From the IMG/VR virus record IMGVR_UViG_3300035670_000511: a stretch of DNA of 41,119 nucleotides; one strand, 5' to 3'. This DNA comes from a virus. Made by a program: the position numbers and the translations under genes. This document shows, in pieces, positions 1 to 41,119 of the stretch (positions within the stretch are counted from its first letter, which is position 1; each line of letters begins with the position of its first letter). The notes beneath the pieces are model-generated. The model made no database searches and was not told the DNA's origin. It saw only the letters and a list, made by a program, of their open reading frames with translations.

Positions 1-127
1 CTCGTTGCAGTATTGACTAATCGAATAAAAGTCATAGCGGTCAAGGCTGCTGGCTGGAACGCTGGCGCCGTAACGGGTGTTGGTGAGCAAATCCCACAGA
101 CACCAAGCTGGGTCGTTGCACCAAGTC
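1..127. repeat. Left copy of a 127-bp exact terminal direct repeat (identical to 40993-41119). This is an assembly-type overlap that closes the sequence into a 40,992-bp circle.
   Basis: I compared the two ends base by base. All 127 positions match, and the identity stops at the window edge. Confidence 0.95.
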
Positions 128-1446
128 GCAGCGCCAAAAGTTCCATCCCAAACGCCTGCGTAAGTGACCCGCCCAATGTGAGTTGTTGTGTCAACCGTGG
201 CGTTGCTTGGCAACTGAATTTTGATGCCGCGAATCAGGTACTTACGTGGCGGGATGCTGTTGAAATCACGCGCATCAAAACGAAGGCCAACGAGTGCGCT
301 GTTTGGGTAGCGCAGTTTTTCGTCAATAATTTCTGTGTAACTTTGCCAATAGGTTTCGTTTTGGCGCTTTGCGGAGGATTCGTCGCCACTTAAACGAATG
401 ATGCGAACATCAACGGGAAACGCTCCATCGAAACCAACGTTGTAATCGCGCTGGTAAGAGTTGTTTGTTTTGCCGCTGATCGTGTCAGTCAGAACGTCTG
501 TATAACCGCCACCGTTGTATTGGATTTGAATTTTAAGTTCAACGCTATGGCCGACAATATCGCCGTCATCTTCAATAATTTGCAGGGCTGGAACTTGAAC
601 AGTTACACGAACGCGGTCAACATCGGTATCGGTGACGGTTCTGGTTATTGGTGTGTTGTAGAAGAGTTGGACGCCAACGCTCTTTTCTGATTCCGCGCCT
701 CCTGTAAAACTTGCAATAGCGGCTTGGGATTGAGTGCCATTGCGGGTGGTGACTGTGTAGCCGCGAAAGTTATCGTTTCCAGCAGCGTCTACAACGGGCG
801 TTCCATCCAGATAAATGCTGTTGGCGCCATTGTCTAAACCTTGAATTTCACCTTCGCTGATTAGATCCAGAACGTTTGCGTACTGAATTGATTGCAGCGA
901 GTCGTCGGCTTCGGTTGGTGTACGGGACTGACCGCCACCACCACCTTTGCCACCACCGCCTCCGCCACCACCAGCACCAGCGATACCAAGACCGAGGCCG
1001 GCATTGTGGACGCGAACACCGTTGGCGATGAAGGTGTGATGCCCTTCGACCGTCAGGTTGTAGACCGTGCCAGTGCAGAATTCGGTCTTGCCGACGATGG
1101 GGCGGAGGTGGCCGTTGGCATCAACGAGGCAATCGTCAGAACCGAGCGTGTCGATTTCGACGAAGGCATTGAACTGGTTTAGAACCCAGTGGTTAGGGGT
1201 TGCATCAAGATGCTGTCCGCCCCAGAGCGTGTAGCGGATGACGCGCTCGTTTTCGTGTTCGTGAACCTTGAGGATCTTAACTTCGTGGACTTCGCCGGTG
1301 TGATCAAAGCTCAGGACCAGATCGCCAGCCTGCAGTTCATCAATCCGGCGTTGGCCGCCTGGAACGTTGACGAGCGTATGCCCTAGGAAGCAACCGCCAC
1401 CACCGCCGCCACCAGAACCTTGGATCATTTGGATATTGCGGGTCAT
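1..1446 (-). CDS. J: Tail-tip / host-specificity protein, lambda gpJ-like, 5' portion. It starts at the ATG at 1446 and continues through the circular junction into 41119..38671. The full gene is 3768 nt (1255 aa).
   Basis: The ATG overlaps the gpI stop (TAATG). The minus-strand frame is open from 1446 to position 1 and is in phase with ORF 38671..41082 across the 127-bp overlap (both have codon low coordinates = 1 mod 3). After the Hint insert the sequence reads ..KGGGGGQSRTPTEADDSLQSIQYANVLDLISEGEIQGL.. and ..PAWCLWDLLTNTRYG... As I recall it, this parallels the lambda gpJ N-terminus (MGKGSSKGHTPREAKDNLKS.., AWCLWDMLTHPRYG). It is absent from the ORF track because it has no in-window stop. 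Confidence 0.9.
   Translation of the reverse strand, partial: MTRNIQMIQGSGGGGGGGCFLGHTLVNVPGGQRRIDELQAGDLVLSFDHTGEVHEVKILKVHEHENERVIRYTLWGGQHLDATPNHWVLNQFNAFVEIDTLGSDDCLVDANGHLRPIVGKTEFCTGTVYNLTVEGHHTFIANGVRVHNAGLGLGIAGAGGGGGGGGKGGGGGQSRTPTEADDSLQSIQYANVLDLISEGEIQGLDNGANSIYLDGTPVVDAAGNDNFRGYTVTTRNGTQSQAAIASFTGGAESEKSVGVQLFYNTPITRTVTDTDVDRVRVTVQVPALQIIEDDGDIVGHSVELKIQIQYNGGGYTDVLTDTISGKTNNSYQRDYNVGFDGAFPVDVRIIRLSGDESSAKRQNETYWQSYTEIIDEKLRYPNSALVGLRFDARDFNSIPPRKYLIRGIKIQLPSNATVDTTTHIGRVTYAGVWDGTFGAATWCNDPAWCLWDLLTNTRYGASVPASSLDRYDFYSISQYCNE
1003..1392 (-). other. Hint / mini-intein-like (BIL-type) domain, residues C19-N148 of the J-like protein
   Basis: My own translation gives CFLGHTLVNVPGGQRRIDELQAGDLVLSFDHTGEVHEVKILKVHEHENERVIRYTLWGGQHLDATPNHWVLNQFNAFVEIDTLGSDDCLVDANGHLRPIVGKTEFCTGTVYNLTVEGHHTFIANGVRVHN. 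It shows intein blocks A (Cys1), B (TPNH), F (VYNLTVEGHHTFIANG) and G (HN). The +1 residue is Ala. It is preceded by GSGGGGGGG and followed by a second Gly-rich tract. Confidence 0.8.
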
Positions 1447-2153
1447 TAGCTCTTACGTGAACGGAAGAAAGCGGCGAAGAGTTCTTCTTGAACTTGTTGT
1501 TGACTCTTGGTTGCACCGTTGCCGGTGCTTTCAACATCAAGACCGCTGGAAATCACAGCCGAACCAACAAAAACTCGACCGTAGGCAATGGGAACAGGTA
1601 AGCCTTGTTTGGCGGTATTGACGATTCCACTAAAACTGAATGATTCGAGCTTGGCGGCTTCACGTCCGCGCTCAAACGGGGAAGTTGATTGCACCGGAGC
1701 TGGTGAAAGCGATTGCGCGATACCTCCAAGAACAAGACTGGCGCCGATACCAACAACAGCGGTGCCAACCGTTCCGATGCCCATGAATCCTCCCAAGGCA
1801 ACACCAGCAGACGCAATACCACCAGTGACGATTGCCAACGTTATTAGGCCAATGCCCGCAAAAATCTGAGCTGCGCCTTCGCCAGCGCCAACAATTACGG
1901 GCGTAATGCTAAATACTTCGCGCTCACTAAATGGAGCGGCAATCAACATTGCATTCTGTTCGGTAACTTTTTCTTTCCCGATTGTCACCCGATAGCCGAC
2001 ACCTTCTTTCTCGCTATCAATTAACCACTTTTCTAAACCCGGAAAATTAACGCACAAGGCTTTCAAAACCTGCGCGGGCGTATCAGCTTCAAACTGAAAA
2101 CGGCATTGACCCAGCTTTTTGCGGAGTGCGCCGTAGACCTTAACGACTTTCAT
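1446..2153 (-). CDS. I: Tail assembly protein, lambda gpI-like
   Basis: 235 aa. It lies between the K-like and J-like genes. It has a Gly/Ala/Ile-rich central segment and the C-terminal motif ..GLPVPIAYGRVFVGSAVIS.. typical of the gpI family. Its start and stop overlap the neighbouring genes. Confidence 0.75.
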   Translation of the reverse strand: MKVVKVYGALRKKLGQCRFQFEADTPAQVLKALCVNFPGLEKWLIDSEKEGVGYRVTIGKEKVTEQNAMLIAAPFSEREVFSITPVIVGAGEGAAQIFAGIGLITLAIVTGGIASAGVALGGFMGIGTVGTAVVGIGASLVLGGIAQSLSPAPVQSTSPFERGREAAKLESFSFSGIVNTAKQGLPVPIAYGRVFVGSAVISSGLDVESTGNGATKSQQQVQEELFAAFFRSRKS

Positions 2154-2853
2154 GCCGCAGGACTCGGGCGGTGCTTTTCAGATAATAGCCGCCATAGATG
2201 TCGCGGCTACTGAGGCGTCCTTGGAGGTGGTGCAGGATCAGTTGGTCGCCAAGGTAGACAGCGGCGTGGTTGGGCAGCGGTGATTGCAGTTGCATCAGGA
2301 TCGCGTCGCCGTATTGCAGCTCCTCAAGCGGGATGGAGTAGAAGCCTTCGTTGGCGAAGTTGTCTAGGTATAAATTCTCACCCTTGAGCCAGAACTGATC
2401 GCGGCGGTCGTAGTCGCGCAGGTTGAGACCGAATTCGCGGTTGTACCAGTCGCGGCAGAGCGTGTAGCAGTCCACGATGCCAAACATGAACTCGCGCCCC
2501 ACGTAGGGCAGTTCAAAGCCTTCAGGCTCGCAATAACCCCATTGCTCGGTCTGCGGGTTGACGACGTGCCAAGGGAGGCCGGATTTTTCGCAGGCAACGC
2601 GGTCGGCTTGGGATGGGGCGTGGTTGGTCTTCGGGTGGCTATGCACAACGGCGACGATTTCGCCCTGCTCTTCCACGGCGGCGTAGTCAACAGGATCCAA
2701 GACGAAATGCTCGTCTGGTGTCTCGGCCATGTTGCGGCACGGAAAATACCGTTTGCGACCCTTGACCACCGCCACCAGCCCGCAGGATTCCTTGGGAAAC
2801 TCGGTTCTGGCGTGTTCCAGTGCAGCAGCCTGTACGGCTTCGGATAATTTCAT
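2140..2853 (-). CDS. K: Tail tip assembly protein, lambda gpK-like (JAB/MPN metalloprotease motif plus NlpC/P60-type cysteine peptidase half)
   Basis: It carries the HSHPKTNHAPSQAD motif (HxH..S..D JAMM) in the N-terminal half and a Cys...His (DCYTLCRDWY ... NHAAVYLG) half. Its position between L and I matches lambda. Confidence 0.8.
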   Translation of the reverse strand: MKLSEAVQAAALEHARTEFPKESCGLVAVVKGRKRYFPCRNMAETPDEHFVLDPVDYAAVEEQGEIVAVVHSHPKTNHAPSQADRVACEKSGLPWHVVNPQTEQWGYCEPEGFELPYVGREFMFGIVDCYTLCRDWYNREFGLNLRDYDRRDQFWLKGENLYLDNFANEGFYSIPLEELQYGDAILMQLQSPLPNHAAVYLGDQLILHHLQGRLSSRDIYGGYYLKSTARVLRHESR

Positions 2854-3743
2854 TGCGTCAGACCAGCGCCGGGGAAAGATCCAAAGGGCAACTCGGCGGT
2901 TTCACCGAAACGTAATTTGCAGGAACTGAGGCGCTTGCCGCATTTATCGGCTGCCAAGGTGCCAACGCTGTTGTCATTGATGTCCCAGTAGTTGCTGCCG
3001 GTGTAGCCGCACTCGGTGCTGCGGTATTTCCACTGGCAGATGTTGGCAATGATCTGGCGCTTGGGAATCATCACGCCAGCGAGATCGAATTTGCTTGCCA
3101 GCTCAAAACTCACCGAGTCGCGGTTTTCGCTTGCCTTGCGGTCTACATACCAGATTTCATCGGGGAACTTGGCGTGTGGATCTGCGGCGGTCTCGCCGTC
3201 AAGGTATTTTTTCAGGGTGCGAATGCGCTTGACCGTGGCGCCACCGAGGTCGTTACCGGGTGTGGTGGCGTTGACCAGCAACAGCAGCGTGGTCATGGTG
3301 CCATCCAGATTGCTGATGGTCAGCGTGGGGCGCGGCAGGGTGCCGGTGTTGCTGTATTCAAAGCCCTCGGCCTTGACGGGTAGGCGGGTGTAAGTATTGC
3401 CGTTCCAGACGATGTTGCCACTGATATTGGCATTGCAGCCATTGTGCCAGCGGTAGGTGTCGCTGCTGCCGTGCAGGGTTGTGTCCAGCGTCATCTCAAA
3501 CAGTTCAATGATGGCGCTTGGTGCCAGTGCGGCCAGCTCCTCGTAGACGCTGCTAATCGCCGTCCAGACAACCGTGCCATCGGTGACGGTGCTGCCAATG
3601 TCGGTTGGCCACGTTGGTTGCGTGCTGGAGCTGGTGCCGGCCGTGGTGCATTGGAAGACAAGACCGGACGCCTGCAGGCTGCTGGCGCGGACAATATCGC
3701 CAACGACATATGCGGTTGAACTAGCCCAGGCTGAATACGCCAT
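2850..3743 (-). CDS. L: Minor tail protein, lambda gpL-like, with an extra N-terminal carbohydrate-binding-like module of about 65 aa
   Basis: The C-terminal region ..ICQWKYRSTECGYTGS..DKCGKRLSSCKLRFG.. matches the Cys cluster of gpL (TCTWTYRGDECGYSG..DKCSKCLSGCKFR). ..LPRPTLTISNLDG.. matches RPTLTVSNLYG. The N-terminus, AWASSTAYVVGDIVRA...QCTTAGTS..TQPTWPT..GSTVTDGTVVWT, resembles CBM5/12. Confidence 0.85.
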   Translation of the reverse strand: MAYSAWASSTAYVVGDIVRASSLQASGLVFQCTTAGTSSSTQPTWPTDIGSTVTDGTVVWTAISSVYEELAALAPSAIIELFEMTLDTTLHGSSDTYRWHNGCNANISGNIVWNGNTYTRLPVKAEGFEYSNTGTLPRPTLTISNLDGTMTTLLLLVNATTPGNDLGGATVKRIRTLKKYLDGETAADPHAKFPDEIWYVDRKASENRDSVSFELASKFDLAGVMIPKRQIIANICQWKYRSTECGYTGSNYWDINDNSVGTLAADKCGKRLSSCKLRFGETAELPFGSFPGAGLTQ

Positions 3744-4084
3744 CAGGGTTCAAATACTTGTTGAAAGGTGGCCGTGATGGTGGCGCGGTTTTTGTAGGGG
3801 ACGGATTTGTTCCACTCTGGGCAAATCCACTTGTAGGAGGTGGCTTCGTCGAGGGGAGTCCAGTCGAAGCTGGCGTTGTCGGCGGCCCGGTCGTTGAGGA
3901 AGGTTTCGATGGTGTCCGCGTCGGTTTCGGAGACTTCCCAGGTCAGGCTCCAGCTCTTGGGGTTTTGGTTGAGGCCGTAGGTCAGACGTTGTTGGTAGCC
4001 GTCGCCGAATTGGACCGTGCGGACGTTGGGGCGGCTGTTTTTTTGGGCGCCGTAGGTTGGCGTTATGGCGGGGAAGGTGGCCAT
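3743..4084 (-). CDS. M: Minor tail protein, lambda gpM-like
   Basis: 113 aa, immediately downstream of the tape measure and coupled to its neighbours (TGATG / TAATG overlaps). It has the motif ..VRTVQFGDGYQQR.. typical of the Phage_min_tail family. Confidence 0.75.
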   Translation of the reverse strand: MATFPAITPTYGAQKNSRPNVRTVQFGDGYQQRLTYGLNQNPKSWSLTWEVSETDADTIETFLNDRAADNASFDWTPLDEATSYKWICPEWNKSVPYKNRATITATFQQVFEP

Positions 4085-6876
4085 TAGGCGAGCAAGCCTC
4101 CGGGACGTTTTTGTTTGATGAGTTCTTGCTGGACCGCGATGCCGATGACTTTGCCGAGTTGGTTGGCTTGGCCCGGATCGCCTCCCACACTAGAGCCGCC
4201 GGCATCGACGTTCACGACAATGTTTGCGCCACCCATGCCCATCGCATCATTGGGATAGATGCTGCCACTGGTGCGCGGCATGAACAATTCGGGACCACGC
4301 TCGCCGACGATGTAAGGCGAACCAGCGGAGACTGGACCGCCGTCAGCACGGTATTGAGCAGCTGCAGCATTGAAAGAAGCAAGGCGATCAATACCAGGAG
4401 CCTTTGGTGCAAATACACCCTGCAAGGCAGAGATAGCTTGATTTATTACAAATACGCGCAGTAACTCGTTAGCGATGCTTCGTAAAACATTGCTTGCAAT
4501 ATTTTGCAGTGATTCTGCCCAAGCATCTGTACCTTCAATCAGCAAACTAAACGTATCTGTAAGACCAGAACTGAAACTGCTGTAAATACCCCCGAAGCGT
4601 TCTGCATGTTGATTTAGAAGCAGTTGCTGCTGCTCCATTTGTTGGATAACGGCAAGACTGCGTTCTTTTACAGCAACATCCTGTAAACCTAAATTTACAA
4701 GTTGCGCTTCATTTTCGACATTTTCACCTTCCGCTTTTCGCCGCAGCAGCTCCCCTAACTGCAGCTCCAGTTGAGTACGTTGTGTTAAAAGCTGAACACG
4801 CTGGTTGTCTTGTTGGGTAAGTAATCTTTGTGTTTCGAGGCTTCGCACATCTTGCCCGCGAAGACGCCCGATCTGCTCTTGAAGGCTTAATACCTGAGTT
4901 TGGCCTTCCAGTTGACTGGTAATTACGTCAGCCTGGGCTTGAGCAACAGAACGCCGTTGCGTGTAATCAGCAATTATTTTTTGTTTTTGCGCAATACGTT
5001 CTGTGAGATACAACTCGTTATTAAGAATAGCCCTTTTAATATCAAATATTTTTAAGATTCTCTCTTGTTCTTTGGCTGTTTTTGCGGTTTTTAATGCTAT
5101 GTCTTCTTCAGCATTTAATTCAGCAAGTTTAAGTACGCCAACCTCTCTTGCTATACTTACTTGATACTTAAACGCGGCAACAGTACCTTCTTGAAATTCA
5201 ACAATTTTTGCGTAATCTTCACGCGATTGAATATTTACTTGCCGCTGCTGTTTAATCAAATTAAGATTGTCAATTTCATTTTGACGAGTTTGATCTTGGG
5301 ATTGTTTATCAATTTGCTGAAGTTGTGCAGCGTACTGAAGGTTTGCTGTTGTGATGAGAGCTTTATTGCGTTCTAGGTTGAAGCCTTCACGCAACATTGT
5401 GTTTTTAATTTCCAGCAATTTATTTTCATACTCTTGTTGAGCTACTCGTTTAGACGCAGCTACGTAGGCTTCTTGATTCCTTGCAATATCTAAACCAGCA
5501 AGTCCTAGCTGAGCAGCTGCTACATCACGTTGTTTTTCAAGTTCTTTTGTAGTTGCCTGTTCTAACTGAAACCTTTTTTGTGCCTCAGGAGAAAGTTGTA
5601 ACTTCTGAGGATTTACGTACTGCTTAAATTCAGATTGTAAATTCCTGATAGCCGCATCTCGTTCAGCCGGAGACGCCATACCAAGACGACTAGCAAGCTG
5701 TGTAGAACGTTGTACATAACGTTGTTGCTGCGCTGGCGGCAAACTGGCAACAAAATTTTGCTGCTCAATAGCAGCTTGGTTAGCCTGTGTAAAAACAGTA
5801 AGTCCTTTATTTATTGCGCTAAGAAATGCTGCGAGCGGTCCGGCTACTAGACTCTGTATTTGCAGTCCCAGCTCAGCGAGAGTGCGGGTTAAACGAGAGT
5901 TTGCAGTGTCTAAATTTGATAGGTTTTTGCTGCCCTCTACACCAATTTTTTTCAGTATTTCAGCTTGAATTACAGTGTTAGCTTTTGCAACTTGTCCGCT
6001 GCTTAAGAGTGCGTCTATGTAACGCTCTTGTGCAGATGATGCAAGTATGCTGGAGGTTTTTAAGGCTTCAAATTGTGTTATTGGATCTCGTAAAACTTTT
6101 GCAGTTTCTTTAGCTGATTTATTGAGATTATCGAATACTTGACCGATTGCCGTACCAACGAGCGAAAGGCCGAAACCAAACTGCCCTCCGGCAAAACCGC
6201 CGACGGCTCCACCGATGCCACCACCAGCTGCGGCACCTACGCCTTGACCAAATAGAAGTGGAAAGGCGCCACCGATAATTGCATTGCTTAATGCCTCGCG
6301 GTTGCGTGCAGCGCGAAATGCCGGAGAGCCGGGAATATTAGTTCTGCCGCCAATGGGAGAGCTGGGACCGCCTTGAGATATGGCCGCCTCTAAATTTGCT
6401 TCTGCCTGCCGTTTGCGCCTGAGTTCTAGAAGGCGGATCTGACGTTGTGCGAGCTGAATCTGTCGTTCTTCGACGGATTGCATCCCACGGGCAGAACGGA
6501 TTATATTTTCTTGCTCCAGGGCGACTTTCTGTAGTGCTCGGGCTTGGTTATCGGCAGCAATCGTAAAATTTTTGAAGTCCGCTGTTCCAATGCGAGCATT
6601 GGCGGATAAAAAGCGAAAAGATTCGGCTACGGCTTGCATCCGCGCCTGAGTATTTTTTAGTCCCTTGCCCGTATTTACTGATTCACGGGCTAAATCGCGG
6701 AAAGGTACTAGGGCTTTGCGGATGTCATCACCCAGTTTTCCAGTGCCAGGTGCTGTAATGTCGATCGCCTTGATCGACTTCATCCGAGTTTCAAGTTGTC
6801 CTACGGCTCGCAGGACTTTGTTAAGGCGTTCTTCGCCTGTTACCCGTAGGGCTATGTCTACGCCGTACTCAGCCAC
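4084..6876 (-). CDS. Tail tape measure protein
   Basis: 930 aa and the largest ORF of the tail module. It has a long Q/E/K/L-rich coiled-coil core and a Gly-rich hydrophobic stretch (GGAFPLLFGQGVGAAAGGGIGGAVGGFAGGQFGFGLSLVG). It sits after the G/T chaperone and before M. The start codon is GTG. Confidence 0.9.
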   Translation of the reverse strand: MAEYGVDIALRVTGEERLNKVLRAVGQLETRMKSIKAIDITAPGTGKLGDDIRKALVPFRDLARESVNTGKGLKNTQARMQAVAESFRFLSANARIGTADFKNFTIAADNQARALQKVALEQENIIRSARGMQSVEERQIQLAQRQIRLLELRRKRQAEANLEAAISQGGPSSPIGGRTNIPGSPAFRAARNREALSNAIIGGAFPLLFGQGVGAAAGGGIGGAVGGFAGGQFGFGLSLVGTAIGQVFDNLNKSAKETAKVLRDPITQFEALKTSSILASSAQERYIDALLSSGQVAKANTVIQAEILKKIGVEGSKNLSNLDTANSRLTRTLAELGLQIQSLVAGPLAAFLSAINKGLTVFTQANQAAIEQQNFVASLPPAQQQRYVQRSTQLASRLGMASPAERDAAIRNLQSEFKQYVNPQKLQLSPEAQKRFQLEQATTKELEKQRDVAAAQLGLAGLDIARNQEAYVAASKRVAQQEYENKLLEIKNTMLREGFNLERNKALITTANLQYAAQLQQIDKQSQDQTRQNEIDNLNLIKQQRQVNIQSREDYAKIVEFQEGTVAAFKYQVSIAREVGVLKLAELNAEEDIALKTAKTAKEQERILKIFDIKRAILNNELYLTERIAQKQKIIADYTQRRSVAQAQADVITSQLEGQTQVLSLQEQIGRLRGQDVRSLETQRLLTQQDNQRVQLLTQRTQLELQLGELLRRKAEGENVENEAQLVNLGLQDVAVKERSLAVIQQMEQQQLLLNQHAERFGGIYSSFSSGLTDTFSLLIEGTDAWAESLQNIASNVLRSIANELLRVFVINQAISALQGVFAPKAPGIDRLASFNAAAAQYRADGGPVSAGSPYIVGERGPELFMPRTSGSIYPNDAMGMGGANIVVNVDAGGSSVGGDPGQANQLGKVIGIAVQQELIKQKRPGGLLA

Positions 6877-6904
6877 GGGCAGGCACTAGAAGTCTGTCTG
6901 CAGT

Positions 6905-7099
6905 TTAACGGGAGCGCATTGTCGCAGCTTGGGAATTGCGGCGACTGCGCTCCATGGCTTTTTCTTCGTATTCAGCTTTTACCTCGAAATACGCGGCCCA
7001 GCCGATAAGCTCCTCTTGTGTAACAACCTCAGCTAGTTGTTTTAGCGTCATGCCGAGTTCGGCGGCAAGCGCGAAGAGGAAATACTTGTCGGCGTTAGC
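6905..7099 (-). CDS. gpT-like extension frame of the tail assembly chaperone, reached from G by an apparent +1 shift. Alternatively it is an independent 48-aa ORF starting at ATG 7051.
   Basis: The frame +1 relative to G reads ..K-ANADKYFLFALAAELGMTLKQLAEVVTQEELIGWAAYFEVKAEYEEKAMERSRRNSQAATMRSR*. It fills the gap between the G stop (7095) and the TMP start (6876). The LG.t..eL......EL..W.AY motif is typical of tail chaperones. Confidence 0.5.
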   Translation of the reverse strand, partial: ANADKYFLFALAAELGMTLKQLAEVVTQEELIGWAAYFEVKAEYEEKAMERSRRNSQAATMRSR

Positions 7100-7445
7100 T
7101 TTTGAGATCGGCTTTCGCTTCCTCCACCTTGGTTTCGGAGCCGGAAGTCAGCATTGCCAGTTGGATTTCTTGGAGGATGCTGGCTTCGACTTCGCGGCGG
7201 AGGGCGGCGCGATCGCCGTCTTGGAAGAGGCGCTTGCCGTCTTTGTCGAGGGCTTTTTCGATCATGAGACTCAGCGCGAAGTCACCAGCATCGTCGGAGC
7301 CCGACTTTTTCTGGATGGACTCGCGCTCGGCGATAGTAAGAGGGTGCCAGTAGATCTCCAGCAGGGTCTCGTCGCCGGACTTGACTTCGTGCTTGTAAAG
7401 CTGGCTGACTCCGAATTTGTTGCGGAGCAGTTCGACGGCTCGCAT
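7095..7445 (-). CDS. Tail assembly chaperone, gpG-like
   Basis: 116 aa and acidic, directly upstream of the tape measure. ..LLEIYWHPLTIAERESI.. resembles the chaperone N-terminal motif. Confidence 0.6.
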   Translation of the reverse strand: MRAVELLRNKFGVSQLYKHEVKSGDETLLEIYWHPLTIAERESIQKKSGSDDAGDFALSLMIEKALDKDGKRLFQDGDRAALRREVEASILQEIQLAMLTSGSETKVEEAKADLKS

Positions 7446-7474
7446 GGAGCGGGTGCAAGTTGTTCAATAATACA

Positions 7475-7903
7475 CTAGGCGTTTGCCGTAAATTGGCAAG
7501 AGATCAGGCCGATAAAGTGCGAGCGGTCCTCAATGTCTAACGGTGTCGGACCAACGATGTCGAGAACACGGGGGTCACAGGTGAAGGTATCGGTGTAGCC
7601 GGAAGCGTTGACGGAGGTGAGGCCGTCAATGACTGCCTCGCTAATCGAGGCCAACGTAGATGTACCAGCGTTTTTGGGGACGTAGACGTTGCAGGTGATG
7701 ACTCCGGTGTAAAAATCAGCTGCGGCGCCCATGTTTTGGAGCGTGGAGCGATTGAAATTGACTGAAATGGCGATGTACTTGGTTGTTTTGCTGGGTGTGG
7801 TGTATGGGACGTTGTCGTACACCATGGTCACCGTGGGATCGACGGCGGCGACAGCGTCGGTGACGGCTTTTTCAAATGCGGCGCGAACGTTTACGAGACT
7901 CAT
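7475..7903 (-). CDS. Tail terminator-like protein (gpU / DUF4128-like pattern), occupying the slot where a tube gene is normally found
   Basis: 142 aa. The pattern ..VYDNVPYTTPSKTTKYIAISVNFNRSTLQNMG....YTGVITCNVYVPKNAGTS.. resembles tail-terminator families. The call rests on gene order and motif only. Confidence 0.4.
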   Translation of the reverse strand: MSLVNVRAAFEKAVTDAVAAVDPTVTMVYDNVPYTTPSKTTKYIAISVNFNRSTLQNMGAAADFYTGVITCNVYVPKNAGTSTLASISEAVIDGLTSVNASGYTDTFTCDPRVLDIVGPTPLDIEDRSHFIGLISCQFTANA

Positions 7904-8406
7904 GACCTCATGTACCTAGAACCACGGACAGAAGACAGGTCCTCTCCGTCGAATCCTAGTGGGCTTGCGGCTACGCGAACATCGGGGCGTTTTTTGTCGC
8001 CAAAAATAAAATCGACCAAATAACGCATCTCACCTTGGACAAAGGCCGGAATTGTGTTTGAGGGTGACGCCAATGCGTACCGTGCATACACTGCAGTATT
8101 GCCTATAAAAACTGTGTCGTTGAAAGAAAAACGCGGCACCGTAAAACGCGGTTGTACGCGAGCTTGAACTGAAGGGTTTTTATCTTTTTCTTTTTTAATC
8201 CGGTCCCAGGGTGAAAAGTCCTCGACTCTGTCAATGGCTCTGGGGCGAGTTGTGGAGGCTTTCCAGCTGGAAGCAAAAAAGCCTGTGTACTGCGGGCTTT
8301 GAGCAGGTAACTGGCGCACAACAATGCGTACCAGGCGGTTTAAGTCCGTGGTGACGTTTTGTTTAATGTCGTTGGCGAGCCCTTTTTTTGTCAGCGGCTT
8401 TCTCAT
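7900..8406 (-). CDS. Neck / tail-completion protein (by position)
   Basis: 168 aa, overlap-coupled between the head-closure and terminator genes. I recognise no specific motif. Confidence 0.3.
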   Translation of the reverse strand: MRKPLTKKGLANDIKQNVTTDLNRLVRIVVRQLPAQSPQYTGFFASSWKASTTRPRAIDRVEDFSPWDRIKKEKDKNPSVQARVQPRFTVPRFSFNDTVFIGNTAVYARYALASPSNTIPAFVQGEMRYLVDFIFGDKKRPDVRVAASPLGFDGEDLSSVRGSRYMRS

Positions 8407-8792
8407 CAGAAGCGCACCAGCAGGATGAAGAGGTAGGTTTGGCCGCCGCGATAGGTGCGGATGTCGGTGATTTGGGCGGTGCGACTGGAGCCGGCGTAGG
8501 TGAAACTGACTTCGTCGCCGAGCGTTGGTTGGTTGTTGCCAATTAGGTCGGGGGTTATGTAAATCTTGGCTTGGCGTTGTTCGCGGCCTTCTTCTTCCTC
8601 GGAGACCACAAATTCGATGGGAACTTTGATGTTGGAGTAGTTGGTGTTGGTTGTGGTTAGTGCGCCAGTGCTGGTGTTGTAGGTGGGAGTGGCTTTGCGG
8701 GTGTAGGTGATGGTGGTGTCGAGGGACGTGCCAAGTTCGGCGACGACGTCTTTGGCGACGGACTTGAAGAGGGAGTCGAGGGCGCCAGCCAT
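8406..8792 (-). CDS. Head closure / head-tail joining protein (by position)
   Basis: 128 aa, downstream of the connector/adaptor gene. Confidence 0.3.
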   Translation of the reverse strand: MAGALDSLFKSVAKDVVAELGTSLDTTITYTRKATPTYNTSTGALTTTNTNYSNIKVPIEFVVSEEEEGREQRQAKIYITPDLIGNNQPTLGDEVSFTYAGSSRTAQITDIRTYRGGQTYLFILLVRF

Positions 8793-8793
8793 T

Positions 8794-9324
8794 TCAGCCT
8801 CTATAGACGCGGAGTTGGAAGGAGCCCGAGCCGCCTAGGCAGTAGGGGCCGAGGTAGGTCTGGAGCCAGGGGTAGACGTCGAAGACGTTGTTGATGGTGC
8901 CGACGGCTTGGCTGGTTTTGCTGTATTTGACTTGCAGGTCGCCCAGTTTGACTTCGTCGTAGAGGCCGGTGGTGCCAGTGCTATCAGTGATAGCACCAGT
9001 GTCATTGGCGAGGGCGCGTGCCAGCTCGTAGGTGGCGTACTTTATTTGGGCGGGGATTAGGGAGCACTCCAGCTCGACGCCATCAACGTCGTAGTTGTTG
9101 CGGGGCCATTTGAGAGCTTGGTCTTCGTCGCAACGGTCGCCTAGGTAGTTGAGGCTGTCGATCCAGCGGGTGGCGGAGATCAGGGCGCGGTTTTTCTGGT
9201 CGTCGGTCTTGTTGGTCCAGGTGGCGGAGTCGGGGACCGTTTCGAAGTAGGAGTTGGCGTCGGCCAGCGTGACGTAGCTGTTGGCCGAGGCGCTACTCAA
9301 GGTGGCGTTAATTGTCGCGGCCAC
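8794..9324 (-). CDS. Head-tail connector (gp6-like adaptor)
   Basis: 176 aa. ..SYVTLADANSYF....W......QKNRALISATRWIDSL.. is the typical adaptor N-terminal signature. It is the first gene after the capsid terminator. The start codon is GTG. Confidence 0.5.
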   Translation of the reverse strand: MAATINATLSSASANSYVTLADANSYFETVPDSATWTNKTDDQKNRALISATRWIDSLNYLGDRCDEDQALKWPRNNYDVDGVELECSLIPAQIKYATYELARALANDTGAITDSTGTTGLYDEVKLGDLQVKYSKTSQAVGTINNVFDVYPWLQTYLGPYCLGGSGSFQLRVYRG

Positions 9325-9361
9325 AGCAACTGTTCATTCTTTATTGCAGTGTAGCGGCAAT

Positions 9362-9388
9362 GAAAAAGCCCCACCCGAAGGTGGGGCC
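9362..9388 (-). terminator. Intrinsic terminator/attenuator just downstream of the major capsid gene
   Basis: The minus strand reads GCCCCACC-ttcg-GGTGGGGC followed by TTTTT. The stem is at 9368-9375/9380-9387 and the A-run at 9363-9367 on plus. Confidence 0.75.
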
Positions 9389-9410
9389 GGTGTCGTCCAC
9401 GGTCTGATTA

Positions 9411-10499
9411 TCAGATGGTGGAGGTGTCGAGGGGGCTGTTCACGATCAGCTCGACGATCGGGATCAGGTCGATGTCGTAAGTGGCTTGCCACTTGGTGCC
9501 ATCGGACAGGTTCGCGTTGGTCGGGTTGTCGCTGGCATCGTTCCACTTGGTGCCCATCACGTGGTAGGCGGAGTGGTAATCGACCGAGAGCACGTCCTGC
9601 TTGGACAGGATGTTGCGGTCGGCTTCGATGCGGAGGTCCTGCTGGACGCCTTCGAGGATCGCGCCACCCTTCATCAGGTAGCAGCGGAACTCACGCTGGT
9701 GGCCAGCGGCGCCAGGGGCGGCGGTGTTCACCAGGGGGTCGATGATCACGCGGCAGCCGGCGAATTCGCCGATGCTGCGGGCACCGATGCCCACGCCGCC
9801 GCCGCCCCACACCACGGAGCCGGCAGCAGCCAGAGCCGAGGTGGAGAAGGTCAGCAGACCCACTTGGTACAGGTAGAAGCCCACGGAGGGGTGGACCACC
9901 AGGATGTCCAGCTCGTCGCCGCGCTCACCCAGGAGGGAGCGACCGCGGGCCACAGCGGAGCCGGTCAGGAAGTTGGCTTCGGCAGCGCCGGAGGCGGCGG
10001 CCACAGCCAGGTCGAGGTGGTTGCCGCCCAGGGCGCCAGCACCAGCGGAGAAGAGGCCGTTCAGTTGGCTGAACAGACGCTGGCTGTTCAGTTTGTTGAT
10101 GGCGTCGGCCAGCTGGTTGCGGATGTGAAGCATGGGGTCTTCACCAGCCGCGAGCATTGCGACGTCATCCACTGCATACGCGAAACCGCGGTGGCAGATG
10201 GTAGCGACTTGGGTGGCGGTGCCGATCTTCTGAGGGGTCAGGTAACCGGCGTTGCTGGTGCCCCAGGTGGCCGTCCCGTTCATGATCTCCTCGGTGGGAG
10301 CCACGGGGTTGAACTCGGGGACTTGGATGCGGGTGCCGCCTTCGCGGGCATCCAGCAGGCTGTTGCGAACCACAGCGCCGCTCTTGATGAACAGGCTGCG
10401 CTCTTTGATGGCCTCAGACACGTAGGTGCTGAGGTTATTGCGCTTGACGATGTCCGCGAGAAGGACACCGCCGGAATAGTTCTGAAATGGTGCGGCCAT
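9411..10499 (-). CDS. Major capsid protein
   Basis: 362 aa. It lies after the scaffold gene and before the terminator and connector. Size and composition fit an HK97-fold coat protein. Confidence 0.75.
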   Translation of the reverse strand: MAAPFQNYSGGVLLADIVKRNNLSTYVSEAIKERSLFIKSGAVVRNSLLDAREGGTRIQVPEFNPVAPTEEIMNGTATWGTSNAGYLTPQKIGTATQVATICHRGFAYAVDDVAMLAAGEDPMLHIRNQLADAINKLNSQRLFSQLNGLFSAGAGALGGNHLDLAVAAASGAAEANFLTGSAVARGRSLLGERGDELDILVVHPSVGFYLYQVGLLTFSTSALAAAGSVVWGGGGVGIGARSIGEFAGCRVIIDPLVNTAAPGAAGHQREFRCYLMKGGAILEGVQQDLRIEADRNILSKQDVLSVDYHSAYHVMGTKWNDASDNPTNANLSDGTKWQATYDIDLIPIVELIVNSPLDTSTI

Positions 10500-10567
10500 T
10501 TCTAAGTACCAGGGTTTGGGGTGTGCGGGGTCCTAGTCACGGACTAGGTAAGCGCCACGGACGCGAT

Positions 10568-11275
10568 TTAGAGTCCTGCCTCTCTCTTCAGCACAGCTGC
10601 GAGATCGGGGTCCTGACTAGAAATTAGCATCTGCTGGGTAAGGTTGAGTGAACCTTCTTTCCAGGGGTTTGCTACTCCAGTCGAGGCAACTCCGACGGGG
10701 ACGGGTTTGGCGCCCATTCCAGCGGCGGAGCTGGGTTTGAAGTGGTGCTCGTAACCCGAACCAGGGGCTTTCAGGGTGGCTAGATAGGTCGTGAGATCCT
10801 GCTCTACGCCGCCGTTGAGCACGACGACGGCGCCTGAATCGTTTTTGCGAAGGTTGTTTTGCACCAGTTGCAGCATTTGCTCGGCGTTAATAGCGCCAGC
10901 TTGGCTGATTGCGGCCATTGCGCGTGTACGAATGGCGGCGTTTTCGTTGGACTGGCGCAAGTCCTCCAGCTGTTTTTGCAGGTCGAGGATTTGCTGGTCC
11001 TTTTCCTGTGCGGTGCGGTTGGCCTCTTCCCAGAGGTCCTTCCATTGGCCTTGGTCTTCCAGCGTCTTTTTACGCTGTTCGTCCTGTTTTTTGTAGACCT
11101 CGTCGAGTTTTGCCTTGATGCCTTGGAAACGTTCCTCGGCTTCGACGGCTTGGTTTTTTAGGGCGTTGATTTGAGCCTCGTATTCGGCTCGAAAATCAGG
11201 TTGTGGAGCGTCGGTTCCAGCCACGGGCTGGGTAGGAGACGCCACGGGCGTTTCCTGGATGACTTGCTCTTCCAT
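10568..11275 (-). CDS. Scaffolding protein
   Basis: 235 aa, acidic, with long heptad-like E/Q/K/L helices (..EAEERFQGIKAKLDEVYKKQDEQRKKTLEDQGQWKDLWEE..). It is immediately upstream of the capsid gene. Confidence 0.6.
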   Translation of the reverse strand: MEEQVIQETPVASPTQPVAGTDAPQPDFRAEYEAQINALKNQAVEAEERFQGIKAKLDEVYKKQDEQRKKTLEDQGQWKDLWEEANRTAQEKDQQILDLQKQLEDLRQSNENAAIRTRAMAAISQAGAINAEQMLQLVQNNLRKNDSGAVVVLNGGVEQDLTTYLATLKAPGSGYEHHFKPSSAAGMGAKPVPVGVASTGVANPWKEGSLNLTQQMLISSQDPDLAAVLKREAGL

Positions 11276-11278
11276 GAA

Positions 11279-11479
11279 TTAGAACTCGGGAGTTTCGGTG
11301 GTTTCGGGGGCTTCGTAAGAAGCAAGCTCGACAGTGGCTTTGCGGGTGCGCTTTGGCTTGTCTTCGGCGGGCGGTTCCGGCTTAGCCTGTGCCGCTTCAT
11401 CCAGTTCGACCATCTCCCAGCGAGTGGAGCCGTCGGGTTGGATGACTTCAGCAAGTGTTTTCACTGCCAAAAGTATCAA
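11279..11479 (-). CDS. Small acidic hypothetical protein. The start is uncertain (TTG at 11479 or GTG at 11464).
   Basis: 66-aa ORF between the collagen-like and scaffold genes. An 8-bp hairpin (CAAAAGTA/TACTTTTG, 11468-11488) overlaps the start region. Confidence 0.4.
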   Translation of the reverse strand: MILLAVKTLAEVIQPDGSTRWEMVELDEAAQAKPEPPAEDKPKRTRKATVELASYEAPETTETPEF

Positions 11480-11506
11480 CTACTTTTGTAGTATACAACA
11501 AAAGAA

Positions 11507-12532
<1,026 letters not shown>

Positions 12533-12535
12533 TGC

Positions 12536-14077
12536 TTACTGAAGCAGCGCGTTGAGGAGCTGCTCCATGCGGTCTGGGGTCAGTTCTTGGTCGTCGTTTT
12601 CTTCGCCGGGGGATTCTTCCATTTCGGATTCGTCTTCGACTTCGCCGGGTTCTTCGCTGGGAAGGCTGCCGAGTTCCATCGAAGGGAGGATCTCGCCTTG
12701 GGTCAGGATGGCGCGGACTTCTTCGAGGGTGATGACGCCCTTGTCGAAGAGGGCGGTGATGGCGGTGACGTCTTGGCCGATCAAGCGGTCGATGTCGAAG
12801 TCGCGGCTGATGCTGACTTCGGGCGGTTCAATGCCGAGATACGCGCCAGCGAAGTCAAAAGCCTTCTGGAGGGTTTGTTCGAGGTCGAGGCTGACGGCGG
12901 CCAGCATGGAGTTGGTATCGACGCGGTCGAGGCGGCGGGCGTCGGCGGATTCGGCGACGAACTTTTGCTGGCTCAGCGTGCTGATGCCGAGCGTGGCCAT
13001 CTGTTGCTGGAGTTCGCGGATTTCGTTGGATTGGGCCTCGAAGGCGCTGGAGGCGGGCTCCACGTAATAGACCTTGTTGCCGGGGGCGGTGGCCATTGCG
13101 TAGTTGACGCTGACCGCCATGTCCTTGGTTTGGTCGTCCCAGCCTTCAAGGACGAGCATGGGTTGGGAGGCGATGTGGAGGCTGTGGATTAGGTCGGCTT
13201 GGCGTTGGAAGTGCGCCAGGTTCAGGTAGGCGATGTCGATCAGCGGTGGGCGGCTGATCATCGTGTCCACCTTGTTGGAGTAGGTGGTGACGAGGGGGAT
13301 TTGGTTGAGGCTGTAGGTGCCGGTGTCGATGAGTTCGTAGTCGCCGCTTTGGGCGTTGGGCTCCATGAAGCCGGGGCCGAGGGGTTTGAGGGCTTGGCGC
13401 TGGCGGTAGACCTCGTAGCGGCCAGGCTCGATCACGCGGATTTGTTCGTAGGTTTTTTCGCCGAAGCGGCCCTCGGGGACGATGGCTTTTTCGTAGATGC
13501 GGACTTGGGTGAGGGTGCCGTAGGCGGCGTCGCGGTCCAGGCGCCAGCCGTAAATGTTGTAGGGGTCTACTTCGACCCAGTAGGGGCGGCGGCCGAGGGC
13601 GCGTTCTTCGGCGAGGCTGCGGATTTCGGTGGGAGCCGGGAAGTCGATGAGGGTGTGGGCTTGGCCGTAGGTCAAGCTGCAGATCAGGAGGCGGCGAGCG
13701 TATTCGTCGAGGTCGGAGCCACAGCCGTCAACGTCGCGGGCGAAGACTTCGCGCCAGTAGGGGTCGCCTTCGAGGGCGATGGGTTTGCGGAGGATGAGGC
13801 CGGCGGCAGCGCGGATCAGGCGCTGGGTGTAAGGCGAGAAGACGGCGCGGTTGACGCGGCTCATGTAGGCCCGGTAGTCCTCTCGGGGTTCTAGCGGGAG
13901 GAAGGCTTCGCTGTTTTCGCGCAGGTACTCGGTGCCGCGGGTGACGGCTTTCATGATTTCCCAACCCTTCATCATGTCCAGCACGGCGGCTGTGCGGATG
14001 AAGGGGCTGTCGCCACCGTTTTGGTACGTCGTGGCGACGATGTGGGTCGGGAATTGGCCGGGTACTGCGTAGGTCAT
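12536..14077 (-). CDS. Portal protein
   Basis: 513 aa with an acidic C-terminal tail (..EEPGEVEDESEMEESPGEENDDQE..). Size and position upstream of scaffold and capsid fit a portal. Confidence 0.7.
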   Translation of the reverse strand: MTYAVPGQFPTHIVATTYQNGGDSPFIRTAAVLDMMKGWEIMKAVTRGTEYLRENSEAFLPLEPREDYRAYMSRVNRAVFSPYTQRLIRAAAGLILRKPIALEGDPYWREVFARDVDGCGSDLDEYARRLLICSLTYGQAHTLIDFPAPTEIRSLAEERALGRRPYWVEVDPYNIYGWRLDRDAAYGTLTQVRIYEKAIVPEGRFGEKTYEQIRVIEPGRYEVYRQRQALKPLGPGFMEPNAQSGDYELIDTGTYSLNQIPLVTTYSNKVDTMISRPPLIDIAYLNLAHFQRQADLIHSLHIASQPMLVLEGWDDQTKDMAVSVNYAMATAPGNKVYYVEPASSAFEAQSNEIRELQQQMATLGISTLSQQKFVAESADARRLDRVDTNSMLAAVSLDLEQTLQKAFDFAGAYLGIEPPEVSISRDFDIDRLIGQDVTAITALFDKGVITLEEVRAILTQGEILPSMELGSLPSEEPGEVEDESEMEESPGEENDDQELTPDRMEQLLNALLQ

Positions 14078-14081
14078 TTAG

Positions 14082-14354
14082 TCACCACTTGGTGCGATCC
14101 GCCCAGTAAGCGGCTGACATTTTTCCTTTCTTGATGTTAGCCGCGTGCCTAGCTTTGAACGCTTCGCGGCGTTTGCGGTCGGCCTCAGACTCTCCAGTGG
14201 TCTTGGGGGAGCCGGAGACGCCTTGTTGTCCGAAGCGGATAAGTTTTACTTCGCCGTTTTCTTTTGCGAGGACGGCGTGTGATTTAGTGGGATGTTTTGG
14301 GGTGCGTTTGGGTTTGTTGTAGCCCTCGAATTTTTCGCCGCGGTATTCAATCAT
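14082..14354 (-). CDS. Small basic conserved phage protein (KPKRTP..HP.KSH...IRFG..G motif)
   Basis: I trimmed the 139-aa track ORF to the internal ATG at 14354 (MIEYRGEKFEGYNKPKRTPKHPTKSHAVLAKENGEVKLIRFGQQG..KMSAAYWADRTKW). That start overlaps the upstream stop by 8 nt (ATGATTGA). Confidence 0.6.
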   Translation of the reverse strand: MIEYRGEKFEGYNKPKRTPKHPTKSHAVLAKENGEVKLIRFGQQGVSGSPKTTGESEADRKRREAFKARHAANIKKGKMSAAYWADRTKW

Positions 14355-14544
14355 CGTCGTCTTCCTCGTCGTCGGGGTCTTCGATGGGCACCAGCACTTC
14401 GATGCCGAGGGCGAGCATTTTGATGAAGTTGCCCAGGGTGTCTGGGACGGAGGGAGTTTTGAAGAGGAAGGTAGCGTGCGTGATACCTTCCTCACCATCA
14501 ATTTCGATGTGGATGCAGTTGCCGGTGACTGTTTGGATAGTCAT
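14347..14544 (-). CDS. Hypothetical protein with a poly-acidic C-terminus
   Basis: 65 aa ending in PIEDPDDEEDDDD, tightly packed in the operon. Confidence 0.5.
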   Translation of the reverse strand: MTIQTVTGNCIHIEIDGEEGITHATFLFKTPSVPDTLGNFIKMLALGIEVLVPIEDPDDEEDDDD

Positions 14545-14556
14545 GGCTCCAGCCGG

Positions 14557-14973
14557 TTAGATGGAAGCGGTGATGGCGCCGCTGGTAATGAAGTTGCAGG
14601 TGATGACTTCGAGTTCGCCCACCGTGGCGCTGAAGTCGGCGCTGGTGATGATGCCCGAGAAGGTGATCTTTTTGCCGCCGCTGGTGTCCAAGTACAGCTC
14701 GAAGGCGGCGTTGGCGCTGTCTTCGGTGGTAAGGACGTCTTGCAGGAAGGCGGCGGTTTCGTCGGCGCTGGAGGCCGTGTACATCAGCTCGACGGTACCG
14801 GAGCCGGAGATGAGGCCGCCCACGAATTCGCGGCTGGTGGAGCCGTGGTCAGTGGTGTCGAGCGTGTCCTTGTTGATGGTCAGGGACCAACTGCGGGTCG
14901 AGGTGATTGCAGCAGGGGTGGAACCGTCGTTTTCGAATTTGACGGAGCCCTCTTCGCCACGAAAAAAGGCCAT
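14557..14973 (-). CDS. Tail tube-like protein (TP901-1/GTA-type major tail protein pattern), paralog 2
   Basis: 138 aa. ..TRSWSLTINKDTLDTTDHGSTSREFVGGLISGSGTVELMY.. follows the tube-protein pattern (..tvDvTd..s..wrE...G...). It is 99/138 identical to the upstream paralog. Confidence 0.5.
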   Translation of the reverse strand: MAFFRGEEGSVKFENDGSTPAAITSTRSWSLTINKDTLDTTDHGSTSREFVGGLISGSGTVELMYTASSADETAAFLQDVLTTEDSANAAFELYLDTSGGKKITFSGIITSADFSATVGELEVITCNFITSGAITASI

Positions 14974-15030
14974 AGCTGGAGCGGGGTGCTTTGCTCCAGT
15001 CTACGGCCTAAGTCGAGGGGTGTTTAGTTA

Positions 15031-15447
15031 TTAGATAGAGGCGGTGATTGCGCCAGAGCTGATGAAGTTGACGGTGATGACTTCCAGTTCGCCGACGGTT
15101 GCGCTGTAGTCAGCGCTGGTGATGATGCCGGTGAAGGTGATTTTCTTAGTGCCGGAGGTGTCCAAGAAGAGTTCGAACTGGGCGTCGGTTTGGTCCGTGG
15201 TGGTCAGGACGTCGTCGATGAAGTTGAGGGTTTCGCCCGAGCCGGGGGCGGTATACATGACTTCGGCGCTGCCGCTTCCAGAGAGGAGGCTGCCGATGAA
15301 TTCACGGCTGGTCGAACCTTGGTCGGTTACGTCCAGGGTGTCTTTGTTGATGGTGAAGCTCCAGCTGCGGGTGGACGAGACCGCGGCCACGACGCCGGAG
15401 CTGTCCTTGAAGCTGATGGAGCCCTCCTCGCCGCGAAAGAAAGCCAC
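15031..15447 (-). CDS. Tail tube-like protein, paralog 1
   Basis: 138 aa, colinear without gaps with 14557..14973 (about 72% aa identity by my count). It has the same MAFFRGEEGS start and the same ..GELEVIT.NFI.SGAITASI end. Confidence 0.5.
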   Translation of the reverse strand: MAFFRGEEGSISFKDSSGVVAAVSSTRSWSFTINKDTLDVTDQGSTSREFIGSLLSGSGSAEVMYTAPGSGETLNFIDDVLTTTDQTDAQFELFLDTSGTKKITFTGIITSADYSATVGELEVITVNFISSGAITASI

Positions 15448-15478
15448 GGGTTGTTATGCAGTAGGGGATGTTTTGAGT

Positions 15479-15661
15479 TTAGTTGATGATTTCTTCGACG
15501 AGTTCCAGGGCAGCAGCCACTTCTTTTTTGGCTTTTGCGGGGGTGACGGCGATGGCGGCCTGCTTGGCGAGGAAGCGGGCGCAGCGGGGGTCCCAGAGCT
15601 TGGGGTTGCGCTTGCCCTTGACGGCGAAGATCGCATCGAGCATTACGGAGGTGATTTCCAT
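15479..15661 (-). CDS. Hypothetical protein
   Basis: 60-aa ORF that is compact within the operon. Confidence 0.45.
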   Translation of the reverse strand: MEITSVMLDAIFAVKGKRNPKLWDPRCARFLAKQAAIAVTPAKAKKEVAAALELVEEIIN

Positions 15662-15665
15662 GGGA

Positions 15666-16016
15666 TTAGCCGTGGTAGGCGATGGCGATGTGGGGGACGA
15701 CGTCTGGGGTGCCAGAGCTTACTTCTGAGATTCGCATACGAATCTTGGAGGCGGCTTTACCGTCGTAGAAGTAGACGTATTCGCCGGCTGAGTTGATGGT
15801 TTTGGCGGTGTCGATGGTGAACCACGTGCCGTTGCCGTTGAAGCTGCACTCCAGGGCGAGCTTGAAGGTGGCGGCGCCAGTGACTTTGGCTGCGAAGGTG
15901 TAGCTAGAGGAGTGGGCAGCGACCTCGAACCATTCGTCGAGGGCGTCCATGGTGGCGCCGGTGTATTCGACGATGTTGGTGAAGCGGTCGGTGGCGGTGG
16001 TAGAGACGGCGGCCAT
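15666..16016 (-). CDS. Hypothetical beta-rich structural-type protein
   Basis: 116 aa with an alternating beta-strand-like composition. No motif recognised. Confidence 0.5.
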   Translation of the reverse strand: MAAVSTTATDRFTNIVEYTGATMDALDEWFEVAAHSSSYTFAAKVTGAATFKLALECSFNGNGTWFTIDTAKTINSAGEYVYFYDGKAASKIRMRISEVSSGTPDVVPHIAIAYHG

Positions 16017-16018
16017 GA

Positions 16019-16189
16019 TTACTTGCTCCGTTTTTTGGGTTTTTTGGCGGTTTTGGCCGCGGCTTTGAAGGCGGCGTCGGTGGGGGCGCCTTTCGCTCCA
16101 GGCTTACGCATTTTTTCGCCGCTGCCGGCTTCGATGCGCTTGCGTTTGGCTGCGATGTTGGCGTAAAGGCCCTTTTTCTTGGCGGCCAT
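16019..16189 (-). CDS. Small lysine-rich basic protein (56 aa). It is not in the ORF track.
   Basis: My own translation gives MAAKKKGLYANIAAKRKRIEAGSGEKMRKPGAKGAPTDAAFKAAAKTAKKPKKRSK*. The ATG overlaps the upstream TAA (TAATG). The stop is 2 nt before the next start. Confidence 0.55.
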   Translation of the reverse strand: MAAKKKGLYANIAAKRKRIEAGSGEKMRKPGAKGAPTDAAFKAAAKTAKKPKKRSK

Positions 16190-16371
16190 TATTTTTTGCC
16201 TCCCTTTTTGGTGGGTTTTTTGCGTGCCATGCCTGCTTCGCTGAGGGCAATGGCGATTGCCTGCTTGCGGGAGGTCACTTTGCGGCCCGAGCTGGACTTA
16301 AGCGTTCCAGCAGAGTATTCGGACATGACCTTTTCGACCTTTTTCTGGCCTTTTGTAGGTTTTTTGGCCAT
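16189..16371 (-). CDS. Small basic protein (60 aa) with a ..SRKQAIAIALSEAG.. motif
   Basis: Only the last 60 codons of the 192-aa track ORF are kept (MAKKPTKGQKKVEKVMSEYSAGTLKSSSGRKVTSRKQAIAIALSEAGMARKKPTKKGGKK). The upstream part is a Pro/Arg-rich out-of-frame overlap with terL. Confidence 0.55.
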   Translation of the reverse strand: MAKKPTKGQKKVEKVMSEYSAGTLKSSSGRKVTSRKQAIAIALSEAGMARKKPTKKGGKK

Positions 16372-16403
16372 GTTTCGCGGGCTTTTCTGCAGTCTACGGA
16401 GTG

Positions 16404-17654
16404 TTAGTAGAGGCGGTAGGAGGTTTGGCCGAGGGTGCCGTGTTTGGCGAGGTTGAATTGTTGGAGGCAGAGGTAGCCGAAGGCGTCGAAGGCGTGGTCT
16501 ACGCCGAGATTTTTGTTGGGGAGGCCGGTTCCAGGGGCGTAGGTGAGGGTGCGGAGGGATTTGATTAGTTCTTTGCAGCGGGGGTGGATGTAGGTGCGGC
16601 GTGTTCCAGTGGCGTCGAGGAGGGCGGTGTTGACGGCGGTGATTTTGTCGCGGATTTTCCAGGGGGCTTTGGGGCTGGAGACGTTGAAGCCACTGCGGCG
16701 GAGGATGTTGTGGTCGGTCAGTCCCACGCCGGAGGTTTTGCGGGCGCCGCCGGTGGGGTCCGGGCAAGCGATAACGCGGCGATCCACGCCAAAGCGGCGG
16801 GTCACTTCTTCGGCGAAGTCCCAGGTGGTGGCGCCGCCGGTGAGCATGATTTCGTCGAAGACGTAGAGGGTGTCGTCTTTGAGGACGGCGCAGATGCCGG
16901 ACATGGGATCCACGTTGAAGTCCACCCCCAGGAGGAGTGGAAGTATTGAAATATCGGTTGCTTCGGTGGAGATGTTTTCGTCGCCGAATGAGACGGCCAC
17001 GAGACCGCTGAGATTTTCGAAGCTGGCCTCGAATTCTTGGCGGAAGGTGCGGGCGTCGAGTTGGCTGCGGGCGGCTTCGATTTCTTCCGGTGGGACGTTG
17101 TCGCCGTCGATGGTCGTGAATTGCCAGCGGCTCCAGTCAGAATCGCCGGAGTCGGCGTATTGCCAGAGTTCGTAGAACCAGCTGGCGGTGCCATCGGGGG
17201 TGGAGATGAACAATGCCCAGCCTTGTTTGTCGGCGAGGGCGGGGCGGATGACCTCGAACCAGACGTCGGCGGACATGAAGGCGGCTTCGTCGAGAACGAC
17301 TCCAGCGAGGCTCCTGCCTCGCAGGGCCATGGCGTTTTCAGTGCCCTTCAGTTCGATGGTTGAGCCGTTGACTAGTTCGATCTTCAGGTCGGTCTCGTTC
17401 TTGGACTTGATCCAGGCTTTCGGGACCAGCTTTTTCATTACCTTCCAGGCAATGTCTTTCGCCATCCGGTATGTAGGGGCTGCATAGAAGAATGTTTCGC
17501 CCGGCCTTTCGATCGCCCCACGCAGCAACTCGATACATGAGAGGTAGCTTTTTCCGAAGCGGCGGCCGGCTACCAATACTCTGAAGCGTTTTCGGCTGGA
17601 AAAAACTTGGCCTTGGGCGTAGCGGAGGGAGAGGGTTCCAGCCGTTTCGGCCAT
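16404..17654 (-). CDS. terL: Terminase large subunit
   Basis: 416 aa. It has a Walker A-like VAGRRFGKS, a Walker B-like ..LAGVVLDEAAF.., and a C-terminal nuclease-type half (..LLLGVDFNVDP.. , ..DHAFDAFGY..). Confidence 0.85.
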   Translation of the reverse strand: MAETAGTLSLRYAQGQVFSSRKRFRVLVAGRRFGKSYLSCIELLRGAIERPGETFFYAAPTYRMAKDIAWKVMKKLVPKAWIKSKNETDLKIELVNGSTIELKGTENAMALRGRSLAGVVLDEAAFMSADVWFEVIRPALADKQGWALFISTPDGTASWFYELWQYADSGDSDWSRWQFTTIDGDNVPPEEIEAARSQLDARTFRQEFEASFENLSGLVAVSFGDENISTEATDISILPLLLGVDFNVDPMSGICAVLKDDTLYVFDEIMLTGGATTWDFAEEVTRRFGVDRRVIACPDPTGGARKTSGVGLTDHNILRRSGFNVSSPKAPWKIRDKITAVNTALLDATGTRRTYIHPRCKELIKSLRTLTYAPGTGLPNKNLGVDHAFDAFGYLCLQQFNLAKHGTLGQTSYRLY

Positions 17655-17811
17655 TTTTTCGGGTACGGGTACCTTCTAGGGTATTACAGAAATTCGACCC
17701 CTCCCCCGGGTGTGTAACAGAGGGAGGAAATGCGAATGTATCAGTAGGTTCCCCGCCCCCCGCTAGCACGGCTAAATAACTCGAACCCTCCCCCCTTATG
17801 TGAGAAGAATT

Positions 17812-17842
17812 GCGGCCCGCTAGGTGTAAATTAGCGGGCCGC
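17812..17842 (-). terminator. Perfect 11-bp stem-loop after gene 17850..18047, in the terL leader
   Basis: GCGGCCCGCTA (17812-17822) pairs with TAGCGGGCCGC (17832-17842) around a 9-nt loop. On the minus strand it is followed by AATTCTTCTC, which is only a weak U-tract. Confidence 0.5.
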
Positions 17843-17849
17843 GGTAAGG

Positions 17850-18047
17850 TTAACTATCGGCGAGAATCTTGCGAGCTTGTGCTAGCACTGATTCTCGCGA
17901 TCCTTTTAGGTTGTGCTCACTTTTAAGTATCGCATATGCGCTGGGGCCGCGGCGCTTCATGCCCTTAAGCTCCAACTGGAGAGCTGACACAAGGGCATAG
18001 AGTCGGAAGCGGTCGATCTGGGAGCCAGTGAGGACGGAAGCGGTCAT
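17850..18047 (-). CDS. Hypothetical protein (65 aa)
   Basis: I trimmed the 131-aa track ORF to the ATG at 18047 (MTASVLTGSQIDRFRLYALVSALQLELKGMKRRG..). The upstream part overlaps real genes out of frame. Confidence 0.5.
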   Translation of the reverse strand: MTASVLTGSQIDRFRLYALVSALQLELKGMKRRGPSAYAILKSEHNLKGSRESVLAQARKILADS

Positions 18048-18121
18048 AGCAGGATCAGGATGAGGGCGGTGGGCACCAGGGGCAGGGCCCCTAGCAGGAT
18101 CTGGCGGAGTGCTCGCTTCAT
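18044..18121 (-). CDS. 25-aa hydrophobic micro-ORF (MKRALRQILLGALPLVPTALILILL)
   Basis: It exactly bridges two genes, with ATGA overlaps at both ends (18118-18121 and 18044-18047). It is below the ORF-track size cut-off. Confidence 0.4.
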   Translation of the reverse strand: MKRALRQILLGALPLVPTALILILL

Positions 18122-18420
18122 GCTGCGGCAGCCTCCTTAGCCTTCTTCTCGATCTTGTCGCGGAGTGCTCCCATTGTGCGCTCGACCTCAGCCTGGAGAT
18201 CCGAGAGTCGGTCAATCCAGAGGTCGGCGTCGCGCTCCTTAGCACTCCAGCGGATGTTGCCGATCAAGCGATCTGCAGCTTTAAGGAGTTGCTCTGGCGT
18301 AGCGCCCTTGATCTCCACGGCGTCGCCATTGTCGGCGGTTACGGTTACCTTGCCGTCATAGGAGCACAGATCCACGCGGACGTCGTGGAGTTCGGCGCGG
18401 AGTTGGGTAGAGGTCTTCAT
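18118..18420 (-). CDS. Hypothetical protein (100 aa)
   Basis: The ORF has normal composition and a coiled-coil-like C-terminus (..LQAEVERTMGALRDKIEKKAKEAAAA). Confidence 0.55.
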   Translation of the reverse strand: MKTSTQLRAELHDVRVDLCSYDGKVTVTADNGDAVEIKGATPEQLLKAADRLIGNIRWSAKERDADLWIDRLSDLQAEVERTMGALRDKIEKKAKEAAAA

Positions 18421-18546
18421 GGGGTCCCTTGGTTTAGGTAGTGCGGATGTGATCCGCTTGGACCCTTCCTAGGACGGATCCGCACCCTTGGCAATACCGT
18501 TACACATTAGGATAACTTATGCTTGTCGGATGCTAGGATCCGGAGG

Positions 18547-18673
18547 CTAGTGCACCCGTACTAGCCTGCGAGAGTAGTACATCAGAACTGTAGTACATAA
18601 CACCTATAGTACACCTGTGCTGTAGTACATCAGACCTATAGTACACCTGTGCCCTAGTGCAGCTGTACTAGCC
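18547..18673. repeat. Phased array of five TAGTACA boxes at an exact 16-bp spacing, bracketed by two 20-bp near-identical palindromic boxes
   Basis: TAGTACA starts at 18575, 18591, 18607, 18623 and 18639. The flanks are CTAGTGCAcccGTACTAGCC (18547-18566) and CTAGTGCAgctGTACTAGCC (18654-18673). Confidence 0.9.
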
Positions 18674-18685
18674 TCGTGCGCCAGG

Positions 18686-18797
18686 TATGAATGGCCTATG
18701 AATGGCCTATGAATGGCCGCGGCAATGAATGGCAATTCATGAATGGCGATCCCGCGATGAATGGCAATTCATGAATGGCGCTCCGGGCATGAATGAC
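18686..18797. repeat. Array of eight ATGAATGRC boxes: 3 x 11-bp TATGAATGGCC, 2 x 32-bp units each containing ATGAATGGCAATTCATGAATGGCG, and 1 x ATGAATGAC
   Basis: The boxes start at 18687, 18698, 18709, 18725, 18739, 18757, 18771 and 18789, all in the same orientation. The array ends 2 nt before the stop codon of the TerS-like gene. Confidence 0.9.
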
Positions 18798-18799
18798 AC

Positions 18800-19288
18800 C
18801 TAGCCGGCCCGTTTGTCGTCGATCTCCACCCGAAGCACAGGGGCCGCGGCGGCTTGAGCCTCTGGTGCGACTTCGCCCACCACCGCGCCCATGTCCTTGA
18901 GCAGCATCGCTGCAGTCTGCAGTTGACCCTTCCGCACGGCGGCAGAGAACAACCGCTCCCGCATCTGAGCGATTCGAGAGACTAACCGCGGCCTCTCCCG
19001 CTCAAAATCCTGTGCTACCCACTGTTGCACAGCGTCCCAGTCTTTCCATGCTGTACTTACAGCGATGCCCTCTCTTTCCGCGTGCTCTAGCACCAGTTGC
19101 CGTGTGGTGAGCCCGTCTAGTTGCCGTTTGTACAGCCGCTGTTGGCGTTGCTCTATCACTGCGTCAGGATTGCGCTTCCCGTAAATTCGCCGCATCCGTT
19201 CGGCGCTATCACGGGGATAACCGTTCGCGGTTAAATCTTCCGCCGTAACTTCCGGCGCTTCGGTGTTAGCTTCCGGCTGTTCGGCCAT
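18800..19288 (-). CDS. Putative terminase small subunit / DNA-binding protein
   Basis: I trimmed the ORF to the ATG at 19288 (MAEQPEANTE..). It has an HTH-like segment LTTRQLVLEHAEREGIAVSTAWKDW followed by a helical C-terminus (..LFSAAVRKGQLQTAAMLLKDMGAVVGE..), as in many TerS proteins. It is the first gene after an intrinsic terminator, at the head of the late block. Confidence 0.45.
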   Translation of the reverse strand: MAEQPEANTEAPEVTAEDLTANGYPRDSAERMRRIYGKRNPDAVIEQRQQRLYKRQLDGLTTRQLVLEHAEREGIAVSTAWKDWDAVQQWVAQDFERERPRLVSRIAQMRERLFSAAVRKGQLQTAAMLLKDMGAVVGEVAPEAQAAAAPVLRVEIDDKRAG

Positions 19289-19356
19289 TGTTAAGATCCC
19301 CAGGCTGTTTGCTTCAATCTTAGGCTGTACCTTGCAAGCGGCCGCAGGCCGCGCAG

Positions 19357-19382
19357 CAAAAAGACCCGGCAGCAGGGCCGGG
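19357..19382 (-). terminator. Intrinsic terminator separating the minus-strand early genes from the late block
   Basis: The minus strand reads CCCGGC-cctgct-GCCGGG followed by TCTTTTTG. The stem is at 19365-19370/19377-19382. Confidence 0.7.
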
Positions 19383-19404
19383 CCGTTGATCGGTGGGGTG
19401 CCAG

Positions 19405-19638
19405 TCAATAGGAAGGCAGCACGAACGCAACGGTGCAGGATCCGACGGGCCGAAGCTCGAAGCCCTCACCGTACTCGAAGGTACGGCACCGGCAGCCGGT
19501 CAGCCCCAGGGCTGCCTTGGCTGCGGTGATGATCCGCCGATCGGATGCGCTGGCCGGTAGCTCGAAGCTATCGCGGCGCACCCAGCTGTAGTTAGCCTCT
19601 CCGCCAAACGTGTCGGTCAGTTCTACGCTCCACCGCAT
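19405..19638 (-). CDS. Hypothetical protein (77 aa)
   Basis: The ORF has plausible composition and is tightly spaced after 19642..19842. Confidence 0.55.
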   Translation of the reverse strand: MRWSVELTDTFGGEANYSWVRRDSFELPASASDRRIITAAKAALGLTGCRCRTFEYGEGFELRPVGSCTVAFVLPSY

Positions 19639-19641
19639 CGC

Positions 19642-19842
19642 TCAAACCTCCTCGAATTCGGCTTTATCGCTAAGCGGGCCGGGATCGTGGGCCTGATTCC
19701 AGCTGCGGCAAAGGTCGCGGGCCTCCTCCTCGCTCCAGGCGTAGGTGATGTGATGGCGCGGGCCTACGCCAGGTTCGCGGCCATCGGGCCAGCTGGGGTT
19801 GGCTTTCCACCAGGTACGGTGGAACACTCGAAACTTTGTCAT
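19642..19842 (-). CDS. Hypothetical protein (66 aa)
   Basis: ORF MTKFRVFHRTWWKANPSWPDGREPG..; compact within the operon. Confidence 0.55.
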   Translation of the reverse strand: MTKFRVFHRTWWKANPSWPDGREPGVGPRHHITYAWSEEEARDLCRSWNQAHDPGPLSDKAEFEEV

Positions 19843-19900
19843 GGGTGAGTCCTAAGGGTTGGGTCTCGTGTGCAAGTGTAGAACCGGAAGCGGGCCGGCG

Positions 19901-20512
19901 TCAAGCCAGCGCGGTTGGGTATTCGTTCAGATTCTCCAGGATCATCTCCCGGAGTCGGTCGAAACCGTCACGCCAGGGTGCGGCATCATCACGGGCCGCA
20001 AAAACACAGAGCCCCAGATCCTGCAGCATCCGCACGCGGCTGGCGATGCTCTCACCGCCCCAGTCGGAAGCGATGCCGTCGCACTCCAGCTGGCTGTGAT
20101 CATCCTCTGAAATCAGCGGGTAAGCCTCCAGGGCTTCTACGGTTTCGAGCACGTCAGCCGGAGCCCGCAGCAAGTCCAGCACAACGCCGCGGCCATTCCA
20201 GCCGTAACCCACTTCAAGGATTCCGCCATAGGGGTCTGGCGTGCTGGCGGGATCGGTGAGCACGCGGAAGTTGGAAAGTCCCACCAGCCCGGTGCGGCTG
20301 TAGTCGCTGTAGCCGCAGTAGGACGGCACGAAACCTAGGGAGACGTCGCGCCAGCGCTCTGCCAGACAAGTCTGGAGGTGGTCGTCAGGGCTGTGGTGCC
20401 ACTGGTGGCTGCAGTCTGTTTCGGGCTGGCCGTCGCGGATCAGGACCCAGTGGCCGGAGCAGATAGCGAGACGGTCGACGCGCTCCAGGAGAGCGGGGGA
20501 GGCGGTTGGCAT
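19901..20512 (-). CDS. Hypothetical acidic protein (203 aa)
   Basis: It is the longest ORF on either strand at this position and has normal composition. It is divergent from the 20628 cassette. Confidence 0.6.
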   Translation of the reverse strand: MPTASPALLERVDRLAICSGHWVLIRDGQPETDCSHQWHHSPDDHLQTCLAERWRDVSLGFVPSYCGYSDYSRTGLVGLSNFRVLTDPASTPDPYGGILEVGYGWNGRGVVLDLLRAPADVLETVEALEAYPLISEDDHSQLECDGIASDWGGESIASRVRMLQDLGLCVFAARDDAAPWRDGFDRLREMILENLNEYPTALA

Positions 20513-20627
20513 GGCAGGGCTTGCCGAAGTGCTCCCATATTGTATGTCATAGGTGGCGATTCCGCAAGATTGCGCCCGGTGCTACTGTTACAGGTGAAGC
20601 CCTCAACCCAACCTAGGAGGCTCCCCA

Positions 20628-20840
20628 ATGAACCGACCCCTCGGCCCGCTCCAGAGGAACATGCTGGCGTTTTGCCAGCGCCACCCCGGACGCCACACGA
20701 TCCACCCCGATCGCAAGACAATCAGGATCGCCCGCTCACTTGAGGCCCGCGGGCTGCTACATGTGACCGATTGCGGCATGTGCACCGCCAGCGGCTGCCC
20801 CGTGCTGATGGTCTCGCTTGCGGAGGGGTGCCAGCCGTGA
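20628..20840 (+). CDS. Small winged-helix-like DNA-binding protein (70 aa)
   Basis: A strong SD (AGGAGG) lies 7 nt upstream of the ATG. ..LQRNMLAFCQRH...IRIARSLEARGLLHV.. looks like a MarR/ArsR-type recognition helix plus wing. Confidence 0.5.
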   Translation: MNRPLGPLQRNMLAFCQRHPGRHTIHPDRKTIRIARSLEARGLLHVTDCGMCTASGCPVLMVSLAEGCQP

Positions 20841-21262
20841 GCGGGGGAGAATGGAACACCAGCCGGGAGCGGAAACAACTGGCCCTAGATGCCCGAGAAC
20901 TAGAGCGCGAACAGCTGCGGCTTGAGAAGCGCCAGCTCCGGGATCTGCGGTGGGCTGTTGAGCGCTCCAGCCTGGCCGCTTCAGACTGGGCCGACCTGCT
21001 GGCCCTGCAGGCCGCCCACGGCAAGGAAGGCCCGCTCCAGCTCTGGCGGGAACTGGTGCCCTACTGGCGGGCGTGCCAGCGATGCAACGGCGGCGCTGAC
21101 ATCCCCCCGGAGCTTTTTCCACAGGCTACGGGTATTTTTCCGCGCAACGATCAACCGCCAGCCCCAGCCAACCGCACCCGCTCCAGCAAGGGGGCAGCCC
21201 GTAAGGTTCGATCTGATGCTGGGGTCAGCAAGCCCCGCAAAGTGCCAGCCCCGCAGGGGTGA
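20837..21262 (+). CDS. Hypothetical coiled-coil protein with a basic tail (141 aa)
   Basis: The GTG at 20837 overlaps the upstream TGA (GTGA coupling). The sequence reads ..RERKQLALDARELEREQLRLEKRQLRDLRW... The upstream part of the track ORF overlaps the previous gene out of frame. Confidence 0.45.
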   Translation: MSGGEWNTSRERKQLALDARELEREQLRLEKRQLRDLRWAVERSSLAASDWADLLALQAAHGKEGPLQLWRELVPYWRACQRCNGGADIPPELFPQATGIFPRNDQPPAPANRTRSSKGAARKVRSDAGVSKPRKVPAPQG

Positions 21263-21266
21263 GCAC

Positions 21267-21294
21267 GCCCCAGCCCTGCCCTACGGGGTGGGGC
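21267..21294 (+). terminator. Stem-loop after the plus-strand cassette
   Basis: GCCCCA(G)CCC-tgccctac-GGG(G)TGGGGC followed by TTCTC. It begins 5 nt after the stop codon. The U-tract is weak. Confidence 0.4.
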
Positions 21295-21405
21295 TTCTCA
21301 CCGTCTTGCCGTGAGACTCACGAGACACCACCTAAGACGCCCCAGCAACAAGCCACACGCCAAGGGCAGAGTGACCCTGCCCCAGGGTAGAGTGGTACCG
21401 GGCAG

Positions 21406-21506
21406 TAGTACCAGCATGAATGGCTTTTCATGCGGCATGAATAAGTTTTAGTCGAGGGCGAAGCCCGAGACATGAATGGCGTTCCAGGCAACCTTGAATG
21501 GCTTTT
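21406..21506. repeat. Second ATGAATGGC locus: TAGTACC, then ATGAATGGC (21416), ATGAATAAG (21437), ATGAATGGC (21472) and TTGAATGGC (21494)
   Basis: It lies in the convergent intergenic gap between 21262 and 21508. The 11-mer GAATGGCTTTT occurs twice (21418, 21496). Further copies lie inside the exonuclease gene (ATGAATGAC at 21578, TATGAATGGCC at 21731). Confidence 0.85.
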
Positions 21507-21507
21507 G

Positions 21508-22380
21508 TCAACCGGCGAAGGCCGCACTGTCAACCTGATTGTCAACTAAGGCGGCAAAGTAGCGTTCCACCCTGGCCATGAATGACTCCTCTGCCTGTTG
21601 CAGTTCTTCGGGGGTCATCCAGTGAATGTTTGGCGCTCCACAGCGGCGGGCCAGAACGATCACAGCTCCAGTCGGTTCAAGCCCGGTCAGGTGTTTAAGG
21701 CCGAGGCTGTAAGCCCCACACTGGTCTATGTATGAATGGCCGGGAGGCAAACGTTCCAGGCCGTCCTCATCTTTGGTGGTCTTGCGCCCGACGCTGGTTT
21801 TCCAGTCGGCAACCACGATGGAGTTGTTCTTGAATCCCAGCAGGGCATCTGCCGTTCCAGCGAAGCCGGCGGGGTGGTGAATGGAAAATTCGCTGGCAAA
21901 AATTTCGGTGACGTTCTCGGCGATCCAGTCAGACAGGCTGCGGGCGTAGCCAGATGCGCTCCAGCCAACGCGGGGAACATTCGGCCTCACCCGCTTGAGT
22001 GCCCACTGGGTGATGGGGACCGGGATGCGTGCCAGTCCTTGATCGTCCCAGCGGATGGCGTTGCGCTTGTTTGCAGTGGAGCGTGCCAGCTGCTGAGACG
22101 TTTTCAATAGATACTCAGCCTGGCTGTGGGCCATGTTGCCGCGGGTGGCGGCAACGTTGCGCTGGCAGCTTGCCTCGACCGGTCCCAGGCGGGCTTCCCA
22201 ACGCTCCAGCCCGGTTTTGTCGCTCGTTTCCTTCAGGATGTGTGTAACACTATGGTATACATTACCTTTGATGTCCCGGTAGACCCGGAAGGGGCCGCTG
22301 TTATCTTGTTCCAGCCTCCATTTACGCAGTCCTGCCAGCGTGTCTTGGGTGTTGGAGGCCATGAAGTTATTCTTTCCCAA
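21508..22380 (-). CDS. PD-(D/E)XK (RecB/Cas4-like) exonuclease
   Basis: 290 aa. ..GFAGTADALLG....IVVADWKTS.. supplies the D...(D/E)xK catalytic motif. It neighbours the SSB-like gene. An alternative start is the ATG at 22362. Confidence 0.65.
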   Translation of the reverse strand: MGKNNFMASNTQDTLAGLRKWRLEQDNSGPFRVYRDIKGNVYHSVTHILKETSDKTGLERWEARLGPVEASCQRNVAATRGNMAHSQAEYLLKTSQQLARSTANKRNAIRWDDQGLARIPVPITQWALKRVRPNVPRVGWSASGYARSLSDWIAENVTEIFASEFSIHHPAGFAGTADALLGFKNNSIVVADWKTSVGRKTTKDEDGLERLPPGHSYIDQCGAYSLGLKHLTGLEPTGAVIVLARRCGAPNIHWMTPEELQQAEESFMARVERYFAALVDNQVDSAAFAG

Positions 22381-22394
22381 TTTGATAATACCAG

Positions 22395-22421
22395 TAAAAA
22401 GCCCCCTGGGTTAGAGGGGGC
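22395..22421 (-). terminator. Intrinsic terminator after gene 22430..22639
   Basis: The minus strand reads GCCCCCT-ctaaccc-AGGGGGC followed by TTTTT. The stem is at 22401-22407/22415-22421. Confidence 0.7.
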
Positions 22422-22429
22422 AGGAAGTT

Positions 22430-22639
22430 TTAACCGTTAACTGCTTCTGGTGGAATGTCTTGTTGATACTGCGAGCAGTAATCGTCAGGACGCACCACAG
22501 GCCACTTGTGCGTTACTAGACACGTTCCATCCGGCAAATCATGTACTTGCTCGGCTGCTGGCGGATTAAATCGGCAAAAACGCCAATTCAAATCATCCGC
22601 TGCTCCGCTCCAATGACAAGTGCTACAGGAAGCCATCAA
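22430..22639 (-). CDS. Cys-rich small protein (69 aa)
   Basis: MMASCSTCHWSG...FCRFNPP...DGTCLVTHKWP..DDYCSQY. It overlaps the stop of the upstream gene (ATGA). Confidence 0.5.
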   Translation of the reverse strand: MMASCSTCHWSGAADDLNWRFCRFNPPAAEQVHDLPDGTCLVTHKWPVVRPDDYCSQYQQDIPPEAVNG

Positions 22640-23217
22640 GCAGCCTTGAAGGGGTTGCCTCCCGTGAGAAGTCGGGAGATGTCAAAGCCTTCGGCCTTGG
22701 CTTCGAGCCAGGCGGCGTCGATGTGCTCTTGGCTGCCCTTCTTGCGGGGGACCGGGCGGACGGTGTACTCGGTGAGCAAGCCGGTGCCCTTCTTACCGAT
22801 CGTGAAGTCCCACTCCAGCAGGTTTTCGTAGTCCTCCATCTGGGAGATTTGGTCGATCTCCTTGAGGATGGACTTCTGGGTGATCTGCAGGACCTGGACT
22901 TTGCCGGACTCGTAGTTGTAGACCGGGCAGGCGATGGCGAACTTGACGTCGGCAGTGCCAGGGCCGCCGCGGCCTTCGCGGGGCTCGAACTCGCCCATCT
23001 CAGTGGTTACGTCCTCGATGGTGGGCTCGTAGTCGAAGCGGAAGGGCTTGGAGGCGCCGTTGGCTTGGCCCCAGCACTCGTAGAACTCCAGGGGTTCGTC
23101 GGTAAGGAGGGCGAAGCGGACGGAGCCGCCGTCGGGGAGCTTGCTGAGGCTGAGGTAGCCGCCGCCGGTGCTGTTGGACGTAACAGCAGCAGAGGCTTGC
23201 TTGGAAAGGAAAGGCAT
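22636..23217 (-). CDS. Putative ssDNA-binding / annealing protein
   Basis: I trimmed the ORF to the ATG at 23217 (MPFLSKQASAAV..). It is the first gene of the leftward early block and is adjacent to the exonuclease. The call rests on size and context only. Confidence 0.3.
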   Translation of the reverse strand: MPFLSKQASAAVTSNSTGGGYLSLSKLPDGGSVRFALLTDEPLEFYECWGQANGASKPFRFDYEPTIEDVTTEMGEFEPREGRGGPGTADVKFAIACPVYNYESGKVQVLQITQKSILKEIDQISQMEDYENLLEWDFTIGKKGTGLLTEYTVRPVPRKKGSQEHIDAAWLEAKAEGFDISRLLTGGNPFKAA

Positions 23218-23363
23218 TGTGTTTTCCGGTGTTTTGGTGGTCGCCCGAGGGCAACGTCTATGACAGTAACACGGGATTGACGGGACGGCTACCCTAGTAA
23301 AACGCCCCAGCCGCGGAAGGCGGCCAGGGCGCAAGTCAAACATTCCTGTAGGAGTCTAACACT
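23218..23363. promoter_or_regulatory. Divergent early control region between the leftward (SSB-like) and rightward (primase) blocks
   Basis: This is a 146-bp non-coding gap between divergent genes. TTGACG at 23277-23282 is followed by TAAAAC after about 15 nt. GGAG lies 9 nt before the GTG start at 23364. I am not confident of either promoter element. Confidence 0.35.
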
Positions 23364-25784
23364 GTGTCTCGTAAGACGCAAGAATTGCTGGCTTTTGTGC
23401 GCCAGCTACCTGACGGCTTTGCTTACGCCCCTATTTATGCCAAGGGTGAGGTTTTACCTTCAGGCTCTGTAAGCAAGGGCAAAACACCGACAAAGCGCAG
23501 TCATGACACGGTGATGAGCCCGGCTGACGTTGCGCTTCAGATCGAGCGGCAACCTGAAGTGTTCCAGGCGGTCGGGGTTTTTACCGGCGGTCGCAGCATG
23601 GGACTTGTGATTCTTGATGTGGATCGCAATCTCAGCCGTCTCAAAAAGAAGTGGGGCGAGACGTTGGAAGGTGCGCCTGTGGTTACGAGCACCAAGGCCA
23701 ATGCGGCGAAGTATCTGTTCCGCGTCCCAGAGGCTCTGTGGGGCTCGGTGCAAGGTTTTGGGCTGTCGGATACCGGGGCGGGCTACGAGGTCCTCTGGGG
23801 CCGTCAGGGGGTCATCTACGGGGCTTATCCGGGCTCTAGCGATGGGAAGGCGCCGGAAGGTTCTTACGGCTTTGAGGGCGATTTGGAGGCCATCCCAGAG
23901 GCTCCAGCGTGGTTGTTGGCGGAGATGAAGGAGCGGGCGGGGAAAGGTATTGAAGATGCTGGCTTCATTCGGAACCGCAAGGCGCTTGATTTTTCGGATC
24001 GGGATCCGGCTGAGGTGGCTGAAATTATTCAGTCGGCGCTGAAGGTAATTCCGGGGCAGGGGGCTGGCAGCCGGGACCACTGGGTGAAGGTGGGGATGGC
24101 GATCCACAGCGAACTGCCCAATGACCTCGGTTTAACGCTGTGGTCAGCTTGGTCTGCTGAGGATCCGGAGTTTTCACAGGATTGGGAAGAGGGCAATCCC
24201 TGTGACGCTGCGTGGAAAAGTTTTCGAAAGGGGCCGGTGAGCTTGGGGACGTTGTTCTGGATGGCGGACCAGCAGATGCCGGGGCGGCTGTGGCTGTCGG
24301 AGGATCTGCGGAAGGTTGTTTCGGAAGCGGAGCAGGACCGCGTTCAGCGGTTTATTTCCGTGGGCTTATCCCACAAGGAGATCATCGCTCGCGCTGAAAA
24401 AGCGATGTTGCTGGAGGATCCTTCAGAGGTCCAGCACACGCTCCACGAAATTGCAATGGAGGCCCGTTATCGGGATTCCAGTGCTGTTTCGCGGTTGCTT
24501 ATTGCCCACCGTGAGTTCAAACGTGGGGCGCAAGGTGGCAGTTTGCGTGAACTTTTGGAAGCGGATGTGTCGCCCATCGAGTATTTGATTCCTGAATTAC
24601 TGCCTAAGCCGGGCACTCTGCTGCTTCATGGCCGTGGTGGTTGCGGTAAGACCATGGCTGCCCTGACCATTGCCAAGCACATTGCCCGCGGCACCCCATT
24701 CAGTGTTCGCGGGGCTGATGTGCCAGTTGAACAGGGAAGCGTACTGTGGCTTAACGGTGATCAGAACAGCCGCCGGATCCGCAAGCAATTTGAGGATCTT
24801 GATTTTGTGGCCGACGATCCGGTGAGGATCGAGAACAAGGTTTCGATGCTTTGGTACGACTGGTTTATCAAAGCGGTCGAGAAACACCAGCCGAAGCTTG
24901 TTGTGTGGGATTCGGTGACTGCCTGTATGCGCGGCTGTGCATACGACCAAAACAAAGCCGAGTACGCAGAACCTATGTACTGGTACAGCTCTGAGAACGG
25001 AGAGAGCTTCCCGGCCACCACCATCGTGTTTATCCACCACGCCAACAAGGAGGGCGGTTTCCGGGGAACCACGGCATTGGAAGACGCTGTGGACATTTCA
25101 ATGGCCATCCGCAGGCCCGAGAAAAAAGAGCTGGATTACATCGGTGCTAGTTCCAGGCTTATCACCATCACCAAGAGCCGCGAGGGCAACGAAGGCAAGC
25201 AGCTCAAGCTGACCCAGCAGGACGACCTGACCTTCAGCCTGGCTGACGTGGAAACGCCTGAGGACCAGAGTCAGCCCGCGTCGGTAGTAGATCGGGTGCT
25301 GGTGCGGCTGCGGGAAAGCGGTAGGCCGCTACTTCGTACTCAACTAAACGCCGATCCTTTGTGCGGTGGAAAGGTTGAGGCGATCCGCAAGGCGTTAGAG
25401 CGCCTGGAGGACAAGGGGCTGGTTCGCTCCAGTGGTCAAGGCCGTTCCAAGCAGTACGAAGCTGTACTCGCACGCGCGGGGGGTGTGGACAATAGTGTCC
25501 TAAAACCGGAAAACACCAGTGCTGGCACTGGATCTGGCACTCGGACAAACCTGGACAAGCCCAAAATTGTCCGGGTTTTGACCTCGGGAGAAGGTTTAAA
25601 AGGCGAAACCGGACAAACCCGGACAGAACCGGACAAAATCGAGGCATTGTCCGAGGCAATTTCCTTGCCGCGCAATGCCTCTGACGAAACCGGACAAGAT
25701 TCCGGGTCGATCTTCACGCGCGAGGAGCGTTCGGGGGCAGAACTCAACTCCCTGATGGAGGAAGCCGCACGGCTGTGGGACTGA
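23364..25784 (+). CDS. Bifunctional primase-polymerase / replicative helicase (prim-pol N-terminus, PriCT-like middle, RepA/DnaB-type P-loop ATPase, C-terminal winged helix)
   Basis: 806 aa. ..MGLVILDVDRNL.. is a prim-pol acidic motif. ..HWVKVGMAIHSELPND..AWKSF.. resembles PriCT. Walker A is HGRGGCGKT and Walker B-like is KLVVWDSV. ..VLVRLRESGRPLLRTQL....ALERLEDKGLVRSSG.. looks like a winged helix. Confidence 0.8.
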   Translation: MSRKTQELLAFVRQLPDGFAYAPIYAKGEVLPSGSVSKGKTPTKRSHDTVMSPADVALQIERQPEVFQAVGVFTGGRSMGLVILDVDRNLSRLKKKWGETLEGAPVVTSTKANAAKYLFRVPEALWGSVQGFGLSDTGAGYEVLWGRQGVIYGAYPGSSDGKAPEGSYGFEGDLEAIPEAPAWLLAEMKERAGKGIEDAGFIRNRKALDFSDRDPAEVAEIIQSALKVIPGQGAGSRDHWVKVGMAIHSELPNDLGLTLWSAWSAEDPEFSQDWEEGNPCDAAWKSFRKGPVSLGTLFWMADQQMPGRLWLSEDLRKVVSEAEQDRVQRFISVGLSHKEIIARAEKAMLLEDPSEVQHTLHEIAMEARYRDSSAVSRLLIAHREFKRGAQGGSLRELLEADVSPIEYLIPELLPKPGTLLLHGRGGCGKTMAALTIAKHIARGTPFSVRGADVPVEQGSVLWLNGDQNSRRIRKQFEDLDFVADDPVRIENKVSMLWYDWFIKAVEKHQPKLVVWDSVTACMRGCAYDQNKAEYAEPMYWYSSENGESFPATTIVFIHHANKEGGFRGTTALEDAVDISMAIRRPEKKELDYIGASSRLITITKSREGNEGKQLKLTQQDDLTFSLADVETPEDQSQPASVVDRVLVRLRESGRPLLRTQLNADPLCGGKVEAIRKALERLEDKGLVRSSGQGRSKQYEAVLARAGGVDNSVLKPENTSAGTGSGTRTNLDKPKIVRVLTSGEGLKGETGQTRTEPDKIEALSEAISLPRNASDETGQDSGSIFTREERSGAELNSLMEEAARLWD
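25487..25697. repeat. Iteron cluster (CC)GGACAA / TTGTCC(GG): about 10 copies including 3 tandem copies at a 10-bp period. Candidate origin of replication inside the 3' end of the primase-helicase gene.
   Basis: Forward GGACAA starts at 25487, 25543, 25553, 25611, 25631 and 25692, with GGACAG at 25621. Inverted copies start at 25496 (TGTCC), 25567 and 25647. The 12-mer GAAACCGGACAA occurs at 25605 and 25686. Confidence 0.7.
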
Positions 25785-26128
25785 TGGACAAGTTCAGACC
25801 GCCTAACTTTTTCCTAGGGCTCATGCGGGTTGCCGCGTGGGTGATCTGGAGAGAACCCGTGGCTAAACCTGAATCGCCTCAGCCGAAGCGTCCCAGGAAG
25901 CCAACGCTGGGTTACACCGTCGGTGACATCCCCTTCGACCTACTGGCCGTGGTGCGCGTGCAGTGGTACCGAAGGGGCCGAGCCTACGAGGTCGAGGAGT
26001 ACCAGATCGAGGAGTGCCCTGATGCCCACTCGAAGTTCCACTACATGGTTGGGACGGCGCTCAAACAGGGCGCTGACGTCTGCGTTTTGACCCAGTACCA
26101 GCCGGAAGACTTAGGAGTCCCAGTGTGA
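25784..26128 (+). CDS. Hypothetical protein (114 aa)
   Basis: The ATG overlaps the primase stop (TGATG). Confidence 0.5.
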   Translation: MDKFRPPNFFLGLMRVAAWVIWREPVAKPESPQPKRPRKPTLGYTVGDIPFDLLAVVRVQWYRRGRAYEVEEYQIEECPDAHSKFHYMVGTALKQGADVCVLTQYQPEDLGVPV

Positions 26129-26202
26129 TACCGCCTGTTGTGGTCTTCGGGTTGACGTGGCTGCTGGGGATGCTGGTGGTCACCGTCTATCTCACCCAAT
26201 AG
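26125..26202 (+). CDS. Possible 25-aa hydrophobic micro-ORF (MIPPVVVFGLTWLLGMLVVTVYLTQ)
   Basis: The GTG overlaps the upstream TGA (GTGA). It has a single predicted TM-like stretch. It is below the track cut-off and the call is speculative. Confidence 0.25.
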   Translation: MIPPVVVFGLTWLLGMLVVTVYLTQ

Positions 26203-26262
26203 GCCACATGAAGAATTGCAACAGCCCGGCTGGACGCTCAGCTGGCTGTGTGCAACAGTAAG

Positions 26263-26284
26263 GGCACGCCCGCAACGGCGTGCC
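26263..26284 (+). terminator. Stem-loop (8-bp GC stem) between early sub-operons
   Basis: GGCACGCC-cgcaac-GGCGTGCC followed by TTCTATTA. Confidence 0.45.
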
Positions 26285-26301
26285 TTCTATTACTGATTGA
26301 C

Positions 26302-26544
26302 ATGGACGATTTCACCTGCACCAAAGTTGACAACATCAAACTCAGCCCGTGGTACTTCGCCGTCCACTGGTCCGTTGTCCACCTTCAAGAAAAGATCGTC
26401 GAGATCGAGCGTCTCGGCGTAGACCCGACCTACGACATGCTCCAGCTCAAGCAGCTTCAGGATCTGGAACAGTTCTTGAAGATGAGCTGGGATGCCTGGA
26501 TGGATGGCATCGAAGCCCGCCAAACTGCTACGGAGGCCAAATGA
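26302..26544 (+). CDS. Hypothetical protein (80 aa)
   Basis: I trimmed the ORF to the ATG at 26302, after the stem-loop. The upstream part of the track ORF spans the hairpin. Confidence 0.5.
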   Translation: MDDFTCTKVDNIKLSPWYFAVHWSVVHLQEKIVEIERLGVDPTYDMLQLKQLQDLEQFLKMSWDAWMDGIEARQTATEAK

Positions 26545-26804
26545 CTTCGGTACTCGAAATTGAGGATCTCTGGTTTGAGGATGGTGGCTCCCGCATTGTT
26601 GTTGATGCCGTTGTGGATGACATGGTGGTGGTCCACTCGCAAACGCATCTCGATCCACCAGAGTGGGGGCCTGCCTTGTGCAGAGGCTCCTTCTACCTTC
26701 ACGAAGAGGATCTGATTCCCGCCAGCGATGACGGACTGCGCAAACTCCTCTCCGAGCGAATCGACGACTGGGCGCCGCTCGACACGTCTGATTGGGACGA
26801 CTGA
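26541..26804 (+). CDS. Hypothetical acidic protein (87 aa)
   Basis: The ATG at 26541 overlaps the upstream stop (ATGA), with GGAGG 5 nt upstream. Confidence 0.55.
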   Translation: MTSVLEIEDLWFEDGGSRIVVDAVVDDMVVVHSQTHLDPPEWGPALCRGSFYLHEEDLIPASDDGLRKLLSERIDDWAPLDTSDWDD

Positions 26805-27054
26805 AGCCCGCGAGCTTCGGAACCAGCTCGATTACGACGACTGGGAATACGGCACCGAGCCAATCCCTGGCGACACGCACTGGGTCCGCGCCAAAACGCT
26901 GACCCAGCTCTATCGTCACCTGATCTACGTGTTTGCCACCAGCGACACGATCTGCTCCAGCAGACTCGCCAAGCTGGCCATCCACGAGATTCTCAAGTTG
27001 CGTCTCACGGATCTCACCCGGTTACGCCACCAAGACCCTAGGTATTTCGCATGA
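26728..27054 (+). CDS. Hypothetical protein. The start is uncertain.
   Basis: The only ATG/GTG/TTG start in this frame is at 26728, which overlaps the previous gene by 77 nt. The 3' end is coupled to the next gene (ATGA). Confidence 0.4.
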   Translation: MTDCANSSPSESTTGRRSTRLIGTTEARELRNQLDYDDWEYGTEPIPGDTHWVRAKTLTQLYRHLIYVFATSDTICSSRLAKLAIHEILKLRLTDLTRLRHQDPRYFA

Positions 27055-27245
27055 ACTTCGACTGGTACAACGACTACTATCGGCAGTCCCGGGGCTACGG
27101 CCCCGGGGAAATCGCCGATCTCTATCGGCAACCTGCTAAACCCTCCACCTCTGTTCCAAGGGAATTTCAAGGGCGTTTTGCGACGCCCGCTGAATACGAC
27201 GCTTGGGTACAAGAGCGTTGGAGCATCTACACCAACGGCTATTGA
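27051..27245 (+). CDS. Hypothetical protein (64 aa)
   Basis: ATGA overlap upstream and TGATG overlap downstream. Confidence 0.5.
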   Translation: MNFDWYNDYYRQSRGYGPGEIADLYRQPAKPSTSVPREFQGRFATPAEYDAWVQERWSIYTNGY

Positions 27246-27502
27246 TGACTGAAAACAATCTGGTTCCGTTCTACAGGTCCTTCCTGTTGAGCCAGACCGT
27301 TTACTTGGACAAGATCAAGGACATGCCGCTTCGAGACCTGGAGCTGCTCAACGTGGAAACGCTGGCAGCCCTCAACGAAGCTCGGCATAACTACGCCGCG
27401 ATCGAGAACAAGCAAAGCGAGGATGCCAGCAATGAATTTCGGCGCATGAAAATCGCCGGCTACTTCCAGGCTGCGCTCCAGATCGAACTAGCCAACCGCT
27501 AA
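27245..27502 (+). CDS. Hypothetical protein (85 aa)
   Basis: I trimmed the ORF to the ATG at 27245, which overlaps the upstream TGA. Confidence 0.5.
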   Translation: MTENNLVPFYRSFLLSQTVYLDKIKDMPLRDLELLNVETLAALNEARHNYAAIENKQSEDASNEFRRMKIAGYFQAALQIELANR

Positions 27503-27531
27503 TCCTGTACTACACTCTCACCGTTCTACTG

Positions 27532-27921
27532 ATGATCATGCACATCCTTTCTGACCAACAGTTCCAGCAGATCACCACTGCCCTAGAGCACGCCTTCGTG
27601 GCCATCAACGCCTGCCAGCACGTCGAACTGGACGTGACCAAGCCGGCAATCGCACCAGCAGCTAAACCTGCACGCGCAACCACCGTCCAAACTCCGAAGT
27701 CTCAAAGTAAGACTCGTGTGTCGCGCCGCAAGAAGAGGGCGGCGTTGACGGAGAAGAAGGTGCTGGAGATCAAGCGCCAGCTGCAGGCTGGTGGTAAGTC
27801 GGTCGCCAAGATTGCTAAGGAGTTTGGCGTTCACAGCACCACGATTAACTGTATTAAGTGGAACAAAACGTGGAAACACGTGACGCTCCAGCAGGATCAG
27901 CCCACCACGGTGGTGATCTGA
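27532..27921 (+). CDS. HTH DNA-binding protein
   Basis: The C-terminus ..LTEKKVLEIKRQLQAGGKSVAKIAKEFGVHSTTINCIKWNKTWKHV is a classic HTH (resolvase/NUMOD-like) preceded by a basic linker. Confidence 0.55.
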   Translation: MIMHILSDQQFQQITTALEHAFVAINACQHVELDVTKPAIAPAAKPARATTVQTPKSQSKTRVSRRKKRAALTEKKVLEIKRQLQAGGKSVAKIAKEFGVHSTTINCIKWNKTWKHVTLQQDQPTTVVI

Positions 27922-27922
27922 A

Positions 27923-28435
27923 GTGTCGATCCTGTGTGACCACCAGATTGTGTCGCTGGTGCGGCGGAATCTGGTAAGCCCCTACGACCAGGAGATGGTG
28001 AATCCCGCGAGTCTCGATGTGAGACTCGGCGAGAACATTATGGTGGAGTCGCCGTTGACTAACCACTTAGTCCATTGCTCGATTGTGGGGCACACGCAGG
28101 AGGAACCTTTCTTGCTCCAGCCGCATGAGTTCATACTCGCGGAGACGTTGGAGGAGTTCCAGTTGCCTGACTGTATTGCCGGGCAGCTGGCGCTCAAATC
28201 CAGCCGAGCCAGGGAAGGTATCGAACATTTGCTCGCTGGGTACATCGACCCCGGTTACAAAGGACGGTTGACGCTGGAGTTGCAAAATGCACGCGCTATG
28301 CACCCAGTTGCGTTGTGGCCTGGGATGCGGATTGCACAGATTGTGTTCCACCGTATGTCGATGTTGCCCGGCAAAGACTATTCGATGACTGGCCGTTACC
28401 ACGGCGATACCACCGTTCAGGAATCCAAAGGATGA
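27923..28435 (+). CDS. dcd: dCTP deaminase (dUTPase superfamily)
   Basis: ..NPASLDVRLG.. , ..LALKSSRAREGIEHLLAGYIDPGYKGRLTLELQN......LWPGMRIAQIVF.. align, as I recall it, with E. coli Dcd (DVRLGN, GRSSLARLGL, IDPGW.G...LE, L.PGM.I). Confidence 0.85.
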   Translation: MSILCDHQIVSLVRRNLVSPYDQEMVNPASLDVRLGENIMVESPLTNHLVHCSIVGHTQEEPFLLQPHEFILAETLEEFQLPDCIAGQLALKSSRAREGIEHLLAGYIDPGYKGRLTLELQNARAMHPVALWPGMRIAQIVFHRMSMLPGKDYSMTGRYHGDTTVQESKG

Positions 28436-28695
28436 GCGACTTTCAGTTTCAGGTCAGTGATGCGGTGCATAACCCATCGCACTATGTGGCCGGCAAGTAC
28501 GAAGTCATTGACATCTTGGAGGATTGGGTCCAGCACGCGCCAGACGCTGTGGTTGGCTCGCTCCAGTGGCAATGTCTGAAATACCTCAGCCGGATGTGGC
28601 TGAAAAAAGATCCGCTGGAGGATGCGGAAAAGTGCCGGTGGTATTTGAACCGGCTGATTAACACCTTGGCGACGGAGGCTTATCGCAATGACTGA
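28432..28695 (+). CDS. DUF3310-like phage protein
   Basis: I trimmed the ORF to the ATG at 28432 (ATGA overlap with dcd). ..HNPSHYVAGKYEVIDILEDW.......LKYLSRMWLKKDPLEDAEKCRWYL.. fits the DUF3310 pattern. Confidence 0.6.
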   Translation: MSDFQFQVSDAVHNPSHYVAGKYEVIDILEDWVQHAPDAVVGSLQWQCLKYLSRMWLKKDPLEDAEKCRWYLNRLINTLATEAYRND

Positions 28696-29047
28696 CCACC
28701 CCATCACCCCACCGCCGGAGCTAGTGCAGCAATGGCTTGGCGAATTCTTTGGCTGCACGGTTAGCGGCGAGCTGGCTGATTCAGAGCAGTTTCTTGCTAC
28801 CCGCGCCACCCAATGGGGCGCAGACCAGGAGCTGGAGGCGTGCTGTGGTCTGCTAGTACAGCAAGGGTTTGACCTTGTTGACTACCTCCGCGCCGCACGC
28901 CGCCCCAAGCCACCGAGCTTGAAGGAGCAAGCCATGCAAGCCCTTTGCCGCTTTATGGCAAGCGAGGGCCACGAAGGCTGCACTGAAGAAGAGGTCGAAG
29001 ACGACTTCAACACCATCCGCCGCGCACTGGAGCAACTCGATGACTGA
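28688..29047 (+). CDS. Hypothetical protein (119 aa)
   Basis: The ORF overlaps both neighbours by 8 nt. Confidence 0.5.
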   Translation: MTDHPITPPPELVQQWLGEFFGCTVSGELADSEQFLATRATQWGADQELEACCGLLVQQGFDLVDYLRAARRPKPPSLKEQAMQALCRFMASEGHEGCTEEEVEDDFNTIRRALEQLDD

Positions 29048-29402
29048 CTACAAAGCAACGCCCGAAGAGTGGCGGAAGATTGAAAATAGTCAGGTATTTA
29101 ATGCAACGTTTCAGAAGTGCGTGCTGGAATTGCGTTCCAGGGTTGAAAAACTTGAGCTGGGTGCCGGAATTCACCAGGCCGTGGCCAATGAGGTGGGGCG
29201 CATGTATTCCATGCCTATTCCAGATCGCTGGTACTGGATTAGAGAATCGGCCGACGGTGATTGGTTTCCCGCTTTTTACCACAAAACGGTTGGGTGGACT
29301 AATGGGGATACTTGGGAAGACTGGGACAAACAAGTTGTGCAGTGGCATTTGATTCCATTGCCGCCATCAGAGCTTGAGCAGAAGGGGGATGCTGATGACT
29401 AA
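29040..29402 (+). CDS. Hypothetical Trp-rich protein (120 aa)
   Basis: The ORF is compact within the operon. Confidence 0.5.
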   Translation: MTDYKATPEEWRKIENSQVFNATFQKCVLELRSRVEKLELGAGIHQAVANEVGRMYSMPIPDRWYWIRESADGDWFPAFYHKTVGWTNGDTWEDWDKQVVQWHLIPLPPSELEQKGDADD

Positions 29403-29631
29403 ACTCTCTTCCCCAGCGCAGGCAATTTTGGATGCCTATCAGTTTGCACCAATCGACGATCACCTCACGGCTGCTGCTGTTCTTCGATCAGTTGCGGACC
29501 AGGTAGTGCCGGTTGAACTGCACCCTCAGGTCTACGAAGACTGTTGCCAGTATTCCAACGTGCAGGCCCGCGCTGGTATCCGCACTGAACTTCTCGCCAT
29601 CGCCGATGAGCTGGAGCAACTGGGTGACTAA
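29395..29631 (+). CDS. Hypothetical protein (78 aa)
   Basis: I trimmed the ORF to the ATG at 29395 (ATGACTAA overlap). Confidence 0.45.
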   Translation: MTKLSSPAQAILDAYQFAPIDDHLTAAAVLRSVADQVVPVELHPQVYEDCCQYSNVQARAGIRTELLAIADELEQLGD

Positions 29632-29842
29632 ACCACAAAGACCGCCGACTAAGACGTCGTTTCGGGAGGGGTCGATTCCGGGGACGGCGGTGTTGACGCC
29701 GCAGAACGCGCTGGATTTGAGGCATCTTTATGCCTCTGGCACTTCGATTGCGGAGTTGGCGAAGGTGTATGGGATTTCGTACCAGCACGCTTGGGACATT
29801 GTTAAAAACAAAAAGTGGAAAAATGCGTTGCGCCAGGTGTGA
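29606..29842 (+). CDS. HTH DNA-binding protein. The start is either ATG 29606 or GTG 29624.
   Basis: ..ALDLRHLYASGTSIAELAKVYGISYQHAWDIVKNKKWKNA is the same HTH flavour as the gene at 27532. Confidence 0.5.
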   Translation: MSWSNWVTKPQRPPTKTSFREGSIPGTAVLTPQNALDLRHLYASGTSIAELAKVYGISYQHAWDIVKNKKWKNALRQV

Positions 29843-30032
29843 TTACGAGCGGATGGATGTGGAGCGGACTTGCCGGGATACGGCGGAGTCGGTTTTGCGC
29901 CAGCGGAAATGCCCGGAATGTGGGTACAAAGTATTTACGGTTGAAGTTGAGTTGCCTGATGGGGCGGTTCAGCACACTCGAATCGGCAAGATGAAACGCC
30001 TGCCGGGATTTTTACGTTTTCGTTTTTTCTGA
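29823..30032 (+). CDS. NrdR-like zinc-ribbon protein without an ATP-cone (69 aa)
   Basis: MRCARCDYERMDVERTCRDTAESVLRQRKCPECGYKVFTVEVEL parallels, as I recall it, the NrdR N-terminus (MHCPFC....V.DSR.......RRRR.C..C..RFTT.E). Confidence 0.5.
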   Translation: MRCARCDYERMDVERTCRDTAESVLRQRKCPECGYKVFTVEVELPDGAVQHTRIGKMKRLPGFLRFRFF

Positions 30033-30304
30033 TGCAAGTTCCAATCAACAGCCGCCGCTGCATCCAGTGCGGCAGTATCACCACCAATGCCGTCTACTGC
30101 TTCAAGTGTTACCGCTCCAGCGATGCCGGAAAAGCGGAGTTGCGGATGCAGCATTTGTTGAGTAAGTACAAGCCGCTGCCGGATGGTGGGGAGTGCCGGA
30201 CCTGCGTTCACTGGTATCGCCGCTGCACGCTTGGATTTCCCGAGGGTGGGACGAAACTGGCTGAGCTGTGTGCGGCCAAAGAGCTTGACGGTGTGTTAGA
30301 GTAA
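30032..30304 (+). CDS. Cys-rich (zinc-finger-like) protein (90 aa)
   Basis: CxxC pairs are present (CIQCGS..., CFKCY, ..CRTCVHWYRRC). It has a TGATG overlap with the upstream gene. Confidence 0.5.
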   Translation: MQVPINSRRCIQCGSITTNAVYCFKCYRSSDAGKAELRMQHLLSKYKPLPDGGECRTCVHWYRRCTLGFPEGGTKLAELCAAKELDGVLE

Positions 30305-30326
30305 TACAGAACACGCCCTACCCGGC

Positions 30327-32159
30327 ATGAACATTCTTCAGGGGATCGAGCACCTGCACACGCTCGACGGCGCCAGCTTCGTGGCGTTTGACGTGGAGAC
30401 CACTGGGCTCCAGCCGAAATTTGGTGGTCTGCGGCTGCTGCAGCTGGCCACCGTGGGCCAGCCGCCGGTGGTGATGGACTGCTGGCAGTTCAGCGATGAG
30501 GACTGGATCACGCTGGAAAACTTCTTTACCAAGGAGCGGACCTGGCTGGCGCACAATGCGGTGTTCGATCTGGGCTGGCTCCAGGAGCATGAGATTTACC
30601 CGGAAGGGCAAGTGCTCTGTTCGATGCTGGCCAGCCGGATCTTGACCAACGGGCTGGCCAACGTGAAGCACGGGCTCCAGCACGTGGTGCGGCGGTACTT
30701 GAGCTACGAGATTTCGAAGGAGGAGCAGGCCAGCAACTGGTCGGTGGATTTGTCGGCGAGCCAGCTGGAGTATGCGGCGAAGGATGTGGTGGTGTTAACG
30801 GAGTTGTGGGAGCCGATTATGCAGCGGATGGCGGCTGCGTCGCCGCCGTTGCTGCCGGCTTGGCACTTGGAGTGCAAGGCGTTGCCGGCGATGGCGCAGT
30901 TATGGCGGACCGGCCTTCCCTTTAATAAGGATTCTCTTGTTCAACTGATCGAAGAACTCGATATTGAGCACAACGAAGTTGGCGCCAAGTTCATCGAAGA
31001 CTTTGATGCCGCGCTGCCGGAGCACGCCAAACTGCACCGTGGGCTCGATGGGAACCTGCTGTACCAGACGAAGCCTGGGGCGAAAGGTAAGAAAGCCGAT
31101 GCAGATGTTTTCAACCTGAATAGTCCGGTCCAGTTGTTGGCGAAGTTCACCGCCTTGTTGGGTGAAGCGCCGGTGGATATGAAAACTGGAAAGAAAAGTG
31201 CGAGTAAGTCTGCGCTCCAGGAATACATCGGGGATCACAAACTTATTGCGGATTATTTGCGGTGGAAGCGTGTAGAGAAGCGGCGGCAAATGGCGGAGAC
31301 TTTGTTGAAGAATTTGTCGGATGATGGGTTTATTCGTGCCAGCTATTTGCAGCTTGGGGCTGATACTGGGCGGATGAGTTGCATGAGTCCGAATTTGCAA
31401 CAAGTGCCGCGGGATGTGCGTTTCCGGGCTTGTGTGCAGGCACCAACTGGTTGGCGACTAGTTGTAGCGGACTATGGACAGATGGAGTTGCGGCTGGCGG
31501 CAGCGGAAGCTCAAGATCCTCTTATGACTCAGGTGTTCCAGCAGGGGAAGGACCTGCATACGATTACAGCGACGCAGATTTATGGGGTCAAGGAAGAAGA
31601 TGTTACAAAAGAACAGCGGCAAGTTAGTAAATCAGCGAACTTCGGTTTGTTATACGGAAGCGGTGCAAAAGGGCTCAGAAATTATGCAGCAGCGATGGGA
31701 ATCCAGATGGATCTTGATGAGGCTGCGACGGTGCGGGAAAAGTTCCACGCTGCATATAAAGGCATCTCCAAATGGCAGCGGGACAATGCTCGCGCTGCTG
31801 ATGCGGCTGCGGACAATCCATCTATCCGCATACGCCTCTCGGGCTTGCGGCGGTTTTTACCGGGCGAGAACAATAAACTTACGACCCGTTGCAACACCCC
31901 AATCCAAGGAGCTGGTGCCGCCGTGCTCAAACTTACGCTCGGCAAACTGTGGCCGCTCCTTAAAGCAGACGGAGAAGACCGTGTGCGCTTGGCCGGCGTG
32001 GTGCATGACGAGATCATCCTGCTCGTAAAAGAAGAGCACGCCGATGTTTGGGCTGCTCAGCTCCAGGCAATCATGGAGGAATCCGAAGCCCGCTGGCTCG
32101 GAGATATTCCGCCGCTCGCAGAGGCTAAGGTCGGGTTGAGCTGGGACCAGGCAAAGTGA
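30327..32159 (+). CDS. polA: Family A DNA polymerase with a 3'-5' exonuclease domain and no 5' nuclease domain
   Basis: Exo I is FDVETTGL. Motif A is DYGQMELRLAA. Motif B is RQVSKSANFGLLYGSG. Motif C is VHDEIIL. Confidence 0.9.
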   Translation: MNILQGIEHLHTLDGASFVAFDVETTGLQPKFGGLRLLQLATVGQPPVVMDCWQFSDEDWITLENFFTKERTWLAHNAVFDLGWLQEHEIYPEGQVLCSMLASRILTNGLANVKHGLQHVVRRYLSYEISKEEQASNWSVDLSASQLEYAAKDVVVLTELWEPIMQRMAAASPPLLPAWHLECKALPAMAQLWRTGLPFNKDSLVQLIEELDIEHNEVGAKFIEDFDAALPEHAKLHRGLDGNLLYQTKPGAKGKKADADVFNLNSPVQLLAKFTALLGEAPVDMKTGKKSASKSALQEYIGDHKLIADYLRWKRVEKRRQMAETLLKNLSDDGFIRASYLQLGADTGRMSCMSPNLQQVPRDVRFRACVQAPTGWRLVVADYGQMELRLAAAEAQDPLMTQVFQQGKDLHTITATQIYGVKEEDVTKEQRQVSKSANFGLLYGSGAKGLRNYAAAMGIQMDLDEAATVREKFHAAYKGISKWQRDNARAADAAADNPSIRIRLSGLRRFLPGENNKLTTRCNTPIQGAGAAVLKLTLGKLWPLLKADGEDRVRLAGVVHDEIILLVKEEHADVWAAQLQAIMEESEARWLGDIPPLAEAKVGLSWDQAK

Positions 32160-32326
32160 TCCGGGAGGACTTCGAGTATCGGGTCAGGATGTATGCACTC
32201 CATGGCCCGATGCACGATGTTTATGTTGTGGCGCCTGATGCGTTCCAGGCGCACATGCAGGTCAGGCAGCAATATCCCGGCAGACTGGTCCAGTCCATCA
32301 TGCGAGTCTCAGAGTTAGACCAGTGA
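32156..32326 (+). CDS. Hypothetical protein (56 aa). It is not in the ORF track.
   Basis: My own translation from the GTG at 32156 (GTGA overlap with the polA stop) gives MIREDFEYRVRMYALHGPMHDVYVVAPDAFQAHMQVRQQYPGRLVQSIMRVSELDQ*. Its stop overlaps the next start (GTGA). Confidence 0.45.
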   Translation: MIREDFEYRVRMYALHGPMHDVYVVAPDAFQAHMQVRQQYPGRLVQSIMRVSELDQ

Positions 32327-32532
32327 GTCCAGCCCGCACGGGAAGGGAACTTGTGATGGAGTGGCTCCAGCGGGAGATACGGCTGGCGAAGACGGCGGAT
32401 TTGCACAGAATGGCTGCGTTTTTGGAGTGGGCGCGGCAAATTCGGCAGGGGTGCTCCAAGCAGAGGAGTGGGGCGAGGCGGGCGCAGTCCAATGCGTGGC
32501 GGAAAAAAGTGGACGACGATATTCGGTGGTAG
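32323..32532 (+). CDS. Hypothetical basic protein (69 aa)
   Basis: The GTG start is coupled to the previous ORF. Confidence 0.45.
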   Translation: MSPARTGRELVMEWLQREIRLAKTADLHRMAAFLEWARQIRQGCSKQRSGARRAQSNAWRKKVDDDIRW

Positions 32533-32573
32533 GTCTACTGTGTCTCACTGTGCTATTGTGTATGAGACTAGAC
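32533..32573. promoter_or_regulatory. Interrupted inverted repeat (candidate operator) upstream of the RHH gene
   Basis: GTCTA-ctgt-GTCTCA-(15 nt containing TATTGT)-TGAGAC-TAGAC. It ends 8 nt before the ATG at 32582. Confidence 0.45.
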
Positions 32574-32581
32574 GAAGTACC

Positions 32582-32857
32582 ATGCCGCTGAAGCACGGAT
32601 CGAAGCTGTATTGCCAGTTGCTGCTGGACCCGCATCGGTACAAGTTGGCGGAAAATCTTGCGGCTGGGGAAGGTAAAAAGGTGACGGCGTTGTTGCGGGA
32701 GATGGTTTATACGGCGCTCGAAAAGGCGCTGCCGGCCTCGGAGTACAAGGCGGCGGAGGCTGCGGATGAAGCCCTGTGGCGTGAGTCGGTGAAAAAGCGG
32801 GTGGAGGGAAGGATGCGCTCCAAGCAAGAACCGCCCAAAGCAGAACCGGACGCATGA
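32582..32857 (+). CDS. Ribbon-helix-helix (CopG/Arc-like) DNA-binding protein
   Basis: I trimmed the ORF to the ATG at 32582. ..KLYCQLLLDPHRYKLAENLAAGEGKKVTALLREMVYTALEK.. fits a strand-helix-helix pattern. Confidence 0.5.
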   Translation: MPLKHGSKLYCQLLLDPHRYKLAENLAAGEGKKVTALLREMVYTALEKALPASEYKAAEAADEALWRESVKKRVEGRMRSKQEPPKAEPDA

Positions 32858-32873
32858 GACTCAGTTAAAGGTC

Positions 32874-32901
32874 TTCATAGTCTGGGTCTGTGCGGTAGAA
32901 T
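32874..32901 (+). promoter_or_regulatory. Sigma70-like promoter candidate (TTCATA - 16 nt - TAGAAT) embedded in GTCT repeats
   Basis: The -35-like box is at 32874-32879 and the -10 TAGAAT at 32896-32901. GTCT occurs at 32871, 32880 and 32886. It is 35 nt upstream of the gene at 32936. Confidence 0.4.
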
Positions 32902-32935
32902 CCACTAGTCTTACACAGTAATTCAATTACAACAG

Positions 32936-33163
32936 ATGACTCGCTATGTGGTGATGGCCGGGGATCGCTGGGTCACAGCGGTCTACGGACCAGGGAATGG
33001 AATCGGATTTACGGCGACCAAAGAGGATGCCTCCAGCTGGGTCACCTATGAGAAGGCTGTCGCTGCGGCGAGAGTTGTTGCTGACTGCGTTGACGGCTTT
33101 GTTGCTGTACACAGCGTTGAAGAACCCAACTACCCCAAGTCATGGAAAACCTGTACGAACTGA
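32936..33163 (+). CDS. Hypothetical protein (75 aa)
   Basis: The ORF follows the promoter-like region. Confidence 0.5.
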   Translation: MTRYVVMAGDRWVTAVYGPGNGIGFTATKEDASSWVTYEKAVAAARVVADCVDGFVAVHSVEEPNYPKSWKTCTN

Positions 33164-33381
33164 AGATTTGGATGCCGGGCCAGGGCGCGATGCGCGATTT
33201 GGTGCGGGCGGAATCGGTGAACCAGGCGATCCAGTTCGCAAGGAATCGTTACCCGAATTGTGTGGTGGAGGTGCCGTCAGCGCCGGCGCCGAAGCCTAGG
33301 CTGGCGCGGTCAAATGTCGGACCTCGGGAAGCCGAGCGCCGGCGTCTCAGACTCGTGGAGAAAAAACGTGACAATCCCTGA
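33142..33381 (+). CDS. Hypothetical protein with a basic tail (79 aa)
   Basis: The ORF overlaps the previous gene by 22 nt. Confidence 0.45.
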   Translation: MENLYELKIWMPGQGAMRDLVRAESVNQAIQFARNRYPNCVVEVPSAPAPKPRLARSNVGPREAERRRLRLVEKKRDNP

Positions 33382-33541
33382 CTGGGCGCAAGATGCCTGG
33401 AGACGCACCAGCCAAGACCAAGCGCGGGCGGATTTCCTGGAGCAGTTGTATTTGGAGGATGGGCGGGATAAGCCCGAGCATCCGATGCACTGTCTGTATA
33501 CCGGGTTGTACCAGCAGTATTTAGGCCGAGTCGCGGTCTAG
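33368..33541 (+). CDS. Hypothetical protein. The start is either GTG 33368 or ATG 33314. It is the last gene of the rightward block.
   Basis: In-frame start options exist within track ORF 33260..33541. Its 3' end overlaps the convergent gene 33521..33742 by 21 nt. Confidence 0.4.
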   Translation: MTIPDWAQDAWRRTSQDQARADFLEQLYLEDGRDKPEHPMHCLYTGLYQQYLGRVAV

Positions 33542-33742
33542 GCCGAATTGCTCGGTGAGGTTGTCTGCGGCTTCGCGGATTGCCCACCGGGCTTTTGTTT
33601 GCTCCAGCTGGTGGAGCGTGTTCAAGATGAGGGCGGCTTCGAGGAGGCCGCGGTAGTCGCCGGAGTTGAAGCGGTCCACGAGCCACTTGTCGGTGGCGGC
33701 CTTGTGGAAGCAAGACTCGGTGGTGTGTTCGATGGGGCGCAT
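33521..33742 (-). CDS. Hypothetical protein (73 aa), the last gene of the late/lysis block
   Basis: I trimmed the 154-aa track ORF to the ATG at 33742, 2 nt after the endolysin stop (MRPIEHTTESCFHKAATDKWLVDRF..). Confidence 0.5.
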   Translation of the reverse strand: MRPIEHTTESCFHKAATDKWLVDRFNSGDYRGLLEAALILNTLHQLEQTKARWAIREAADNLTEQFGLDRDSA

Positions 33743-33744
33743 GG

Positions 33745-34872
33745 TCACCTCGGGCGGATTTTCATGAACCAGCCGGTGTCGTCGCCTTCGATGAGCCAAC
33801 GAGGCAGCCAGTTTTTGCGGGAGTAGACGACGCCCGCTCCACCCTTGTGGCTGACGTAACCGCCGCTGACGAGATTGGCCTCGCCGTAGGGGTCGTTGTG
33901 GATGAAGTGGGTGGGGGTGAAGCCGACGACAACGCTCCAGTGGCCGGTGCCAGAGGGGTTGCTGACGGGACCTTTGTGGAGCCAACCGACGGGGACGGGG
34001 TGGCCGTTGCTGATTTCATCCTCTAGTTCTTCGACCGTGCCATCCATCTCGAAGGTGGCGGTGAGTCCCAGGGCTTTGAGGGCGGCGATTTGGGCTTTGG
34101 GGTCGGTTGTATCACCGAAACGAGCACGGAGCTTGTTGTATTCATAATCGCCGCTTATTTTTCCGTAGTAGCGGGCCGCCATCGCGCAGCTGGAGCTGAA
34201 GCACTGGCGGTAGCCGGTGGCGCCGTCATCGGGTCCCAGCTGGTATTCGTATGCAACCTTTAGGACCTTTTCTTTTGGTTTGACGAGAGGTTTAGTTCCC
34301 GTATGTTGAGCCATCAGCTCGATCAACTTACTGGCGTAAGCCGGATCGGTTGCATACCCTTCTTTCACCAGCCAGTGGGCGGCGTCTTCGCGGGTACTGG
34401 CGTTGTTGCAGCCTTTGTAGGCTTTGAAGTCTTTGTACCAGTGGTCAACGAGATAGACGACGCAAGACAGCAGATCGGGGAAGTCGATGAAACTGTCGGT
34501 AATCGTGACCCATTGATTGTTAATGAACTCTTGAGTTTTGGTGTCGCTGCCTTCGCCCTTAAGGCCGAAGAAATTGTTGCGGCCTGAGACGAGTTTGCCC
34601 CAGCTGGATTCCAGTGCCCATTGGGCGGCGACGAGTTCGGGGAATTTGGCGCCAGCGACGCGGGCAGCTTCGAGCACGCCTTCCCAGGTGTTGGGGAAGC
34701 TGCTTTGCCTGCCGGCAACGCTCCAGGTTTTGAACCAGCCCTGGTCGCGGCCGAGAATGTGGGGGTTGGCCTTGTTGATGGCGAGTTCCAGCTCGGTTAG
34801 GGCGGCGAGCTGGTGCGGCAAACTCCGGTAATACCGAAATAGGTCAGTTAGGCGGATCTTGTTGGAAGCCAT
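33745..34872 (-). CDS. Bifunctional endolysin: N-acetylglucosaminidase (FlgJ/GH73-like) plus C39-like cysteine peptidase
   Basis: ..VAAQWALESSWGKLVSGRNNFFGLKG.. is the glucosaminidase signature. ..YRQCFSSSCAMAARYYG.. with ..GHWSVVVGF.. provides a Cys/His papain-like peptidase half. Confidence 0.75.
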   Translation of the reverse strand: MASNKIRLTDLFRYYRSLPHQLAALTELELAINKANPHILGRDQGWFKTWSVAGRQSSFPNTWEGVLEAARVAGAKFPELVAAQWALESSWGKLVSGRNNFFGLKGEGSDTKTQEFINNQWVTITDSFIDFPDLLSCVVYLVDHWYKDFKAYKGCNNASTREDAAHWLVKEGYATDPAYASKLIELMAQHTGTKPLVKPKEKVLKVAYEYQLGPDDGATGYRQCFSSSCAMAARYYGKISGDYEYNKLRARFGDTTDPKAQIAALKALGLTATFEMDGTVEELEDEISNGHPVPVGWLHKGPVSNPSGTGHWSVVVGFTPTHFIHNDPYGEANLVSGGYVSHKGGAGVVYSRKNWLPRWLIEGDDTGWFMKIRPR

Positions 34873-35125
34873 CGGACCAAGGAGAGCGGATACTCATGGG
34901 GCCGCCAAGAAGACGGCTGTCGCCGGTTTGTAGTTCGTCATTGATGGGTTCGTTAACGACAACGGGTTTTGTCGTTACTGGTTGAGCGTCGTGCCAGTCC
35001 TGGATGGTGCGGTCTAGGCGAGGTTTAAGGGTTGCGTGGAATTTGTGGTCCTGCGCTGCTTTACGCAGGTGATCCTTCCACGTCTTGTCGCCGAAACGCA
35101 CCAGCCAGGTGGTGTCGGCGTTCAA
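34844..35125 (-). CDS. Hypothetical protein in the lysis cassette (93 aa, TTG start)
   Basis: The ORF is coupled to both the holin-like gene (TTGA) and the endolysin (29-nt overlap). Confidence 0.4.
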   Translation of the reverse strand: MNADTTWLVRFGDKTWKDHLRKAAQDHKFHATLKPRLDRTIQDWHDAQPVTTKPVVVNEPINDELQTGDSRLLGGPMSIRSPWSDGFQQDPPN

Positions 35126-35262
35126 CGCTTTGGGAAGAGTGTGCGGGCAGCAATGAGGAGTGCCTGCACGATCCCGTTGGCTTTGACGCCGGGATACAGG
35201 GACAACGCCTCAGAGATGGCGGCAATCACGATGGCGATGACCGCATAGGTGGTGGGGTCCAT
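35122..35262 (-). CDS. Holin-like small membrane protein (46 aa). It is not in the ORF track.
   Basis: My own translation gives MDPTTYAVIAIVIAAISEALSLYPGVKANGIVQALLIAARTLFPKR*. It has two hydrophobic segments and a basic C-terminus, and lies two genes upstream of the endolysin. Confidence 0.5.
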   Translation of the reverse strand: MDPTTYAVIAIVIAAISEALSLYPGVKANGIVQALLIAARTLFPKR

Positions 35263-35361
35263 GAGAAATCAGTAGGTCCACTGAAGTTTAGCTGTAGTAG
35301 ACAAGAGCACCAGAGCACGTAATAGTTTCTACCGCTACCGTTCCAGTAGCCACTGCTTGGT

Positions 35362-35682
35362 ATGGACCATCGCATCGAGGATGGCGAATACTTAAACAAA
35401 AAAGAGGCAAAGTTAAGGTTTAGGCAATCAATCCTTAGTGATTGGGATAACTGCTGCGCGTATTGCGGGGATGACCTGGGGCGTGCGGCGACGCTGGATC
35501 ACGTTCACCCGAAGATGAAGGGAGGTTTGACGCACCAGCAGAATTTGGTGGCGTGCTGCTTCGCGTGCAATATCGCTAAGTCGTCGGAGGATTGGATTGA
35601 GTGGTACCGGCGCCAGCCGTTTTGGACGGAGGAGCGGGAAGACCAGATTATTTTTTGGATTACTGGGGGTCTTGTTGCTTAG
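35362..35682 (+). CDS. HNH endonuclease (free-standing, opposite orientation to its neighbours)
   Basis: CAYCGDDLG..ATLDHVHPKMKGGLTHQQNLVACCFACNIAK is a canonical HNH/zinc motif. Confidence 0.85.
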   Translation: MDHRIEDGEYLNKKEAKLRFRQSILSDWDNCCAYCGDDLGRAATLDHVHPKMKGGLTHQQNLVACCFACNIAKSSEDWIEWYRRQPFWTEEREDQIIFWITGGLVA

Positions 35683-35845
35683 GGTCCCAGCCCATGCCTT
35701 CGAGGTACATAATTGCGATGTAGTGATCTTCGGCGTAACGGCAAATGCTGCCTTTGCAGGCGCGGTAGTACAGTTCGCCGCGTTCATTTTCGAGTTGGTC
35801 CAGCGTATAGCCGTTGCCGTAATCGGTGCTGTTAGTGACGGCCAT
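35660..35845 (-). CDS. Hypothetical protein (61 aa)
   Basis: The ORF's 3' end overlaps the HNH 3' end by 23 nt. Its start overlaps the upstream stop. Confidence 0.45.
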   Translation of the reverse strand: MAVTNSTDYGNGYTLDQLENERGELYYRACKGSICRYAEDHYIAIMYLEGMGWDPKQQDPQ

Positions 35846-36087
35846 TAGCGACGCATTTCTAGTTTGATGATACGAACGTCGTGATCTTTAACGGTGTCTT
35901 CCAGTTCACCAACGCGAGTCTTGAACTGCTCTTGATTTTGTATTACACGCTCCAGTTGGGATGGGACGGTGTAAACGAGATAACCGATGCCGGTGATCGC
36001 ACCACCGGCAAGGAGTACAACGAGACCGGCGATGGCTTCTTGCTTGACAGCCCGCCAAAAGCTAGTGTCTGACGGGCTTGGGGCCAC
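35845..36087 (-). CDS. Membrane-anchored coiled-coil protein (holin or spanin-like candidate)
   Basis: 80 aa. The TM segment is AIAGLVVLLAGGAITGIGYLVYTV, followed by a coiled coil (..QEQFKTRVGELEDTVKDHDVRIIKLE..). The start codon is GTG. Confidence 0.45.
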   Translation of the reverse strand: MAPSPSDTSFWRAVKQEAIAGLVVLLAGGAITGIGYLVYTVPSQLERVIQNQEQFKTRVGELEDTVKDHDVRIIKLEMRR

Positions 36088-36112
36088 TGTCGCCTAGGAA
36101 TCTTTTTTTAGT

Positions 36113-36247
36113 TTAACGTCCTTGACCGCGAGTCTTTTTGCGCCCGTGATTAGGCAGGCTGTGCTGGCCCTGGCCTTGCCTGGTGCGCTTGGGTTTGCCG
36201 GGTTTGTGTTCGACTCGGGCGGTGCCGGTTTTGCTTTTTACTGCCAC
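36113..36247 (-). CDS. Possible 44-aa highly basic peptide
   Basis: The GTG-start ORF reads VAVKSKTGTARVEHKPGKPKRTRQGQGQHSLPNHGRKKTRGQGR*. It overlaps the upstream gene by 10 nt. The call is speculative. Confidence 0.2.
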   Translation of the reverse strand: MAVKSKTGTARVEHKPGKPKRTRQGQGQHSLPNHGRKKTRGQGR

Positions 36248-36567
36248 GGCACACCAGCAGCCTTACTGGGATGACGCTGCTCGTCAAGTTGAGCTTGGAG
36301 CGCAGCTTGGATCTCGTTGACCTTTTCCTCGCCGCCAAGGGCTTCTTGCACCCAAGAAACGACAAGATCCGGCGTTAAATCCGAGAACGGAATCAAATTT
36401 TCGGGGCGCTCGAAGCCGATGGAGCCGTACGCACCAGAGGAGTAGGTGCCGTCTTCGGCGCTGACGGTGTAGTGGGCGGTGAAGACGAAGCCGTCGGCGG
36501 TTTCGCGTTCCAGGTTGGCAATGCCCCAGGTGAATACCGTGGTGGGCGCGTCGGCAGCTTTGGGCAT
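36238..36567 (-). CDS. Hypothetical protein (109 aa) downstream of the tail fibre
   Basis: The ORF has normal composition. Confidence 0.55.
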   Translation of the reverse strand: MPKAADAPTTVFTWGIANLERETADGFVFTAHYTVSAEDGTYSSGAYGSIGFERPENLIPFSDLTPDLVVSWVQEALGGEEKVNEIQAALQAQLDEQRHPSKAAGVPWQ

Positions 36568-36574
36568 GGTGTTA

Positions 36575-36739
36575 GCTGTTTCTGTTGGAGTTTAATGGAG
36601 GTGGCAAGTCGAAGCACTGACGGATCTCCGCCTTGCGCTGTTCGATGCGTTCCCGGCGCTCAGGACCGAAGTCTTTGGTAAGGTCTGAAAAAGGACGCAC
36701 CATCGGATTTTGTCCGATCTTTTCGCTGTTTTTGACCAT
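36575..36739 (-). CDS. Hypothetical protein (54 aa). It is not in the ORF track.
   Basis: My own translation gives MVKNSEKIGQNPMVRPFSDLTKDFGPERRERIEQRKAEIRQCFDLPPPLNSNRNS*. It fills the gap between the fibre gene and 36567. Confidence 0.4.
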
Positions 36740-36764
36740 TAGGGAAGGTGACTAGCGAGTAGGA

Positions 36765-38636
36765 CTACGCCGCCTCAAGGGCTGCAACTTTGGCCTCAAG
36801 GGTTTCGATCTTGTCCTTAGCCTCCTGCAAAGCGGCAATCAGCAGTGGAGCAAGCAAATCGTATGAAACCCCAAGGTATTCAGTTTGGTCATCCGATCCG
36901 TATCTTTGCGTTTTACTGACAATTTCAGGCAGCACTGCTTCAACATCTTGAGCAATAACGCCAACATTTGTCGTCTGATTTGGATCGTCTTTCCAAGAGA
37001 ATTTGACGGCTCTTATGCTTGCAACTTTTTCCAAACCATTGGAAAGAGGTTCAATAATGTCCTTAAGGCGCTCATCGGAACTTGAGGTCCATGATGTGCC
37101 GCCCGCCGAAACATACGGTCCTCCCGTAAATGTGATTGTGTTTCCACCTGTATTTGTGCCGCTAGTCGACACAATTTGGGTTGTTCCCGCGTTGGTAGGG
37201 TTAAATACAATTCCCTGCGAATAGCCAGTTGCTATGGCTTTATCAGCGCCGTCATAGTAAAAATTATTTGAAAAAATGGTAGAACCACCATTTGATACGG
37301 CTGTATCGCAGGCCGCCGCGCCGCGACCCATTTGAATTACCTGCCTGCTGGAAACCCATGCAGCCGGTCCCGAACTGCCAATTCCAACGGTTCCACCATT
37401 TGTAATCCTCATCCGCTCCGTCGGGCTGCTCGCTCCATCAGCGGTAGTGGAGAACACTAGGCGAGACGGCATGTCATCAGCGCCAGGTGTTCCGTCTACG
37501 GCTGCTGTTATGCTCGCGCCCGAAACAAATTCACTACCATCGCCGCCACTAAAAAACAAACCGCCAAGCTCGTCGTTATTGCTTACGAGACCAGCATCTG
37601 TTCTGCCGTGCGCCAAGAATAATTTAGGTCCGCCAGAATCGTTGTTGTCTCTCAGGATTGATAATGATGCTCCATTCAGGGATGTTGACTCAATTTGAAA
37701 CTGAGGTGTTGTTGAGGAGTTTTCAAAATTGGTCTTGGCACTAGACGTGCCAACTAACAGGCGTCCCGAGCTGTCGATGCGGACACGCTCTGATGCACCT
37801 GATTTAAAAGTAAAAGCGCCTGCGGTTACGTCACCTGCTGTAAAACGATATTCACCATCACCAAGACTGCCACCGCCAGCTAGCTTGGATATGCCGTAGA
37901 AATTAGCAGCATTGCCGTTAAATTGTATTTTTAAAGCATTAACGTCAGCAAAAGATAATGGCGCTCCGGGACTCGTAGTGCCAATCCCTACACGGCCTGA
38001 GGAGTCAATCACCGCACGCTCGGAGCCATTGACGCTGAATTGCATCTTGTCCGTTGAGTGGTCATAACGAATCTGACCAATAGCGTTGTTATCTGTATCG
38101 CCAAATAGCAAGCCTGGAGAGCCAGTGTTGCTGCTTTCAATCGAGATAAACGGGTTGCTTGCCGTGTTGTAGACGGTCAAATTTCGACTAGGCGTAGAAG
38201 TCCCCAGACCTACCCTGTTATTGGCGGCATCAACGTAGAGCGTGTTGCTGTCAATATCGACGTTGCCGTTGGAGTCGATGGTCAGGCGAGCCGTGCCGCC
38301 CGTTGAAATTCCGACCTGATTGGCACCAGGAGAGTAGAAGCCGGTATCGGTGCCGCTGTCCTTGAAGTAGATCGACGGAGCGCCAGCCGTGCCGTTTTCC
38401 AGTGCAATCGTGGACCATTCGCCGTCCAACTGAAATAGTGTGATCCAGCCCGAGTTCGCAGCGTTGCGAAGCTTGAGGAGGTTCGTGGTTGTGTCTGCCC
38501 ACCATTGGTAGGCGTACATGGTTGCCGGTTCGGTGGCGCCACTGTTTTGGCTGACGATTGCAGCCAGCGCATTGTTGAGATCGGAACGGACGGCAGCGCC
38601 GGTGCCGTTAGCAATCACATAATCGTGTTGAGCCAT
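36765..38636 (-). CDS. Tail fibre with a C-terminal S74-type intramolecular chaperone (self-cleaving) domain
   Basis: 623 aa. A conserved fibre N-terminus (MAQHDYVIANGTGAAVRSDLNNALAAI..) is followed by repeats of the R..IDS.GRVGIGT..P type. The C-terminus reads ..SSSDERLKDIIEPL..L..IRAVKFSWK....NVGVIAQDVEAVLPEIV.. plus a terminal coiled coil. Confidence 0.8.
   Translation of the reverse strand: MAQHDYVIANGTGAAVRSDLNNALAAIVSQNSGATEPATMYAYQWWADTTTNLLKLRNAANSGWITLFQLDGEWSTIALENGTAGAPSIYFKDSGTDTGFYSPGANQVGISTGGTARLTIDSNGNVDIDSNTLYVDAANNRVGLGTSTPSRNLTVYNTASNPFISIESSNTGSPGLLFGDTDNNAIGQIRYDHSTDKMQFSVNGSERAVIDSSGRVGIGTTSPGAPLSFADVNALKIQFNGNAANFYGISKLAGGGSLGDGEYRFTAGDVTAGAFTFKSGASERVRIDSSGRLLVGTSSAKTNFENSSTTPQFQIESTSLNGASLSILRDNNDSGGPKLFLAHGRTDAGLVSNNDELGGLFFSGGDGSEFVSGASITAAVDGTPGADDMPSRLVFSTTADGASSPTERMRITNGGTVGIGSSGPAAWVSSRQVIQMGRGAAACDTAVSNGGSTIFSNNFYYDGADKAIATGYSQGIVFNPTNAGTTQIVSTSGTNTGGNTITFTGGPYVSAGGTSWTSSSDERLKDIIEPLSNGLEKVASIRAVKFSWKDDPNQTTNVGVIAQDVEAVLPEIVSKTQRYGSDDQTEYLGVSYDLLAPLLIAALQEAKDKIETLEAKVAALEAA
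36768..37085 (-). other. Peptidase S74 / intramolecular chaperone auto-processing domain of the tail fibre (aa ~518-623)
   Basis: It has the SDERLK motif, GVIAQDV..V.PE.V, and a terminal heptad helix (..LQEAKDKIETLEAKVAALEAA). Confidence 0.7.
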
Positions 38637-38670
38637 GCCGAGTCCTTACAAGGACAGTATTTGTCCAACT

Positions 38671-41119
38671 TTAGCCGCCTCGGCCATAGCCAACCGCACT
38701 CCAGTTGAAGTTACGGCTAACGGCAGTTCCAGCCGAGTTTTTGAAGGTGACGGTGAAGCCGGTGCCGCTGATGCTGGTGACCTCAAAGAAATCGCCGGTT
38801 GCCATGTTTTGGGCGGTGATGCCGATGCTGGGGAGGTAGGCGTTGACCCCGCCGAGGCTTGCTGTTCCAGTCCAGAAGGCGTTGGTGAAGGTGATTGCCT
38901 TGGCGCCGGCACCGCTGCTGACTGCTCCATCGCTGTTTTCCGTGCGGCGTTGGAAGGTGGCGTCGTAGCCCAGTTCATCCACCAAGATGTTTTGATCGAT
39001 GGCACTGCTGCTGAGATCGGCGCGGAATTGAAAGCCGCGACCACGGAAGGCGCCGTTGACGAATTCTTGCCATGCGCCCCAAGTCGGGGTGCCGCTGGGG
39101 TTGTCGTTGGTGGAGCGCAGCATCAGCTTGGCGTTCACCTTGTCCGTAACGTCGCCGTCCCAGTCGGACCAGTCATCCACGGTGTTGGCTCGGGAGTCGA
39201 TCAGGTCGGATGGGTAATAGCCACGAGTGACGAAATAGCGCCGGAGATCGACAGAGAAGGTGTTGCCAAGGTCCAGTGTGCTGGCGAATGTGTAAGTGCC
39301 AGAGCTAGCCACCGGTCCAAGTACATCGAGCGTTGGGATCAGGTCAAAATCAACAATCGAATCAATTAAGGTCGTGCCATCCAGCGTGAGCGCGTCAAAC
39401 TCTTCGCTGTAGAAGGTGTCCGACTTGGTGCCTTGGAAGGATGGAACGTCTTGATCTTCGCGGCGGGTTTGGATTGTTAGCGGCGCGATGGTGTCGGGCA
39501 GGTCGATGATTACGCTGGCTTCGCTGGCTGATTGCCGCCCACCGTCATCTTCAAATTTCGCCAGCACCTCGCCTTCCACCAGCGGAATAATGGCCTCTGT
39601 TGAACTGCCGGATTTGGCGGGAATTAGGTCAACGCTGTTGCTCCATGTAGCCGTGCCATCGGTCAGGCTGCTGTGGCGGATGTGAATTTTGCCGCCAACT
39701 TTTACGTCAAGGTCAAGCGTTTCGGTCCAGCGAAGACGACCGGAGTTGTTATTGATTGCCTCAAAGGTCAGGTTTTGGACGTTGCCCGGCACTGCGGTTT
39801 TGCCGATCAGCGCGAACTGGGCGACGGCAATTTCACTGCCTTTGCTGAGATAGTTGAACGCCTGAACTTGAACGTAAAGCGTTCCGGAGCGTGTGTTTTT
39901 AATTTGCAGTGACGGTGAGGTTGTGTTGGCCTGCGTCCAGTTGTCGTTGTCGATTCTGTATTTGACGCGGAACTCGGTTACAAGTTGTTTGGGGCTGATC
40001 CAGCTCAGATCAAAGGCTGAAAATACGCTTTGGCCGTCTTGGTAAAGGTATTCCGTGCCAGTGATATTTCCCGGAGCGTTGGGTGCTGCCGAAAGATTAC
40101 TGATGTCGCGGGTGGTTAGTTTGTTATCGCTTTCAATCGCGTCGTAAATCGTGCTGTTGTACTGCAGCGCAGTTACGCCGTAAATGCCATCTTCGCCTTC
40201 GGCAACATTCAGCACGCGATATTGCTGAGCTTCGATGTCGCTGGTTTGGATCAGCCAGATGGCGTTGGCGTTGGGTGCTTCGCTAAATGCGCTGCTGACG
40301 TTGATGGTGGTGCCAGAGATGCTGCTAATGGTTTTGGTTTCCACTAAGCCGGTTGGCATCAGAACCGAAATTGTTGGACTGTTTGACAGATTGACGGTGA
40401 GGTTGGTGCTGCTGTCAACAGTGATGGCGGTTGTGGTGGCAGAACTGACGCGACCGCTGCGGCGTGATCCGGCTTTAAGCGGATCGGCAATGTCGATCAC
40501 CATGCCGGGGCGCAAGATGATGCCGCTGTCAATAGAGACCGAGAAGGTGACGGTTTCGGTCAGGTTTTGTTCGCTCAGTAGCGCCCATTTACCAGCCCGA
40601 TGCGCTTGACCTTGGCTGTAACAACCCAGCGCCTTTATATCCTTGTTAATGATGCCGTATTTGGCTACAGCTTCCGCATCTTCAACATATTCGTATTCAA
40701 CTTCGCCCAAGGTGTCGTAGGACTGCCAAGCAACAGTGGCGACCGTGTGACGTGCCTTTTGTGATGATCCGCTATACGCAAAAATGCCATCAACAACGTT
40801 GCTTGGTCCAAGTAAGTATTGGGAATCGGTTGGTTTGTCCTGCTGCAGTACCAGTGAGCCGGCACCGTAATACGCGATGCCACGGAACAGGCTGGTCATC
40901 TCTTGGATGACGTTGTAAACCTCGTCGCGGCTGTTAATCAATAAGTTGCAAGCGAAACGAGGCTCCAGTCCGCCTTTGCCGTTATCAACTAACTCGTTGC
41001 AGTATTGACTAATCGAATAAAAGTCATAGCGGTCAAGGCTGCTGGCTGGAACGCTGGCGCCGTAACGGGTGTTGGTGAGCAAATCCCACAGACACCAAGC
41101 TGGGTCGTTGCACCAAGTC
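38671..41119 (-). CDS. J: Tail-tip / host-specificity protein J-like, 3' portion (continuation of 1..1446 across the circular junction)
   Basis: The frame stays open above the track start (41082) to the window end. The overlap region encodes ..NDPAWCLWDLLTNTRYGASVPASSLDRYDFYSISQYCNELVDNGKGGLEPRFACNLLI.., which, as I recall it, is colinear with lambda gpJ (..WDMLTHPRYG...QYCDQSVPDGFGGTEPRITCNAYL..). Downstream motifs ..GCYSQGQAHRAGKW.. match lambda GCTSRGQAHRAGLW. Confidence 0.9.
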   Translation of the reverse strand, partial: TWCNDPAWCLWDLLTNTRYGASVPASSLDRYDFYSISQYCNELVDNGKGGLEPRFACNLLINSRDEVYNVIQEMTSLFRGIAYYGAGSLVLQQDKPTDSQYLLGPSNVVDGIFAYSGSSQKARHTVATVAWQSYDTLGEVEYEYVEDAEAVAKYGIINKDIKALGCYSQGQAHRAGKWALLSEQNLTETVTFSVSIDSGIILRPGMVIDIADPLKAGSRRSGRVSSATTTAITVDSSTNLTVNLSNSPTISVLMPTGLVETKTISSISGTTINVSSAFSEAPNANAIWLIQTSDIEAQQYRVLNVAEGEDGIYGVTALQYNSTIYDAIESDNKLTTRDISNLSAAPNAPGNITGTEYLYQDGQSVFSAFDLSWISPKQLVTEFRVKYRIDNDNWTQANTTSPSLQIKNTRSGTLYVQVQAFNYLSKGSEIAVAQFALIGKTAVPGNVQNLTFEAINNNSGRLRWTETLDLDVKVGGKIHIRHSSLTDGTATWSNSVDLIPAKSGSSTEAIIPLVEGEVLAKFEDDGGRQSASEASVIIDLPDTIAPLTIQTRREDQDVPSFQGTKSDTFYSEEFDALTLDGTTLIDSIVDFDLIPTLDVLGPVASSGTYTFASTLDLGNTFSVDLRRYFVTRGYYPSDLIDSRANTVDDWSDWDGDVTDKVNAKLMLRSTNDNPSGTPTWGAWQEFVNGAFRGRGFQFRADLSSSAIDQNILVDELGYDATFQRRTENSDGAVSSGAGAKAITFTNAFWTGTASLGGVNAYLPSIGITAQNMATGDFFEVTSISGTGFTVTFKNSAGTAVSRNFNWSAVGYGRGG
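40993..41119. repeat. Right copy of the 127-bp terminal direct repeat
   Basis: It is identical to 1-127. Confidence 0.95.

Follow-up and report, generated by a model that had tools for sequence, protein, structure and literature searches.

The window, a stretch of viral DNA of 41,119 nt (IMG/VR record IMGVR_UViG_3300035670_000511), contains the tail gene order gpM-L-K-I-J, the last of these genes encoding a lambda J-type tip attachment protein (Table 1). The J gene starts on the minus strand at an ATG (1446-1444) that overlaps the gpI stop codon as TAATG. Its reading frame runs off position 1, which is why it is absent from the ORF listing; the translation from this ATG is exactly the one claimed in the earlier note. 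The window ends share a 127-nt direct repeat (40993-41119 equals 1-127), and joining them gives a circle of 40,992 bp with a J protein of 1255 residues. Residues 168-481 of J align to positions 2-309 of the lambda_TipJ profile, with an E-value of 9e-77, and a complete J thus follows the N-terminal domain described below, as had been proposed. FNIII-A_GpJ scored 139 bits in Pfam, and a search with full-length J placed FNIII-A_GpJ, Phage-tail_3 and fn3 domains downstream of that domain; the gpI-like protein had no Pfam match. A fusion of the N-terminal domain to gpI was excluded, as gpI retains an intact stop codon, which overlaps the start of J.

Table 1. Features of the J gene and its upstream neighbours in the window.
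Feature	Position	Strand	Evidence
N-extein (aa 1-18), initial leader copy of J, MTRNIQMIQGSGGGGGGG	1393..1446	-	Translation; motif M..[IV]xG[AS]G(n) starts Hint-less J alleles
Hint domain C19-N148, type-A-BIL-like mini-intein, 130 aa	1003..1392	-	Pfam, NCBIfam, PDB sequence matches, AF2, Foldseek
Block A, candidate nucleophile Cys19, after Gly18	1390..1392	-	Cys in 214/215 alignable loci
Block B, T83-P-N-H86 (TxxH)	1189..1200	-	219/219 loci carry T83 and H86
Block F, VYNLTVEGHHTFIANG, aa 128-143	1018..1065	-	No variation at V128, N130, T138 or I140 among 79 unique sequences
Block G, His147-Asn148, putative cyclising Asn and C-terminal scissile bond	1003..1008	-	221/221 loci
Start of C-extein, aa 149-173: Ala149, AGLGLG linker, second leader copy IAGAGGGGGGGG, K-GGGGG	928..1002	-	
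J body, aa 174-482, with FNIII-A_GpJ at aa 252-376	1..927	-	lambda_TipJ profile positions 2-309; Pfam
Rest of J to aa 1255 and stop	38671..41119	-	Read across the circular junction
gpI-like tail assembly protein, immediately upstream of J	1446..2153	-	PHROG 32
gpK-like protein, Prok-JAB and NlpC/P60	2140..2853	-	Profile scan

Between the first 18 residues and the body of J lies a segment of 130 residues, about 14 kDa, whose terminal codons, C19 (1392-1390) and N148 (1005-1003), make it fill positions 1003-1392 exactly. The earlier note had read this segment as a mini-intein-like domain that lacks a homing-endonuclease insert and carries Cys1, TxxH, block F and His-Asn, a reading borne out by the sequence and its homologues. 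An endonuclease insert is excluded because 130 residues leave no space for one, and a profile scan of ten large ORFs, part of the genome, found no homing endonuclease. The residue following N148 is Ala149, encoded by GCC; this non-nucleophile at the +1 position, also noted before, excludes a classical class-1 intein, which has Cys, Ser or Thr there. Profile search with the N-terminal 179 residues gave scores over the cut-off for Hint (33.3 bits, cut-off 29.7) and PT-HINT (PF07591; 32.0, cut-off 27.7) in Pfam, and for intein_Cterm (29.1, cut-off 15.6) and intein_Nterm (25.1, cut-off 24.5) in NCBIfam. N-terminal fragments scored 32.0 and 29.4 bits against PT-HINT, compared to 27.3 for full-length J; because full-length J falls just under the Pfam cut-offs, the module is easily missed in annotation.

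The AF2 model of this region has a pLDDT of 86-98 per 10-residue block across the domain (aa 21-150), with both Gly-rich flanks disordered. Structural similarity search using Foldseek matched it with a probability of 1.0 to bacterial-intein-like (BIL) domains, mini-inteins and the Hedgehog Hog domain, the BIL and mini-intein structures having E-values of 7e-11 to 1e-9. The nearest PDB entry by both sequence and structure is BIL2 of Tetrahymena BUBL (6y75/6tmm), with E-values of 3e-8 and 7e-11, respectively. The entry 2lwy, the BIL domain of C. thermocellum, is also among the top matches of both kinds, with a TM-score of 0.87 and an RMSD of 1.9 Å. These two BIL domains outrank the inteins, by small margins over the mini-inteins. 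The segment combines a predicted horseshoe β-fold with the block A Cys and block B TxxH of the Hint superfamily, and the profile matches and the predicted model together confirmed it as a Hint domain nearest to BIL domains and mini-inteins. A Hedgehog Hog domain, which has a sterol-recognition region after the Hint and no terminal Asn, was excluded, as the segment ends in His-Asn followed by a Gly tract. Type-A BIL domains are defined as Hint domains with a C-terminal His-Asn and no +1 nucleophile (PMC4031507), which is the composition found here; together with the BIL domains as top PDB neighbours, this agrees with the bacterial-intein-like assignment made earlier.

The putative catalytic residues are conserved in sequences down to ~43% identity, as counted by tblastn (Table 1), and the lone locus without Cys at position 19 is an alignment artefact. 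The invariance of block F was derived from 79 sequences extracted by regular expression, a set biased by construction; the other counts were redone by tblastn. The +1 residue in 60 representative clusters is Gly in 53, Ala in four, Lys in two and Gln in one, and a single Thr was found at locus L087. The dN/dS ratio is ~0.09 for the Hint domain versus 0.17 for the N-terminal region of J, and these substitution patterns demonstrate strong purifying selection on the Hint domain. The N-extein varies from 7 to 29 residues across the family. In 43 of the 60 clusters the domain is followed by a leader-like repeat that co-varies with the N-extein, while a direct HN/GGGGK junction with no second leader copy occurs in about 13 of the 60 (e.g. 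P0072). A Lys is conserved in the downstream Gly tract, and Hint-less J and lambda J have it as well. Some J proteins carry tandem double Hint domains.

The flanking (GGN)n tracts had been interpreted as a domain-insertion scar, an interpretation contradicted by the alleles that have no Hint domain. In near-identical Hint-less alleles the same tracts form an uninterrupted N-terminal leader, M..IxGAGGGG-K-GGGG, which is the native leader of J. Comparison of a Hint-less locus (L124) with a Hint-containing one (L059) showed that the first 13 codons are identical and that the downstream J sequences share ~92% nucleotide identity. Among the closest ~70 J loci, 18 are Hint-less and at least 47 contain the domain; the leader is also uninterrupted in J of the isolate Halomonas phage H4907. 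Alignment of these alleles demonstrated that the Hint domain is inserted inside the native leader of J and is present or absent among near-identical alleles. In the window, the C-extein AGLGLG-IAGAGGGG...K-GGGGG resembles the Hint-less N-terminus MTRILGAGGGG...K-GGGG, and ligation would leave 10 extra residues (AGLGLGIAGA) compared to the Hint-less leader. On this allelic evidence the cassette is best read as optional, with no obligatory maturation step, and the frequency of Hint-less loci at such downstream identity undercuts the idea of a new obligatory step in the maturation of the adsorption device.

The cassette was found in 453 + 112 IMG/VR contigs, corresponding to ~60 protein clusters at 50% identity. 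In all of the best 80 IMG/VR loci the reading frame of the Hint domain continues into a J of about 1251-1283 residues, and in-frame Hint-J genes also occur in prophage-like loci of betaproteobacterial MAGs, whose contigs measure 131 and 704 kb. Among the loci, L090 belongs to an Oxalobacter sp. genome and L084 to a Castellaniella MAG. Compared to locus L014, the window has a nucleotide identity of 95% in the Hint domain, against 68% in gpI, 69% in J and 87% in gpK, and the corresponding dS values are 0.22 for Hint, 2.4 for J and 2.0 for gpI. These divergence values demonstrate that the sequence history of the Hint domain is decoupled from that of the flanking gpI and J, although its lower dS could partly reflect frequent replacement of the gpI/J module rather than movement of the Hint domain. 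The wide spread and the independence from the flanks point to an intein-like mobile element, not a lineage-specific invention. Both features had escaped the earlier note.

We found no precedent for the module on a J-type tail-tip protein, in line with the earlier note. A tblastn search with J as query across 50,697 GenBank phage records returned 1747 matches, all starting from about residue 175 onward, and none with the Hint domain. The Hint domain alone matched, among GenBank phages, inteins of terminase, helicase and portal proteins and a few unnamed proteins, at no more than 36% identity over the domain; three Ruminococcus-phage matches sit in unnamed proteins, and the annotated others in non-tail genes. 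In addition, megablast with the window's first 8 kb gave no match, PHROGs has no family for the cassette, and the literature searched does not describe any Hint, BIL or intein domain on J or tail-tip proteins.

We propose that the segment is a type-A-BIL-like, endonuclease-less, recombination-mobile cassette within the J leader, which removes itself after translation and is carried as an optional passenger, a reading we consider fairly probable. The conservation of the catalytic residues points to self-processing. Cys19, helped by T83 and H86, would form a thioester with Gly18 by an N-S acyl shift, and Asn148 would cyclise with the help of H147, severing the Asn148-Ala149 bond. As there is no +1 nucleophile, no branched intermediate would form, and the thioester would therefore be either hydrolyzed or attacked by the freed amine of Ala149. 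The former route, cleavage, is expected to dominate, whereas the latter would amount to BIL-type ligation; type-A BILs that lack a +1 nucleophile indeed ligate by aminolysis, with cleavage dominating (PMC4031507, PMC7664689). The earlier statement that splicing is impossible thus holds for the class-1 route but not in general. Cleavage would expose a J N-terminus of AGLGLGIAGAGG..., and by either route J would be left with a native-like leader, because the second leader copy follows the Hint domain. J's N-terminal region occupies a crowded, packed junction inside the tip (PMC10721106, PMC11101478), and since it packs against gpL and gpI in the tip cone, removal of the Hint domain is probably needed. 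Gain and loss may proceed by recombination in the flanking (GGN)n codon repeats, the mechanism of transfer being conjectural, and the cassette would be a largely selfish or neutral passenger rather than an essential maturation device.

Two observations touch on the balance between cleavage and ligation. In the clusters with a direct junction, about 13 of the 60, cleavage alone would cost J its M..IxGS leader, which favors ligation, at least there. Moreover, if only C-terminal cleavage mattered, the invariance of Cys1 and TxxH would require that both steps be coupled.

It is rather unlikely, in our view, that the domain is a genuine splicing element, excised while the 18-residue leader is efficiently ligated to Ala149 by type-A-BIL aminolysis, so that mature J would consist of the leader followed by the C-extein. 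Type-A BILs are capable of splicing (PMC4031507), and both the Gly at -1 and the Ala or Gly at +1, lying in flexible tracts, would be favorable. The invariance of Cys1 and TxxH equals that of His-Asn, as expected if the thioester matters; ligation at the direct HN/GGGGK junctions would restore exactly the Hint-less leader, and the Thr at +1 in the L087 lineage would allow the class-1 route. However, BIL domains without a +1 nucleophile give mainly cleavage products (PMC4031507, PMC7664689), and splicing would leave the window and 43 of the 60 clusters with a duplicated leader that is present in no Hint-less allele. The second leader copy is hard to account for under efficient ligation.

We regard as improbable a third possibility, that the module has been exapted. 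In one version it would act as an assembly checkpoint or pro-domain, keeping J assembly-incompetent until docking with gpL, gpI or gpK triggers a timed self-cleavage; in the other, the Gly18 thioester would serve for ATP-independent covalent transfer, forming an isopeptide with the conserved Lys of the Gly-Lys-Gly tract, Lys167 in the window, or with a partner, comparable to the ubiquitin-like conjugation by BUBL BIL2. Such a role would fit the nearest PDB neighbor, BUBL BIL2, which makes Lys isopeptides, as well as the conserved Lys, the very strong selection on the domain, the tandem double Hints and the JAB domain of the adjacent gpK. Furthermore, Iyer et al. in 2006 reportedly described a ubiquitin-like domain in gpI. 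Nevertheless, alleles without the Hint domain are common within this lineage, the Lys is kept in J proteins that lack the Hint domain, an N-extein of this size offers no domain to transfer, the movement of the cassette is independent of gpI and J, and no accessory gene co-occurs with it. An unprocessed extra N-terminal domain on virion J, or an inactive decaying relic, is very improbable: flexible Gly linkers could let such a domain dangle, but the catalytic residues are invariant, the dN/dS is low in sequences as distant as ~43% identity, and J's N-terminal part is at the packed tip junction (PMC10721106). Hardly credible is an artefact, in which the contig would be chimeric or the Hint domain would belong to a small gene of its own upstream of J. 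A number of database proteins are short, with 140-270 residues, and a frameshift in the Gly tract is seen in some, yet the short proteins are contig-end truncations or frameshifts within the (GGN)n run; the best 80 IMG/VR loci, from many samples, and the MAG prophage-like loci are all in frame with full-length J, which excludes both a separate small gene and a programmed frameshift.

Most known inteins and BIL domains come from enzymes of replication, recombination and packaging or from proteins that bacteria secrete. If our preferred reading of a self-removing passenger cassette is right, the siphophage organelle for adsorption and ejection is home to a large and diverse Hint family, spread over more than 500 viral contigs and ~60 clusters, in which BIL-type processing with a -1 Gly and a +1 Gly or Ala takes place in a natural setting. 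It would also represent an endonuclease-less Hint cassette that seemingly moves by (GGN)n codon-repeat recombination, and a host gene that seemingly came to accommodate a cleaving element through duplication of its leader. In practice, it would call for caution in the annotation and host-range engineering of J proteins, and might provide compact 130-residue self-cleaving tags with minimal junction requirements.

Type-A BIL domains, reportedly described by Amitai in 2003 and Dassa in 2004, share with the J Hint the ~130-residue fold, Cys1, TxxH and His-Asn, the lack of a +1 nucleophile and of an endonuclease, and the placement in a variable or flexible region. They differ in their hosts, bacterial secreted or hypervariable proteins compared to a phage tail-tip protein; moreover, the J Hint is almost N-terminal and flanked by a repeated host leader, and allelic presence/absence and lateral exchange were observed for it. 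BUBL BIL2 has the same GG/C junction at the N-terminal scissile bond, whereas it possesses ubiquitin-like flanks of its own and makes Lys isopeptides, in contrast to the short, Gly-rich N-extein of J with no ubiquitin-like domain. Phage class-1 mini-inteins, such as gp41-1 and those of terminase, helicase and portal proteins, are similar in the fold, in blocks A, B, F and G, in being phage-borne, and in presence/absence polymorphism and lateral movement. However, they have Cys, Ser or Thr at +1 instead of Ala or Gly, and sit in a conserved active-site motif instead of a disordered leader. The pretoxin HINT domain, whose profile the N-terminal fragments, but not full-length J, match over the cut-off, is likewise presumed to act by autoproteolytic release. 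PT-HINT directly precedes a C-terminal toxin accompanied by an immunity gene (PMC3482391), whereas the J Hint precedes a structural protein of 1100 residues; a pretoxin HINT was excluded by this architecture, in which J domains follow in place of toxin and immunity gene. Like the J Hint as proposed here, the Peptidase_S74 chaperone domains of tail fibers and spikes are autoproteolytic and are cut off a phage adsorption protein as it matures. They are unrelated in fold and chemistry, and lie at the C-terminus, compared to the N-terminal and dispensable J Hint. The Peptidase_S74 domain is required for the folding of the fiber or spike. One such domain was detected by profile scan in a tail fiber of the same genome.

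Translation of the minus strand from the J start codon, which overlaps the stop of the upstream gpI-like gene (TAATG), gave the N-terminus MTRNIQMIQGSGGGGGGG-CFLGHTLV...VRVHN-AGLGLGIAGAGGGGGGGGKGGGGGQSRTPTEADDSLQS..., exactly as read in the earlier note, and the bounds proposed there for the Hint domain hold. The ORF is missing from the ORF list because it runs off the window start, also as noted before. The window ends in an exact 127-nt direct repeat, and the contig is therefore a closed circle of 40,992 bp across which J continues. The full J comprises 1255 residues with FNIII-A_GpJ, Phage-tail_3 and fn3 domains, and is preceded on the same strand by genes of the tape measure protein, gpM, gpL, gpK (Prok-JAB plus NlpC/P60) and gpI. 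Its residues 168-481 align with positions 2-309 of the lambda TipJ profile, so the Hint domain stands before an otherwise complete J, as had been claimed. Just downstream of J, a tail-fibre-like ORF possesses a C-terminal Peptidase_S74 intramolecular-chaperone domain (60.5 bits), so that the phage has in its adsorption apparatus a second self-cleaving module, unrelated to Hint. A further ORF, in which a glucosaminidase domain is joined to a Peptidase_C39-like cysteine-protease domain, probably encodes a two-domain endolysin.

Coordinates of the J gene, its Hint domain and associated features in the window
Feature	Coordinates	Strand	Basis
Terminal direct repeat	1-127 and 40993-41119		exact 127-nt match
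J start codon, ATG	1446-1444	-	
Hint domain, C19 to N148	1392-1003	-	translation of J ORF
J, remainder	41119 down to ~38671	-	ORF continuation across circle; gene split between window ends
Full J	1-1446 plus 38671-41119	-	
Tail-fibre-like ORF	36768-38645	-	Peptidase_S74 domain
Putative endolysin ORF	33748-34893	-	glucosaminidase and Peptidase_C39-like domains

The segment C19-N148 is a Hint domain. In the profile searches suggested by the earlier note, the N-terminal 179 residues of J scored above the cut-offs of Pfam Hint (33.3 bits, cut-off 29.7) and PT-HINT (32.0, cut-off 27.7) and of NCBIfam intein_Cterm (29.1, cut-off 15.6) and intein_Nterm (25.1, cut-off 24.5). With full-length J, Pfam Hint and PT-HINT fall just under their gathering cut-offs (29.5 and 27.3 bits), so automated annotation would miss the module, which probably accounts for its absence from routine annotation. 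The AF2 model, for which 35 homologues were used, has a pLDDT of 86-98 per 10-residue block across the Hint domain and drops below 50 at residues 1-16 and 150-200. Foldseek search of the PDB, likewise suggested, revealed that the model most closely resembles Tetrahymena BUBL BIL2 (6y75/6tmm; E 7e-11), followed by the bacterial intein-like (BIL) domain of Clostridium thermocellum (2lwy; TM 0.87, RMSD 1.9 Å), and after both BILs by the Ssp DnaB and gp41-1 mini-inteins and the Hedgehog Hog domain. Searching the PDB by sequence ranked these in the same order.

Residue counts by tblastn over all fetched loci showed that the catalytic positions are invariant: C19 in 214 of 215 loci (one locus deviates through an alignment artefact), T83 and H86 in 219/219, and H147 and N148 in 221/221. 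At position +1 the window's clade has Ala and most other clades have Gly; of 60 representative clusters, 53 carry Gly there, four Ala, two Lys and one Gln, and none Cys or Ser. Thr occupies this position at one locus only (L087 10001-10462), where it could permit canonical class-1 splicing; this divergent Hint-J (46-49% identity) lies on a contig assigned to the bin of an Aquiluna MAG. Like the window, the C. thermocellum BIL that Dassa et al. examined in 2004 reportedly has a native Ala at +1. The median pairwise dN/dS is 0.09 for Hint against 0.17 for the next 300 residues of J. From the invariant residues and this low ratio, we infer that Hint is kept active as a self-processing unit.

With Cys1, TxxH and His-Asn present and the +1 nucleophile absent, the domain fits the definition of a type-A BIL, in line with the bacterial intein-like class first assigned to it. 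The required +1 residue, which was tested and is lacking, rejects a class-1 intein; a pretoxin HINT is rejected as no toxin follows, and a Hog domain as the segment lacks a sterol-recognition region and ends in His-Asn. Nor is it an artefact, as the best 80 IMG/VR loci are all in frame with a J of about 1251-1283 residues. A thioester-transfer role, as in BIL2, is improbable and has nothing specific in its favour: the N-extein has just 7-29 residues, and the Lys conserved in the Gly tract also occurs in Hint-less J. Hint-less alleles are common, which rejects an obligatory step and argues against an essential role for the new maturation step of the adsorption device envisaged earlier. Compared to BILs and mini-inteins, the chemistry is known, whereas the host protein, the position, the flanking-repeat architecture and the mode of spread are new; as the earlier note had presumed, no prior description of a Hint cassette in phage tail-tip proteins was found in the literature searched.

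The Gly tracts, once taken for a domain-insertion scar, belong to the native leader, since Hint-less J proteins begin with the same sequence. Halomonas phage H4907 J starts with MSAAEWIEGAGGGGKGGGGSQRTP, and the 71 closest J loci in IMG/VR include 18 complete genes without Hint (N-terminus MTRILGAGGGGGGGGGGKGGGGGGGGSSRTPTEADD) and at least 47 with it. The Hint-less locus L124 and the Hint-bearing L059 share identical first 13 codons and ~92% nucleotide identity in downstream J. These comparisons indicate that the insert consists of Hint followed by AGLGLGIAGA and interrupts the poly-Gly run. Hint is thereby flanked on both sides by a motif resembling the leader, [IV]-x-G-[AS]-G(n), and the two copies co-vary between lineages (L087, IRGAGGGG/IRGAGGGG; L086, VIAGAGGGG/VIAGAGGGG; L182, IIGSKGG/IVGSKGG; L179, IISGSGGG/TISGSGGG).

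In type-A BILs, a thioester forms at the N-terminus and Asn cyclisation severs the C-terminal bond; attack of the released amine on the thioester can ligate the flanks, but cleavage products dominate (PMC4031507; PMC7664689). The J N-terminal region and the gpL C-terminus complete one domain, with the gpI trimer inside the cone (PMC10721106; PMC11101478). Three 14-kDa Hint domains at this junction would plausibly hinder assembly, so their removal would be expected. C-terminal cleavage alone would leave the window's J with AGLGLG-IAGAGGGGGGGG-K-GGGGG-QSRTP, closely resembling the Hint-less N-terminus MTR-ILGAGGGGGGGGGG-K-GGGGGGGG-SSRTP. The second leader copy, present in 43/60 representative clusters, may be read as an adaptation of the host gene to a mainly cleaving element. 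The ~13/60 clusters with a direct HN|GGGGK junction would recover the native leader by ligation only. Cleavage and ligation probably both occur across the family.

Hint cassettes in phage tail-tip proteins are real and widespread. Hint-J was found neither among 50,697 GenBank phage records nor in PHROGs; the window's Hint has matches in 453 IMG/VR contigs, and a divergent Hint query matched 112, of which 80 were examined, down to ~43% identity to the window's Hint. One genome each from 185,579 species yielded only ~11 matches, including prophage-like loci on 704- and 131-kb contigs (a Castellaniella and a betaproteobacterial MAG) and a 27-kb contig of Oxalobacter sp. Exhaustive phmmer search of 1.84 billion cluster representatives returned 268 proteins at E ≤1e-10; among the best 150, 60 are proteins of 850-3100 residues with a single Hint at residues ~8-150, and all cluster members examined are metagenomic. 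In addition, J is preceded by a tandem pair of Hints in both P0052 (1624 aa) and P0061 (2029 aa); only GGGGGKG lies between the two, and the second Hint is inserted behind the Lys of the Gly-Lys-Gly tract.

The short or frameshifted homologues that the initial protein search returned are truncated at contig ends or contain errors inside the (GGN)n run. Four metagenomic gene calls (P0002, P0004, P0015 and P0021) are frameshifted in this run directly after Hint, probably by assembly or sequencing error; slippage-prone (GGN)n repeats could in principle uncouple Hint from J. A separate family unrelated to J (P0058, P0085, P0088, P0092, P0124 and others) consists of signal-peptide proteins of ~870-1130 residues, in which 3-5 Hint domains directly abut, with junctions of the form ...HN-KG(G)-CF...; a Tim44-like domain is present in one of these proteins. 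At L247 (717-2885), Hint follows a GGGGGGGGGGKGGGG tract in a different tail protein, which may be of an I-J-fusion or GTA-like type. Its 75-residue N-extein is similar to the C-terminal motif of gpI, a second copy of the Gly-Lys-Gly tract follows Hint, and an in-frame stop in block F marks a pseudogene or a sequencing error.

Nucleotide identity between the window and locus L014 is 87% in gpK, 68% in gpI, 95% in Hint and 69% in J, with synonymous divergences of 0.22 for Hint, 2.4 for J and 2.0 for gpI. The same high-identity Hint island, with breakpoints at the Gly tracts, recurs in several other genome pairs, whereas close relatives (L003) show even identity throughout. Combined with the alleles that have or lack Hint, the island bears the signature of a cassette apparently exchanged independently of its flanks. 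No endonuclease was found in the 130-residue Hint or in the ten large ORFs scanned in the genome. Transfer may proceed by recombination within the (GGN)n repeats, which would also account for the duplication of the flanking leader and its homogenisation. In related phages (loci L012-L081, compared with window 1446-2853, minus strand), gpI and J have a dS of about 2 and 68-73% nucleotide identity, and the adjacent gpK and gpL a dS of about 0.6 and 85-87%. Given this far greater divergence, gpI and J resemble a module that has been swapped, and Hint lies between them as an island of conservation.
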